Shown: piece after piece, positions 1 to 64,000 of the stretch | How positions within the stretch are numbered: position 1 is the stretch's first letter | How the letters are laid out: the number at the start of each line of letters is the position of its first letter | NCBI GenBank assembly: GCA_004431415.1 | Contig: QPMI01000502.1 | Location: 62,001-126,000 of the forward strand | Reading direction: 5' to 3' | DNA: 64,000 nucleotides | Origin: Cyanophora paradoxa CCMP329 | Taxonomy: Eukaryota; Plantae; Glaucophyta | Program-made: the position numbers and the translations under genes | The notes under the pieces: generated by a model | Databases searched by the model: none | What the model saw: only the letters and a program-made list of their open reading frames with translations | Told to the model about the DNA's origin: nothing

Positions 1-390
1 CCAGCCATCGATCTGCGGCGCTATTGATCAGTGCCTCGTTTCGCATGCAAGCTACAGCGCAGCTGCAGCACGCGCTGCGGACCTGATACTGATACTTGAA
101 CACAATGAAGATGAGAACGACCATCACAGTGTAGAATGCGATGTCCAGCTTCGTCGACAACCGCATCCCCTCCGGCCTCGCCTGCGCATGCAGGGCGTCG
201 ACCCACGAAGCGCCACCTGCATGAGGCGCACCTCTTTCATCTGCATGATTCTCTGCTTCAGCTCAGCGAGGCTCTGCTTCTCCTCCTCCAACTCCCTGTC
301 GAGCTCTGAGTTGCGGCTGGATACCGCCGCTGGTGCCAGATCTTGACCCTCCGCTCCATCGCCGGTATCATTCTCTCGCCTGCGCCGCAT
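1..390 (-). CDS. Small coiled-coil protein with a transmembrane helix (3' end runs off the window)
   Basis: ATG at 390; exon 1 MRRRREND...ELEEEKQSLAELKQRIMQMKE; phase-0 GT-AG intron (231-182) joins to ARPEGMRLSTKLDIAFYTVMVVLIFIVFKYQYQ (hydrophobic helix); next GT-AG intron ends near 13. Confidence 0.6.
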
Positions 391-533
391 GTTCGAGAGG
401 CGGCGCACCGGGCGCAACTTTACCCGGGTACAGTCCCTTCAGCTATTCACAGCAGCCAGCAACAACCTCGGATCTACAGCAGCGGCGCGAGCTATTGCAG
501 TCCCGGAGGGTGTGGGAGAGCGCGTAGATCACG

Positions 534-3490
534 ATGTCCGACGCGGGAGAGGATGAGGGTCCTCAGCCCATTGCGGTACTTGTGCTCGGCATCTTAGCAT
601 GGCGTCCAGCGCTCACAGCGGGCCGCGCAGGAGTACGAGGGCCCCAGGAACGACCTAGGCGAGCGCCACGGGCTGGGCAAGACGAAGTACCCGAACGGTG
701 CGACGGCCGGAGCGCTGCGGCGGCGAAGCGCGCTGACCAGGCGGACGCAGGCGACGTGTACGAGGGGCAGTATGTGAACGGCCTCAAGGAAGGCAAGGGC
801 AAGTACATATACAAGCTGAAGGAGAAGATGACGGTGCAAGCGTACTATGAAGGAGACTGGGTCGCTGGGAAGAAGCAGGGCCACGGAACTTTCTTCTTTG
901 AGAACGGCGGCAAGTACATCGGTGAGCGGGAGGCAAGATTGCCTTAGCTTTGGATGCCGCGCGCTCAAGCTACCCGCAGGCGAGTTCGCAGAGGACCAAA
1001 GGCACGGCCAAGGCACCTACGAGTATCCGAACGGCGACATTTACACAGGCCTGTGGGCGCGGGGGAAGAAGCACGGCCCTGGGAAGTACTACTGCAAGGC
1101 CAACAGCTCGACGGTGCGCGCCTGCGACCAAGCCGCGCCCCGGCCCGCTTGGCTGACGTGCCTGCGCGCCCTGCAGTTCGAGGGCCACTGGTTCAACGGG
1201 CAGTTCCGCAGCGGCGAGTGGCTCGCGCACAAGGACAAGTACAAGGGCTCTTTCCAGACCGACAAGCCGGTCCGCGCCGCGCCGCGGGCCTTCCGGTTCC
1301 TTTTCCTTCCTCGGCGCCGACGGGGCGGCAGATCGGGCGGGGCCACTACACGTTCTCGAACGGGAACGCGCAAGAGGGGACGTACCAGGTGACGAAGAAA
1401 GTGGTGAACGAGGAGGACCCCGAGGCGGAGGGCGCCACGGTGGAGGAGCTCAAGTGGAACGGCCGGCCCGTCGTCTCCCACCGTGCGCCCGTCTCCCGCC
1501 CGCCCGGCGCCGGCTGCCCGCGCGGGCAGGCCCGCTGAGGGCGGGCGGCGCGGCGCAGAGCTGGACGACGGGACGCTGCCGCCGGGGGTGGACGAGGACG
1601 AGTCGGCGGAGTGGGGCAAGGACCCGCACAGCTTCATCCAGGCCCGCTTCGAGCGCTACGGCTCCGTCTTCCGCACCCGCGTGCGCCCCCGCCCCACCCC
1701 GCCCCGCCGCCCGCGCCCGCTGCAGGGCGCCGACGCCGCCGCCCCTGCCGGCGCAGGTCCACGGCACGCCGGCGATCGGCCTTGTGGGCCCCGCCAAGTA
1801 CCAGCTCTCCCTCGACAGCAGCCAGTTCACCCGGGAGGACGCCTACCCCGCCGGCTTCTCCGAGGCGCGCCGGCCCCCGCCCCCCGCCCCCCCTCCCCCT
1901 CACGAAGTCCGCCTCCGTTGACGAGGCGCCGCGCGCTGTGCAGCTGCTGAACGGGCAGGCGTGCGCGCTGCTGAACGGGCCGGACCACACGCGGCGGAAG
2001 GCGGTGCTGATGAAGGCCTTCGCGGCGGAGCGGATCCCGTCGTTCCTGGCGGCGTTCGACAAGGCGTTCGCGGCGCGGGCCAAGGGCTGGGAGGCGGCGG
2101 CGACGATCACGATGAAGGACGAGGCGGCGGCGCTGATGCAGGAGGTGGGCATGAAGCTCTTCTTCGGCTACCACGACGCGCAGTCGCTCGAGCACGTCGC
2201 CGAGCTCTACGCCGTCTGGGGCAAGGGCCTCTTCGCCAAGCAGACCTCCGCCGCCTTCGCCGCGGCCGTCAAGGCCCGCGACGAGCTCCTCGAGCTCCTC
2301 GCCTGGTCCCTCAAGACCCACGCGGAGGGCAAGTTCCCCGCCTGGCGGCCCCTGCCGCCGCCCCCGGAGCCCACCGCCGAGGAGGCGGCTCCCGAGGCGG
2401 CCCCCGAGGCGGCCCCCGAGGCGGCCCCCGCGGAGGTGCCGGCGGAGGGCGAGGCGCCGGCGGAGGGGCGGAGGGCCAGCCGGCCGCCATCCCGAGGGCG
2501 ACGAGGAGGCGGCGGCGGCAGCGGCGGCGGCGGGGCGCCGGGCGAGGCAGCCCCGCCGCGGAGGCGGCACCGGAGGCGCCGGCAGAGGCGGCGGAGCCGC
2601 CGCCGCCGCCGCCGCCGCCGCGGACGCTGTTCACGGAGGACGAGCTGCCGCCGCCGGTGCCGGAGGGCGGCGAGGCGGGGGCGGAGGGCGGGGCGGAGCC
2701 GGCGGAGCCGCCGCCGGAGCTGGCGGAGGGGGAGGAGCCGCCGCCGCCGCCCCCGAAGCCGGCGCCGGAGCCGAAGGACGACTTCGTGCTGCACCTGGCG
2801 GCGGCGGCGGTGGCGGCGGGGGCGGACCCCGAGAGCCTGGCGCCGGAGCTGCTCTTCCTCTACACGGGCTGCGCGGGGTCGCTGCGGGCGAGCCTCGTCT
2901 GGCTGGGCCTCGCCCTCGCCCAGAACGAGGCGGTGCTGAAGAAGGCCCAGGCGGAGGTCCTGCGCGTCTCGCCCGCGGGGCCCGTCACCCCGGAGGCGAT
3001 GGAGCAGCTGCGCGTGTGCGAGCAGGTCACGCGGGAGGTGCGGCGGCGGTACCCCATCATGCCGGCCCAGACGTACCGCACGGCGCGCGAGGCCGTCCCC
3101 GTGGACCGCTTCACCATCCCCAAGGGCTGGCTCGTCATCGCCGCCATCACGGCCGTCCACATGGACCTCTCCTCGTGGAGCAAGCCGGAGGAGTTCGACT
3201 ACACGCGCTTCGAGCCGATGCGCGACTCGGCGCGCCCGCCGGGCTCGTACGTGCCGCACGGGGGCGGCGAGATGGCCTCGACGCACCGCTGCCCCGCGGA
3301 GGAGCTCGTGACGGGGGCGATGAAGCTGCTGGCCGTGCACATGCTGCGCACCTACAGCCTGGCCCTCGAGGAGGAGCAGCCGCTGGAGCTCGAGAAGGGG
3401 GCGGGGCGCTTCCCCCTGCCCCAGTCCGGCGTCCGCATCACCGTCGCCCGCCTGCCCCAGGAGGAGGGCGAGGGCGGCGAGGCCGCGTAG
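534..3490 (+). CDS. RSPH1: Radial spoke head protein 1 (MORN repeats) fused in frame to an atypical CYP152-like cytochrome P450
   Basis: Exons 534-575, 631-697, 751-921, 980-1113, 1177-1269, 1332-1482, 1559-1680, 1757-1864, 1944-3490. N-half [28 protein letters not shown]...KWNG is colinear with RSPH1 as I recall it. C-half has EVRR (ExxR), WSKPEEFDYTRF and HGGGEMASTHRCPAE (heme Cys 3290-3292). One apparent frameshift in the Pro/Glu/Ala tract ~2460-2560, likely a homopolymer error. The symbol refers to the N-terminal module. Confidence 0.8.
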
Positions 3491-3771
3491 CCGCAGCCGC
3501 TCTGTGCACGGTAGATGTGCTGAAGAGTGCAGGGACCGACAGTCCGCCGCCTCCAGTGCTCGCGAGGGGCAGCGTGCGCCGCTCTCTGCTCTTTGGTGCT
3601 ATGGCTACTAGGCTAGTGACTTGCACGGGCCCCGGGGTTGGTGCACGTGCAACGTATACGTAGGGTCGCCATATATACTACTATACTAACTGCAAGGGTT
3701 GGATCATCTTGGATGTAGTATATATATCAAGCAAGAGGGGAGCGGGAACTCCGAGGGCGCTAGCGAGGGAG

Positions 3772-4700
3772 CTAGACGCGGCTGGTGCCGGCGGGGGCGG
3801 AGCTGCTGGAGCCACCGCCCTTCACGGCGCCCTTCACGGCGCCTGTGATCGTCCCGAGCATGCCCTTTGCAGAGCTCGTCGCGCCGTCGACGCCAACGAC
3901 GCTCGCCGGCGAGAGGAAATGCGCGGCCGCGTAAATCAAGCCAGAGGCGAGGAATATGATTGCGCAGATGACGGTGATCCCGGCGATGCGACCGCCTGGC
4001 GCCGACGTCAGGGCGGCGCGCGCAGGGTCGACGTCTGACGCCCGCACCACCGAAGAAGATGGGGAGGGAAGCCACCGCGTACGCCCCGCCGCGAATAAGA
4101 AGGGACTGAGCATGCGGCGCGGTGGGATCGGATCGCGTGGTGGGATCGGATCGCGTGGCGTGGCGGGGCTTCTGCGGGAGTGTATATATGCGGACCTGCA
4201 GCTTCGCCTTCTCAAGGAGCAGTTTTTCGAACGCTCCACATGGCGGGATGCTCTCGCTCAGCACGAAGCTGAACTGTTTCCAGTTAAGCGCGGGCCAAAA
4301 GGGCAGGACCGGGACAATGCGAGCTCATGTACCTCTATGGGCACGAGAACTACGAGCAGGAGGCAGCAGTAGATAGTAATGGCCCAAATGCCGAAGATCG
4401 AAGTGATGCCCCCTATCAGAACCGCTGCGCATGCGCGAATTCAGAGTCGCACGCCGAGGGCCCGAGGCCCCTTCTAGCACCACTCGGGCCTCGGCGCATT
4501 ACGCTATGAAATGCGCTCCAGCTAAGCGCGCTAGAGGAGCAGAGAGGCCTGCGGCGGCGGCCCCACGATCTGCGACGCATCTAGCTAACGCGCCCCGTAC
4601 GCATCGCACCGACTGCTCCCGCGCGACCAGTGTAGGGCGAGACCTTCTTTATGAGCGAGCCGAACTTGAAGGCCTGGGTGCCCAGACTTAAAAAGTTCAT
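3772..4700 (-). CDS. Flower/CACFD1/TVP18-like small multi-pass membrane protein
   Basis: Spliced MNFLSLGTQAFKFGSLIKK...GITSIFGIWAITIYCCLLLVVLVPIE|FSFVLSESIPPCGAFEKLLLEKAKLQ|SLLIRGGAYAVASLPIFFG|GGRIAGITVICAIIFLASGLIYAAAHFL. The TM-E...RxxxY...TM pattern resembles this family. Second exon unresolved. Confidence 0.5.
4121..4158. repeat. Intronic tandem repeat, GGTGGGATCGGATCGCGT x2
   Basis: Two adjacent exact 18-bp copies. Confidence 0.85.
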
Positions 4701-5670
4701 CGCCGAAGCTGAAATCGGTGCTGCAGGACGAGAAGGCGGCGGTCGGGCGACGGGGGCGACAAAGGGTTCGCGGCTTTTTTTTCGCGGGCTGTCTGGCGGG
4801 GTACGCAGCCAACTTGCGAATTCGAAAAGATTTCGCATAGAAAGCAGCCAGACGGGGCGCCTCGTGATTCTGTGCATCTACGCAGCGTCTCGTGATAGAC
4901 GGTGCATCCTCACCAGCGGGTTTCCGGGTCAGCGCCTCGACCGATTGCGCGGCGGCTTGGCCACTCTCCACCGACCTGGCCCGCTGGAACGGCGCGCGAG
5001 TTATCCCAGATTTCAACTGGAGACCCGCAGAAGTCTCCCCGCGGTGACAGCCAAGCCAAGCAAAGTTCGGGCGCTGGTCGGGCGGGATGGACAGTAGCGG
5101 GGCTCACAACCCGCTAGAGTTCCTCGCAATCGCCGCATCTAGCCCATCTGCGAACGGCGCATCAGCAGCCGGACAGCAGTCTCCGAATCACCGGTTGGGC
5201 TTGCAGTCTCCGTCGAGAGGGCCGACAATCTTGAAGAGGAGAACGCATGATGGGTGCGTTTTTGAGCCGTCGAAACCCCTTGACCGGCAACGCTGACTGC
5301 CGCACAGTGCCAGTCCAGCGAAGAACCTCGCGGCCGCTGGTTTCGTGCGCACTCGTGGCTTAGATCGGCTCCGATCAGTCATGCTGACCCTCCCCCGCAA
5401 ACGCCCCAGGCATCGCCAACGAAGCCCAGTCCGAAGCACGCAGCAGGTTCGCGATTCGATTTGAGTCGCTTTCCTTTGGCTAGCGGCGGGCCCGATCTTG
5501 GCGGGCGGCATCGTTCGTACTGCATCCCTAACACTCTTAAAAGAAGCATCTGGGCCCCGTCCGCCCGAGCGGGTTCTGTGTTGCCCACCCCGGGATTCAA
5601 ACTGAGCAGACGAGTGCGCCCTCCCACAGCCGCGCCGGCTGACCGCGTCCTTTGTGCAGGCGAGTACGCG

Positions 5671-6889
5671 ATGGAGAATGGCAAGGAAGAAGACAGTGTT
5701 GCGGGCTCTGTAAGGAAACGAAGAAAGGCTCTCGAGAATGGGTCCCCGATCAAGGCCGAGGCCGGCGACGAGGAGGACGGCGGTGCGGCTCTCGTCTCTG
5801 CCCCTTCCGCATGTAGAAAGTGTGTCGCTAATGAAAGCGTGCAGCCCAGAGCAGGGTTCGGAAGACACCGACAAAGCAAAAGGTCGAAGCCGCGTCCCCC
5901 GGTGTGCTGCTTCAGCGGCTGATGCTGGGCCAGCAGTCCTTGTTTTCAAGCCCAACGAAACCGCACATAAACGGACATGCATCTCTAGGTGTGCATTCGC
6001 GCTGTTGCGATACGCCCCTGCCGCCCGTCTTAAGGGCGGTGCAGTGCCCCCATCCCCAGGCAAGCCCCCGCTCCCGCCTTCGCCCGGAGCGAGAAGGAGG
6101 CAGCTCACGCCGGACGAGACGTTGATCCAGGTACCCCTCCCTGCCCGCCGGTACCCCGCCTGCAGCTGAAAGGCCGCAGGCGCGGAGGGAGGCCAGCGAC
6201 TATGCTGGGGACCTGGCGCGCTTGGCGGGCGTGCTGCACGCTATCGCCGGCAGCCTAAAGGACGTGCTCTCGACGCAGGAGAAGGTTCGCCCGGCTCGAC
6301 TCCCCCGCCGCGCCGCGCCCGCCCGGCCTTGCCGAGCCCGGCCGCAGATCTACGCACTGGACAGGGAAGCCCCCGCACCGTCGGCTCTGCCCCCGCCGTC
6401 GGCGCCGGCGCCGCTGCAGCTCGGGGCGATCCGGGCGGGGCCGGGGCCGGCGCCGGGATCGCCTGTGCCGCCGGGGGCGTCGGTGCCAGGGGCGGGGCCG
6501 CTGGCGGGGCCGGGCCCGGCGCCCTCGGCCTCGGCGGTGGCGTTCCACGTGCACAGCGCGCCGCCGGGGCACGGGCACCCGCTGGAGGGCATCGCGGGGG
6601 TCGTCCAGGGGCCCTCGCCCCCGCCGCCCCGCCGCGGACGGCCCCCGGGGCGGTGCTGCACGAGCCGAGCGAGGCGGCGGCGCTGCAGGCGCAGGCGGCC
6701 CAGCAGCGGGCGGAGCTGCTCCCCGAGGTGCGGCAGCGGCTGGCGAGCCTGACGCGCGAGCTCGCCGAGAAGCGCGCCCTCCTCTCCTCCCTCAAGGACG
6801 CCTACCAGGCCGGCGCCCTCCGCGTCGGCGGCGTCCCCGCCGGCATGGCCCCCCTCCCGCAGCCTCCCCCGTCCCCCCAAAAGCAGTAG
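5671..6889 (+). CDS. Hypothetical protein, Pro/Ala-rich with C-terminal coiled coil and NLS-like RKRRK
   Basis: ATG 5671 (MENGKEEDSVAGSVRKRRK); GT-AG introns near 5882, 5989, 6131 and 6285; last exon ...QRLASLTRELAEKRALLSSLKDAYQAG...QKQ stop 6889. Confidence 0.5.
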
Positions 6890-7183
6890 TCCCCTCCTTA
6901 TTCCCCGCCGCCCCTCCCTAGCCCCCCGCCTCTCGGTTACTGTAAAGAGCCCCCCGCCGCCCCTCTTGGGCGACGTTCTCCATTTCTCCCATTTTTTTCA
7001 GTCTTTGGACATACGATAGTAAGGAATTGAGATGATGGTCAAAGCAGAGGCGGCGCGCGGGCTGGGGAGGAACGGCCCGGGGGGAGGGTAGTACTTCCTC
7101 GCCCCCACGGCGCAGCCCCACGCTCCCGGCCCTTATTGACCCTACTAGCCTAGTGTCCGGTTTTCCACTCTCCTAGCACTAGT

Positions 7184-7590
7184 ACTGCGGCACCTAGGCC
7201 TCGATTGCAAACCCCAAATTCAAGTTTTAACGTTAATATAACTCCCCATGGCCACGACCTCTCCGAGCTCCCATCCCTCCCGCCCCTCCCCGCACCCCAC
7301 CCACCCGAGCCCGGTGACCCTTTTGCAGTCCAGCGGCGAGGGTCAGCCTGCGAATTATGAGACTCTGAAATAATACCGGACGTGCTATAGCTGCAGGGTC
7401 ACTGCAGTACTTGTCTTACAGCATGCGCTGGCGCACTGCGGCACCTCGATTGCAAACCCCAAACAAAATTAAAGTTCTAGCCCCCCACGACCTCCCCCAC
7501 CCCTCCCACACCTCGCCCCCACCCCTCCCCGCACCCGTCCACACCCCTATAGCTAGGCCTGCTGCAGTCCAGCGGCGCCGCGGCGAGGGC
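7184..7590. repeat. Degenerate direct repeat, two ~160-bp units (7184-7345, 7435-7590)
   Basis: Both read CTGCGGCACCT..CGATTGCAAACCCCAAA...CCACGACCTC...CCCTCCCCGCACCC...TGCAGTCCAGCGGCG; they differ by short palindromic insertions. Confidence 0.8.
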
Positions 7591-7617
7591 CAAGCCCCCA
7601 GCACCGGCTTATGATCG

Positions 7618-7932
7618 TTAGTAGCTGTAAAACTGCAGTGCAAGGCCCCGGCGCCGGCTGTACTGCGCGGCGAACTCGAGGAACGCCGCGCGCTTCAGCC
7701 GCCGGCGCGCGGAGCTCGAGAGCGACATCAGCTCGCGCCCTTGTCTTTCCATTTCCGCCTCGCTAAGCTCAGCATGCTGATTTCGATCATGATCAGCTGC
7801 AGGAACCACTCCCTTGGGCGACGCGAGCCGACGGCCGACGTCGACGTAGAAGCTCATGATCAGGGCGCAGAGAGCAACTGCAATGACTAGGCCGACGGAG
7901 AGCGCCGGATAAGTCATGTCCCACGCCCACAT
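7618..7932 (-). CDS. Possible small single-exon protein with N-terminal hydrophobic helix
   Basis: 104-aa ATG ORF with LSVGLVIAVALCALIMSFYV; no recognisable family; lies in repeat-rich spacer. Confidence 0.3.
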   Translation of the reverse strand: MWAWDMTYPALSVGLVIAVALCALIMSFYVDVGRRLASPKGVVPAADHDRNQHAELSEAEMERQGRELMSLSSSARRRLKRAAFLEFAAQYSRRRGLALQFYSY

Positions 7933-8433
7933 CCCCGATCGTTGGTCTCAGCTCTGACGTGACGTACGCGTTCTCGGCCTCCGATCCGCGCCACTAGTAC
8001 TAGTACTCCTGCGACTGTTGGGGAGCTCGAGCTTGCTCAGCTTTAGATACCGTAGTACAGCTATAGCCGGCGCGTCTTCAGCTTCAGCTTAGCCTATAGC
8101 TATAGTCGCTGCTACCGGCAACTGCTTCAACTGCTGCAACTTTGTACCCCGGACCAGCGGCCGTCACCGAGCCCATATATATGGTTCGTCACGGGCCGTG
8201 ACCGGGCCGTCACGGCCGAGCGTGCGATACCAGAGCCCATATGCATGCGTACGTCAGTAATAATACAAGGAATTGACCATGAGATGGTCATGATCGTGAT
8301 CAGAAGCAGAGGCGGTGGGTGCGGGAGGGATCGGGGGCCGGGGTCATGATCAGGGGATGCAGTTATGCGCGCGCGCCGCGGACGGGGCGGGGGCGGGGAG
8401 TGGGGGCAGAGCAGCCTTGCAAACGGTGGAGGC

Positions 8434-10360
8434 CTACGTGAGCTTCTGGCGCTTCTTGCCCTTGGCGCCGCTGGATTCCGCGTCCGAGCCGGCCGCGGGG
8501 CCCTCCCCGCCGGGCCCCCACATGCAGAGCCGCCCGTCCTCTCCCCCCGTGACCATCACCGGCTGCGCGGGCGCCGCGCCGGCGCGGTCAGCGGGGCGTG
8601 GGGGGGAGGGGCGGGGGGCGGGGGCCGGGCGGACGAGGCCGGGGAGCCAGGCGGCGCGGCGGACGGTGGCCTCGTGCCCCCCGGAGAGGAGCTGGAGGGG
8701 CTCGAGGGCGCCCCGGCGCACGCGGCTCAGCACGAGCCCGCCCTCCGAGTTGCCGGCGAGCAGCAGCAGGTCCAGCCCCGCCGTCTGGTGCCCCCCGACC
8801 ACGTACTCCACGAGGGCCCCCGCCTCCTCCGCGGGGGCCGCGAAGGCCGCCCCCGTCTCCCGCTGCAGCCGCCCCGCCCCGCGCGAGAGCTCCCCCCGCG
8901 CGTCCTCGAAGTGCGCCACACGCTCCTCCTGCGCCCGCGCCCCGCGTCGGCGTCGGCTGGGGAGGGGGAGGGGCGAGGGGGGCACGCCGGCGCGCCTCCC
9001 GGGCGTTCCACACGGAGAAGGTCTCCGTCTCGCTCGTGACCCCTGCGGCCGGCCGTCAGGTATGAGGGGTACACGGCAGAACCGCGGGGCGCACAGAGGA
9101 ACTCGTTCGCCGCGCCGAAGACGCCGAGGTCGGCCACGTGCTGCACCTCGTTGAAGACTGCGGCGAAAGCCGGGTCGGGTGTGTGTGTGGGGGGGGGGGG
9201 GGGGGGGTAACGGGTCAGAGGGAAACCGGGAGGGGGGGGGGGGGGGGGGGGGCACCAGACTGGAGGCAGTCGTCCTCGTCGGCGATGGAGAGGTCGAAGA
9301 GGCAGATGAGGCCGTCCTCTGCGGGGTACCGGTGAATCGGGGGGGACGGGGGAGCTGGGGGGGCAGGGGCGCGCCGTCGCCGGTGACGAGGACGGAGGGG
9401 GAGCCGCCGTGGAAGAGGACCTGCGCGAGGTTGAGGGGTGCGGGGGTCGGGGCGGGCGCCAGGCGCCCCTCACCCTCGTGACGGGCTCTGTGAAGGCCTC
9501 CGTGAGGACCCGCGAGGCCTCGCCGGGCCCGCCCCGCAGGTCCCTGCGCGGCGCGGCGCGGCCCGCTCACGGGCGGGAGGGGCGCTGAGGCGCGAGGCCG
9601 GGGGCACCAAAGCTTGACGGAGGCGTTAGAGGAGGCGGCGAGGGTCCGGTCATCCCCCGACAGGCTGCAGCTCAGGACCTCGTCCCCCACTGCCGCCCCC
9701 CGCCCCGCGCCGCGTGAGCACCGGGCGCGGGCGCAGCACCGCCGCGCCGAGAGCTCCGGCGCGAGTGCGCTCACACGCACCGTCGTAGGTCGCCACGCAG
9801 TCGCCGCTCCGCCTGTCCCAGCACTGCAGGCAGCGTCGACGTCAGCGCTAGCGGGCGCCTCCGTCGCGATCGCAAGGCCGCAGGGAGGTCCCCGAGCGAC
9901 GCTAGCTACGCAGCTTCACCGAGGAAGCTGCGCGGCGCGCGAGCGCGGCGCACCTTGACGGTACGGTCCAGCGAGCACGAGTAGAGGAGGTCCGCCTGCG
10001 CGGGCGCTTAGCTGCGCGGGGCGCGGCCAAGCTGCGGCGCGCTGGACCTGCGTGTTCGCGAAATGTAGCTCGCTGATGCGCTGCTCGTGCGCGCTGCTCA
10101 GCTCGGAAGTGAGCGCGAGGTGCTCGGCCGCGAAGAGCTTGATGGTGTTGGAGGAGAGCGCCGCGGCGATGCTGTGCGAGCTGTGGCCAGGGCCCGTGCA
10201 GGCTAGACTGAGCACCTGCGACGCGCGGCGTGAGCAGGCGAGCGCTTGGGGCGCACAGAGCACGCACATAGAGATCCTGCTTTCTGCGCTTCCCTCCGGA
10301 TCCGTCCACCAGGTCGTTGTCCAACTGCGCCCGGAGACGCAGCGGCGGCAGGGCGGCCAT
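8434..10360 (-). CDS. WDR89: WD40-repeat protein, WDR89-like
   Basis: Spliced segments IAAALSSNTIKLF, HEQRISELHF, LYSCSLDRTVK, LVTG..DGLICLFDLSIADEDDCLQS, SETETFSVW, GGHEATVRRAAW, MVTGGEDGRLCMW; ATG 10360, stop 8434. Confidence 0.75.
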
Positions 10361-10483
10361 CTGGCGGTAATGCCTTCGCGAGAGTCGAACCCCCGTATTA
10401 CGAAAGGTCGGCGTCTCGAACCACGCTGGCGCCATGGACACGCACGGCGAGGCGCTTCAGAGGGCTGGCTGAGCTTGGCTCGA

Positions 10484-12595
10484 ATGGTGCTCCTCAAGAC
10501 CGTCGGGCTCGCCCCGGCGACGCTCGAGGCGCTCACGCGCCACCGCATCACGACTGGTGCGCCGCTCGTTTCCGCCCGCAGCGCTCGGCTCACACGCGCG
10601 CCGCAGTGGAGCAACTCCTCACGAACGACCCCGACAAGCTCGCGTCGCGCGCGCAGCTGAGCAAGGCGGTAGGCCCGGCCGCGGCCCGGCGGCCGCGGGG
10701 GCTCGGCGCTTCGCGCTCTCAAGCGCACGCGCGCAGGCGATAGCGGATGCCATCGACGCGGCGTGCAGCGCCGTCGCGCCGCTGCCGCAGAACGGGCTCG
10801 ACGTGTACCGCGAGATGCTCGAGCGCGCCGCCATCTTCTCCACAGGCTGCAAAACGTGAGCTCGCCTGTCCACCGTTCCGTCGCCCTCGTCTGAACTGCG
10901 GCGGTCACAGGCTGGACGAGCTCTTGAACGGCGGCCTCTGCACGGGGGAGCTGCTGGAGATCGCCGGGCAGCAGGCGACCGGGAAGACGCAGGCGCGTTC
11001 GCCCCGTGCCTCGCGCTGGCGGCGGCGCCGGGCCCGTGCTCTCTGACCGATGCCGCGGGCCGCGCAGTTCTGCCTGCAGTGCGCGGTGCAGGTGGCGGGG
11101 ACGGGCCCCTCGGCGACGGTCCTGTACCTCGACAGCGTGCACGGCTTCAGCGCGCGGCGGGTGCGCGAGCTCGCCAAGCACATCCTCCCCAAGGGCGGCG
11201 CGGACGGCGCCGGGCTCGAGGTGCGCATGCGCCTGCGGCCCCGCGAGGCCGGCGAGGCCCGCCGGGCCGAGCCGGCGCGCCGCAGGCGAAGGTCGTGGAC
11301 GTGCTGGCCCGCATCCGGTGCGCCGGCCTCCCCGACTTGACTTCGCCAGCGAGGTTCCGGGGGTCCGAAGTCGACCCCGGGCCGCGGGCCGCGGGGCGGG
11401 CGGCAGGGTGGTGCCCGTCCACGACGTCTACTCCTTCCTCTCCGCTTTGGACGCCGCCGCCAAAGCCTGCGAGGACGACGTGCGCCCACCTCTCCTCCCC
11501 TCCCCCTCCCCTACGGGTCCCGACGCTGTGCCCCCCAGGAGGAGGCGGGGCACGCGTTCTTCTCGGGGCTGCGGCTGGTGGTGGTAGACATGCTCTCCAC
11601 GCTCCTCTCCCCCAACCTCGGCGGCCAGCAGTTCCAGGGCCCGTCATCCCCCTACCCGGGCCCCCGGCCGCGTACCCCCTGCCCGCCCGCCCGCTCTGAC
11701 CGCCGCGCGCGCAGGGCACGCGCTGATGGCGCACGCGGGGGCCCTCATGAAGCGCCTCGCGCTGCAGGTCCGGGGGTTATTCTGTTCGCTGACACTGTCA
11801 AGCATGAAGCGCGGGGCAGCACCACGTGGCGTTCGTGCTGACGAACCACATGGTGGGCGGGGGCGGCGGCGGCTCCGTCCTCAAGCCGGCCCTCGGCGAC
11901 TCCTGGGGCCACGTCCCCTCCACCCGCCTCGAGTTCTCCACCGACGCGCGCCCCGTACCCCGTCTCTCATGTCCAAGTACCCCCTGACTGCTCCCCTCCC
12001 TCCCCCGCTCCGCAGTCGGTCTTCGGGTTCGCGAGCAACGTCCGATGCGCGACGGCGCGCAAGTCCCTCTGGGCGGCGCGCCCTCCCGCCCCCTCCCTCC
12101 TACCCCGCCTCAGACCTCGGCCGGCTGACGCGTCGCCGGGCAGCCGGCCGGCTCGTTCACGTACTTCGCGATCACGGAGCGCGGCCTCTGCGCGCACGCG
12201 CCGCCGCCGTCGGCCGTGCAGGGCCTGGCGGACCCCGAGCGCGAGGCGGCCGAGGCGGCGGCGCGGGAGGCGGTGGAGGCGGAGGAGGCGGGGCGGCGGG
12301 AGCGGGAGGAGCGCTCGGGCTGGATCGCGGCCCTCTCGCAGTGGACGCAGAGCACGCAGCGGGAGGAGCGGGCCCTCCTCCCCTCCTCCGCCTTCCGCCC
12401 CTCGCAGGCGGGGCCCTCGCAGGGCGGCTCCCTCCTCCCGCCCTCGGCCTTGGCCTCGCCGGCCTCGGCGCCGCGCCAGATCCTCCCCAGCGACATGGTC
12501 AACCCCTTCGACTTCGCCGCGCCCCCGCCCCGGCCCCCGCCCCCCAGCCCCAGCAGCAGCAGCAGACGCGGCGGCAGCAGACGCGGCCGCCATGA
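10484..12595 (+). CDS. RAD51D: DNA repair protein RAD51 paralog D with C-terminal extension
   Basis: N-terminal RHRITTVEQLL...PQNGLDVYREM; FSTGCKTLDELLNGGLCTGELLEIAGQQATGKTQ (Walker A); VLYLDS; LVVVD (Walker B); VLTNH; KPALGDSWGHVPSTRL. Confidence 0.85.
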
Positions 12596-12747
12596 GCGAT
12601 CGCTCTCCTTCATATGTACACCGCACGCATCTAGATCTACACGCTGTACAGGAGTATACAGAGGCTGTTGTACAAGAGAGAAAGTTGCCGAGTCGGAAAA
12701 CTGCGGGGTCCGATCGCGATGATTCAGATCTGGGGAGAGGGCCGGGC

Positions 12748-13710
12748 TCAGGCCCTAGAGGGCAAGGAGGGCCAGAATGGCGATCGAGCCGAGCACGATC
12801 CAGCCCGCCGTCGCAGTGCCCCCGGAGATCCGAACCCGCCTGCGGGATGGCAGCGTGAGAGCTGGAGGGCGTTGTGGAGAAACGACAGAGTTTTCGAAGA
12901 GCTCGCGCACATGTCACGGGCGATGCGGGCGCGCTCCTCCGGCGTCAGGGGCCGCGGCACCAGCAGGTGCGCACCGCAGCGGCACGTCGCCGTCACCGCC
13001 CCGTCTGCGCCCGCCAGCTTAGTTCGAAGATCAATTTGATCCCGAAGCCAGAGACGCACTGGGACGGCGAGGGTGCGGTAGCACACGGGGCAGCAGCAGG
13101 GCGACGCCGTCTCGGTGCCGAAGAGCGGCATCACCGGCTGCTTCTCAGTCGCCGTGTAGTGCTGGTGAGCCCCCGAGAGAAGGATCCGTAGCGCCGCGTC
13201 CCGCTTCGCCTGCTCCCGCGCTGTCCTCGGCTCGTCCGCGGCTGTTCAAGCGTTCAAATGCGCTTTTTGAGAGGGCGCGGATGCGCCTCCGGCTCACGGG
13301 AGCCCCATGGAGTTCCGTACATCAGCGGCGCCACGCGGTCGCCGGTCGAGATGCCCAGGTCCTCGCGGATGTGGGCCGAGACTTTCGCGTGCTCCTGCGA
13401 GGTCGCATGAGCGCGCGTGCGCTGCTGCGGCGCGTGCACGTTGCGCACGGAGGGGTCGGAGGGATCGAAGAACTCAGGAGTGATGCGCTCGCCGCGCTCG
13501 AGGAGAATGCCCTTGCGCACGTAGCGGCCGGCTGCACGCAAGCGCGCAGCGATCGCGGCGCCGGCGAGGTCAGTCGCGGGCGCCCTCAGCACGCGGTGGC
13601 GCTCCAGCGCAAGCACACGCGGGCGCTCCGACTCGCGGCGCACCGAGACATCGATCGACTTTTCTTGTCACGACGCGCCTGAAGCGCGCGACACCGTCGT
13701 CGCGGCCCAT
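12748..13710 (-). CDS. Hypothetical protein with Cys clusters (CCCPVC, CRCGAH), copy A
   Basis: ATG 13710 MGRDDGVARFRRVVTRKVDRCL; phase-1 GT-AG intron joins to AGRYVRKGILLERGERITPEFFDP; later exon structure and 3' end uncertain. Confidence 0.4.
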
Positions 13711-13925
13711 GCCAAAATGTGCTCCGGGTTGCTGGGGGGAGGTGCCGGGGCGTGCGCGCTCGACCGAGAGGGCAGAAAGTAGCTGCGAATTTGCGGAAAA
13801 CGCTGGGGCGAGAGGCGAGATGGCGGTGTCGGCGAGTGCCGCGAAACTTGCGAATGGGGGTACGGCCTCACGACCGAGCTCGAGTCTGCTGCGACCCTGA
13901 GCAGCCGAAGAAGGACGCCGGCGCG

Positions 13926-16900
13926 ATGACGATCTCCCTGACCCCGCTTGGTGCGTCGCGCGCGGCCTCGTACGCGCCGGGCCAACTGGGGCGAGCGCTG
14001 CCGCAGGGGCGGGGCAAGACGTTGGCCGGAGCTGCATCCTGCTCGAGATCGGCGGGAAGCGCATCATGCTGGACTGCGGGATGCACCCCGGCTTCGAGGA
14101 CGAGCGGCGCTTCCCGGACTTCAAGCACATCGCACCCGACGGAAACTACAACGCAAACCTCGACTGCATCATCCTCTCTCACTTGTGCGCGCGGCTGCCC
14201 GCCGCGCACGCGCCGCCTCACGCCGCGCAGCCACCTGGACCACTGCGGCGCGCTCCCCTACTTCACCGAAGTCTGCGGGTGCGCTGCTGCCCTTCGCTTC
14301 GCGCGAGTTCGCGCGCGCTCTGTGCACCGACGCCACTGCTGCCCTCCCGCAGCTTCGACGGGCCCGTCTACATGACCGTGAGCCAGCCGCGGCGCCCCAC
14401 CCGGCCCGCCGAGCGCCCGGGCTCGCCGTGCCGACGCCGCCGCAGCACCCGACGAAGGCGGTGATACCGATCCTGCTGGAGGACTACAGGAAGATCACGG
14501 TGGACCGCCGTGGCGAGAAGGTGGAGAACTTCTTCACAAGCCAGCACATCAAGGACCTCATGCGCAAGAGTCCGGCCCCGCCGCACCCCTCCGCCACCGC
14601 GCTCGCCGCCTCCCCCTGACTCCGGTGCGGCAGTCGTGACGGTGAACCTGCACCAGACGGTCAAGGTCGACGACAAGCTCGAGATCCGCGCCTACTACGC
14701 CGGCCACGCGCGCCCCGGCTCGGCCCGCGCCGCGCGCCACGTCCTAACGCGCCGGCAGGTGCTGGGCGCGGCGATGTTCTACGTGCGCGTCGGCGAGGAG
14801 TCGATCCTCTACACGGGGGACTACAACATGACACCGGACCGCCACCTCGGCGCCGCATCCTGCGAGAACGTGCGCTGTACCCCTGCCCAACGCTGCCCCC
14901 TTTGCCCTGATGTCGACCTCTCCCTAGCTGCGTCCCGACATCCTCATCACCGAGAGCACGTGCGCCGCCCGCGCCACGTACCCCCGAGAGCTCCCACCCC
15001 CCCTTTCTGAGCGCCGTACCCCCAGCTACGCGACGACGATCCGCGACTCGAAGCGCGTCCGCGAGCGCGACTTCCTGCGGCAGGCGCGCCGCCGCCTCCC
15101 CCGCGCCCCTCCCCGTACCCCCCCGCCCGCCCCGAGCCGGCGCGGCCGCCCAGGTGCACGATGCCGTGGAGCGCGGCGGCAAGGTCCTCATCCCCGTCTT
15201 TGCCCTCGGCAGGGCCCAGGTCCGCTCGCGCCGCCCCGCAGCCTGCTCGGCCCGACCGGCCGCGGGCGGCGCAGGAGCTGTGCATCCTGCTGGACACGTA
15301 CTGGGAGCGCGTCGGCCTCACCGTCCCCATTTACTTCTCCGCCGGCCTCACCGAGAAGGTCCGGGGGGCGGGGGGCGCTGCTGCGGCGGCGGCGCGCCGC
15401 TCTGACGCCGCGCGCCGTCGCCGGGGCCGGGCAGGCGAACTACTACTACAAGCTCTTCATCAACTGGACGAACCAGAAGATCAAGCGAACGTTCGCGAAG
15501 GTACCGAGGGCGGAGGGCGGGGCAAGGGCGGGGACAGGGCCCCCTGACGCGTCTTCGGGGCGCAGCGGAACATGTTCGAGTTCACGCACATCCGGGCGGC
15601 GGACCGGGAGACGGTGAACCTGGAGCAGCCGGGGCCCTGCGTCCTCTTCGCCACCCCGGGCATGCTCCACGCCGGCCAGTCCCTCGAGGTGCCCCCGCCC
15701 CGCCCCGCCCCGCCCCGCCCCGACCGCCCCGCCCTCGCCCTCTGCCGCCCGACCGCCCCGCCCCCGGCGCCGGCGGCAGATGTTCAAGCGGTGGGCCCCG
15801 ACGAGCGCAACCTCGTCATCATCCCGGGGTGCCCGCGCGCCCTCCATGGCCGGCCCCTCGCCTCGCCTCGGCCCCCCGCTGAGCTGGGGCAGGTACTGCG
15901 TGGTGGGGACGGTGGGGAACAAGGTGACGTCGGGAATGAAGGGCCCCGTGGAGATCGACCGGCGCACCACGGTCGACGTCCGCTGCACCGTCAAGCACCT
16001 CTCCTTCAGGTGCCCCGTCCCCTCGAGAGCGCCCCTCCGCCCCCCGCCGACGCCGCGCCGGCAGCGCGCACGCCGACGCGAAGGGGATCATGCAGCTCAT
16101 CAAGCAGGCCCGCCCCGCCCCGCCCGCCCCGTCCGGCTCAAGGGCGCTGGGGCAGGTGGACCCCGCGCACGTCTGCCTCGTCCACGGCGAGAAGGGCAAG
16201 ATGTGCGGCCCCCGCCCCCCGCCCCGCCCCTCGGGCCGCCCCCCGAGGCCCCCCGCAGGCAGTTCCTGAAGCACCGCATCGTGCGCGAGTTCGGCGTCCC
16301 CTGCTTCGACCCCGCCAACCTCGCCACCGTGCCCCCCGCCCCGCCTCCGGCTCGCGCCGGCGCCGGGGCCCAGCGGGGCGGCAGGTGACGATCGAGGGTC
16401 GGGGCGGACGCCCGTGCTGCTCTCGCGGGCCTCCTCAAGCGGCCGGCCCCGCGGGGCCCGCCCCGGCGACTCCGACCAGGAAGACGACCCCGAGCCCGAG
16501 GCAGCGGCTGGGCGGCGGTCGTGGCGGACGGCCCGGTGGCGGTGAAGCGCGAGGGGGACGGGGAGGAGGCGGAGGAGGCGGAGGCGCGGCGCAAGCGGCG
16601 GGAGGCGGCGCGGGCCGCCGCGCTGCGGCCGCCGCGCCCCTCGAGCGCATCGAGGTGCAGGGCATCGTCGTCCGGCGCCCCGGCCAGGCGAGCCGCGCCG
16701 CGCCCCCTCCGCCTGCGTACCCCGACGCAGCGCGCAGGAGCGGCCGCTCCTGCTCACCGAGGAGGAGGCGCTGGCGGAGCTCCGGCTACCCCCCACGCCC
16801 TCCGCCTCTCGGCGCGCGTACCCTGCCCTTCCGGACGGGGGCGAGGACCCCGACGACGGCGTCCTCGTACCCTCCCCGAGGAGACCCTCGACGTCCTCGC

Positions 16901-17343
16901 GGGCCACCTCGCCGAGTACCCCCCTTCCTTCTTCCCCTTCCCGTTTCCACCCCTTGTCTAAAGCCCCGCAGGTCCGCCGAGGGCAAGGGTGCGATGCGGT
17001 ACGAGCGGACGCGGCGGGCATCGCGGCGCGGGAGGAGAGGTCGGGGCGGGCCCCCCGCGGTGCTTCTTACGATGGCGGGGCCGCTGGAGGCAGGCGGGCG
17101 GCGGCGGTGCTTGCCTCGTGGGGCCCGGAGGCGGAGGGGTGGCGGAGGGCGTGCTGGCGGCCGTGCGGGCGGCGCTCGCTGCGATGCACGCCTCCTCACC
17201 CACGCCCACCACGACGTGCGCCCCGCCCCCTCGCACAGCGGTACCCCGGTCGGAAGGCTGACGGCGGGCAGGCGCACGGCGGGGACGGGGCCGCCGGCCC
17301 GGGCGACGGCTGCCACGGCGGCGCCTGCGACTTCGAGATGTAG
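13926..17343 (+). CDS. INTS11: Integrator complex subunit 11 / CPSF73-II, MBL-beta-CASP nuclease, copy A (frameshifted after ~15790)
   Basis: [58 protein letters not shown] and [16 protein letters not shown] (INTS11 rather than CPSF73 pattern), FSAHAD, VHGE. Confidence 0.92.
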
Positions 17344-17484
17344 CGCGGATCGGATCCGGAGGCCTGGGCTCAGGCCGGGTGCGAGGACAGCAGCAGGCTT
17401 AGGAGTAGGGTAGCGAAGGGTTTTCAGGCGCAGGCAGATCTAGTTTAATAACAATACACGGTACGTCTAGCTGGCGAGCGTGGT

Positions 17485-20415
17485 TCAGTGCATGCCGGGC
17501 GGGGCGGGCCGTACATTGAGTGCGGCGCGGAGGAGTGGAGGGGCCGGGGCGGCGCCCGGGCGGAGGGACGGGGCCGGAGGCGGCCATAGCGGGGTACGGC
17601 CCCGCGGCGGGGGCCGGCCGGAGGCGCGGGCCCGGAGGCGGCCATCTGGGGTACAGGGGCTGGGAGGTGGCGCTTGGCGGGGAGGGCTGCGGGCGGCGTC
17701 AGAGCGGGCGCAAGTGGACGTACGGCGAGGGCGGACGGTGCGGCGGGCGTGCTTCATGTAGTCGACGAGCTGGCGCGGGATCTCGGCGAGGACGGCCCGC
17801 GTCAGGTCCGCCGGGTGCCGCCCCGGAACTGCGAGAACGGCACGAACTGCGGGAAAGGCCGGCCCGAATCAGATTCAGAAAATAAAAAATTTCGGATTCG
17901 GCTTGAAGGGCGCGCCTGGACGATGTCGCGGGCGGCCACGGCGTTGCCGGACCGGAGCAGCTTGTCGTCCGAGTCCAGCGCGTCCTGCCCCGGTTCGAAT
18001 TAGATCCGATGATCGGACCGAAGCGCGGGGAAGGGCCGGGGTGGGTACATGGAGGAGAAGTCGCGGAGCCGACGCCGACGATGACGACGGAGAGGGCAGG
18101 GCGGAGGCGGCGACGAGCTCGTCCTTGGTGCGCTCCAGGTCGTTGATCTGGCCGTCCGTCAGGATCAGCAGGATGCTGTACTTCTGCGCCTGCGCCCCCG
18201 CGTCAGCTTCCCGCTGCGCGCCCCGCGTCAGCTTCGCGGACCGCCTGGCTGGCGCCCTGGGCGGCGATGGCGGCGCGGCCTGATGGTCGGCGCGAAGTAC
18301 GTCGGGCCCGAGAGCGCCACCGACCGCAGCGCCTGCCCGCCCCGCCCCGCCGCCGCGTCAGAGGGCGCGCGTGGCGGGCCGGGGGTCGAGGCCTCGCCTG
18401 GTGTAGGCGTCGAGGATGCCCTGGATGCCCTGCACCTCCGCCGCCGCCGGTTCCCGTTCAGCGCGAAGCAGTGCGACGTCTGCCCTGCGCGCCGGCGCCC
18501 CGCGGGCGGGTTCGGGCGCGGCGGGCCGACGGCGCCCGTCGCGCGGCTGCGGACCCGAGGGAGCTGCCGCCGAAGCCGTAGGCGGGTACTGGTGGTCGCT
18601 GTCGTAGAAGTCTGCGCGCGCGGGCCCTCAGCGGGGCCGGGAAAGGAGGCTGATGTGCGCCGCCGCCCACCCAGGATGCTGCCGACGGCTGCGAGGAAAA
18701 GGACGGCTCAGGCGCGCCTCCGCGAAAAGAGAAGGAGGGAAGGGAGGCGGGGGTACCGTGATGGCCTGCTCGTACTCGTTCGGCACCGCCGGCTGGCCCC
18801 GCCCCCTCAGGCCGGGCGGGACAGAGCAGGGGCCGCCGGCCGGGTGGGCGGGGCGGGAGAGGGGAAGGGGGCGGGGCGCGCGCACTTGCCGCAGAAGTGG
18901 AGGGAGTCCGGGCTCCGCGGTCCCCGTTGCTCCCCGTGAAGTCTGCGCCCGTGAGATCGGCGGGCGGCGCGAGAGAGGGGAGGAGAGGGGGCGGGCCGAT
19001 GGCGACGAGGAGGAGATCTCGCAGCCGCCCGCCACGAAGTCCAGGAATGTGAAGCTCCGCTCCACCGACACCGAGTTCACGTGCACCCGCCCGCTCTCCC
19101 TGGCCCGCCCCGTCAGCGGAATGGGCCCGAGCGGCGCGGGGCGCGCGGGGCACCGGTAGTCGGCTTCTTGGCGCCTTCTTGGGTCGACGAGGGGCAGGCC
19201 CTCCCGCGGGAACTCCAGCAGCTGCCGCGCCGTCGTCTGCCGCGGAGCGCGAGTCAGCAGGTGGGCGATGCGGAGGGGGAAGGGGCGGCGCGCCGTGCAG
19301 GCGCCGATGAAGTCGTGGGCGCCGACCGAGTCGTAGTCGAAGACCTCGATCTTGAGCGGGCGGTCGAGCTCCCGTTGCACAGCTTCCCCATCCTGCCCGC
19401 CCGCTTGGGGCGCGGGAGAGGGAGGGAGGGCGGGGCGGACGTGAGGGTCTGGGGGCCCAGACGAGGTCGGTCTTGCTGGAGACCCACTCGGACTTGAGGA
19501 CGGGCACGAAGCCGCCCCCGCCCTCCCGCGAGAGCACGTAGTACGGTCCGACTTCCCCAGCCCGAAGAAGTCCTGCGGCGGGGGCGGGGTCGGCCGGGTA
19601 CGGGGCTGCGGGGAGGGGGGCCGGCGGACCTTCTTGGCGAGGTGGCGGCCCTCGAGGACGAGCCGCATGATGTCGTTCGCGGTACCCCCTCCTTGATCTG
19701 CCGGGGGGGGGGGGGAGATGGTCAGCGGGGCACGCGGGGGCCGAGCGCCGCGCCGCGCGCCTCCTCCGCGGTGACTGTGATCAATCCGAGTTCGTGTTGG
19801 TCTCGAAGGATTCCTGCCGGAAGGGGGTACGTGAGCTGGGGTGGCCCTGGCGCGGGGTACGCGGGGGCGCGCTTGAGGGGCCGGGAGATGGTGTTGCCGC
19901 GGGCGCCGACGATCTCGCCGAGGCAGGTCTCGAGCTGGCCCTGGAAGTCCTGCGAGTCGAGGCTGGCCGACTTCGAGTCCACGTCGTAGACCGCGAAGCG
20001 CAGGTCCTGCTTGACCTCGAAGAGGAAGTCCATCTCCACGCTCTTCACGAACTTCGGGTTCTGGTTGTCCCAGATCGTCTCCGTCCGCCCCACCTCGAAC
20101 CAGCGCGCGTCCCCGGCAGCTTGGAGAAGACGACGCACATCGGCTGCCGCGGCGTCAGGCCCAGAGACGGCACGAACACGCTAGCTAGCTTAGAGCGCCT
20201 ATAGCTGGAATGTGCTCACGTCCGACTTGGAAGTGAGGTCCATCCGCTTCAGTTGGCTGCAAGAGATGCGGAGCTCGACCCGCGAACTGAGCCGAAGCGT
20301 CAGAGGGACCGATTCAGTTGCTCTTTCTTGAGCGCTGCAAGAGTATTTCTCGGCCTCGCTCGGACGGCGCACCGCAGGGGTCCTTAATGCCAGGGTGGCC
20401 CGGAGGGTGCGCCAT
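17485..20415 (-). CDS. Copine (two C2 domains + vWA) with Pro-rich tail, copy A
   Basis: VELRISCSQLKRMDLTSKSD, EVGRTETIWDNQNPKF, DFFGLGKSDPY, DFTGSNG, NEYEQAI, LSGPTYFAP, LLILTDGQIND, VLAEIPRQLVDYM. Confidence 0.9.
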
Positions 20416-20753
20416 TCCGCGACGTTCGACGCCTCGTGCGCTAGTGCTGGTGCGCGGCGCCTAGAGAACTGGCAGCCGCTCGAACGCTGTGCCAGATGTC
20501 GTTGGTCGTGTCTGAAATGCACGTACCGCTGGGGGGCCGGCTCTGCGTGCGCCGTGTCGATGTTGTCACGCCCGGAGCTCCGACACGATGTTGTCGAGCC
20601 CGGCGCTCCGGCACAGATCTAGAGGACCCTCGCCGACACGGTCCCTGTACCCCTGAGAAGCGATTGGCGCTCGCCATACGGGTCGATGCGGAGTGCATGG
20701 TAGCTAGGGAGCGCTGTAGCTAACGAATACAAGCGATAGAGAAGCTTTCAGCG

Positions 20754-23038
20754 ATGCGCGCGGCAGTCACAACGTCGCCGTGCCGGTCTCTCGCGCTCGT
20801 TCGCTGGCGCCACGATGGCGCGCAAGGATTCTTGAGAGACAGCCGGAGCGACCGCAGCGGCTGGAGGAAGCGCGGTGGGCTCGAGACCCGATCGGCGGGG
20901 AGCGGGGCGGCGCGAGCGAGACGCGCCGTTCGCGGACCGCTCGAAGTTCGTCTCCGAGCTCGCGCGCAAGAGCGCGCTCTTCGTGCCGTGCCCGCCGGGG
21001 CTCGAGGCCGTCCTCGAGCGCGAGATACGCGAGATCGGCGTCGACTATGAGTTGAAGCCGGCGGCGTACCGGCGAGGTGTGTACGTGCAGGTCCCGGGTG
21101 CCGTCCCGGGGACCTCGTGCGATCGGAGGCCACGCGGGAGGGCCAGGAGTCCCTGCGCCGCGCCATCGTCGACCTCAACGTGCGCCGAGGGTCCCGCGCT
21201 GCGCCCGCGCGCGAGCTGCGCTAACGCTGCTCGCGCAGCTGCGGCTGAGGGTGGCGACGCGGGTCCTCGTTCCGCTGCGGAAGCCCTTTCCCATCACGGA
21301 CGTGCGATCCCTCTACGCACAGGTGCGCAGGCGCCCGCCGCGGGCGCGGCCTGCAGCGTTGCGGTCCTTGGCGCCGGCGGCGATTCGATCGTGCGGTTCA
21401 GGTGCAGAGGATCGACTGGTGGCCGCTCTTCGACCGGGTGCGAGCGACGGGCCGTCCCGCGGCGGGGGCCGCCTCCGCACCCTCGCCGTCCGCGCGGCGG
21501 TTTACAACAACGACGCGTTCATCAACGACATGGTACCCCGCACGCCGCGCCCTCTGCTTCGTTCCCTCCTCCTCACCCCGCCCGCAGTACGCCGCTCAGG
21601 TCTGCAAGGACGCCATCGTTGACCAGGCGCGCAGGCTAGGGCTACCCGCTTTCGTGCACCCCGACCCACCCATTTCTTCCCGCTAAGGAGCCGGCAGCTG
21701 CGGAGCCACGCGGGGAGAGGCCGGACGTGGACAAGGAGGACCCTGAGGTGCCGTGTACCCCCTCCCCCGCGCGGATTGGGCCGACATCTCTGCCGGTACC
21801 CGCAGGTGTCGGTGGATCTCTTCGTGGACGGGCGCACGGCCGTCCTGAGCCTCGACACGTCGGGGAGCCCCTGTTCAAGCGGGGTACAGGTGAGGCCCCG
21901 GTCGCCCGCCCGCGCCGGCGGCGGGCGCGTGATCTGTGGGGGCGGGGCAGGGTGCAGCGGGGGAGGCGCCCTGCAGGAGTCGCTGGCGGCGGGCCTGCTG
22001 ATGCTGGCGCGCTACGCCGGGCCGGCGAGCTCCTCTGCGACCCCATGTGCGGGTGCGCGCCACGGGCTGGGCCGGGCGGGGCCGGGCGGGCGGGGCGGGC
22101 GGACGCCGACCGCCACGTGGACGCTCAGGTCGGGGACGATCCTGGTGGAGGCGGCGATGATGGCGACGCGCACGCCCCCAGCGCCCTCCGCTCCCGTTGG
22201 GCCTTCGAGTGCGCCCCGCGCGCCCCGGACTCACAGGCGGCCGGCTGACCTCTGCGCCGGCCAGGGCCATCCCGGGTACACGCCGGGCCTTCTGGAGCGG
22301 GCGCGCGCCGAGGCGGGGCGAAGAGGACCCGGGGCGCTGGGGCGGGCCGAGGCGCGGATCATGGGCGCGGACGCCTCGAAGGAGATGGTGGAGGCGGCGC
22401 GCGCCAACCTGCGCGCCGCCGGCTTCGGTCCCCAGCTCGACTCCGGCGGTTCGTGCCGCAGCGTCCCGCGTTTGCCCGTGCTGATGGCCGGGGCGCATGC
22501 GCAGCGGTGCGGGTGGAGCGGGCGAAGCTGGAGGAATACCAGCCGCGGCCGCCGCCCGACCTGGTGCTGACGAACCCGCCGTACGGGCTGCGCATGGGGC
22601 CCGCGAGGCGGCGGCGGCGGGGCGGCGCTTCGGCGGGGCCTGGAGACGCGGCGCGGGCCGGGCGGAGGAGGACCTCCCCGCCCTCTACAAGCAGCTCGGC
22701 GACTTCCTCAAGCAACGCACCGCCAAGCGTCCGCCCGCCCCGGCCCCGGCCCCGGGCGCCCCGCCGGCGCCCTGGTCCGACCTTCTCGGCAGGGAGGGTT
22801 GGAGACGCGGGGTGCGTCTTCGTGGGGAGCTTGTGGCCGCGAAGTGGGTGGGCCTGCGCTCGAGCCGCCGCCACGAGCTGATCCAGGGCGGCCTCGAGGC
22901 GCGCCTCCTCGAGTTCCCCCTCTACGAGGCAGCCGCAAGCCCTGGCGCGCGGGCGCGGCCCCCCGCACCCGAGGCCCCTGCAGGCAGCGCGGCGGCGCCG
23001 GAGGAGGCCGGGCAAGAGGGCGGCGAGCAGGGAGATGA
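20754..23038 (+). CDS. THUMP-domain rRNA m2G methyltransferase, RlmL-like, copy A
   Basis: CPPGLEAVLEREI, LRVATRVL, VCKDAIVDQ|LRSHAGERPDVD, LSLDTSGEPLFKRGYR, APLQESLAAGLL, DPMCGSGTILVEAA, TNPPYGLRM; Arg/Ser-rich N-terminal extension. Confidence 0.88.
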
Positions 23039-23198
23039 AAACGCTCCTGAATTCCGCAATGGACACCCACTATTCTGCAAGCTGCTGCGAATGCATGCAC
23101 AAACAAAAAGGAATGAAAAGGGCTCTGCGCGCGTTGAAAGGAAACAAAAGGGGGCGGGCCCGGGCCGGGGCGGAAAAGAACCCCAAGAAGGGCGGGGC

Positions 23199-24251
23199 TC
23201 AGAGGCCCGGGCAGGCCACGGAGAGGAGGCAGTGCGCCGCCGTGAAGGTGGAAGGGAGGTGAGGCTGGCGGCGCGCTCGACGGCGGCCCGAGCGGGCTGC
23301 CCGCCGGCCGTGCGCCTCCGTGCCCGTGCTCGCCGCGCGCAGCAGCACCTGCAGCTCCGCCGTCGCGGGGCACGCCGCCGGCTTGTTCGGGTTGAAGCGG
23401 AGGGCCTTCGACGCGAGGTCGGGCGGCTGCCCGGCCTCGCTTCCGGTCGAAGCGGGGACGTGGAGGAGAGGGGCTCGAAGCGGGGTACGGGCTGTGCAGG
23501 GCGCGGTGGGCGAGGGAGCTGCCGACCGAGGAGGCGAGGAGCCGGAGGATGAGGAGGAGCAGGAGGAGGGCGGAGGCGCGTCGCTGTCGCCTTCCTCAGA
23601 GCTCGCTGCGCTGCTGCCGCTGCCGAGGACGACTTGATCCACGAACGCCTGCGACGGGAGGCGGAGCCAAGCGTGGATGGGCTTGGAAAACATCGCCTGC
23701 TCGCGCGGGAAATCCAGATTCTCGTCAGCGCGCTCGCTTTGGGGCGGGAAATGAAGTTATACGCTCATTCCGCGCATGCTTAAACGTCGTGGAGGCGAGG
23801 CGGGAAGCGGGGGCCGCTCACCGCGAGCTTCTCCTTGTCGCTTGAAACGCTGCGGCGGGCGCGAACCCTTCAGAGCGCGAAACGCATTTCAAACCGCCCC
23901 TGGGCACCTATCCTTCAATTCCGCGCAGGAACTCGTCGCCGTCAAGGAAAACGAGCTGTCGGCGGTACTGGCCTGGTGACCTCGCTCAAGAGAGAGTGCA
24001 AATCGATAGAGACACGAAGTTTGTCGATGCTGTAGCTGCGCGGCGCGATCCCCCTGCGTGTGCGGCTTGAATTTGACAGGAGTGGTTTGGCGGGGCGGGA
24101 ACTCCGCGAGGGAGCGACGCTGGGAGCGAACCTCGGCCGGTGGTTGTCCAGCGATCGTCCCTTCTTCGCGCCGGCCTGCGGAGCCGCCGCCCACCCGCCT
24201 CCTCTTGCGAGAAAGGTAGGACCGTGCAATTGCCACGGACTCCTTCGTCAT
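23199..24251 (-). CDS. Hypothetical Ser-rich protein, copy A
   Basis: ATG 24251 MTKESVAIARSYLSRKRRR (NLS-like); plausible exons SYSIDKLRVSIDLHSLLSEV and AFVDQVVLGSGSS...CPGL; no family recognised. Confidence 0.4.
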
Positions 24252-24432
24252 GCTGCAGCGCTTCCTGAACGTTATTACGAAGCCGCGCAGCTATGCTGAT
24301 TGAAGGAGTGGTGCAGCCGCGCTACGAATCAAAGAGACGTGGTCGCCGATCGAAGGGTGCTGTACCACTGGGACTGACCGGTACCCCCTTGAAACCTGAA
24401 CGGCTCTCTAAAACCAACCCCAAACCGAAAGT

Positions 24433-25641
24433 ATGGACATGGAGCTTGACGACAGCACACCCGTCTCGTTCGCAGTGGCTCGGAGACGCGCACGCGACGA
24501 CCGCGAGACGCCGACTCCGAGAACGGCGGGCCTCGAGCTCCAACGCGCTCGCACGCACGGGGACTGTAACCGGTCGCTCGCGGCAGCGTTGCCAGCAGCG
24601 CCCTTGAAGTCAGGACGTCAGGCCGCTTCGCCCGTGGGCGGTGCGTCGCGCGACAGCAAAATCTAGTAACCGCCGTCGTCCGCCGCGCACTCACCGGCTC
24701 CGTGGACCACGCACGGGCCTGGGGGCTTATTCACGCTTCTTCAGGCCGTTCGAGAGCGCCCACGAGCCTCCGTTCCGCGTTCGAGGCTGGTGGACTGAAG
24801 GGACTCGACGCGAAGGTGGGTTCAAGCGCCCCGCCCGCGCGCTGCGTCCCGATGCGACGCGGCGCGCGCAGGAGGACGATAGCGCTCTTCAACGCCGCCT
24901 CGAGGAGTCGGAGCGCGAGATCTCGAGCCTGCGGCGCCAGAACGCGACCCTCGAGGCAGAGGCGCGGCAGTTGCGCGCGAACGCCGACGACGTCATCGCG
25001 GGGAATGAGGACCTCAAAAGCCAGGTCACTCAACTGCGCCTCGAGTACAGGTGCGGCTTCGGCTTCGGTTGTTCAGGCGAACGCTCAGGTCGTCCGGGCT
25101 CACTGTCCACGGGCCCGCAGGTACTCGAGGAGGAGACCGAGCAGGAGCGGATGGACGCGGCGATGAGCGTTAACACGCTCGAATCAGAGAAGGCCGGCGT
25201 CGAGCGCAACCTGCGGCTCTGCCAGGAGGAGCTCGTGGCGGCGACGCGCGCCCTGGAGACGTCCCGCGAGGAGGCGGCGCGGCTGAAGCGGGAGCTGGAC
25301 GCGGCGGCATGCACGGAGGCGCGGCTAAGGGAGATGGGCCCAGCGGAGCTGCGCGCGCTGGCCCGCTCCTGCTCGGAGCGCTCCGCCAAGGCCCTCGCCC
25401 TCGCCGAGGAGAAGGAGGCGGAGGCGAGCGCCTGCGAGATCTGCCGCGACGCCCGCAAGCGCTCCTCCTCGTCCCCTGCCTCCACATGGTCCGCCCGACC
25501 CGCGCTCCGCTACGCCGAGCACGACCGCGCGAGTCGCCCTGACCCCCGCCCCTGCAGACGTGCGGGGAGTGCGCCGCCAAGCTCTCCACGTGCCCCTTCT
25601 GCAACGCCCGCGTCGAGTCCCGCAAAGCCCTCGACATCTGA
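24433..25641 (+). CDS. Coiled-coil protein with C-terminal C3HC4 RING finger (putative E3 ligase), copy A
   Basis: Long heptad region, then CEICRDARKRSLLVPCLHM|TCGECAAKLSTCPFCNARVESRKALDI stop. Confidence 0.8.
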
Positions 25642-25993
25642 AAGCAGCCGCTTTCGATCTTCCGAGGATTTCTCTAGCCAGCTGTATACGTAGGCTGCCG
25701 GCCGGGCCAGTGCTGGCCCGGCTGGACCCTTTCGATGGTGCCCGCCCCTGACCTCGGGCGGGACGCTTTCGCGTGCCTCTTGCCAGCTAGGGCCCGCGCC
25801 GCCCGCGCGGGGCCCTTCCAAGTTCTCCAAGCTAGCCCGTCATCTTCGAGCAAGCGTGTCTGTATCTGAAAGTGCATACTTGATTCCTACAAACGCGTTC
25901 CCGGGATGAAACCTACTTTCTAAACAGAAAATAACGGCCTGAATGGAAGTCTAGCGCTAGCAGCCTGGCAGCTTTCGGCGGACGGGTCTAAAT

Positions 25994-28539
25994 CTAGAAG
26001 TGGACGCGGGCGCTGGGGTGCTGGTGCTGGGCGGCGGCGACGTGCTGGCGGAAGAGCTTCTCGCCCTGGTAGGCCTCCTTGAGCTGCTTCTTGCGCTCGC
26101 GGCCGGCCTTGCGCGCCTCCTTCACCGCCGCCTTGCGCGCCTTGCGCTCCTCCGGCGTCTCGCCCTTCTTGCGGGCTCCCCTTGTTCACCTTCTTCTCCT
26201 CGCCCTCGCCACCCTCGCCGCCCTCGCTCCCGCTCCCCGAGGCGCTCGCGGCGCCCTCCTCGTCCCCCTCCGGGACCGTCTCGGGGCCGCCGGCGCCGGC
26301 CGCCTTGGCGCCGCGCGGGGGCACGTACTCGAAGGGCAGGCCCGACTTCTTGGAGATGCGGATGGGCCGCGGCGGCGGCGCGATCACCGTCGGCAGGTTC
26401 TCCGTGTTCGTGTACGTCGCTGCCGCCCGGCGTCAGGCGGCGGGGCGGGGCGGAGGCGGGGGCTGGGGGGCGTGGGGGGCGGACTGAGGATGGTCTCGGC
26501 GTCCCACTTGGCGTCGGCCGGCTCGTCGACGGCGCGGACCTCCTCGTCGGCCGCCGGCCCGGCGTCCTCGCGCTCCAGCAGCCGCCGCGCCAGCTCCAGC
26601 GTCTTCCGCTTCTCCGCCTCCACCGCCCCCGCGGGCGCGCCCCCCGCCCGGCGCCTCCCCGTCCAGCGTCATCTCCCGCAGCCGCAGCTCCGCCCGGCGC
26701 GCCTCGTCGAGGACCTCCTCCGCGGGCCGCCGGGACGGAGCGGGAGGCCGTGCGGCGTCGGGGCGCCTCGCCCTCGCCGTAGATCGCCTCGAGGAGGCCC
26801 CCGCGGCCCTGCTCGCGCTGCTGCTCAGGAACTCGTCGAAGACCGCCTCGAACTCCTCCACCCCCGCCGGTCCCGCGATCTCCTCCCCTCCAGCTCCCCA
26901 CCTGCCCCGCCGCACCCCGCGCTCAGGCCGCGCGCCTCCGGGCGCACCCCGGGGCGCGCACCTGCTCGTCGCCCCACTCCTCCTCGAGGGCGCGGTCGAA
27001 CTGGTCGTCGATGAGGCGCGCCTCGCCCCACTTGGCGTAGCTCGACGCCATCGACGCCGCCCCGCGGTGCTGCTGCTGCCCGTGCTTGTGCCCGTGCGCC
27101 CCGGGCCCCGCCGCGGCCCCCGCGCGCCGCCCTCCTCGCCCTCCTCGTCGAACTCGTCGTCCTCCTCCTCGTCGAACTCGTCGTCGCTGTCCCCGGGCGC
27201 CGCCCGCCCCTGCCCGCCCGCCCCCGTCAGGCCCCGGCGGGGCGGCGGCGGGCAAGAGACGGGGCGCACCGAGGGCGGCCGCCGTCGTACCCCTCGTCGG
27301 CGCCGTCCTCGTCGTCGGGGCGCCCTCGGCCATGGCCTTGGCCACGAAGTCGTCGTCCAGGGCGTCGCTGCCCTCGTCGTCCGTCACCGCCTCCCCGTCG
27401 AGCGCCGCCGCCACCTCGGGGTCCAGCCCCAGCAGCGGGCCCGAGCGCGCCGCCCGGTTCAGCAGGCCCACCCGCTCCTCCCGCGCCGACGGCAGCGCCG
27501 CCGCCGGCAGGCTCGCCAGCGCCGGCGGCGCGCCCCGGGCTTCACCCCGACCGCGCGTCGTAGTAGATGCCGCCCCCTGCGCCCCGCGCGCGCGCCGCGT
27601 CGGCGGGCGGGGCCGGGACGCGCGCGGCCGGCACCTGTGCCCATGGGCCTCATGTGCTGCATGTAGTCGTACTCCCCGTCGATCGGCTCCCCGAACTCGT
27701 CCACGGCACCCTGCGCCGGCCCCGCCCCGGCTCGGGCCCCGGGCGCGCAAGAGCGGCGAGCCCGGGTGGCGCGCACGTGATTTTGCTCGCCCCGCCGGCC
27801 TTCGGGAGCAGGCGCTTGAGCTTGGAGGGGCCGGCGCGCGCGGCGGAAGCCTTGGGCGCCTCCTCGCCCCCTCGTCCTCCTCCTCCTCCTCGTCCGCGTC
27901 CGCGAAGCGCCCGTCGTCGTCTCCCTCCTCCTCCTCCTCATCCTCCTCGTCCTCCTCGTCCTCCTCCTCATCCTCCTCGTCACCCTGCGCCGCGCCCTTG
28001 CCGCCAGCTAACCGGGCGGGCGGCCGCGTCGGCGGGCGCGGCCGGCGCTCGCGCGCGGGGGCCGCACCGGCGGCCTGCTTGGAAGGCGGCAGCCTTGGGC
28101 GCATGTACATCTCCAGATCGTCCTCGTTCACCTCGCCTTCGAGGTCCTCGTCATCGAAGAGCTCGCGCCACGCCGCGTGCTTCGCGTCCGCGTCCTGGCC
28201 CGGCCCAACGACCTGCAAAGGCGCAACAGTCAGCGCCCAGCCCCAAATCTAGATGCGCGGCTCCGTACGCGCGCCGCCGGCCCAGCTAGGAATGCCCTTG
28301 GCGATCGTGCGGCGGGGCGCGGGCGGGGCGCAGCGGACGCGCTCACCGGCGTCTTGCCGGAAGCTACATGCTTCAGAACGTACTGCGACGCGTCCGGGTT
28401 CGCCGCCTCTGGGTCGCGCTGCGAGCGGTGCACGACCTGGAAGTGCTGCGCCTTCCGCTTGTCTATGAACGCCTTCTTCTTGCCCTGCAGCGTTGCGCCC
28501 GTGAGCGGGCGCAGGAACGAGAGGCGGTGGCCGCACCAT
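25994..28539 (-). CDS. LTV1: LTV1, 40S ribosome biogenesis factor, copy A
   Basis: M|GKKKAFIDKRKAQHFQVVHRSQRDP, GEYDYMQHMRPMG, LDDDFVAKA, WDAETILTTYTNTENLP, KGETPEERKARKAAVKEAR. Confidence 0.9.
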
Positions 28540-28919
28540 TTTTTTGCTTCTGGGGTACGTCGCCTTCCAATCGGCTCGACCCCAGCCTCCTCTCCGAGCC
28601 TCCAGCGCGCCTTCTCCGAGCTATCGGCGCGTTTTCCAACTCGCCCGTCTGCTAGGGTCGCCGCCGTCTCGGCGGGCGCGACCGCACAGAAGCCGCGCGC
28701 TCCCGTGGTCCCAGCGCGACCGCCCGGTGGGCGCGAAAGCGCTCTGCGACGCACCGGCAGTGCTTCGAGGCGCTCTGTGGGCGCCCCGCGGCGCCGCGGG
28801 TTGGAGGCGCGCCGCGCGCGCGCGGCGCGCGCCGCGATTTCGAATCTGCAGCTGCATCACCCCAGCGCGCGTCCAGCCCCGGCCATAGCTAGCGCGCGGC
28901 GGGCCGCGGGCGATGCGCG

Positions 28920-30155
28920 ATGCTGTGGGAGAAGCTGCGCAGCATCGCGGGCGACCTGCTGATCGGACAGGCCCTGAGCGCGCTGCTGACGGTCACGAGC
29001 GTCTGCTCGAAAGTACTCGCCGACCGCGGCGTCGCCGTCCCCACGGCGCAGTCGGCGATCAACTACGTGCTTCTGTTCCTCGTCTTCATGGGCCCCCGCC
29101 TCGCGCGGGCGGCCGCGGGGCGCTCGCGGCCGGCGCTGGCCCTCCCCTGGTGGCGCTACGCCCTCATCGCTGTCGCCGACGTGGAGGGTAACTTCCTCGG
29201 TGCGCGCCGCGCCCGCCGCCGCCCGCCGCCGCCCGGGCCGCGCGCCGCTCACGCCGCCGCGCCGCGCGCGCGCGCAGTGGTGAAGGCGTTCCAGCTGACG
29301 TCGTTCACGTCGGCGATGCTGCTGGACGCGTTCGCGATCCCCTGCGTCATGGGCCTCGGCTGCCTCCTCCTCGCCGCCCGCTACCGCCCGCCCACTTCGC
29401 CGGCGCCGCCGCCGCCCTCCTCGGCCTCCTCCTCCTCGTCGCCTCCGACGCCGGCCGCGAGCGCGGGGCGCGCCCCGCCGAGGGCGACGCGCTCGTCCTC
29501 GCCGGCGCCGCCCTCTACGCCTGCTCCAACGCGGGGAGCGAGGCGGCCGTGCGGGCCACGGGCGACGCGGGGAGCTCCTGGGCGCCGTCGGCCTCTTCGG
29601 CGCCGCCCTCTCCGCCGCGCAGGCCGCCGCCCTTGGCGAAGCCGCCGCCCTCGCCGGCTCGGCCCCGCGCTGGCCGGGCGAGTGCTGGGCGGCCTTCGCC
29701 GGCTTCGGCGCCGCGCTCTTCGCGCTGACGGCGGCGGTGCCGCGCGTGCTGCGGGGCCCCGGCGCCGTCGTCCTCAACCTCGGCCTCCTCACCTCCGACT
29801 TCTACGCCCTCGCCGTCGGCTCCCTCGCCTTCGGGACCGGCCCTCGCCCCTCTACGCCGCCGGCTTCCTCCTCGTCGTCCGCTATCCCCCCCCCCCCGCC
29901 TTCTCGCACGGGGGTACTGATCCTCTGCAGGTCGCCGGGCTCGTGGTGTACACGACGGCCCCGCCGGCCGTGCACGTGCGGGGGGCCCAGGGCGGGGAGG
30001 GGTACACGCGCCTGGAGGACTGGGTGGGGACCAGCGCCGACGCCGACGCCGACGCCGAAGCCGACGAGGAGGCGCTGAGGGCGGGCGGCGAGGGCCGATT
30101 GCCGCCCTCGCAATCGACGGCGCCCTCGCTGCCCCAGCTGCAGGCGCAGAGCTAG
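28920..30155 (+). CDS. SLC35F1/F2-like (DUF914) DMT-superfamily transporter, copy A
   Basis: LLIGQALSALL...PTAQSAINYVLL...WWRYALIAVADVEGNFL|VVKAFQLTSFTSAMLLD...GDALVLAGAALYACSN...LNLGLLTSDFY. Confidence 0.85.
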   Translation: MLWEKLRSIAGDLLIGQALSALLTVTSVCSKVLADRGVAVPTAQSAINYVLLFLVFMGPRLARAAAGRSRPALALPWWRYALIAVADVEGNFLGARRARRRPPPPGPRAAHAAAPRARAVVKAFQLTSFTSAMLLDAFAIPCVMGLGCLLLAARYRPPTSPAPPPPSSASSSSSPPTPAASAGRAPPRATRSSSPAPPSTPAPTRGARRPCGPRATRGAPGRRRPLRRRPLRRAGRRPWRSRRPRRLGPALAGRVLGGLRRLRRRALRADGGGAARAAGPRRRRPQPRPPHLRLLRPRRRLPRLRDRPSPLYAAGFLLVVRYPPPPAFSHGGTDPLQVAGLVVYTTAPPAVHVRGAQGGEGYTRLEDWVGTSADADADAEADEEALRAGGEGRLPPSQSTAPSLPQLQAQS

Positions 30156-30795
30156 AGCGCGGCCGGGGCTGCCGGGGCCTCGGCAGTACTAATTGTATAA
30201 TCTAGATGTGCATGTACATGCAGTGCTGGTTAGCTGCCCACCTGCCCGGCTTGAGCTCCTCTTCCGCAAGCTTATATATAATTAATTATAAGCTTGATCA
30301 TGACCATGAGCTCGCGAGCACGCTCGGTGCCGCGGCGTGCTCGCTCATGACGCGGCCCGGCGGTGCCGTCGCGCTCGCCAGCGGCAGTGCCTTGCCCTAT
30401 ATAGCTATGCATAGCTAGACGACCTCGAGTTCCAGCGCGCGATTGCGATCGCCGAATGGGGCTGCTTTGGCTTTGACATGCACGTGATACGAACTCTCCG
30501 AGGCTCGCACCGCAGATTAATTATAAAGGCCGCTCCCGCCGCCGATCTATATAGCTACGTATACCGCGAGCTACCGCTGACATTCATGATCAGAAGTTCA
30601 CCCAGAGCTCGAGCACTATAGCTAGTCTAGATCTAGATCAGAAGTTCAGCCAGCGCTAGCTGCAGAAAGCTTAAGCGCCGCCTGAGGACGACAAAATGTA
30701 CAAATTGCGCAAAGGGAGTGTCGACATGAACACGCGATGATCGATATCATGAAGGCATTTTAGCCACCTGTAGGTCCATCTATCTAGCTCAGCGG

Positions 30796-32753
30796 CTACA
30801 TATAGGGCTTCGAATTCGAATTCGCGATCGGCTTCGAGCTCCGGATTCGAATCTCTTGATCGTGACCAGACGTCGACTGCGAAACAGGTCGGCCTGCATA
30901 CGCATGTACATGTGTAGCTGTGTCCTTGAACAGAGCGAAAAGCTCCTCCTTCGAAGGCATGGCAGCAAGAAGTAGCGGTAGCAGCTGGTCCAGGTTGAGC
31001 TCCGTTGAAGCGTCATTGGCAAGATTGTTGCATAAGTCGTCAACTGCAATCTTGATATTCCCGACTTCAGAAACTCCGCGCCCGTGGCCTTGTCTACTAG
31101 TTGTGTGAATGGTGCAAATATATCTTCAATTTTCCCTCCAATCTTCTCGACAATCTTCGTTGCGCGCTCGGTGAAGTGGCCTGCACGGCGGAGCTTCAAA
31201 CAAACGGCAGCGCGCTCGCGGCAAACAGGAACTTTGATATTATTCCCACCTAAAGTTCCTCCGTCGATCTTGTTCGCCTCCTGCAGATCGAGATTAATTT
31301 CGAGTGAACACACGTGCACGATCTCTAGATCTATCTCAGCAAGTGAAGGTCAAGATCTGGGCTCACGTTGCTCTTGGCGGATTTATTCGCAAAGAGGGCC
31401 GCGCCGCCGCGAGAACGCTGTTGATTCCAGCCGTGATGTAACCAGGCACCCCAAACCTGCAGACCGATGAGCGCGAAAACATTCAAACTTAGTCTCCATT
31501 TGCAATTATTTTCTCACACGAAACGCACGCAGATATTCCCACAAAGATGAAAATGAACAGGATAATGAGGAAAATCGCGGATTTCAGAACCGTCTGTGCA
31601 TCTCCGACGGCAAAGCGCGATTGCATGGTCACGAATCCGTAGGCTTGAGGGCGAAGAATTGAAATTATGCCGTCCATGATTTCTTTTACTTCTGCGGGCG
31701 ATTGCATTTGAGTTTGTAAGGGCAAACTAAGAGGTAAAATTTAAAATGCAGGAAATCACTTTTGCCGAATTCTTTCACAATTTGTTTTGCTTCTTTGATT
31801 TCGCGATAGCTGTAAGTTGCTCCGTCGTCCTCGTGTTCTTTCACAAGTCGTTTCGCCTCTTCGATCTCGCAATCTTCGAATTCGTGGACGGCCGTAAAGG
31901 AGAGTGAGGCCGCAGCCGGTATTGGGCTTGAAAGCCTCGCCTTAAACGCGGCCTTGGCAAGAAGTATTACGTGGACAAGGCGCTGCGACGCACTCAGAGA
32001 TCAGTCAACGTAGCTCAATTCCCGAAATGGATAAAAAGGCGCACGTGCTCAATGTTCTTGATGATACGGTGCTGCGCGGCTAATTTCGCAGATTGCGCTT
32101 TCTCCTCAACAGTCGCTGCCACTTTCTCGGCCTGCGCAATAGTCTGGGCTCCCCGCGACCAGCAGTAGACATAATCAGTCATGCGAGAATATATTGACAT
32201 CGAACTGTACGCACCGTATTCGCAAGACTGGTGACTTGATCTGGAGAGTACCCCTCGACAGTTTTCACCGCTGACTATTGAACGGAAACGTGAGTTTATA
32301 AACGATTAATGTCTGTTAGCTATAGCATGTCTCAACGCGAAGGACGCACTGCGCATGCCTGCTCTATATTGCTAAGGCCCTCTGCGATTTGCTTCCAGCG
32401 GGTGACGAGACCAATAGTCTCGTTAATCATGTCCCGAACATTGTTTAGTTCCACCTCAATCGTGTTTCTCACCGAGCTCAGAATGCCCAAAAACCAGTTG
32501 TGGTGAACCCAGTCGACAAATCCTCCCTCATGAACATGCGAATCCGAATGCGCGACTGAACAACCGCTCGCAAAGAACCGCAACCAACCGCATCTCCGCG
32601 GATGCTCTTCATGATCATCATGATCACTTCTCTCGTGCTTGTTCTTCTTCGAGTGACTGCCTCGAACGTGCACGTGCGACGCAGCATGTGACTTCTTCAT
32701 AAAATAATATCTAGAGCTCAGACAGGTCATCATGAGCAAGGCTGTCATAATTC
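30796..32753 (-). pseudogene. 3' part of the low-GC membrane protein gene, cut by the duplication junction (copy A)
   Basis: Near-identical to 52655-54615; 5' exons are absent because of the junction at 32753. Confidence 0.4.
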
Positions 32754-32755
32754 TG

Positions 32756-34239
32756 GGCGACGGTCCTGTACCTCGACAGCGTGCACGGCTTCAGCGCGCG
32801 GCGGGTGCGCGAGCTCGCCAAGCACATCCTCCCCAAGGGCGGCGCGGACGGCGCCGGGCTCGAGGTGCGCATGCGCCTGCGGCCCCGCGAGGCCGGCGAG
32901 GCCCGCCGGGCCGAGCCGGCGCGCCGCAGGCGAAGGTCGTGGACGTGCTGGCCCGCATCCGGTGCGCCGGCCTCCCCGACTTGACTTCGCCAGCGAGGTT
33001 CCGGGGGTCCGAAGTCGACCCCGGGCCGCGGGCCGCGGGCGGGCGGCAGGGTGGTGCCCGTCCACGACGTCTACTCCTTCCTCTCCGCTTTGGACGCCGC
33101 CGCCAAAGCCTGCGAGGACGACGTGCGCCCACCTCTCCTCCCCTCCCCCTCCCCTACGGGTCCCGACGCTGTGCCCCCCAGGAGGAGGCGGGGCACGCGT
33201 TCTTCTCGGGGCTGCGGCTGGTGGTGGTAGACATGCTCTCCACGCTCCTCTCCCCCAACCTCGGCGGCCAGCAGTTCCAGGGCCCGTCATCCCCCTACCC
33301 GGGCCCCCGGCCGCGTACCCCCTGCCCGCCCGCCCGCTCTGACCGCCGCGCGCGCAGGGCACGCGCTGATGGCGCACGCGGGGGCCCTCATGAAGCGCCT
33401 CGCGCTGCAGGTCCGGGGGTTATTCTGTTCGCTGACACTGTCAAGCATGAAGCGCGGGGCAGCACCACGTGGCGTTCGTGCTGACGAACCACATGGTGGG
33501 CGGGGGCGGCGGCGGCTCCGTCCTCAAGCCGGCCCTCGGCGACTCCTGGGGCCACGTCCCCTCCACCCGCCTCGAGTTCTCCACCGACGCGCGCCCCGTA
33601 CCCCGTCTCTCATGTCCAAGTACCCCCTGACTGCTCCCCTCCCTCCCCCGCTCCGCAGTCGGTCTTCGGGTTCGCGAGCAACGTCCGATGCGCGACGGCG
33701 CGCAAGTCCCTCTGGGCGGCGCGCCCTCCCGCCCCCTCCCTCCTACCCCGCCTCAGACCTCGGCCGGCTGACGCGTCGCCGGGCAGCCGGCCGGCTCGTT
33801 CACGTACTTCGCGATCACGGAGCGCGGCCTCTGCGCGCACGCGCCGCCGCCGTCGGCCGTGCAGGGCCTGGCGGACCCCGAGCGCGAGGCGGCCGAGGCG
33901 GCGGCGCGGGAGGCGGTGGAGGCGGAGGAGGCGGGGCGGCGGGAGCGGGAGGAGCGCTCGGGCTGGATCGCGGCCCTCTCGCAGTGGACGCAGAGCACGC
34001 AGCGGGAGGAGCGGGCCCTCCTCCCCTCCTCCGCCTTCCGCCCCTCGCAGGCGGGGCCCTCGCAGGGCGGCTCCCTCCTCCCGCCCTCGGCCTTGGCCTC
34101 GCCGGCCTCGGCGCCGCGCCAGATCCTCCCCAGCGACATGGTCAACCCCTTCGACTTCGCCGCGCCCCCGCCCCGGCCCCCGCCCCCCCAGCCCCAGCAG
34201 CAGCAGCAGACGCGGCGGCAGCAGACGCGGCCGCCATGA
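32756..34239 (+). pseudogene. RAD51D: 5'-truncated RAD51D copy lacking start and Walker A
   Basis: Begins mid-exon at ATVLYLDS; otherwise matches 11112-12595. Confidence 0.8.
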
Positions 34240-34391
34240 GCGATCGCTCTCCTTCATATGTACACCGCACGCATCTAGATCTACACGCTGTACAGGAGTA
34301 TACAGAGGCTGTTGTACAAGAGAGAAAGTTGCCGAGTCGGAAAACTGCGGGGTCCGATCGCGATGATTCAGATCTGGGGAGAGGGCCGGGC

Positions 34392-35355
34392 TCAGGCCCT
34401 AGAGGGCAAGGAGGGCCAGAATGGCGATCGAGCCGAGCACGATCCAGCCCGCCGTCGCAGTGCCCCCGGAGATCCGAACCCGCCTGCGGGATGGCAGCGT
34501 GAGAGCTGGAGGGCGTTGTGGAGAAACGACAGAGTTTTCGAAGAGCTCGCGCACATGTCACGGGCGATGCGGGCGCGCTCCTCCGGCGTCAGGGGCCGCG
34601 GCACCAGCAGGTGCGCACCGCAGCGGCACGTCGCCGTCACCGCCCCGTCTGCGCCCGCCAGCTTAGTTCGAAGATCAATTTGATCCCGAAGCCAGAGACG
34701 CACTGGGGACGGCGAGGGTGCGGTAGCACACGGGGCAGCAGCAGGGCGACGCCGTCTCGGTGCCGAAGAGCGGCATCACCGGCTGCTTCTCAGTCGCCGT
34801 GTAGTGCTGGTGAGCCCCCGAGAGAAGGATCCGTAGCGCCGCGTCCCGCTTCGCCTGCTCCCGCGCTGTCCTCGGCTCGTCCGCGGCTGTTCAAGCGTTC
34901 AAATGCGCTTTTTGAGAGGGCGCGGATGCGCCTCCGGCTCACGGGAGCCCCATGGAGTTCCGTACATCAGCGGCGCCACGCGGTCGCCGGTCGAGATGCC
35001 CAGGTCCTCGCGGATGTGGGCCGAGACTTTCGCGTGCTCCTGCGAGGTCGCATGAGCGCGCGTGCGCTGCTGCGGCGCGTGCACGTTGCGCACGGAGGGG
35101 TCGGAGGGATCGAAGAACTCAGGAGTGATGCGCTCGCCGCGCTCGAGGAGAATGCCCTTGCGCACGTAGCGGCCGGCTGCACGCAAGCGCGCAGCGATCG
35201 CGGCGCCGGCGAGGTCAGTCGCGGGCGCCCTCAGCACGCGGTGGCGCTCCAGCGCAAGCACACGCGGGCGCTCCGACTCGCGGCGCACCGAGACATCGAT
35301 CGACTTTTCTTGTCACGACGCGCCTGAAGCGCGCGACACCGTCGTCGCGGCCCAT
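34392..35355 (-). CDS. Hypothetical Cys-cluster protein, copy B
   Basis: Duplicate of 12748-13710. Confidence 0.4.
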
Positions 35356-35570
35356 GCCAAAATGTGCTCCGGGTTGCTGGGGGGAGGTGCCGGGGCGTGC
35401 GCGCTCGACCGAGAGGGCAGAAAGTAGCTGCGAATTTGCGGAAAACGCTGGGGCGAGAGGCGAGATGGCGGTGTCGGCGAGTGCCGCGAAACTTGCGAAT
35501 GGGGGTACGGCCTCACGACCGAGCTCGAGTCTGCTGCGACCCTGAGCAGCCGAAGAAGGACGCCGGCGCG

Positions 35571-38500
35571 ATGACGATCTCCCTGACCCCGCTTGGTGCG
35601 TCGCGCGCGGCCTCGTACGCGCCGGGCCAACTGGGGCGAGCGCTGCCGCAGGGGCGGGGCAAGACGTTGGCCGGAGCTGCATCCTGCTCGAGATCGGCGG
35701 GAAGCGCATCATGCTGGACTGCGGGATGCACCCCGGCTTCGAGGACGAGCGGCGCTTCCCGGACTTCAAGCACATCGCACCCGACGGAAACTACAACGCA
35801 AACCTCGACTGCATCATCCTCTCTCACTTGTGCGCGCGGCTGCCCGCCGCGCACGCGCCGCCTCACGCCGCGCAGCCACCTGGACCACTGCGGCGCGCTC
35901 CCCTACTTCACCGAAGTCTGCGGGTGCGCTGCTGCCCTTCGCTTCGCGCGAGTTCGCGCGCGCTCTGTGCACCGACGCCACTGCTGCCCTCCCGCAGCTT
36001 CGACGGGCCCGTCTACATGACCGTGAGCCAGCCGCGGCGCCCCACCCGGCCCGCCGAGCGCCCGGGCTCGCCGTGCCGACGCCGCCGCAGCACCCGACGA
36101 AGGCGGTGATACCGATCCTGCTGGAGGACTACAGGAAGATCACGGTGGACCGCCGTGGCGAGAAGGTGGAGAACTTCTTCACAAGCCAGCACATCAAGGA
36201 CCTCATGCGCAAGAGTCCGGCCCCGCCGCACCCCTCCGCCACCGCGCTCGCCGCCTCCCCCTGACTCCGGTGCGGCAGTCGTGACGGTGAACCTGCACCA
36301 GACGGTCAAGGTCGACGACAAGCTCGAGATCCGCGCCTACTACGCCGGCCACGCGCGCCCCGGCTCGGCCCGCGCCGCGCGCCACGTCCTAACGCGCCGG
36401 CAGGTGCTGGGCGCGGCGATGTTCTACGTGCGCGTCGGCGAGGAGTCGATCCTCTACACGGGGGACTACAACATGACACCGGACCGCCACCTCGGCGCCG
36501 CATCCTGCGAGAACGTGCGCTGTACCCCTGCCCAACGCTGCCCCCTTTGCCCTGATGTCGACCTCTCCCTAGCTGCGTCCCGACATCCTCATCACCGAGA
36601 GCACGTGCGCCGCCCGCGCCACGTACCCCCGAGAGCTCCCACCCCCCCTTTCTGAGCGCCGTACCCCCAGCTACGCGACGACGATCCGCGACTCGAAGCG
36701 CGTCCGCGAGCGCGACTTCCTGCGGCAGGCGCGCCGCCGCCTCCCCCGCGCCCCTCCCCGTACCCCCCCGCCCGCCCCGAGCCGGCGCGGCCGCCCAGGT
36801 GCACGATGCCGTGGAGCGCGGCGGCAAGGTCCTCATCCCCGTCTTTGCCCTCGGCAGGGCCCAGGTCCGCTCGCGCCGCCCCCGCAGCCTGCTCGGGCCC
36901 GACCGGCCGCGGGCGGCGCAGGAGCTGTGCATCCTGCTGGACACGTACTGGGAGCGCGTCGGCCTCACCGTCCCCATTTACTTCTCCGCCGGCCTCACCG
37001 AGAAGGTCCGGGGGGCGGGGGGCGCTGCTGCGGCGGCGGCGCGCCGCTCTGACGCCGCGCGCCGTCGCCGGGGCCGGGCAGGCGAACTACTACTACAAGC
37101 TCTTCATCAACTGGACGAACCAGAAGATCAAGCGAACGTTCGCGAAGGTACCGAGGGCGGAGGGCGGGGCAAGGGCGGGGACAGGGCCCCCTGACGCGTC
37201 TTCGGGGCGCAGCGGAACATGTTCGAGTTCACGCACATCCGGGCGGCGGACCGGGAGACGGTGAACCTGGAGCAGCCGGGGCCCTGCGTCCTCTTCGCCA
37301 CCCCGGGCATGCTCCACGCCGGCCAGTCCCTCGAGGTGCCCCCGCCCCGCCCCGCCCCGCCCCGCCCCGACCGCCCCGCCCTCGCCCTCTGCCGCCCGAC
37401 CGCCCCGCCCCCCGGCGCCGGCGGCAGATGTTCAAGCGGTGGGCCCCCGACGAGCGCAACCTCGTCATCATCCCGGGGTGCCCGCGCGCCCTCCATGGCC
37501 GGCCCCTCGCCTCGCCTCGGCCCCCCGCTGAGCTGGGGCAGGTACTGCGTGGTGGGGACGGTGGGGAACAAGGTGACGTCGGGAATGAAGGGCCCCGTGG
37601 AGATCGACCGGCGCACCACGGTCGACGTCCGCTGCACCGTCAAGCACCTCTCCTTCAGGTGCCCCGTCCCCTCGAGAGCGCCCCTCCGCCCCCCGCCGAC
37701 GCCGCGCCGGCAGCGCGCACGCCGACGCGAAGGGGATCATGCAGCTCATCAAGCAGGCCCGCCCCGCCCCGCCCCGCCCCGTCCCGGCTCAAGGGCGCTG
37801 GGGCAGGTGGACCCCGCGCACGTCTGCCTCGTCCACGGCGAGAAGGGCAAGATGTGCGGCCCCCGCCCCCCGCCCCGCCCCTCGGGCCGCCCCCCGAGGC
37901 CCCCCGCAGGCAGTTCCTGAAGCACCGCATCGTGCGCGAGTTCGGCGTCCCCTGCTTCGACCCCGCCAACCTCGCCACCGTGCCCCCCGCCCCGCCTCCG
38001 GCTCGCGCCGGCGCCGGGGCCCAGCGGGGCGGCAGGTGACGATCGAGGGGTCGGGGCGGACGCCCGTGCTGCTCTCGCGGGCCCTCCTCAAGCGGCCGGC
38101 CCCCGCGGGGCCCGCCCCCGGCGACTCCGACCAGGAAGACGACCCCGAGCCCGAGGCAGCGGCTGGGGCGGCGGTCGTGGCGGACGGCCCGGTGGCGGTG
38201 AAGCGCGAGGGGGACGGGGAGGAGGCGGAGGAGGCGGAGGCGCGGCGCAAGCGGCGGGAGGCGGCGCGGGCCGCCGCGCTGCGGGCCGCCGCGCCCCTCG
38301 AGCGCATCGAGGTGCAGGGCATCGTCGTCCGGCGCCCCGGCCAGGCGAGCCGCGCCGCGCCCCCTCCGCCTGCGTACCCCCGACGCAGCGCGCAGGAGCG
38401 GCCGCTCCTGCTCACCGAGGAGGAGGCGCTGGCGGAGCTCCGGCTACCCCCCCACGCCCTCCGCCTCTCGGCGCGCGTACCCCTGCCCTTCCGGACGGGG

Positions 38501-39017
38501 GGCGAGGACCCCGACGACGGCGTCCTCGTACCCTCCCCCGAGGAGACCCTCGACGTCCTCGCGGGCCACCTCGCCGAGTACCCCCCCTTCCTTCTTCCCC
38601 CTTCCCCGTTTCCACCCCTTGTCTAAAGCCCCGCAGGTCCGCCGAGGGCAAGGGTGCGATGCGGTACGAGCGGACGCGGGCGGGCATCGCGGCGCGGGAG
38701 GAGAGGTCGGGGGCGGGCCCCCCCGCGGTGCTTCTTACGATGGCGGGGCCGCTGGAGGCAGGCGGGGCGGCGGCGGTGCTTGCCTCGTGGGGCCCGGAGG
38801 CGGAGGGGGTGGCGGAGGGCGTGCTGGCGGCCGTGCGGGCGGCGCTCGCTGCGATGCACGCCTCCCTCACCCACGCCCACCACGACGTGCGCCCCCGCCC
38901 CCTCGCACAGCGGTACCCCGGGTCGGAAGGCTGACGGCGGGGCAGGCGCACGGCGGGGACGGGGCCGCCGGCCCGGGCGACGGCTGCCACGGCGGCGCCT
39001 GCGACTTCGAGATGTAG
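35571..39017 (+). CDS. INTS11: Integrator complex subunit 11 / CPSF73-II, copy B
   Basis: Same motifs as copy A; the MBL/beta-CASP core splices in frame across many short introns. Confidence 0.93.
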
Positions 39018-39159
39018 CGCGGATCGGATCCGGAGGCCTGGGGCTCAGGCCGGGTGCGAGGACAGCAGCAGGCTTAGGAGTAGGGTAGCGAAGGGTTTTC
39101 AGGCGCAGGCAGATCTAGTTTAATAACAATACACGGTACGTCTAGCTGGCGAGCGTGGT

Positions 39160-42100
39160 TCAGTGCATGCCGGGCGGGGGCGGGCCGTACATTGAGTGCG
39201 GCGCGGAGGAGTGGAGGGGGCCGGGGGCGGCGCCCGGGGCGGGAGGGACGGGGCCGGAGGCGGCCATAGCGGGGTACGGCCCCGCGGGCGGGGGGCCGGC
39301 CGGAGGCGCGGGCCCGGAGGCGGCCATCTGGGGGTACAGGGGCTGGGGAGGTGGCGCTTGGCGGGGGAGGGGCTGCGGGCGGCGTCAGAGCGGGGCGCAA
39401 GTGGACGTACGGCGAGGGGCGGACGGTGCGGCGGGCGTGCTTCATGTAGTCGACGAGCTGGCGCGGGATCTCGGCGAGGACGGCCCGCGTCAGGTCCGCC
39501 GGGTGCCGCCCCCGGAACTGCGAGAACGGCACGAACTGCGGGAAAGGCCGGCCCGAATCAGATTCAGAAAATAAAAAATTTCGGATTCGGCTTGAAGGGG
39601 CGCGCCTGGACGATGTCGCGGGCGGCCACGGCGTTGCCGGACCGGAGCAGCTTGTCGTCCGAGTCCAGCGCGTCCCTGCCCCGGTTCGAATTAGATCCGA
39701 TGATCGGACCGAAGCGCGGGGGAAGGGCCGGGGGGTGGGGTACATGGAGGAGAAGTCGGCGGAGCCGACGCCGACGATGACGACGGAGAGGGGCAGGGCG
39801 GAGGCGGCGACGAGCTCGTCCTTGGTGCGCTCCAGGTCGTTGATCTGGCCGTCCGTCAGGATCAGCAGGATGCTGTACTTCTGCGCCTGCGCCCCCCGCG
39901 TCAGCTTCCCGCTGCGCGCCCCGCGTCAGCTTCGCGGACCGCCTGGCTGGCGCCCTGGGCGGCGATGGCGGCGGCGGCCTTGATGGTCGGCGCGAAGTAC
40001 GTCGGGCCCGAGAGCGCCACCGACCGCAGCGCCTGCCCCGCCCCGCCCCGCCGCCGCGTCAGAGGGCGCGCGTGGCGGGCCGGGGGTCGAGGCCTCGCCT
40101 GGTGGTAGGCGTCGAGGATGCCCTGGATGCCCTGCACCTCCGCCGCCGCCGGGTTCCCGTTCAGCGCGAAGCAGTGCGACGTCTGCCCTGCGCGCCGGCG
40201 CCCCGCGGGGCGGGGTTCGGGGCGCGGCGGGGCCGACGGCGCCCGTCGCGCGGCTGCGGACCCGAGGGGAGCTGCCCGCCGAAGCCGTAGGCGGGGTACT
40301 GGTGGTCGCTGTCGTAGAAGTCTGCGCGCGCGGGGCCCTCAGCGGGGGCCGGGGAAAGGAGGCTGATGTGCGCCGCCGCCCACCCAGGATGCTGCCGACG
40401 GCTGCGAGGAAAAGGACGGCTCAGGCGCGCCTCCGCGAAAAGAGAAGGGAGGGGAAGGGGAGGCGGGGGGTACCGGTGATGGCCTGCTCGTACTCGTTCG
40501 GCACCGCCGGGCTGGCCCCGCCCCCTCAGGCCGGGCGGGACAGAGCAGGGGCCGGCCGGGCCGGGTGGGGCGGGGCGGGAGAGGGGAAGGGGGGCGGGGC
40601 GCGCGCACTTGCCGCAGAAGTGGAGGGAGTCCGGGCTCCGCGGGTCCCCGTTGCTCCCCGTGAAGTCTGCGCCCGGTGAGATCGGCGGGGCGGCGCGAGA
40701 GAGGGGAGGAGAGGGGGCGGGCCGATGGCGACGAGGAGGGAGATCTCGCAGCCGCCCGCCACGAAGTCCAGGAATGTGAAGCTCCGCTCCACCGACACCG
40801 AGTTCACGTGCACCCGCCCGCTCTCCCTGGCCCGCCCCCGTCAGCGGAATGGGGCCCGAGCGGCGCGGGGCGCGCGGGGCACCGGTAGTCGGGCTTCTTG
40901 GCGGCCTTCTTGGGGTCGACGAGGGGCAGGCCCTCCCGCGGGAACTCCAGCAGCTGCCGCGCCGTCGTCTGCCGCGGAGCGCGAGTCAGCAGGTGGGCGA
41001 TGCGGAGGGGGAAGGGGCGGCGCGCCGTGCAGGCGCCGATGAAGTCGTGGGCGCCGACCGAGTCGTAGTCGAAGACCTCGATCTTGAGCGGGCGGTCGAG
41101 CTCCCCGTTGCACAGCTTCCCCATCCTGCCCGCCCGCTTGGGGCGCGGGGAGAGGGAGGGGAGGGGCGGGGGCGGACGTGAGGGTCTGGGGGGCCCAGAC
41201 GAGGTCGGTCTTGCTGGAGACCCACTCGGACTTGAGGACGGGCACGAAGCCGCCCCCGCCCTCCCGCGAGAGCACGTAGTACGGGTCCGACTTCCCCAGC
41301 CCGAAGAAGTCCTGCGGGCGGGGGGCGGGGTCGGCCGGGGTACGGGGCTGCGGGGGAGGGGGGGCCGGCGGACCTTCTTGGCGAGGTGGCGGCCCTCGAG
41401 GACGAGCCGCATGATGTCGTTCGCGGTACCCCCCTCCTTGATCTGCCGGGGGGGGGGGGGGAGATGGTCAGCGGGGGCACGCGGGGGGCCGAGCGCCGCG
41501 CCGCGCGCCTCCTCCGCGGTGACTGTGATCAATCCGAGGTTCGTGTTGGGTCTCGAAGGATTCCTGCCGGGAAGGGGGGTACGTGAGCTGGGGTGGCCCT
41601 GGCGCGGGGGTACGCGGGGGGCGCGCTTGAGGGGCCGGGAGATGGTGTTGCCGCGGGCGCCGACGATCTCGCCGAGGCAGGTCTCGAGCTGGCCCTGGAA
41701 GTCCTGCGAGTCGAGGCTGGCCGACTTCGAGTCCACGTCGTAGACCGCGAAGCGCAGGTCCTGCTTGACCTCGAAGAGGAAGTCCATCTCCACGCTCTTC
41801 ACGAACTTCGGGTTCTGGTTGTCCCAGATCGTCTCCGTCCGCCCCACCTCGAACCAGCGCGCGTCCCCCGGCAGCTTGGAGAAGACGACGCACATCGGCT
41901 GCCGCGGCGTCAGGCCCAGAGACGGCACGAACACGCTAGCTAGCTTAGAGCGCCTATAGCTGGAATGTGCTCACGTCCGACTTGGAAGTGAGGTCCATCC
42001 GCTTCAGTTGGCTGCAAGAGATGCGGAGCTCGACCCGCGAACTGAGCCGAAGCGTCAGAGGGACCGATTCAGTTGCTCTTTCTTGAGCGCTGCAAGAGTA

Positions 42101-42172
42101 TTTCTCGGCCTCGCTCGGGACGGCGCACCGCAGGGGGTCCTTAATGCCAGGGTGGCCCGGAGGGTGCGCCAT
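39160..42172 (-). CDS. Copine, copy B
   Basis: ATG 42172; C2A, C2B and vWA motifs as in copy A; ends ...SMYGPPPPGMH stop 39160. Confidence 0.9.
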
Positions 42173-42510
42173 TCCGCGACGTTCGACGCCTCGTGCGCTA
42201 GTGCTGGTGCGCGGCGCCTAGAGAACTGGCAGCCGCTCGAACGCTGTGCCAGATGTCGTTGGTCGTGTCTGAAATGCACGTACCGCTGGGGGGCCGGCTC
42301 TGCGTGCGCCGTGTCGATGTTGTCACGCCCGGAGCTCCGACACGATGTTGTCGAGCCCGGCGCTCCGGCACAGATCTAGAGGACCCTCGCCGACACGGTC
42401 CCTGTACCCCTGAGAAGCGATTGGCGCTCGCCATACGGGTCGATGCGGAGTGCATGGTAGCTAGGGAGCGCTGTAGCTAACGAATACAAGCGATAGAGAA
42501 GCTTTCAGCG

Positions 42511-44839
42511 ATGCGCGCGGCAGTCACAACGTCGCCGTGCCGGTCTCTCGCGCTCGTTCGCTGGCGCCACGATGGCGCGCAAGGATTCTTGAGAGACAGC
42601 CGGAGCGACCGCAGCGGCTGGAGGGAAGCGCGGTGGGGCTCGAGACCCGATCGGCGGGGAGCGGGGCGGCGCGAGCGAGACGCGCCGTTCGCGGACCGCT
42701 CGAAGTTCGTCTCCGAGCTCGCGCGCAAGAGCGCGCTCTTCGTGCCGTGCCCGCCGGGGCTCGAGGCCGTCCTCGAGCGCGAGATACGCGAGATCGGCGT
42801 CGACTATGAGTTGAAGCCGGCGGCGTACCGGCGAGGTGTGTACGTGCAGGTCCCGGGTGCCGTCCCGGGGGACCTCGTGCGATCGGAGGCCACGCGGGAG
42901 GGCCAGGAGTCCCTGCGCCGCGCCATCGTCGACCTCAACGTGCGCCGAGGGTCCCGCGCTGCGCCCGCGCGCGAGCTGCGCTAACGCTGCTCGCGCAGCT
43001 GCGGCTGAGGGTGGCGACGCGGGTCCTCGTTCCGCTGCGGAAGCCCTTTCCCATCACGGACGTGCGATCCCTCTACGCACAGGTGCGCAGGCGCCCGCCG
43101 CGGGCGCGGCCTGCAGCGTTGCGGTCCTTGGGCGCCGGCGGCGATTCGATCGTGCGGTTCAGGTGCAGAGGATCGACTGGTGGCCGCTCTTCGACCGGGG
43201 TGCGAGCGACGGGCCGTCCCGCGGCGGGGGCCGCCTCCGCACCCTCGCCGTCCGCGCGGCGGTTTACAACAACGACGCGTTCATCAACGACATGGTACCC
43301 CCGCACGCCGCGCCCTCTGCTTCGTTCCCTCCTCCTCACCCCGCCCGCAGTACGCCGCTCAGGTCTGCAAGGACGCCATCGTTGACCAGGCGCGCAGGCT
43401 AGGGCTACCCGCTTTCGTGCACCCCGACCCACCCATTTCTTCCCGCTAAGGAGCCGGCAGCTGCGGAGCCACGCGGGGGAGAGGCCGGACGTGGACAAGG
43501 AGGACCCTGAGGTGCCGTGTACCCCCCTCCCCCCGCGCGGATTGGGCCGACATCTCTGCCGGTACCCCGCAGGTGTCGGTGGATCTCTTCGTGGACGGGC
43601 GCACGGCCGTCCTGAGCCTCGACACGTCGGGGGAGCCCCTGTTCAAGCGGGGGTACAGGTGAGGCCCCGGTCGCCCGCCCGCGCCGGCGGCGGGCGCGTG
43701 ATCTGTGGGGGCGGGGGCAGGGTGCAGCGGGGGGAGGCGCCCCTGCAGGAGTCGCTGGCGGCGGGCCTGCTGATGCTGGCGCGCTACGCCGGGGCCGGCG
43801 AGCTCCTCTGCGACCCCATGTGCGGGTGCGCGCCACGGGCTGGGCCGGGGCGGGGCCGGGCGGGGCGGGGCGGGCGGACGCCGACCGCCACGTGGACGCT
43901 CAGGTCGGGGACGATCCTGGTGGAGGCGGCGATGATGGCGACGCGCACGCCCCCCAGCGCCCTCCGCTCCCGTTGGGCCTTCGAGTGCGCCCCGCGCGCC
44001 CCGGACTCACAGGCGGCCGGCTGACCTCTGCGCCGGCCAGGGCCATCCCGGGGTACACGCCGGGCCTTCTGGAGCGGGCGCGCGCCGAGGCGGGGGCGAA
44101 GAGGGACCCGGGGGCGCTGGGGGCGGGGCCCGAGGCGCGGATCATGGGCGCGGACGCCTCGAAGGAGATGGTGGAGGCGGCGCGCGCCAACCTGCGCGCC
44201 GCCGGCTTCGGTCCCCAGCTCGACTCCGGCGGTTCGTGCCGCAGCGTCCCGCGTTTGCCCGTGCTGATGGCCGGGGGCGCATGCGCAGCGGTGCGGGTGG
44301 AGCGGGCGAAGCTGGAGGAATACCAGCCGCGGCCGCCGCCCGACCTGGTGCTGACGAACCCGCCGTACGGGCTGCGCATGGGGCCCGGCGAGGCGGCGGC
44401 GGCGGGGGCGGGCGGCTTCGGGCGGGGCCTGGAGACGCGGCGCGGGGCCGGGGCGGAGGAGGACCTCCCCGCCCTCTACAAGCAGCTCGGCGACTTCCTC
44501 AAGCAACGCACCGCCAAGCGTCCGCCCGCCCCGGCCCCGGCCCCGGGCGCCCCCGCCGGCGCCCCTGGTCCGACCTTCTCGGCAGGGGAGGGGTTGGAGA
44601 CGCGGGGGTGCGTCTTCGTGGGGGAGCTTGTGGCCGCGAAGTGGGTGGGCCTGCGCTCGAGCCGCCGCCACGAGCTGATCCAGGGCGGCCTCGAGGCGCG
44701 CCTCCTCGAGTTCCCCCTCTACGAGGGCAGCCGCAAGCCCTGGCGCGCGGGGCGCGGCCCCCCCGCACCCGAGGCCCCTGCAGGCAGCGCGGCGGCGCCG
44801 GAGGAGGCCGGGCAAGAGGGCGGCGAGCAGGGGAGATGA
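42511..44839 (+). CDS. RlmL-like THUMP methyltransferase, copy B
   Basis: Duplicate with better frames; DPMCGSGT and NPPYG motifs. Confidence 0.88.
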
Positions 44840-45004
44840 AAACGCTCCTGAATTCCGCAATGGACACCCACTATTCTGCAAGCTGCTGCGAATGCATGCA
44901 CAAACAAAAAGGAATGAAAAGGGCTCTGCGCGCGTTGAAAGGAAACAAAAGGGGGGCGGGCCCGGGGCCGGGGCGGAAAAAGAACCCCAAGAAGGGGCGG
45001 GGGC

Positions 45005-46068
45005 TCAGAGGCCCGGGCAGGCCACGGAGAGGAGGCAGTGCGCCGCCGTGAAGGTGGAAGGGGAGGTGAGGCTGGCGGCGCGCTCGACGGCGGCCCGAGC
45101 GGGGCTGCCCGCCGGCCCGTGCGCCTCCGTGCCCGTGCTCGCCGCGCGCAGCAGCACCTGCAGCTCCGCCGTCGCGGGGCACGCCGCCGGCTTGTTCGGG
45201 TTGAAGCGGAGGGCCTTCGACGCGAGGGTCGGGCGGCTGCCCGGCCTCGCTTCCGGTCGAAGCGGGGACGTGGAGGAGAGGGGCTCGAAGCGGGGTACGG
45301 GCTGTGCAGGGCGGCGGTGGGCGAGGGAGCTGCCGACCGAGGAGGCGAGGGAGCCGGAGGATGAGGAGGAGCAGGAGGAGGGCGGAGGCGCGTCGCTGTC
45401 GCCTTCCTCAGAGCTCGCTGCGCTGCTGCCGCTGCCGAGGACGACTTGATCCACGAACGCCTGCGACGGGAGGCGGAGCCAAGCGTGGATGGGCTTGGAA
45501 AACATCGCCTGCTCGCGCGGGAAATCCAGATTCTCGTCAGCGCGCTCGCTTTGGGGCGGGAAATGAAGTTATACGCTCATTCCGCGCATGCTTAAACGTC
45601 GTGGAGGCGAGGCGGGAAGCGGGGGCCGCTCACCGCGAGCTTCTCCTTGTCGCTTGAAACGCTGCGGCGGGCGCGAACCCTTCAGAGCGCGGAAACGCAT
45701 TTCAAACCGCCCCTGGGCACCTATCCTTCAATTCCGCGCAGGAACTCGTCGCCGTCAAGGAAAACGAGCTGTCGGCGGGTACTGGCCTGGTGACCTCGCT
45801 CAAGAGAGAGTGCAAATCGATAGAGACACGAAGTTTGTCGATGCTGTAGCTGGCGCGGCGCGATCCCCCTGCGTGTGCGGCTTGAATTTGACAGGAGTGG
45901 TTTGGCGGGGGCGGGAACTCCGCGAGGGAGCGACGCTGGGAGCGAACCTCGGCCGGTGGTTGTCCAGCGATCGTCCCTTTCTTCGCGCCGGCCTGCGGAG
46001 CCGCCGCCCACCCGCCTCCTCTTGCGAGAAAGGTAGGACCGTGCAATTGCCACGGACTCCTTCGTCAT
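45005..46068 (-). CDS. Hypothetical Ser-rich protein, copy B
   Basis: Duplicate of 23199-24251. Confidence 0.4.
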
Positions 46069-46249
46069 GCTGCAGCGCTTCCTGAACGTTATTACGAAGC
46101 CGCGCAGCTATGCTGATTGAAGGAGTGGTGCAGCCGCGCTACGAATCAAAGAGACGTGGTCGCCGATCGAAGGGTGCTGTACCACTGGGACTGACCGGTA
46201 CCCCCTTGAAACCTGAACGGCTCTCTAAAACCAACCCCAAACCGAAAGT

Positions 46250-47469
46250 ATGGACATGGAGCTTGACGACAGCACACCCGTCTCGTTCGCAGTGGCTCGG
46301 AGACGCGCACGCGACGACCGCGAGGACGCCGACTCCGAGAACGGCGGGGCCTCGAGCTCCAACGCGCTCGCACGCACGGGGACTGTAACCGGTCGCTCGG
46401 CGGCAGCGTTGCCAGCAGCGCCCTTGAAGTCAGGACGTCAGGCCGCTTCGCCCGTGGGCGGTGCGTCGCGCGACAGCAAAATCTAGTAACCGCCGTCGTC
46501 CGCCGCGCACTCACCGGCTCCGTGGACCACGCACGGGCCCTGGGGGGCTTATTCACGCTTCTTCAGGCCGTTCGAGAGCGCCCACGAGCCTCCGTTCCGC
46601 GTTCGAGGCTGGTGGACTGAAGGGACTCGACGCGAAGGTGGGGTTCAAGCGCCCCCGCCCGCGCGCTGCGTCCCCGATGCGACGCGGCGCGCGCAGGAGG
46701 ACGATAGCGCTCTTCAACGCCGCCTCGAGGAGTCGGAGCGCGAGATCTCGAGCCTGCGGCGCCAGAACGCGACCCTCGAGGCAGAGGCGCGGCAGTTGCG
46801 CGCGAACGCCGACGACGTCATCGCGGGGAATGAGGACCTCAAAAGCCAGGTCACTCAACTGCGCCTCGAGTACAGGTGCGGCTTCGGCTTCGGTTGTTCA
46901 GGCGAACGCTCAGGTCGTCCCGGGCTCACTGTCCACGGGCCCGCAGGTACCTCGAGGAGGAGACCGAGCAGGAGCGGATGGACGCGGCGATGAGCGTTAA
47001 CACGCTCGAATCAGAGAAGGCCGGCGTCGAGCGCAACCTGCGGCTCTGCCAGGAGGAGCTCGTGGCGGCGACGCGCGCCCTGGAGACGTCCCGCGAGGAG
47101 GCGGCGCGGCTGAAGCGGGAGCTGGACGCGGCGGCATGCACGGAGGCGCGGCTAAGGGAGATGGGCCCAGCGGAGCTGCGCGCGCTGGCCCGCTCCTGCT
47201 CGGAGCGCTCCGCCAAGGCCCTCGCCCTCGCCGAGGAGAAGGAGGCGGAGGCGAGCGCCTGCGAGATCTGCCGCGACGCCCGCAAGCGCTCCCTCCTCGT
47301 CCCCTGCCTCCACATGGTCCGCCCGACCCGCGCTCCGCTACGCCGAGCACGACCGCGCGAGTCGCCCTGACCCCCGCCCCTGCAGACGTGCGGGGAGTGC
47401 GCCGCCAAGCTCTCCACGTGCCCCTTCTGCAACGCCCGCGTCGAGTCCCGCAAAGCCCTCGACATCTGA
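46250..47469 (+). CDS. Coiled-coil C3HC4 RING protein, copy B
   Basis: Intact CEIC...PCLH...CGEC...CPFC. Confidence 0.82.
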
Positions 47470-47825
47470 AAGCAGCCGCTTTCGATCTTCCGAGGATTTC
47501 TCTAGCCAGCTGTATACGTAGGCTGCCGGCCGGGCCAGTGCTGGCCCGGCTGGACCCCTTTCGATGGTGCCCGCCCCTGACCTCGGGCGGGACGCTTTCG
47601 CGTGCCTCCTTGCCAGCTAGGGGCCCGCGCCGCCCGCGCGGGGCCCCTTCCAAGTTCTCCAAGCTAGCCCGTCATCTTCGAGCAAGCGTGTCTGTATCTG
47701 AAAGTGCATACTTGATTCCTACAAACGCGTTCCCGGGATGAAACCTACTTTCTAAACAGAAAATAACGGCCTGAATGGAAGTCTAGCGCTAGCAGCCTGG
47801 CAGCTTTCGGCGGACGGGTCTAAAT

Positions 47826-50392
47826 CTAGAAGTGGACGCGGGCGCTGGGGTGCTGGTGCTGGGCGGCGGCGACGTGCTGGCGGAAGAGCTTCTCGCCCTG
47901 GTAGGCCTCCTTGAGCTGCTTCTTGCGCTCGCGGCCGGCCTTGCGCGCCTCCTTCACCGCCGCCTTGCGCGCCTTGCGCTCCTCCGGCGTCTCGCCCTTC
48001 TTGCGGGGCTCCCCCTTGTTCACCTTCTTCTCCTCGCCCTCGCCACCCTCGCCGCCCTCGCTCCCGCTCCCCGAGGCGCTCGCGGCGCCCTCCTCGTCCC
48101 CCTCCGGGACCGTCTCGGGGCCGCCGGCGCCGGCCGCCTTGGCGCCGCGCGGGGGCACGTACTCGAAGGGCAGGCCCGACTTCTTGGAGATGCGGATGGG
48201 CCGCGGCGGCGGCGCGATCACCGTCGGCAGGTTCTCCGTGTTCGTGTACGTCGCTGCCGCCCGGCGTCAGGCGGCGGGGCGGGGCGGAGGCGGGGGCTGG
48301 GGGGCGTGGGGGGCGGACTGAGGATGGTCTCGGCGTCCCACTTGGCGTCGGCCGGCTCGTCGACGGCGCGGACCTCCTCGTCGGCCGCCGGCCCGGCGTC
48401 CTCGCGCTCCAGCAGCCGCCGCGCCAGCTCCAGCGTCTTCCGCTTCTCCGCCTCCACCGCCCCCGCGGGGCGCGCCCCCCCGCCCGGCGCCTCCCCGTCC
48501 AGCGTCATCTCCCGCAGCCGCAGCTCCGCCCGGCGCGCCTCGTCGAGGACCTCCTCCGCGGGGCCGCCGGGGACGGAGCGGGAGGCCGTGCGGCGTCGGG
48601 GCGCCTCGCCCTCGCCGTAGATCGCCTCGAGGAGGCCCCCGCGGCCCTGCTCGCGCTGCTGCTCCAGGAACTCGTCGAAGACCGCCTCGAACTCCTCCAC
48701 CCCCGCCGGTCCCGCGATCTCCTCCCCCTCCAGCTCCCCCACCTGCCCCGCCGCACCCCGCGCTCAGGCCGCGCGCCTCCGGGCGCACCCCCGGGGCGCG
48801 CACCTGCTCGTCGCCCCACTCCTCCTCGAGGGCGCGGTCGAACTGGTCGTCGATGAGGCGCGCCTCGCCCCACTTGGCGTAGCTCGACGCCATCGACGCC
48901 GCCCCGCGGTGCTGCTGCTGCCCGTGCTTGTGCCCGTGCGCCCCCGGGCCCCGCCGCGGCCCCCGCGCGCCGCCCTCCTCGCCCTCCTCGTCGAACTCGT
49001 CGTCCTCCTCCTCGTCGAACTCGTCGTCGCTGTCCCCGGGGCGCCGCCCGCCCCTGCCCGCCCGCCCCCGTCAGGCCCCGGCGGGGCGGCGGCGGGGCAA
49101 GAGACGGGGCGCACCGAGGGCGGCCGCCGTCGTACCCCTCGTCGGCGCCGTCCTCGTCGTCGGGGGCGCCCTCGGCCATGGCCTTGGCCACGAAGTCGTC
49201 GTCCAGGGCGTCGCTGCCCTCGTCGTCCGTCACCGCCTCCCCGTCGAGCGCCGCCGCCACCTCGGGGTCCAGCCCCAGCAGCGGGCCCGAGCGCGCCGCC
49301 CGGTTCAGCAGGCCCACCCGCTCCTCCCGCGCCGACGGCAGCGCCGCCGCCGGCAGGCTCGCCAGCGCCGGCGGCGCGCCCCCGGGCTTCACCCCCGACC
49401 GCGCGTCGTAGTAGATGCCGCCCCCTGCGCCCCCGCGCGCGCGCCGCGTCGGCGGGGCGGGGCCGGGACGCGCGCGGCCGGCACCTGTGCCCATGGGCCT
49501 CATGTGCTGCATGTAGTCGTACTCCCCGTCGATCGGCTCCCCGAACTCGTCCACGGGCACCCTGCGCCGGCCCCGCCCCGGCTCGGGCCCCGGGCGCGCA
49601 AGAGCGGCGAGCCCCGGGTGGCGCGCACGTGATTTTGCTCGCCCCGCCGGCCTTCGGGAGCAGGCGCTTGAGCTTGGAGGGGCCGGCGCGCGCGGCGGAA
49701 GCCTTGGGCGCCTCCTCGCCCCCCTCGTCCTCCTCCTCCTCCTCGTCCGCGTCCGCGAAGCGCCCGTCGTCGTCTCCCTCCTCCTCCTCCTCATCCTCCT
49801 CGTCCTCCTCGTCCTCCTCCTCATCCTCCTCGTCACCCTGCGCCGCGCCCTTGCCGCCAGCTAACCGGGCGGGCGGCCGCGTCGGCGGGCGCGGCCGGCG
49901 CTCGCGCGCGGGGGCCGCACCGGCGGCCTGCTTGGAAGGCGGCAGCCTTGGGCGCATGTACATCTCCAGATCGTCCTCGTTCACCTCGCCTTCGAGGTCC
50001 TCGTCATCGAAGAGCTCGCGCCACGCCGCGTGCTTCGCGTCCGCGTCCTGGCCCGGCCCAACGACCTGCAAAGGCGCAACAGTCAGCGCCCAGCCCCAAA
50101 TCTAGATGCGCGGCTCCGTACGCGCGCCGCCGGCCCAGCTAGGAATGCCCTTGGCGATCGTGCGGCGGGGCGCGGGCGGGGCGCAGCGGACGCGCTCACC
50201 GGCGTCTTGCCGGAAGCTACATGCTTCAGAACGTACTGCGACGCGTCCGGGTTCGCCGCCTCTGGGTCGCGCTGCGAGCGGTGCACGACCTGGAAGTGCT
50301 GCGCCTTCCGCTTGTCTATGAACGCCTTCTTCTTGCCCTGCAGCGTTGCGCCCGTGAGCGGGCGCAGGAACGAGAGGCGGTGGCCGCACCAT
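47826..50392 (-). CDS. LTV1: LTV1, copy B
   Basis: As copy A, with restored C-terminal frame ending ...HPSARVHF stop. Confidence 0.9.
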
Positions 50393-50774
50393 TTTTTTGC
50401 TTCTGGGGTACGTCGCCTTCCAATCGGCTCGACCCCCAGCCTCCTCTCCGAGCCTCCAGCGCGCCTTCTCCGAGCTATCGGCGCGTTTTCCAACTCGCCC
50501 GTCTGCTAGGGTCGCCGCCGTCTCGGGCGGGCGCGACCGCACAGAAGCCGCGCGCTCCCGTGGTCCCAGCGCGACCGCCCGGTGGGCGCGAAAGCGCTCT
50601 GCGACGCACCGGCAGTGCTTCGAGGCGCTCTGTGGGCGCCCCGCGGCGCCGCGGGTTGGAGGCGCGCCGCGCGCGCGCGGCGCGCGCCGCGATTTCGAAT
50701 CTGCAGCTGCATCACCCCAGCGCGCGTCCAGCCCCGGCCATAGCTAGCGCGCGGCGGGCCGCGGGCGATGCGCG

Positions 50775-52014
50775 ATGCTGTGGGAGAAGCTGCGCAGCAT
50801 CGCGGGCGACCTGCTGATCGGACAGGCCCTGAGCGCGCTGCTGACGGTCACGAGCGTCTGCTCGAAAGTACTCGCCGACCGCGGCGTCGCCGTCCCCACG
50901 GCGCAGTCGGCGATCAACTACGTGCTTCTGTTCCTCGTCTTCATGGGCCCCCGCCTCGCGCGGGCGGCCGCGGGGCGCTCGCGGCCGGCGCTGGCCCTCC
51001 CCTGGTGGCGCTACGCCCTCATCGCTGTCGCCGACGTGGAGGGTAACTTCCTCGGTGCGCGCCGCGCCCGCCGCCGCCCGCCGCCGCCCGGGCCGCGCGC
51101 CGCTCACGCCGCCGCGCCGCGCGCGCGCGCAGTGGTGAAGGCGTTCCAGCTGACGTCGTTCACGTCGGCGATGCTGCTGGACGCGTTCGCGATCCCCTGC
51201 GTCATGGGCCTCGGCTGCCTCCTCCTCGCCGCCCGCTACCGCCCCGCCCACTTCGCCGGCGCCGCCGCCGCCCTCCTCGGCCTCCTCCTCCTCGTCGCCT
51301 CCGACGCCGGCCGCGAGCGCGGGGCGCGCCCCGCCGAGGGCGACGCGCTCGTCCTCGCCGGCGCCGCCCTCTACGCCTGCTCCAACGCGGGGAGCGAGGC
51401 GGCCGTGCGGGCCACGGGCGACGCGGGGGAGCTCCTGGGCGCCGTCGGCCTCTTCGGCGCCGCCCTCTCCGCCGCGCAGGCCGCCGCCCTTGGCGAAGCC
51501 GCCGCCCTCGCCGGCTCGGCCCCGCGCTGGCCGGGCGAGTGCTGGGCGGCCTTCGCCGGCTTCGGCGCCGCGCTCTTCGCGCTGACGGCGGCGGTGCCGC
51601 GCGTGCTGCGGGGCCCCGGCGCCGTCGTCCTCAACCTCGGCCTCCTCACCTCCGACTTCTACGCCCTCGCCGTCGGCTCCCTCGCCTTCGGGGACCGGCC
51701 CTCGCCCCTCTACGCCGCCGGCTTCCTCCTCGTCGTCCGCTATCCCCCCCCCCCCCCCCCTTCCCCCCCGGGGGTACTGATCCTCTGCAGGTCGCCGGGC
51801 TCGTGGTGTACACGACGGCCCCGCCGGCCGTGCACGTGCGGGGGGCCCAGGGCGGGAGGGGTACACGCGCCTGGAGGACTGGGTGGGGACCAGCGCCGAC
51901 GCCGACGCCGACGCCGAAGCCGACGAGGAGGCGCTGAGGGCGGGCGGCGAGGGCCGATTGCCGCCCTCGCAATCGACGGCGCCCTCGCTGCCCCAGCTGC
52001 AGGCGCAGAGCTAG
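50775..52014 (+). CDS. SLC35F1/F2-like transporter, copy B
   Basis: As copy A, with an open frame through the TM helices. Confidence 0.87.
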
Positions 52015-55000
52015 AGCGCGGCCGGGGCTGCCGGGGCCTCGGCAGTACTAATTGTATAATCTAGATGTGCATGTACATGCAGTGCTGGTTAGCTGCCCAC
52101 CTGCCCGGCTTGAGCTCCTCTTCCGCAAGCTTATATATAATTAATTATAAGCTTGATCATGACCATGAGCTCGCGAGCACGCTCGGTGCCGCGGCGTGCT
52201 CGCTCATGACGCGGCCCGGCGGTGCCGTCGCGCTCGCCAGCGGCAGTGCCTTGCCCTATATAGCTATGCATAGCTAGACGACCTCGAGTTCCAGCGCGCG
52301 ATTGCGATCGCCGAATGGGGCTGCTTTGGCTTTGACATGCACGTGATACGAACTCTCCGAGGCTCGCACCGCAGATTAATTATAAAGGCCGCTCCCGCCG
52401 CCGATCTATATAGCTACGTATACCGCGAGCTACCGCTGACATTCATGATCAGAAGTTCACCCAGAGCTCGAGCACTATAGCTAGTCTAGATCTAGATCAG
52501 AAGTTCAGCCAGCGCTAGCTGCAGAAAGCTTAAGCGCCGCCTGAGGACGACAAAATGTACAAATTGCGCAAAGGGAGTGTCGACATGAACACGCGATGAT
52601 CGATATCATGAAGGCATTTTAGCCACCTGTAGGTCCATCTATCTAGCTCAGCGGCTACATATAGGGCTTCGAATTCGAATTCGCGATCGGCTTCGAGCTC
52701 CGGATTCGAATCTCTTGATCGTGACCAGACGTCGACTGCGAAACAGGTCGGCCTGCATACGCATGTACATGTGTAGCTGTGTCCTTGAACAGAGCGAAAA
52801 GCTCCTCCTTCGAAGGCATGGCAGCAAGAAGTAGCGGTAGCAGCTGGTCCAGGTTGAGCTCCGTTGAAGCGTCATTGGCAAGATTGTTGCATAAGTCGTC
52901 AACTGCAATCTTGATATTCCCCGACTTCAGAAACTCCGCGCCCGTGGCCTTGTCTACTAGTTGTGTGAATGGTGCAAATATATCTTCAATTTTCCCTCCA
53001 ATCTTCTCGACAATCTTCGTTGCGCGCTCGGTGAAGTGGCCTGCACGGCGGAGCTTCAAACAAACGGCAGCGCGCTCGCGGCAAACAGGAACTTTGATAT
53101 TATTCCCACCTAAAGTTCCTCCGTCGATCTTGTTCGCCTCCTGCAGATCGAGATTAATTTCGAGTGAACACACGTGCACGATCTCTAGATCTATCTCAGC
53201 AAGTGAAGGTCAAGATCTGGGCTCACGTTGCTCTTGGCGGATTTATTCGCAAAGAGGGCCGCGCCGCCCGCGAGAACGCTGTTGATTCCAGCCGTGATGT
53301 AACCAGGCACCCCAAACCTGCAGACCGATGAGCGCGAAAACATTCAAACTTAGTCTCCATTTGCAATTATTTTCTCACACGAAACGCACGCAGATATTCC
53401 CACAAAGATGAAAATGAACAGGATAATGAGGAAAATCGCGGATTTCAGAACCGTCTGTGCATCTCCGACGGCAAAGCGCGATTGCATGGTCACGAATCCG
53501 TAGGCTTGAGGGCGAAGAATTGAAATTATGCCGTCCATGATTTCTTTTACTTCTGCGGGCGATTGCATTTGAGTTTGTAAGGGCAAACTAAGAGGTAAAA
53601 TTTAAAATGCAGGAAATCACTTTTGCCGAATTCTTTCACAATTTGTTTTGCTTCTTTGATTTCGCGATAGCTGTAAGTTGCTCCGTCGTCCTCGTGTTCT
53701 TTCACAAGTCGTTTCGCCTCTTCGATCTCGCAATCTTCGAATTCGTGGACGGCCGTAAAGGAGAGTGAGGCCGCAGCCGGTATTGGGCTTGAAAGCCTCG
53801 CCTTAAACGCGGCCTTGGCAAGAAGTATTACGTGGACAAGGCGCTGCGACGCACTCAGAGATCAGTCAACGTAGCTCAATTCCCGAAATGGATAAAAAGG
53901 CGCACGTGCTCAATGTTCTTGATGATACGGTGCTGCGCGGCTAATTTCGCAGATTGCGCTTTCTCCTCAACAGTCGCTGCCACTTTCTCGGCCTGCGCAA
54001 TAGTCTGGGCTCCCCGCGACCAGCAGTAGACATAATCAGTCCATGCGAGAATATATTGACATCGAACTGTACGCACCGTATTCGCAAGACTGGTGACTTG
54101 ATCTGGAGAGTACCCCTCGACAGTTTTCACCGCTGACTATTGAACGGAAACGTGAGTTTATAAACGATTAATGTCTGTTAGCTATAGCATGTCTCAACGC
54201 GAAGGACGCACTGCGCATGCCTGCTCTATATTGCTAAGGCCCTCTGCGATTTGCTTCCAGCGGGTGACGAGACCAATAGTCTCGTTAATCATGTCCCGAA
54301 CATTGTTTAGTTCCACCTCAATCGTGTTTCTCACCGAGCTCAGAATGCCCAAAAACCAGTTGTGGTGAACCCAGTCGACAAATCCTCCCTCATGAACATG
54401 CGAATCCGAATGCGCGACTGAACAACCGCTCGCAAAGAACCGCAACCAACCGCATCTCCGCGGATGCTCTTCATGATCATCATGATCACTTCTCTCGTGC
54501 TTGTTCTTCTTCGAGTGACTGCCTCGAACGTGCACGTGCGACGCAGCATGTGACTTCTTCATAAAATAATATCTAGAGCTCAGACAGGTCATCATGAGCA
54601 AGGCTGTCATAATTCAAAAAACTAAATGAATTGAACTGGACACCTGCACAATGAAAGCTGAGGCGCATTCGAAAGCTGAAATTAGCGATGTTTCGGACAA
54701 ATAGTAAACTTTTATAGAGACTGGATCGCCACCGCACCAACGAGAGAAAGTAAACTCCAGTTGCTGCAATGTAAATGATGTTGTGAAGTCTAGTCTGTGT
54801 ACCATGGTAATTATAAGTTCAGATGCATGTGCATATGGAAGACGAGCGTTCGAAAGCCTCGGCTGAACTTGCCCGGGAATTTACTCGGCTCTCTGCTGAT
54901 TGTTCCCAGTCCTCCGTGGCGGTATTGGTTGTTGCAAGGGGGGAAAGAAGACCGAAGGTCTTCCCCCCTTGCTTCCCGTTCCCTCGCTTCAGCCAAAAAT

Positions 55001-55178
55001 TTTCTATGAGGCCGTTTTCGAGGTCCAGTTTGCAACAAAAAAGAGTCGAAATTGGGTTGCGACACGTGTTTGTCGCTGCGGCCGTCCATGCAAAAAGGGG
55101 TTTTCGAGGGCGAAGACCAGTTTTCCTCGCCTTGACGCCTGGAAACCAACTTCTCTCTCATTCCGGTCTTCGAATTCC

Positions 55179-55358
55179 TTGCGCGGTTCTGCATGGAACC
55201 AGTTCTCCCTAGCTGTCTCCTCTAGATTCCGGCTTCCTCGCAGTGCGTCGCGTACGCCTTGCTCTTCGTTGCGCGGTTCTGCATGGAACCACTTCTCCCT
55301 AGCTGTCTTGCTCGATCTCCTCTAGATTTCCGCTTCCTCGCACTGCGCCGCGTACGCC
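55179..55358. repeat. Two-copy ~90-bp direct repeat inside the Helitron-like element
   Basis: TTGCGCGGTTCTGCATGGAACCA.TTCTCCCTAGCTGTCT...CTCTAGATT...GCTTCCTCGCA.TGCG.CGCGTACGCC at 55179 and 55269. Confidence 0.9.
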
Positions 55359-55757
55359 GCACGGTACCCGTGCCGCCTGGACTTCTTTTCGCTGCATCAA
55401 GCTTGCACTGCAGCACGTGCACCGACGCACGCGCAGCCCGTGGGCCGGAGTGGCCCGTACCGCGTATACGTAGCTTTTCCTCGCGATCCAGCCTCTGCTC
55501 GCCGCCGCACCGCTGCGCCGACCTCGAGCTCGTTGGCGCCCCGGCGGACGTCCCTCGGCGCCGGGCGGTCCGCACCCTCGAGTGTCGCCTCGGCCCCGCG
55601 CTTGGCCGCCTCCGCCGGTCGACGTCTTGCGAGCTGACCAGCTCTTGCGAGCGCATCAGCGGCAAACCGAACGCTCGAGTTGCGAATAACAAAGAGGGGC
55701 GCGTCGACGTCTACAGCTGCAGCGCCTGAACAGCGAGCAAGCGAGATCATTGCGTGC

Positions 55758-56309
55758 CACTAGTAGATAGGGGGGGGAACTTTCGGAAGTGACGTCGACA
55801 TTATTCTGACAGTACTCCGACATTATTTATAATGTCAGAATGAATGACATTATTCTGACATCATTCTGACATTACTAGACAGCGCGAGACTTGATCTTCA
55901 AATGCTAAAATCGGCTCGGAAGCTAGGCCGGCGGGCGTCCCCGGCCCAATATTTAGCGTGGCCTTAACGCCTGGCTGGCTGGCTGGCTGGCCATGGCTGA
56001 TGTTCTCCTCTTTTGCAGGAGGTGGATAGGAAGAGAGGCCGGGCGGACGACGGGCGCGGGCGCGGGCGGCGGGCGCAGTACTATTTAGACAGTAGTATGT
56101 TGTTAGATTGATGTTATTGTGACATCAACATGACATTATATCTGATATCACTCTGACAATATTCTGACATTTTGGGATAATGTCAGAATAATATCAAGTC
56201 GGACAAAAATAATGTCAGAATAATATCGGGTCTGACATTACTAAAAGTTATAAATAATGTCAGAGTAATGTCAGAATAATGTCACTTCCCCCCCCCCTAT
56301 CTACTAGTG
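55758..56309. mobile_element. Non-autonomous CACTA (En/Spm, CMC) element / MITE, 552 bp
   Basis: TIRs CACTAGTAGATAG(G)nAA ... TT(C)nCTATCTACTAGTG; 3-bp TSD TGC (55755-55757 and 56310-56312); many subterminal GACATTATTCTGAC-type repeats in both orientations; no transposase. Confidence 0.95.
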
Positions 56310-59300
56310 TGCGGGAGAATCGGGGCGTGAACTGAGCTTCGAGCAGCGCGCCAGCCGCGTGGCTCTGCGGGCGCTCGAGGCGGCGGGCCGCCTCACCATG
56401 CTCTCGCAAGACGGCTCTCTTCAGGACCGGCGCCGCTGGCTGCAGCTCACCCCCATGGTCGACTTCCGACCCGACCCCCTCCAGAAGGCCTGGATTGCCT
56501 ATGTTTACGGCGAGCCCTCTGCAGACAGCACCATCATCTTTTAGCCAGCTGTACAGGGTTAGCGGCAGGCCGTGCGAACACGGTTCATGTGCAGCGTTTT
56601 TCCGCTCCAGAACAATCTTTCATATACAGTGCGCTGAATCTGGCCTTTCATTGAGGCTTTTCTTTATTCGGTTTGATCCCAGCGTCTAGCTGCTTATCGG
56701 GCGTTTTCTATTTTTTTTCCATCATATATATATATAATCTGTGTCTATCTTTACTACTTCAACCTGCCGCGCGCGCTGGGCCGGGGTCGATCTAGATCTG
56801 CCCCGTGCATGTTCGTGCCACTACGACTCTTTCATTAGATCCCGGTTCCCCCCTTGCACCCCCGGCGCGAGAATCGCGGCCGGGCCCCTAGTAAAGTCAA
56901 ACTCCGCCCACGCAATAGTGAACAAGTACACCGCAATCAGAACGGGGAGCGTCGGAAGAACGATGATGCCTGGCATGGGATAAAGCGGCGATCATGAAGG
57001 GTTTGCAATTGATGAATTGGATATCGATTTAATAAATTGATTACAGCAGTGGAGGGAAAAGGATAGAAGATCGCGCTTCCATCTTCTCGTAAACAGGGAT
57101 GTCCACAAGCTATCCTTTGCTGCGATGTACGCGTCTCACGAAATGGTGACAAACTTTGCGAGACGCTCGCGTGCACACCACTGGTATACGTACGACCATT
57201 TTCATCATGATCAGACTTTCCTTCGTTCATCTCGCTTTTAAGCACATTGTCCGTGTTGGCTAGCGCTTCCACGTGCGTACGTGAAGGTGGCAAGGTGCAC
57301 GTGGCCGTGGCCACATTTACGAATTCGAATTGAAGCGCATTGTCAGTGTTGGCTTCCACACCGTGAATGTACCTTGTAGCGCTCTCCTTTGCCTCCATCT
57401 CCTTTTCCTCGCGTCGCACCTTCTGTTGCAGATGGTCGAGAAGAAGTGCAATATCGACTAATAAGAAGAGACGACTGATGTTGCAGGAAACAATAACGTT
57501 CAGAATATGGAGCTTGTGCTTCTGCCATCGGCTGAGTTTGGCCTGATTTATGTCATCAGCCAGATCGCGGTCTTCCAATTCTGGATCGGGCTTTAATAAC
57601 TGTTCTGTTTTGAACTGCCCTGGGTTGCGGTGACGCAGCTGCAGGGTTTTCAGATTCTTCAGCTCGATAAATGCTCGGTTGCATTTGTTGACAAGGCCCG
57701 TGGTTGTTTTGCGAGCGAATCTATTCTCGGAAAACAATAGTCAGATGTTTGCATGCGCTATCGGCACTATATATGGGGGAATCGAAGATGAGCGAACATT
57801 AGAAGAATTCTGATTGAAATACCAAGAAGGCAGAGACCAAGGATCGCAGTAAGCACGACAAGGGCGAGGAATGTTTTCGAGCTTGATCGAAGGGACTCGG
57901 GGGTCCAAGTTTAATTTGCCAGTATTCATTGTTCATTTTCTTGAGAATGTAGGACTCTCCCTGCAGCCATCCACGTTCAAGCACCATGTTGCTGCCCTTC
58001 GGCATTTCTATGAGAGACTTATCGATGATTTTGAAGAGTTGTGACTCCGTAATTGGCGGCTTTTGCCTCAACAGCTTTGGATCGTTCGCAACGAAGGGGG
58101 TAGACCAAGAGGGACACGGTGGAATGACCGCAAGTGGGAGAAGAGTCAGGGTAGGGTAGAGCAGGCCACCAGTCATCTGCATTGAATTCGAATTCATTAG
58201 AACCACAGGAACGGTAACCCGCGACCGTCGTGCGCTGTCGCGTGCACCAGTACGAGATTCTGCGGTCGCATGAGCTCGTACATGGTGTTCGAGACAGCCA
58301 TCCACTGTCCCAAGACGTCCGAAGCTATGTGATCTGCATGTAGACGTTTCATTGAATTGCAAGCCCAGCCATAAGCTTGGCTTAAATTGGAGCTTGTATA
58401 TCAATAAACGGCAATATTGCACGAACCAGTATCAACGAACGACACATAGTCTGCCAGGAAACCGGATTAGCGATCAAAATGCGAACCAAATGTGTACAAA
58501 CAATTAATTGAAAAAACATTTGCGAACCGCTTGGCATGGCGAAGACATTGCCGGCACCGGTTTGAAGCCCTGCCGACATCGATCCGGAGTCTATATTTAT
58601 AGAGCGTGCAGAGTACGAGTCATCCCTGCTGAACAAAGCCCGCATACTTTCCCTATCTTTGAGGTTGAGAGCGATTCCGGTGGGATCGGCGGGCTGGCCT
58701 CGATTAAGGTCCCTGACAAGAACGTAACTTGCTATCGTCTAGCACGAAAATTCGGCGTTCAGCGGTTAAATGCAAGCAGTGAATCACAGCGGAGCTCACC
58801 GCTTTGGAGTCGAGACCATCGCATGCATTCTTGCTCGGACCATCAAACCGCAATTTTGAGTCGAGCGTAATCCGTGAGCCTCTCCCAGTTGCGATTGTGT
58901 TACAATCTTGAGAGCTGCAAGTGCTGGCAGTAGAACGTCCGATCGACCAGGTGACGTTAGCGCCACCAACGTGCGCGCTGACATTAATATTGGAGATATC
59001 GATTGCATCGCTGAAGAAGCACGAATCGAGCCACCTCCTGCCTCGTTGAGAAATCCGTCCAGTGGCGGCGTCACTGTGGCGCAGATCTAGAATGGTTCCC
59101 TGAACGCACAATCGCGATCGGCGACCGGCCAAATTACATTTTTGAGGAAGGACGGCAGCTTCAGCCGGCTCTCAGCGCGGTTTTATAGATAACAATTGCA
59201 AGTGGGGAATGCCTTGCCAAGTTGGATCCCGGAGCGTCGCACGCGAACCTGCTGCCATAATCGGAAATCGCCGTTCTGAAGCTGCACGTCCGCCTTCCCA

Positions 59301-59960
59301 ATTTGCTTCGAATTCCTGGTAGACATAAAGAAGATAGATCGCTTCGTATCCACGATACTCAAATCTTCAGCGATCAGCGATCCACGTGCATACGTATATA
59401 TACGCAAATCGGGGCCTGCAATTGCAAGCGTTGACGTCGAGCGCATGAGAGGCATGCAAATGAGCGGTTAGTCCATGAGCGGGGCCAGCATGAATTCGAA
59501 CTTCAAGGGCTGGAATAAATTTTTAAAAGTGAGTAGAACTTCGGAATCGGGTATGCCTTGAAAATGAAACTTCGCGTTTTGCTGAAGGACCATTCCGACA
59601 CCAGCTCCTTAAATTTCCGGTCTTTTTGGGTGAGCAGAACGTTTCGTAGAACTGGCAGCTCTTGATGATGAGAAACTCTAGATTTGAGGGTGAAGGAACT
59701 GAATTAATATAAACAGGCGGAACTGAAGGGTCGTATACTATCTACGGTACCGGTTATCGCGATCGGCAACCGCCGAACGCATAGATGCCTCCTCGCTCAG
59801 CGATTTTTATTTTTTGTGCCCGATCGCGACAGCCTGCGGCGACAGCTGCAGGCGCCAACATCAAAACGTTAACACTCCACGAGGTACCCATGGACAGGGT
59901 CCCGTTTTTCATTTTCCGCATCCGCTTTGCGAAAGGCTACACGTGGCGTAATTTTTCCGA

Positions 59961-60140
59961 GCCCCCCCCCTCCCCCCCCTTCCCGCGACATCCCCCCCCT
60001 CTACCCCCCCCCCGGCCCTCCCCTGCCCCCGCCCCTCCGGATCCCCCTCTTCCCCCCCAGCCAGGTCCCACTCCCACCTCCCACCCCTCATGATCACCCC
60101 CTCGCCCACCCCCGCCGCTCACCCCGGCCCCTCCCGCCCC
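59961..60140. repeat. C-run-rich tract (G-quadruplex-prone on the minus strand)
   Basis: More than 15 runs of 3-9 C within 180 bp of intergenic DNA. Confidence 0.6.
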
Positions 60141-60472
60141 AATATTAATGAAACCGCTGTGAACCACTTTTCACAGCAGGGGACCGGCCGCGGTTAACGT
60201 TGGGCTATTTCAGCGCTGCAACTCGTCTTGCTAGCGCTGCCACGCGTACGACGTCGACGTCGACGCGACTCGAGCTCGATCGCGAGCTCCCATATGGCCA
60301 TGCCATGATGGATAACCTACAGGCCTAGGTAGATTTATCGATGTCCGACGTCGACGGTCGGTATGCCATGATGCACATGTCGTCATGATCACGATCAAAT
60401 ACTTATACCGTAGTACGTAGATCTATAGCTAGAGGCGTACTAGCTATAGTACTAGTACTAGTGCTGCGGGAG

Positions 60473-62792
60473 TCAAGCGCAAAGCGTCTTGGCAATCTCA
60501 ACCAAGACATCCTCGGATCCGGAGCCGCCCCGAGAGACTAGAGCACGAAAGGCGGGGGAGGTCGCTACTGTCATCTTGTTTGCTCTCACGTACTCCAGCG
60601 CCATGTTTCGGAGCTGATTGCGAAACCATTTCAACGAGGGTAATCAAAAGTGAGTCTTGCTATAACAGGCCAAAATGGAATTCAAACCATTTTGCACTCG
60701 AGTTGATCAGCCACGCAGAGCACTTCGAGAGCCGCAGCCGGATCGTCGACCTTGTTCTCAAGGAGGCGGTCCTGAACTCTGGAGAGGAGGCGAGGCAGCT
60801 GGTAGTAGTGGGCCGCTCGGAGGAGGTCGAGGAGCTGGGCGCGAGCCTGCCTGAGGCCCGGTTGCTGGGCATGCGTCGCGATCGTGACCATTCTGTTAGT
60901 GCTGAGCGCTTTCGCGCCCCCTCCGGCCGCAGCGCTTGCAGCCCCTGTAGCTGTGCTGGCCATGGACATGGGTGGTTCATCAATTGCAATCTGAGCAAGT
61001 CTGATGGTCAGCTCGCACGTCAACGTCTCGGGATCCTGGAACCGGAAAGCCCCGCCAGCGCACCCGCAGCTCGCCCGTGTATAAAAACCGCAGCATCGCC
61101 AACACGGTGTCCCTCCCATACTCGCTCATGTCGATTTCCCCCGTCTCCGCTTCCTTCAGCTGCATCCCCTCCCGCGGCGCGAGCATTCTATTGAAAACTT
61201 CGCTCCGCATCTGCCGATTCCAGAGGATCGGACGACAGTGTCACGGCGGGCGAATGCGGCCAGTTGCGAAACAGAAGAACTTAGATTAAATTAGATTACT
61301 GGAGCGTCGCGACGTCAACGTCACCTTCAGCATGAAGCTGTGGGCGTGGATCCGTGTGAGGGCATTGGTAGCTTGCTCCCTCATGACGACACCGTGATCA
61401 TGACCATTCTTGGCTTCCGCCTCCCGCGCGCGTTTCGCCGGCGGCTCTAAATCTGTAAAAGAAACAATATACACACATCAGAATAATATATAACGCACAA
61501 CTCCAAGCTTAAGACAAAATAATGTCTTCTCATCTATTAATGATTTGGAATATATATGTTCGTTTGTCGGCCAATTGCAAGATTTAAGGATGATGTAGAC
61601 GTTAACGTTGCAATTGCAAGGATGGAACATGTACATGTACACTAGTTCGTTGTTACAAGAAACATGCAGGCCTAGGGTGTTAACGTTTGTTTGATTGTTT
61701 TCTTTGGTAGGTGGTTGTTTGTCGGCCGAGCAAGTTCGAGATCTATAGCTAGATCCTCGGACAAGAGTATCGATATCAAACATGTTCGTTTGTTTTGGTT
61801 GTCAAACAAACAAACATGTTTGTTCTGCCAAGTTAAACGTTGTTTTGTTTTGTCGGACAAGAAAGTCAAACATGCTTGTTTGTTTAAATTGTCGGCCGAT
61901 CGCGAGCAAAAGTCTACGCATCGGAGTTTATTTTACAGTTAGAGACTTAATCTTTGCACTGTAACTTAGTAAGTTATGCGCATGCAGTCTTCGAATTCTA
62001 TTGGAGTTTTACTTTCTTAGTTGAGAGCTTCTTCTTTGCATCGTAAGTTAGTTTCGAATTCTTGCAATTGAGCGAGAACTTATTCTTTGCATTGTAACTT
62101 TGATTTGAAGTTTGAAGTTATTGCATTGTAGTAAAGATCTATTGAAGTGGAAGTTATTGCATTGTAATAAAGATCTATTGAAGTGGAATTTGTGTGGAAT
62201 CTGTCTACTGCAATTCCAGATCATCGGATCTCCGAGGCTCCTCCAACGTTAAGATATATATATCTAATGGAGAGGCCTAGCTATAGGTCGTGCGCATGCT
62301 GCGCCACGGCGACGGCGGCGCACGCGTGGGCGAATATGCATGCGCATGCGCACCCTGTTGCGCGCTGCAGGTGCACGTGATCACGCTGTCAGGCGCGATG
62401 TGGCATGACGCAACGTCGCCACGAAGGCAGCAGCGCTCGAAAAGCTCGCCGAAATCCAAGAGCAGGTCGGCCTTGAGGTTGCCTAGCTCGACCGCTATCT
62501 TCTTCCGCTCATTCTCCACCTTCGTCCGTTGGCTCTCCGATTTCTTCAGCTCGTCTTCGGTGCTCCGCAGTTTGCTTCCGGCGGAACTGCTTCTCTGCTG
62601 ATGCTCTTGCAGCTGCGCTGCGAACTGCATTCTGAGCCTTCCGGCTTCTTTACGCAGCTCCTCGCACTTGCTGGATCTAGCGAACTCGTCCTCGTGCTCG
62701 TCGAAAAGATGCTGCACTAGAGCAGACCCGTGTGCGAAGGCGTGGAGGCGCCGACACTCATCGAGTGGGCATCGGTAGAGTAGCTTGGGCAT
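60473..62792 (-). CDS. C2H2-like zinc finger + coiled coil + BTB/POZ (BACK-like tail) protein; possibly degenerate
   Basis: Exon 1 CPLDEC...QHLFDEH, coiled coil, DFGELF; later exons IHAHSFMLK|MRSEVFNRML...EAETGEIDMSEYGRDTVLAMLRFLYTGEL...LLDLLRAAHYYQLPRL...LRNMALEYVRAN. Small frameshifts near the 3' end; linkage across a ~0.9-kb intron is inferred. Confidence 0.65.
61550..62190. repeat. AT-rich repeat block inside the long BTB-gene intron (probable transposon relic)
   Basis: Recurrent TTGTCGGCC, TCGGACAAG and CAAACATG motifs; TCTTTGCA..GTAA.TT x3; tandem ~36-bp unit GAAGTTATTGCATTGTA.TAAAGATCTATTGAAGTG x2 (62114-62185). Confidence 0.6.
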
Positions 62793-63233
62793 GCCGTCGC
62801 GTGTCGCGCGCTACTGCTGACGGTACCAGTCTGCTGCAGACTCACTGCGGAGGCCTGCTAGGCTAGCCATGCAGGCCAGCGAGTCAGTGGCAGCGAGTGC
62901 CAGCGACGCGGCCGGGATTCGGTTCGTTTTTCTACAGGCTACAGCTGATCATGAGCATGTGCACGTGCGCATATACGTACCCGGGCTATTTTTTCCGTAG
63001 GCCTAAGTTCCTAGGAGCCTCTAACTGGCGAGTGGCCGGCGGCACTGGCCGCGTACGCCTCTAATAATATTATTGCAGAGCCCAAGTGGTGTTTCTGAAC
63101 GAGAGTAGCCTTGTGCATGTGATCCCTGCTCCATCTCCCCGGGCCGCCCCACGTTGCCTCAGGTAAAGGCATCGATATTGACGCCGACACTCCTCCTGGG
63201 ACGCTATCTTCGAATTCGAAGGGCGAAGGGGCC

Positions 63234-64000
63234 TCACTTCTTGCCGGAGCTGTAGTAGGGGTTGGTCGCCGGTTCTGCGGGATCGGCGGGCGTGAGACGA
63301 GCGCGGCGCGACACGTTGTGGGGAGGCGGGCGGGGCCGCACGCGTGGCCGGCTGCGAGTCTGCGGGCCCCGGCGTCACGAACGGGGAGGCGGGGCGAGGG
63401 GTTGCGGGGCGGCGGCTCACAGGCGACGGCAGTGAATGTCGGCTCCGCCGTTGCAGAGGTGTACCCCGGCGGCGAGTACGCGATGGCGCCCGGGGGCGCG
63501 TACGCTGCTGCTCCGGCCTGGGGGTACGCTGCCGCGCCGCCCTGGGCGTACGCGGCGGTCGCCGGGGGTTGCAGCGGGGCGCCACCGGCCTGGGGGTACG
63601 GGGTGGCGACGGCGGGGGCGTAGCCGCCGGCGGCGGTCGGGGGGTAGCCGTAGCCGGCCGGGGGCGCGTAGGAGACGGCGGAGGTTGCGGGGGCGTAGCC
63701 CTGCGGGGGAGGGGCGGGGTAGCCGATGGCGGTGCCCGGGGCGGGGCCCGGGCCCGGGGGCGGGGCGGCGGGGAAGGGGAGGGAGCCCGGGGCGCCCATC
63801 TGGGCGTAGGCGCCGGGCTTCTGAAGCTTCTTCTGGCGCAGGACGTAGGCCAGGATGCCGCACGGGCACGCCAGCAGCACGCAGCCCACGACGAGCAGGC
63901 CCGCCCCGATCCCTGCCCCCGCCTCAGAGCCCGCGCGCGGGCTGGGCGTCGCGCGGTCGAGCGCACCGAGCTTCTGGGCCGTCGTGAGGCCGAACCACAG
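63234..64000 (-). CDS. 3' part of a single-pass membrane protein with Cys at the TM border and Pro/Tyr/Ala-rich tail (5' end off window)
   Basis: GIGAGLLVVGCVLLACPCGILAYVL then RQKK stop-transfer and repeated YP/YAPP units; probable last exon ...TNPYYSSGKK stop at 63234. Confidence 0.65.

Follow-up and report, generated by a model that had tools for sequence, protein, structure and literature searches.

Radial-spoke heads act as a relay between the central pair and the dyneins, transmitting both mechanical and chemical signals, and to our knowledge the entry of chemistry into this relay is poorly understood. Among described proteins of the spoke head, those closest to the N-terminal half of the gene product reported here are RSPH1 and RSP1 (PDB 8j07_A, 7dmp_A and 8wzb_F), with which it is collinear over the whole MORN domain, in the order of acidic N-terminus, YEGxRN-x-GERHG motif and KW. 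The size of RSP1/RSP10 varies from 221 to 876 amino acids across taxa, and RSPH1 has been proposed to form an elastic contact with the C2b-C2d projections (PMC12399478). Enzymes and enzyme-like proteins are found in the spoke RS3, which includes adenylate kinases, malate dehydrogenase and the pseudophosphatase STYXL1 (PMC12399478). For the C-terminal half, which is a P450 domain, two described systems serve for comparison. CYP120A1 from Synechocystis (PDB 2ve3) possesses an acid-alcohol pair in the sequence AGHET and a short haem loop, GGGLREC. The CYP152 peroxygenases (P450 BS-beta, SP-alpha and OleT) are soluble enzymes that need no redox partner; they have a lengthened haem loop of the type GGG....HRC and no acid-alcohol pair, and carry an Arg-Pro carboxylate clamp in the I helix.

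Analysis of a window of 64,000 nucleotides from the glaucophyte Cyanophora paradoxa CCMP329 (contig QPMI01000502.1, positions 62,001 to 126,000 of the forward strand; positions below are those of the window) led to a gene in which RSPH1-type MORN repeats and a P450 are almost certainly encoded on one spliced mRNA and form a real fusion protein. The gene lies on the forward strand in a region with a G+C content of 60-85%. Translation of the three forward frames places the start codon at ATG 534, with an in-frame TAG upstream at 525-527, and RNA contigs of the runs X4 and X8 (see below) begin at ca. 443-453, which defines a 5' untranslated region of 443-533. Six short exons rich in MORN repeats (534-1482) are followed by the P450 exons (1559-3490), and together they form one open frame of 811 codons (812 including the stop codon) once an extra G supported by RNA is added after position 2464. 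Exon 1 (534-575) begins with the start codon, encodes the acidic N-terminal end of the RSPH1-like half and maps to residues 1-13 of P0002, the orthologue from Gloeochaete wittrockiana discussed below. The motif that opens RSPH1, EYEGxRN-x-GERHG, is located in exon 2 (631-697) on the basis of RNA joints, alignment and a weak Pfam MORN match. Exons 3 (751-921; Pfam MORN, E 1.2e-12) and 4 (980-1113; Pfam MORN, E 1.5e-14, and RSPH1, E 7e-21) consist of MORN repeats, exon 5 (1177-1269) contains degenerate repeats with 58% identity to residues 138-168 of P0002, and exon 6 (1332-1482) carries the end of the RSPH1-like domain (...ELKWNGRPVVSH), the same part being covered by the alignment of P0002 to RSPH1.

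At the junction, exon 6 ends at 1482 (...TCC CAC C) and exon 7 starts at 1559 (AG CTG GAC). The split codon C|AG encodes a Gln between VVSH and LDDGTLPPG, and the protein reads ...VVSH-Q-LDDGTLPPG in phase. The fusion intron between them (1483-1558) is of the GT..AG type, 76 bases long, with a G+C content of 89%; its retention would end the frame at TGA 1536-1538. A preliminary description, prepared from the DNA letters and their open reading frames, had given the exon end, intron borders, exon start and phase of this junction, all of which proved exact. It had also stated that the P450 has no ATG of its own before LMKAF, no membrane anchor and no room for a promoter, and the absence of a start codon, anchor and promoter of its own is supported here: the first in-frame ATG of the P450 part is that of LMKAF (2010-2012), ca. 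100 residues inside the domain. RNA joints, alignment and mapping on P0002 define exon 7 (1559-1680), with the start of the P450 domain including the LPPG motif and FIQARFERYG, and exon 8 (1757-1864), with the N-terminal beta region. A GC..AG intron (1865-1943; joint 1862->1942 with 2 bases of slack) separates exon 8 from exon 9 (1944-3490), which encodes the remaining P450 (PF00067, E 1.6e-26) up to TAG 3488-3490. A short 3' untranslated region follows (3491-3542), with RNA contigs ending at 3531-3542.

The transcript structure was derived from assembled contigs of four public runs (X1, X4, X8 and X15) placed on the window, the low-complexity repeats at 2493-2632 and 2713-2832 being masked. 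In each of X1, X4 and X8, which belong to three studies, a single contig possesses all eight joints, and introns 576-630, 698-750, 922-979, 1114-1176, 1270-1331, 1483-1558, 1681-1756 and 1865-1943 are removed. RNA spanning 1482-1559, which the preliminary description had named as a check, thus shows the exact joint with 76 bases taken out in one contig of each study, and with three independent sightings the splice from MORN to P450 is real. The fourth run, X15 from 2012, gave an unspliced contig (200-1529) without any joint and is for this reason regarded as DNA. Continuity of the gene across 2493-2832 follows from the open frame and the orthologue, not from the listed contigs. In X4, depth in the bins from 1470 to ca. 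2485 is roughly 8-12 units above what the spliced contig accounts for, and a minor unspliced form besides the spliced mRNA is possible. The X1 contig extends into a divergent upstream gene, where a minus-strand intron (182-231) is removed. Since a contig can run into a neighbouring gene in this way, continuity of contigs is by itself a weak argument, and the case for the fusion is made by the splice joint.

At 2464, within the P450, the frame of the window shifts, the N-terminal part of the domain being in one frame and the C-terminal part in another; the preliminary description had not noticed this. In the RNA contigs of X1 and X4 the G-run at 2465-2468 is longer by one G, which gives a single frame up to the stop codon. 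No other difference between RNA contigs and window is listed, and because of this agreement at all other listed positions an assembly homopolymer error is the likeliest explanation of the missing G. The extra G was found in none of the DNA contigs of X15, and these would also be compatible with a real frameshift allele in some strain.

One further carrier of MORN plus p450, an architecture for which the preliminary description had proposed a search, was found. P0002 of Gloeochaete wittrockiana (762 amino acids; listed in EukProt and MMETSP1089) has both Pfam domains and is a complete ORF on transcript contigs of two assemblies. The window exons were searched singly and unjoined, whereas whole-protein comparisons and fold prediction were done with P0002. 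All window exons map in order on this protein with 36-65% identity, its junction (KWDGQNVVSH-V-IDDGTLPPG) equals that of the window, and an acidic low-complexity insert is present at the same place as the insert in the window. Because the two proteins are collinear exon by exon and share the junction, the fusion probably predates the split between Cyanophora and Gloeochaete. The in-frame read-through from RSPH1/MORN into a P450, which was the central claim of the preliminary description, is upheld by the RNA joints as well as by the identical junction in this second glaucophyte.

Further fusions were searched for in large protein collections. With exon 2780-3487 as query, HMMER gave three matches below 1e-30 among 1.84 billion representative proteins: P0002, P0001 and P0003. 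P0001 (919 amino acids) is the P0002 sequence, truncated at the 5' end and continuing into a DUF3752 region, and P0003 is a bacterial protein. Apart from P0002, no protein combining MORN and P450 was detected among the 1.84 billion representatives by HMMER or among 5.8 billion proteins by word index, although MORN repeats dominated the output of one word-index search. A metagenome scan revealed neither a further fusion nor a protein closer to the P450 part, the best match having at most 34% identity. The protein encoded in the window itself did not turn up in the representative, word-index and metagenome collections. The literature searched made no mention of a protein joining MORN or RSPH1 to a P450, nor of this P450 in Cyanophora, in agreement with the earlier statement that no such fusion was known. 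The fusion is accordingly unpublished in that literature, while the Gloeochaete protein is already public as an unnamed sequence annotated with both domains.

The MORN half comprises the first ca. 219 residues and very probably derives from RSPH1. Window exons alone match RSPH1 with E-values of 1e-8 to 7e-21. Residues 2-213 of P0002 align in one stretch with residues 6-215 of human and mouse RSPH1 (150 bits, E 5e-43), and one further RSPH1 chain is matched by the same residues, also in one stretch and with 150 bits. This alignment takes in the acidic N-terminus as well as the YEGGRNE-x-GERHG motif and, close to the end, the KW, and it is this end-to-end, single-stretch match including the N-terminal motif that identifies the half as RSPH1-type. 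MORN1 outscores RSPH1 only when overlapping short repeat matches are summed. Chlamydomonas RSP10 and RSP1 score ca. 86 bits against P0002. According to the preliminary description, a cyclic-nucleotide-binding region would follow the MORN repeats of Chlamydomonas RSP1; in PDB chain 7jrj_F (814 amino acids) the MORN match lies at ca. 568-709. Should a plain RSPH1 gene also be present in the genome, the fusion gene could be a paralogue that has taken on a new role.

The P450 half scores 93.6 bits with Pfam p450 (PF00067; cut-off 22.8) over positions 2603-3487. It opens at the LPPG motif, as in soluble bacterial P450s, and has no membrane anchor. Between the window and Gloeochaete, the P450 domains are 46% identical. 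The AlphaFold model of the orthologue's domain has the P450 fold (pTM 0.79), with CYP120A1 as best structural match (TM 0.85); it is disordered at residues 230-291, which form an insert in the G-H loop, and the Cys loop is weakly predicted. In the window the insert at this site has ca. 143 residues (2346-2776), is rich in Pro, Ala, Glu and Arg, is of low complexity and precedes the I helix. A C-helix HxxRR motif is encoded in exon 9 at 1983-2000. Alignment further located the I helix (2846-2923), in which TGCAGS corresponds to AGHET of CYP120A1, the EXXR motif (EVRR, 3035-3046), the PERF-like motif FDYTRF (3194-3211) and the haem loop (GGGEMASTHRCPAEE, 3254-3304) with the Cys codon at 3290-3292. 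According to the alignment, the I-helix acid-alcohol pair of classical monooxygenases is absent across the whole clade to which this domain belongs, and the haem loop of the clade is lengthened (GxGPxxGHRCxG) and resembles that of CYP152.

The nearest proteins are uncharacterised bacterial P450s with 35-39% identity (P0003, P0004, P0006 and others) from Kofleriaceae, Polyangiaceae, Thermoanaerobaculia, Microbacterium and others. These bacterial proteins share the haem loop and the missing acid-alcohol pair with the glaucophyte domains and form one clade with them. Unlike the fusion protein, they are stand-alone or fused to YndJ and DUF5995, never to MORN, and are without the large G-H loop insert. 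No conserved gene neighbours of the bacterial relatives were found in a crude ORF comparison. A tree was calculated from 222 C-terminal columns by quick search, with CYP152 as outgroup and SH-aLRT values as sole measure of support. The two glaucophyte P450s are sisters in this tree (99) and lie within a 31-row set (100) from Acidobacteriota, Myxococcota, Actinomycetota and Pseudomonadota, which a branch with an SH-aLRT of 100 separates from a 65-row, mostly cyanobacterial CYP120-like set. The simplest reading of these relationships is that the P450 would have been acquired by transfer from a non-cyanobacterial bacterium.

Two other affiliations were considered and rejected. An origin from the plastid, that is from a cyanobacterial CYP120, is ruled out by the short CYP120 loop of the cyanobacterial loci and their own clade. 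CYP120A1 is indeed nearest to the orthologue's model by fold, and it is the solved structure nearest to the bacterial relative P0004 by sequence (E 6e-72), but it differs from the domains described here in its acid-alcohol pair and short loop, and the glaucophyte domains fall outside the CYP120-like set. Membership of CYP152 was suggested by the HRC loop, and CYP152 (CypC) is the top NCBIfam match; the scores of 56.5 bits for the exon and 111.5 bits for P0002 are far below the cut-off of 600, the I-helix Arg-Pro clamp is missing, with no RP where P0271 has LRP, and the tree also argues against it.

With respect to haem binding, the two glaucophyte proteins differ. The axial Cys is conserved in the window, as are EXXR, FDYTRF, the HxxRR of the C helix and the His at position -2 from the Cys; at position +2 an Ala stands in place of the Gly. 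Of 48 positions at which seven bacterial relatives do not vary, about 36 are retained in the window, as against 30 in Gloeochaete. Where the haem loop of the window reads His-Arg-Cys-Pro-Ala, that of Gloeochaete reads Gln-Arg-Pro-Pro-Ser, the axial Cys being replaced by Pro, the His by Gln and the Gly by Ser, and both assemblies agree on this. That the domains have remained 46% identical despite the loss of the Cys argues for selection on the P450 domain in both lineages, and since Gloeochaete has no thiolate ligand, a role shared by the two lineages cannot depend on a haem thiolate. Judged from these sequences, the conserved role is most likely structural or ligand-binding and not that of a classical monooxygenase. 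The Cyanophora copy may bind haem, as predicted from the retained Cys, His and C-helix Arg; catalytic activity of this copy is conceivable, with the balance somewhat against it. The haem-thiolate role put forward in the preliminary description does not stand as a conserved role in view of the Pro and Gln in Gloeochaete, although the ligand itself is kept in the window. Its suggestion of peroxide chemistry gains some support from the HRC loop of the clade, which is similar to that of CYP152, and from the lack of the acid-alcohol pair that serves O2 activation.

We slightly favour an overall reading in which the RSPH1-type half is docked on the spoke head and the P450 serves as an appendage or ligand-binding module; for the location alone, a place in the radial-spoke head is somewhat probable. 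By homology, the MORN half would dock on the head in the same way as RSPH1, and the P450 fold would take the place of the floppy acidic tail of RSPH1, projecting from the spoke head to the central apparatus as a bulky appendage or a ligand-binding module that faces it. Any chemistry would be peroxide-driven or an isomerisation, for which no reductase is needed, because the residues by which O2 is activated in concert with a redox partner are absent from the clade.

Other explanations of the locus have to be weighed against this proposal. Two separate genes, joined in RNA by minor read-through or by chimeric assembly, are very improbable. The X1 contig does illustrate how continuity can mislead, and the surplus depth of X4 around the intron would fit such an arrangement, but the joint is canonical, in phase and present in three studies, the P450 is without a start codon for ca. 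100 residues, and two assemblies of Gloeochaete contain a complete ORF with this junction; the two-gene explanation is thereby already largely refuted. A real fusion might also operate outside the spoke head, with a duplicated RSPH1-type MORN array acting as an oligomerising or a membrane- or cytoskeleton-binding handle for a P450 elsewhere in the cell. Such a handle might substitute for the missing membrane anchor, MORN arrays adjoin many unrelated domains (kinases, caspases, TIR, DENN), and MORN1-type proteins equal the RSPH1 score when matches are summed. We regard this as unlikely, given that the MORN half fits RSPH1 from end to end in one stretch including the N-terminal motif, which other MORN proteins do not, and that both organisms carrying the fusion are flagellate.

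The proposal of a docked appendage or ligand-binding module also has to be set against a more active role of the P450 half, in which a haem-thiolate enzyme or sensor, independent of a partner, would tune the beat from its place on the axoneme; a peroxygenase, a hydroperoxide isomerase or a sensor of gas or peroxide would be candidates. The Cys, His, EXXR and HxxRR of the window and its share of clade-invariant positions would suit such a function, and the HRC loop together with the missing acid-alcohol pair recalls the peroxide-using CYP152 enzymes; the loss of Cys, His and Gly from the haem loop of a Gloeochaete domain that is nevertheless 46% identical makes it doubtful. Its most far-reaching form would be the first P450 in an axoneme, a haem domain placed where the spoke head touches the central apparatus, through which a peroxide, gas or lipid signal might alter beating directly without a reductase. 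This we consider quite unlikely on present sequence data.

If the proposed location is correct, a spoke-head subunit with a haem-enzyme fold would offer a concrete entry point for chemistry into the relay between central pair and dyneins, and it would be the first P450 found beyond membranes and cytosol, fixed to a cytoskeletal machine. The two orthologues, which differ in the presence of the thiolate ligand, represent a natural experiment in which an enzyme fold would turn into a structural part, and the gene appears to record how an early-branching lineage of algae acquired a bacterial P450 and joined it to a core gene of the flagellum. Should the protein not be flagellar, the fusion would still be an unreported means of tethering a P450 that has no anchor.

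Compared with RSPH1 itself, the protein described here has a P450 domain of ca. 590 residues in place of the disordered acidic tail, its placement on the spoke being predicted from homology. The enzymes and pseudoenzymes of radial spokes, such as the RS3 set and the MORN-bearing, inactive PPIL6 (PDB 9fqr_Hb), provide a precedent for metabolic folds in axonemal spokes, some of them inactive. The known enzyme modules of radial spokes differ from the present one in that none is a P450 and none a haem protein. The fusion thus extends two known themes, the lineage-specific additions to spoke-head proteins and the natural fusions of P450s.

The P450 half of the fusion gene contains a run of G residues at 2464-2468, which comprises five Gs in the RNA contigs of two studies but four in the window, and apparently also four in the 2012 run (X15), which is unspliced and was read as DNA. 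Taken literally, the window sequence has a frameshift within the P450, and the protein in this reading would end near 2937, before the I helix. The low-complexity insert upstream of that helix also carries an arginine-rich run (RRRRRQRRRR, 2495-2540), encoded by CGG repeats in otherwise acidic and proline-rich surroundings, and this run lacks a counterpart in Gloeochaete.

All eight introns of the fusion gene are short (53-79 bases) and have a G+C content of 62-91%; they include a GC..AG intron at 1865-1943 on the plus strand, which is confirmed by RNA contigs. Two joints lack splice-site ends, i.e. 1617 to 3460 in RNA runs X1 and X4 and 1695 to 2410 in X15, with one side of only 20 bases, and the contigs in question most likely derive from other G+C-rich repeats. 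The G+C content of the exons is 54-67% in the MORN part (534-1482) as compared to 71-78% in the P450 part (1559-3490), a gap that could reflect amino acid make-up or a foreign origin of the P450 half.

Upstream lies a divergent gene (124-453, minus strand) with a coiled-coil-like open reading frame and an intron at 182-231 on the same strand. Its transcript ends around 414, only about 40 bases from where the RNA contigs of the fusion gene begin, and in run X1 the two genes are merged in one contig.

In Gloeochaete, a second transcript with the same P450 (P0001, 919 amino acids) has its start inside the last MORN repeats, and its 3' part encodes a poly-glutamate tail followed by a DUF3752 region. 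This product is probably an assembly chimera across a GAG repeat, or possibly an isoform. The bacterial relatives stand out by their contexts: the P0003 gene immediately follows genes for a RoxA-like dihaem cytochrome c and for an alpha/beta hydrolase, and P0005, P0272 and L057 are fusions of about 1350 residues composed of YndJ, DUF5995 and P450.
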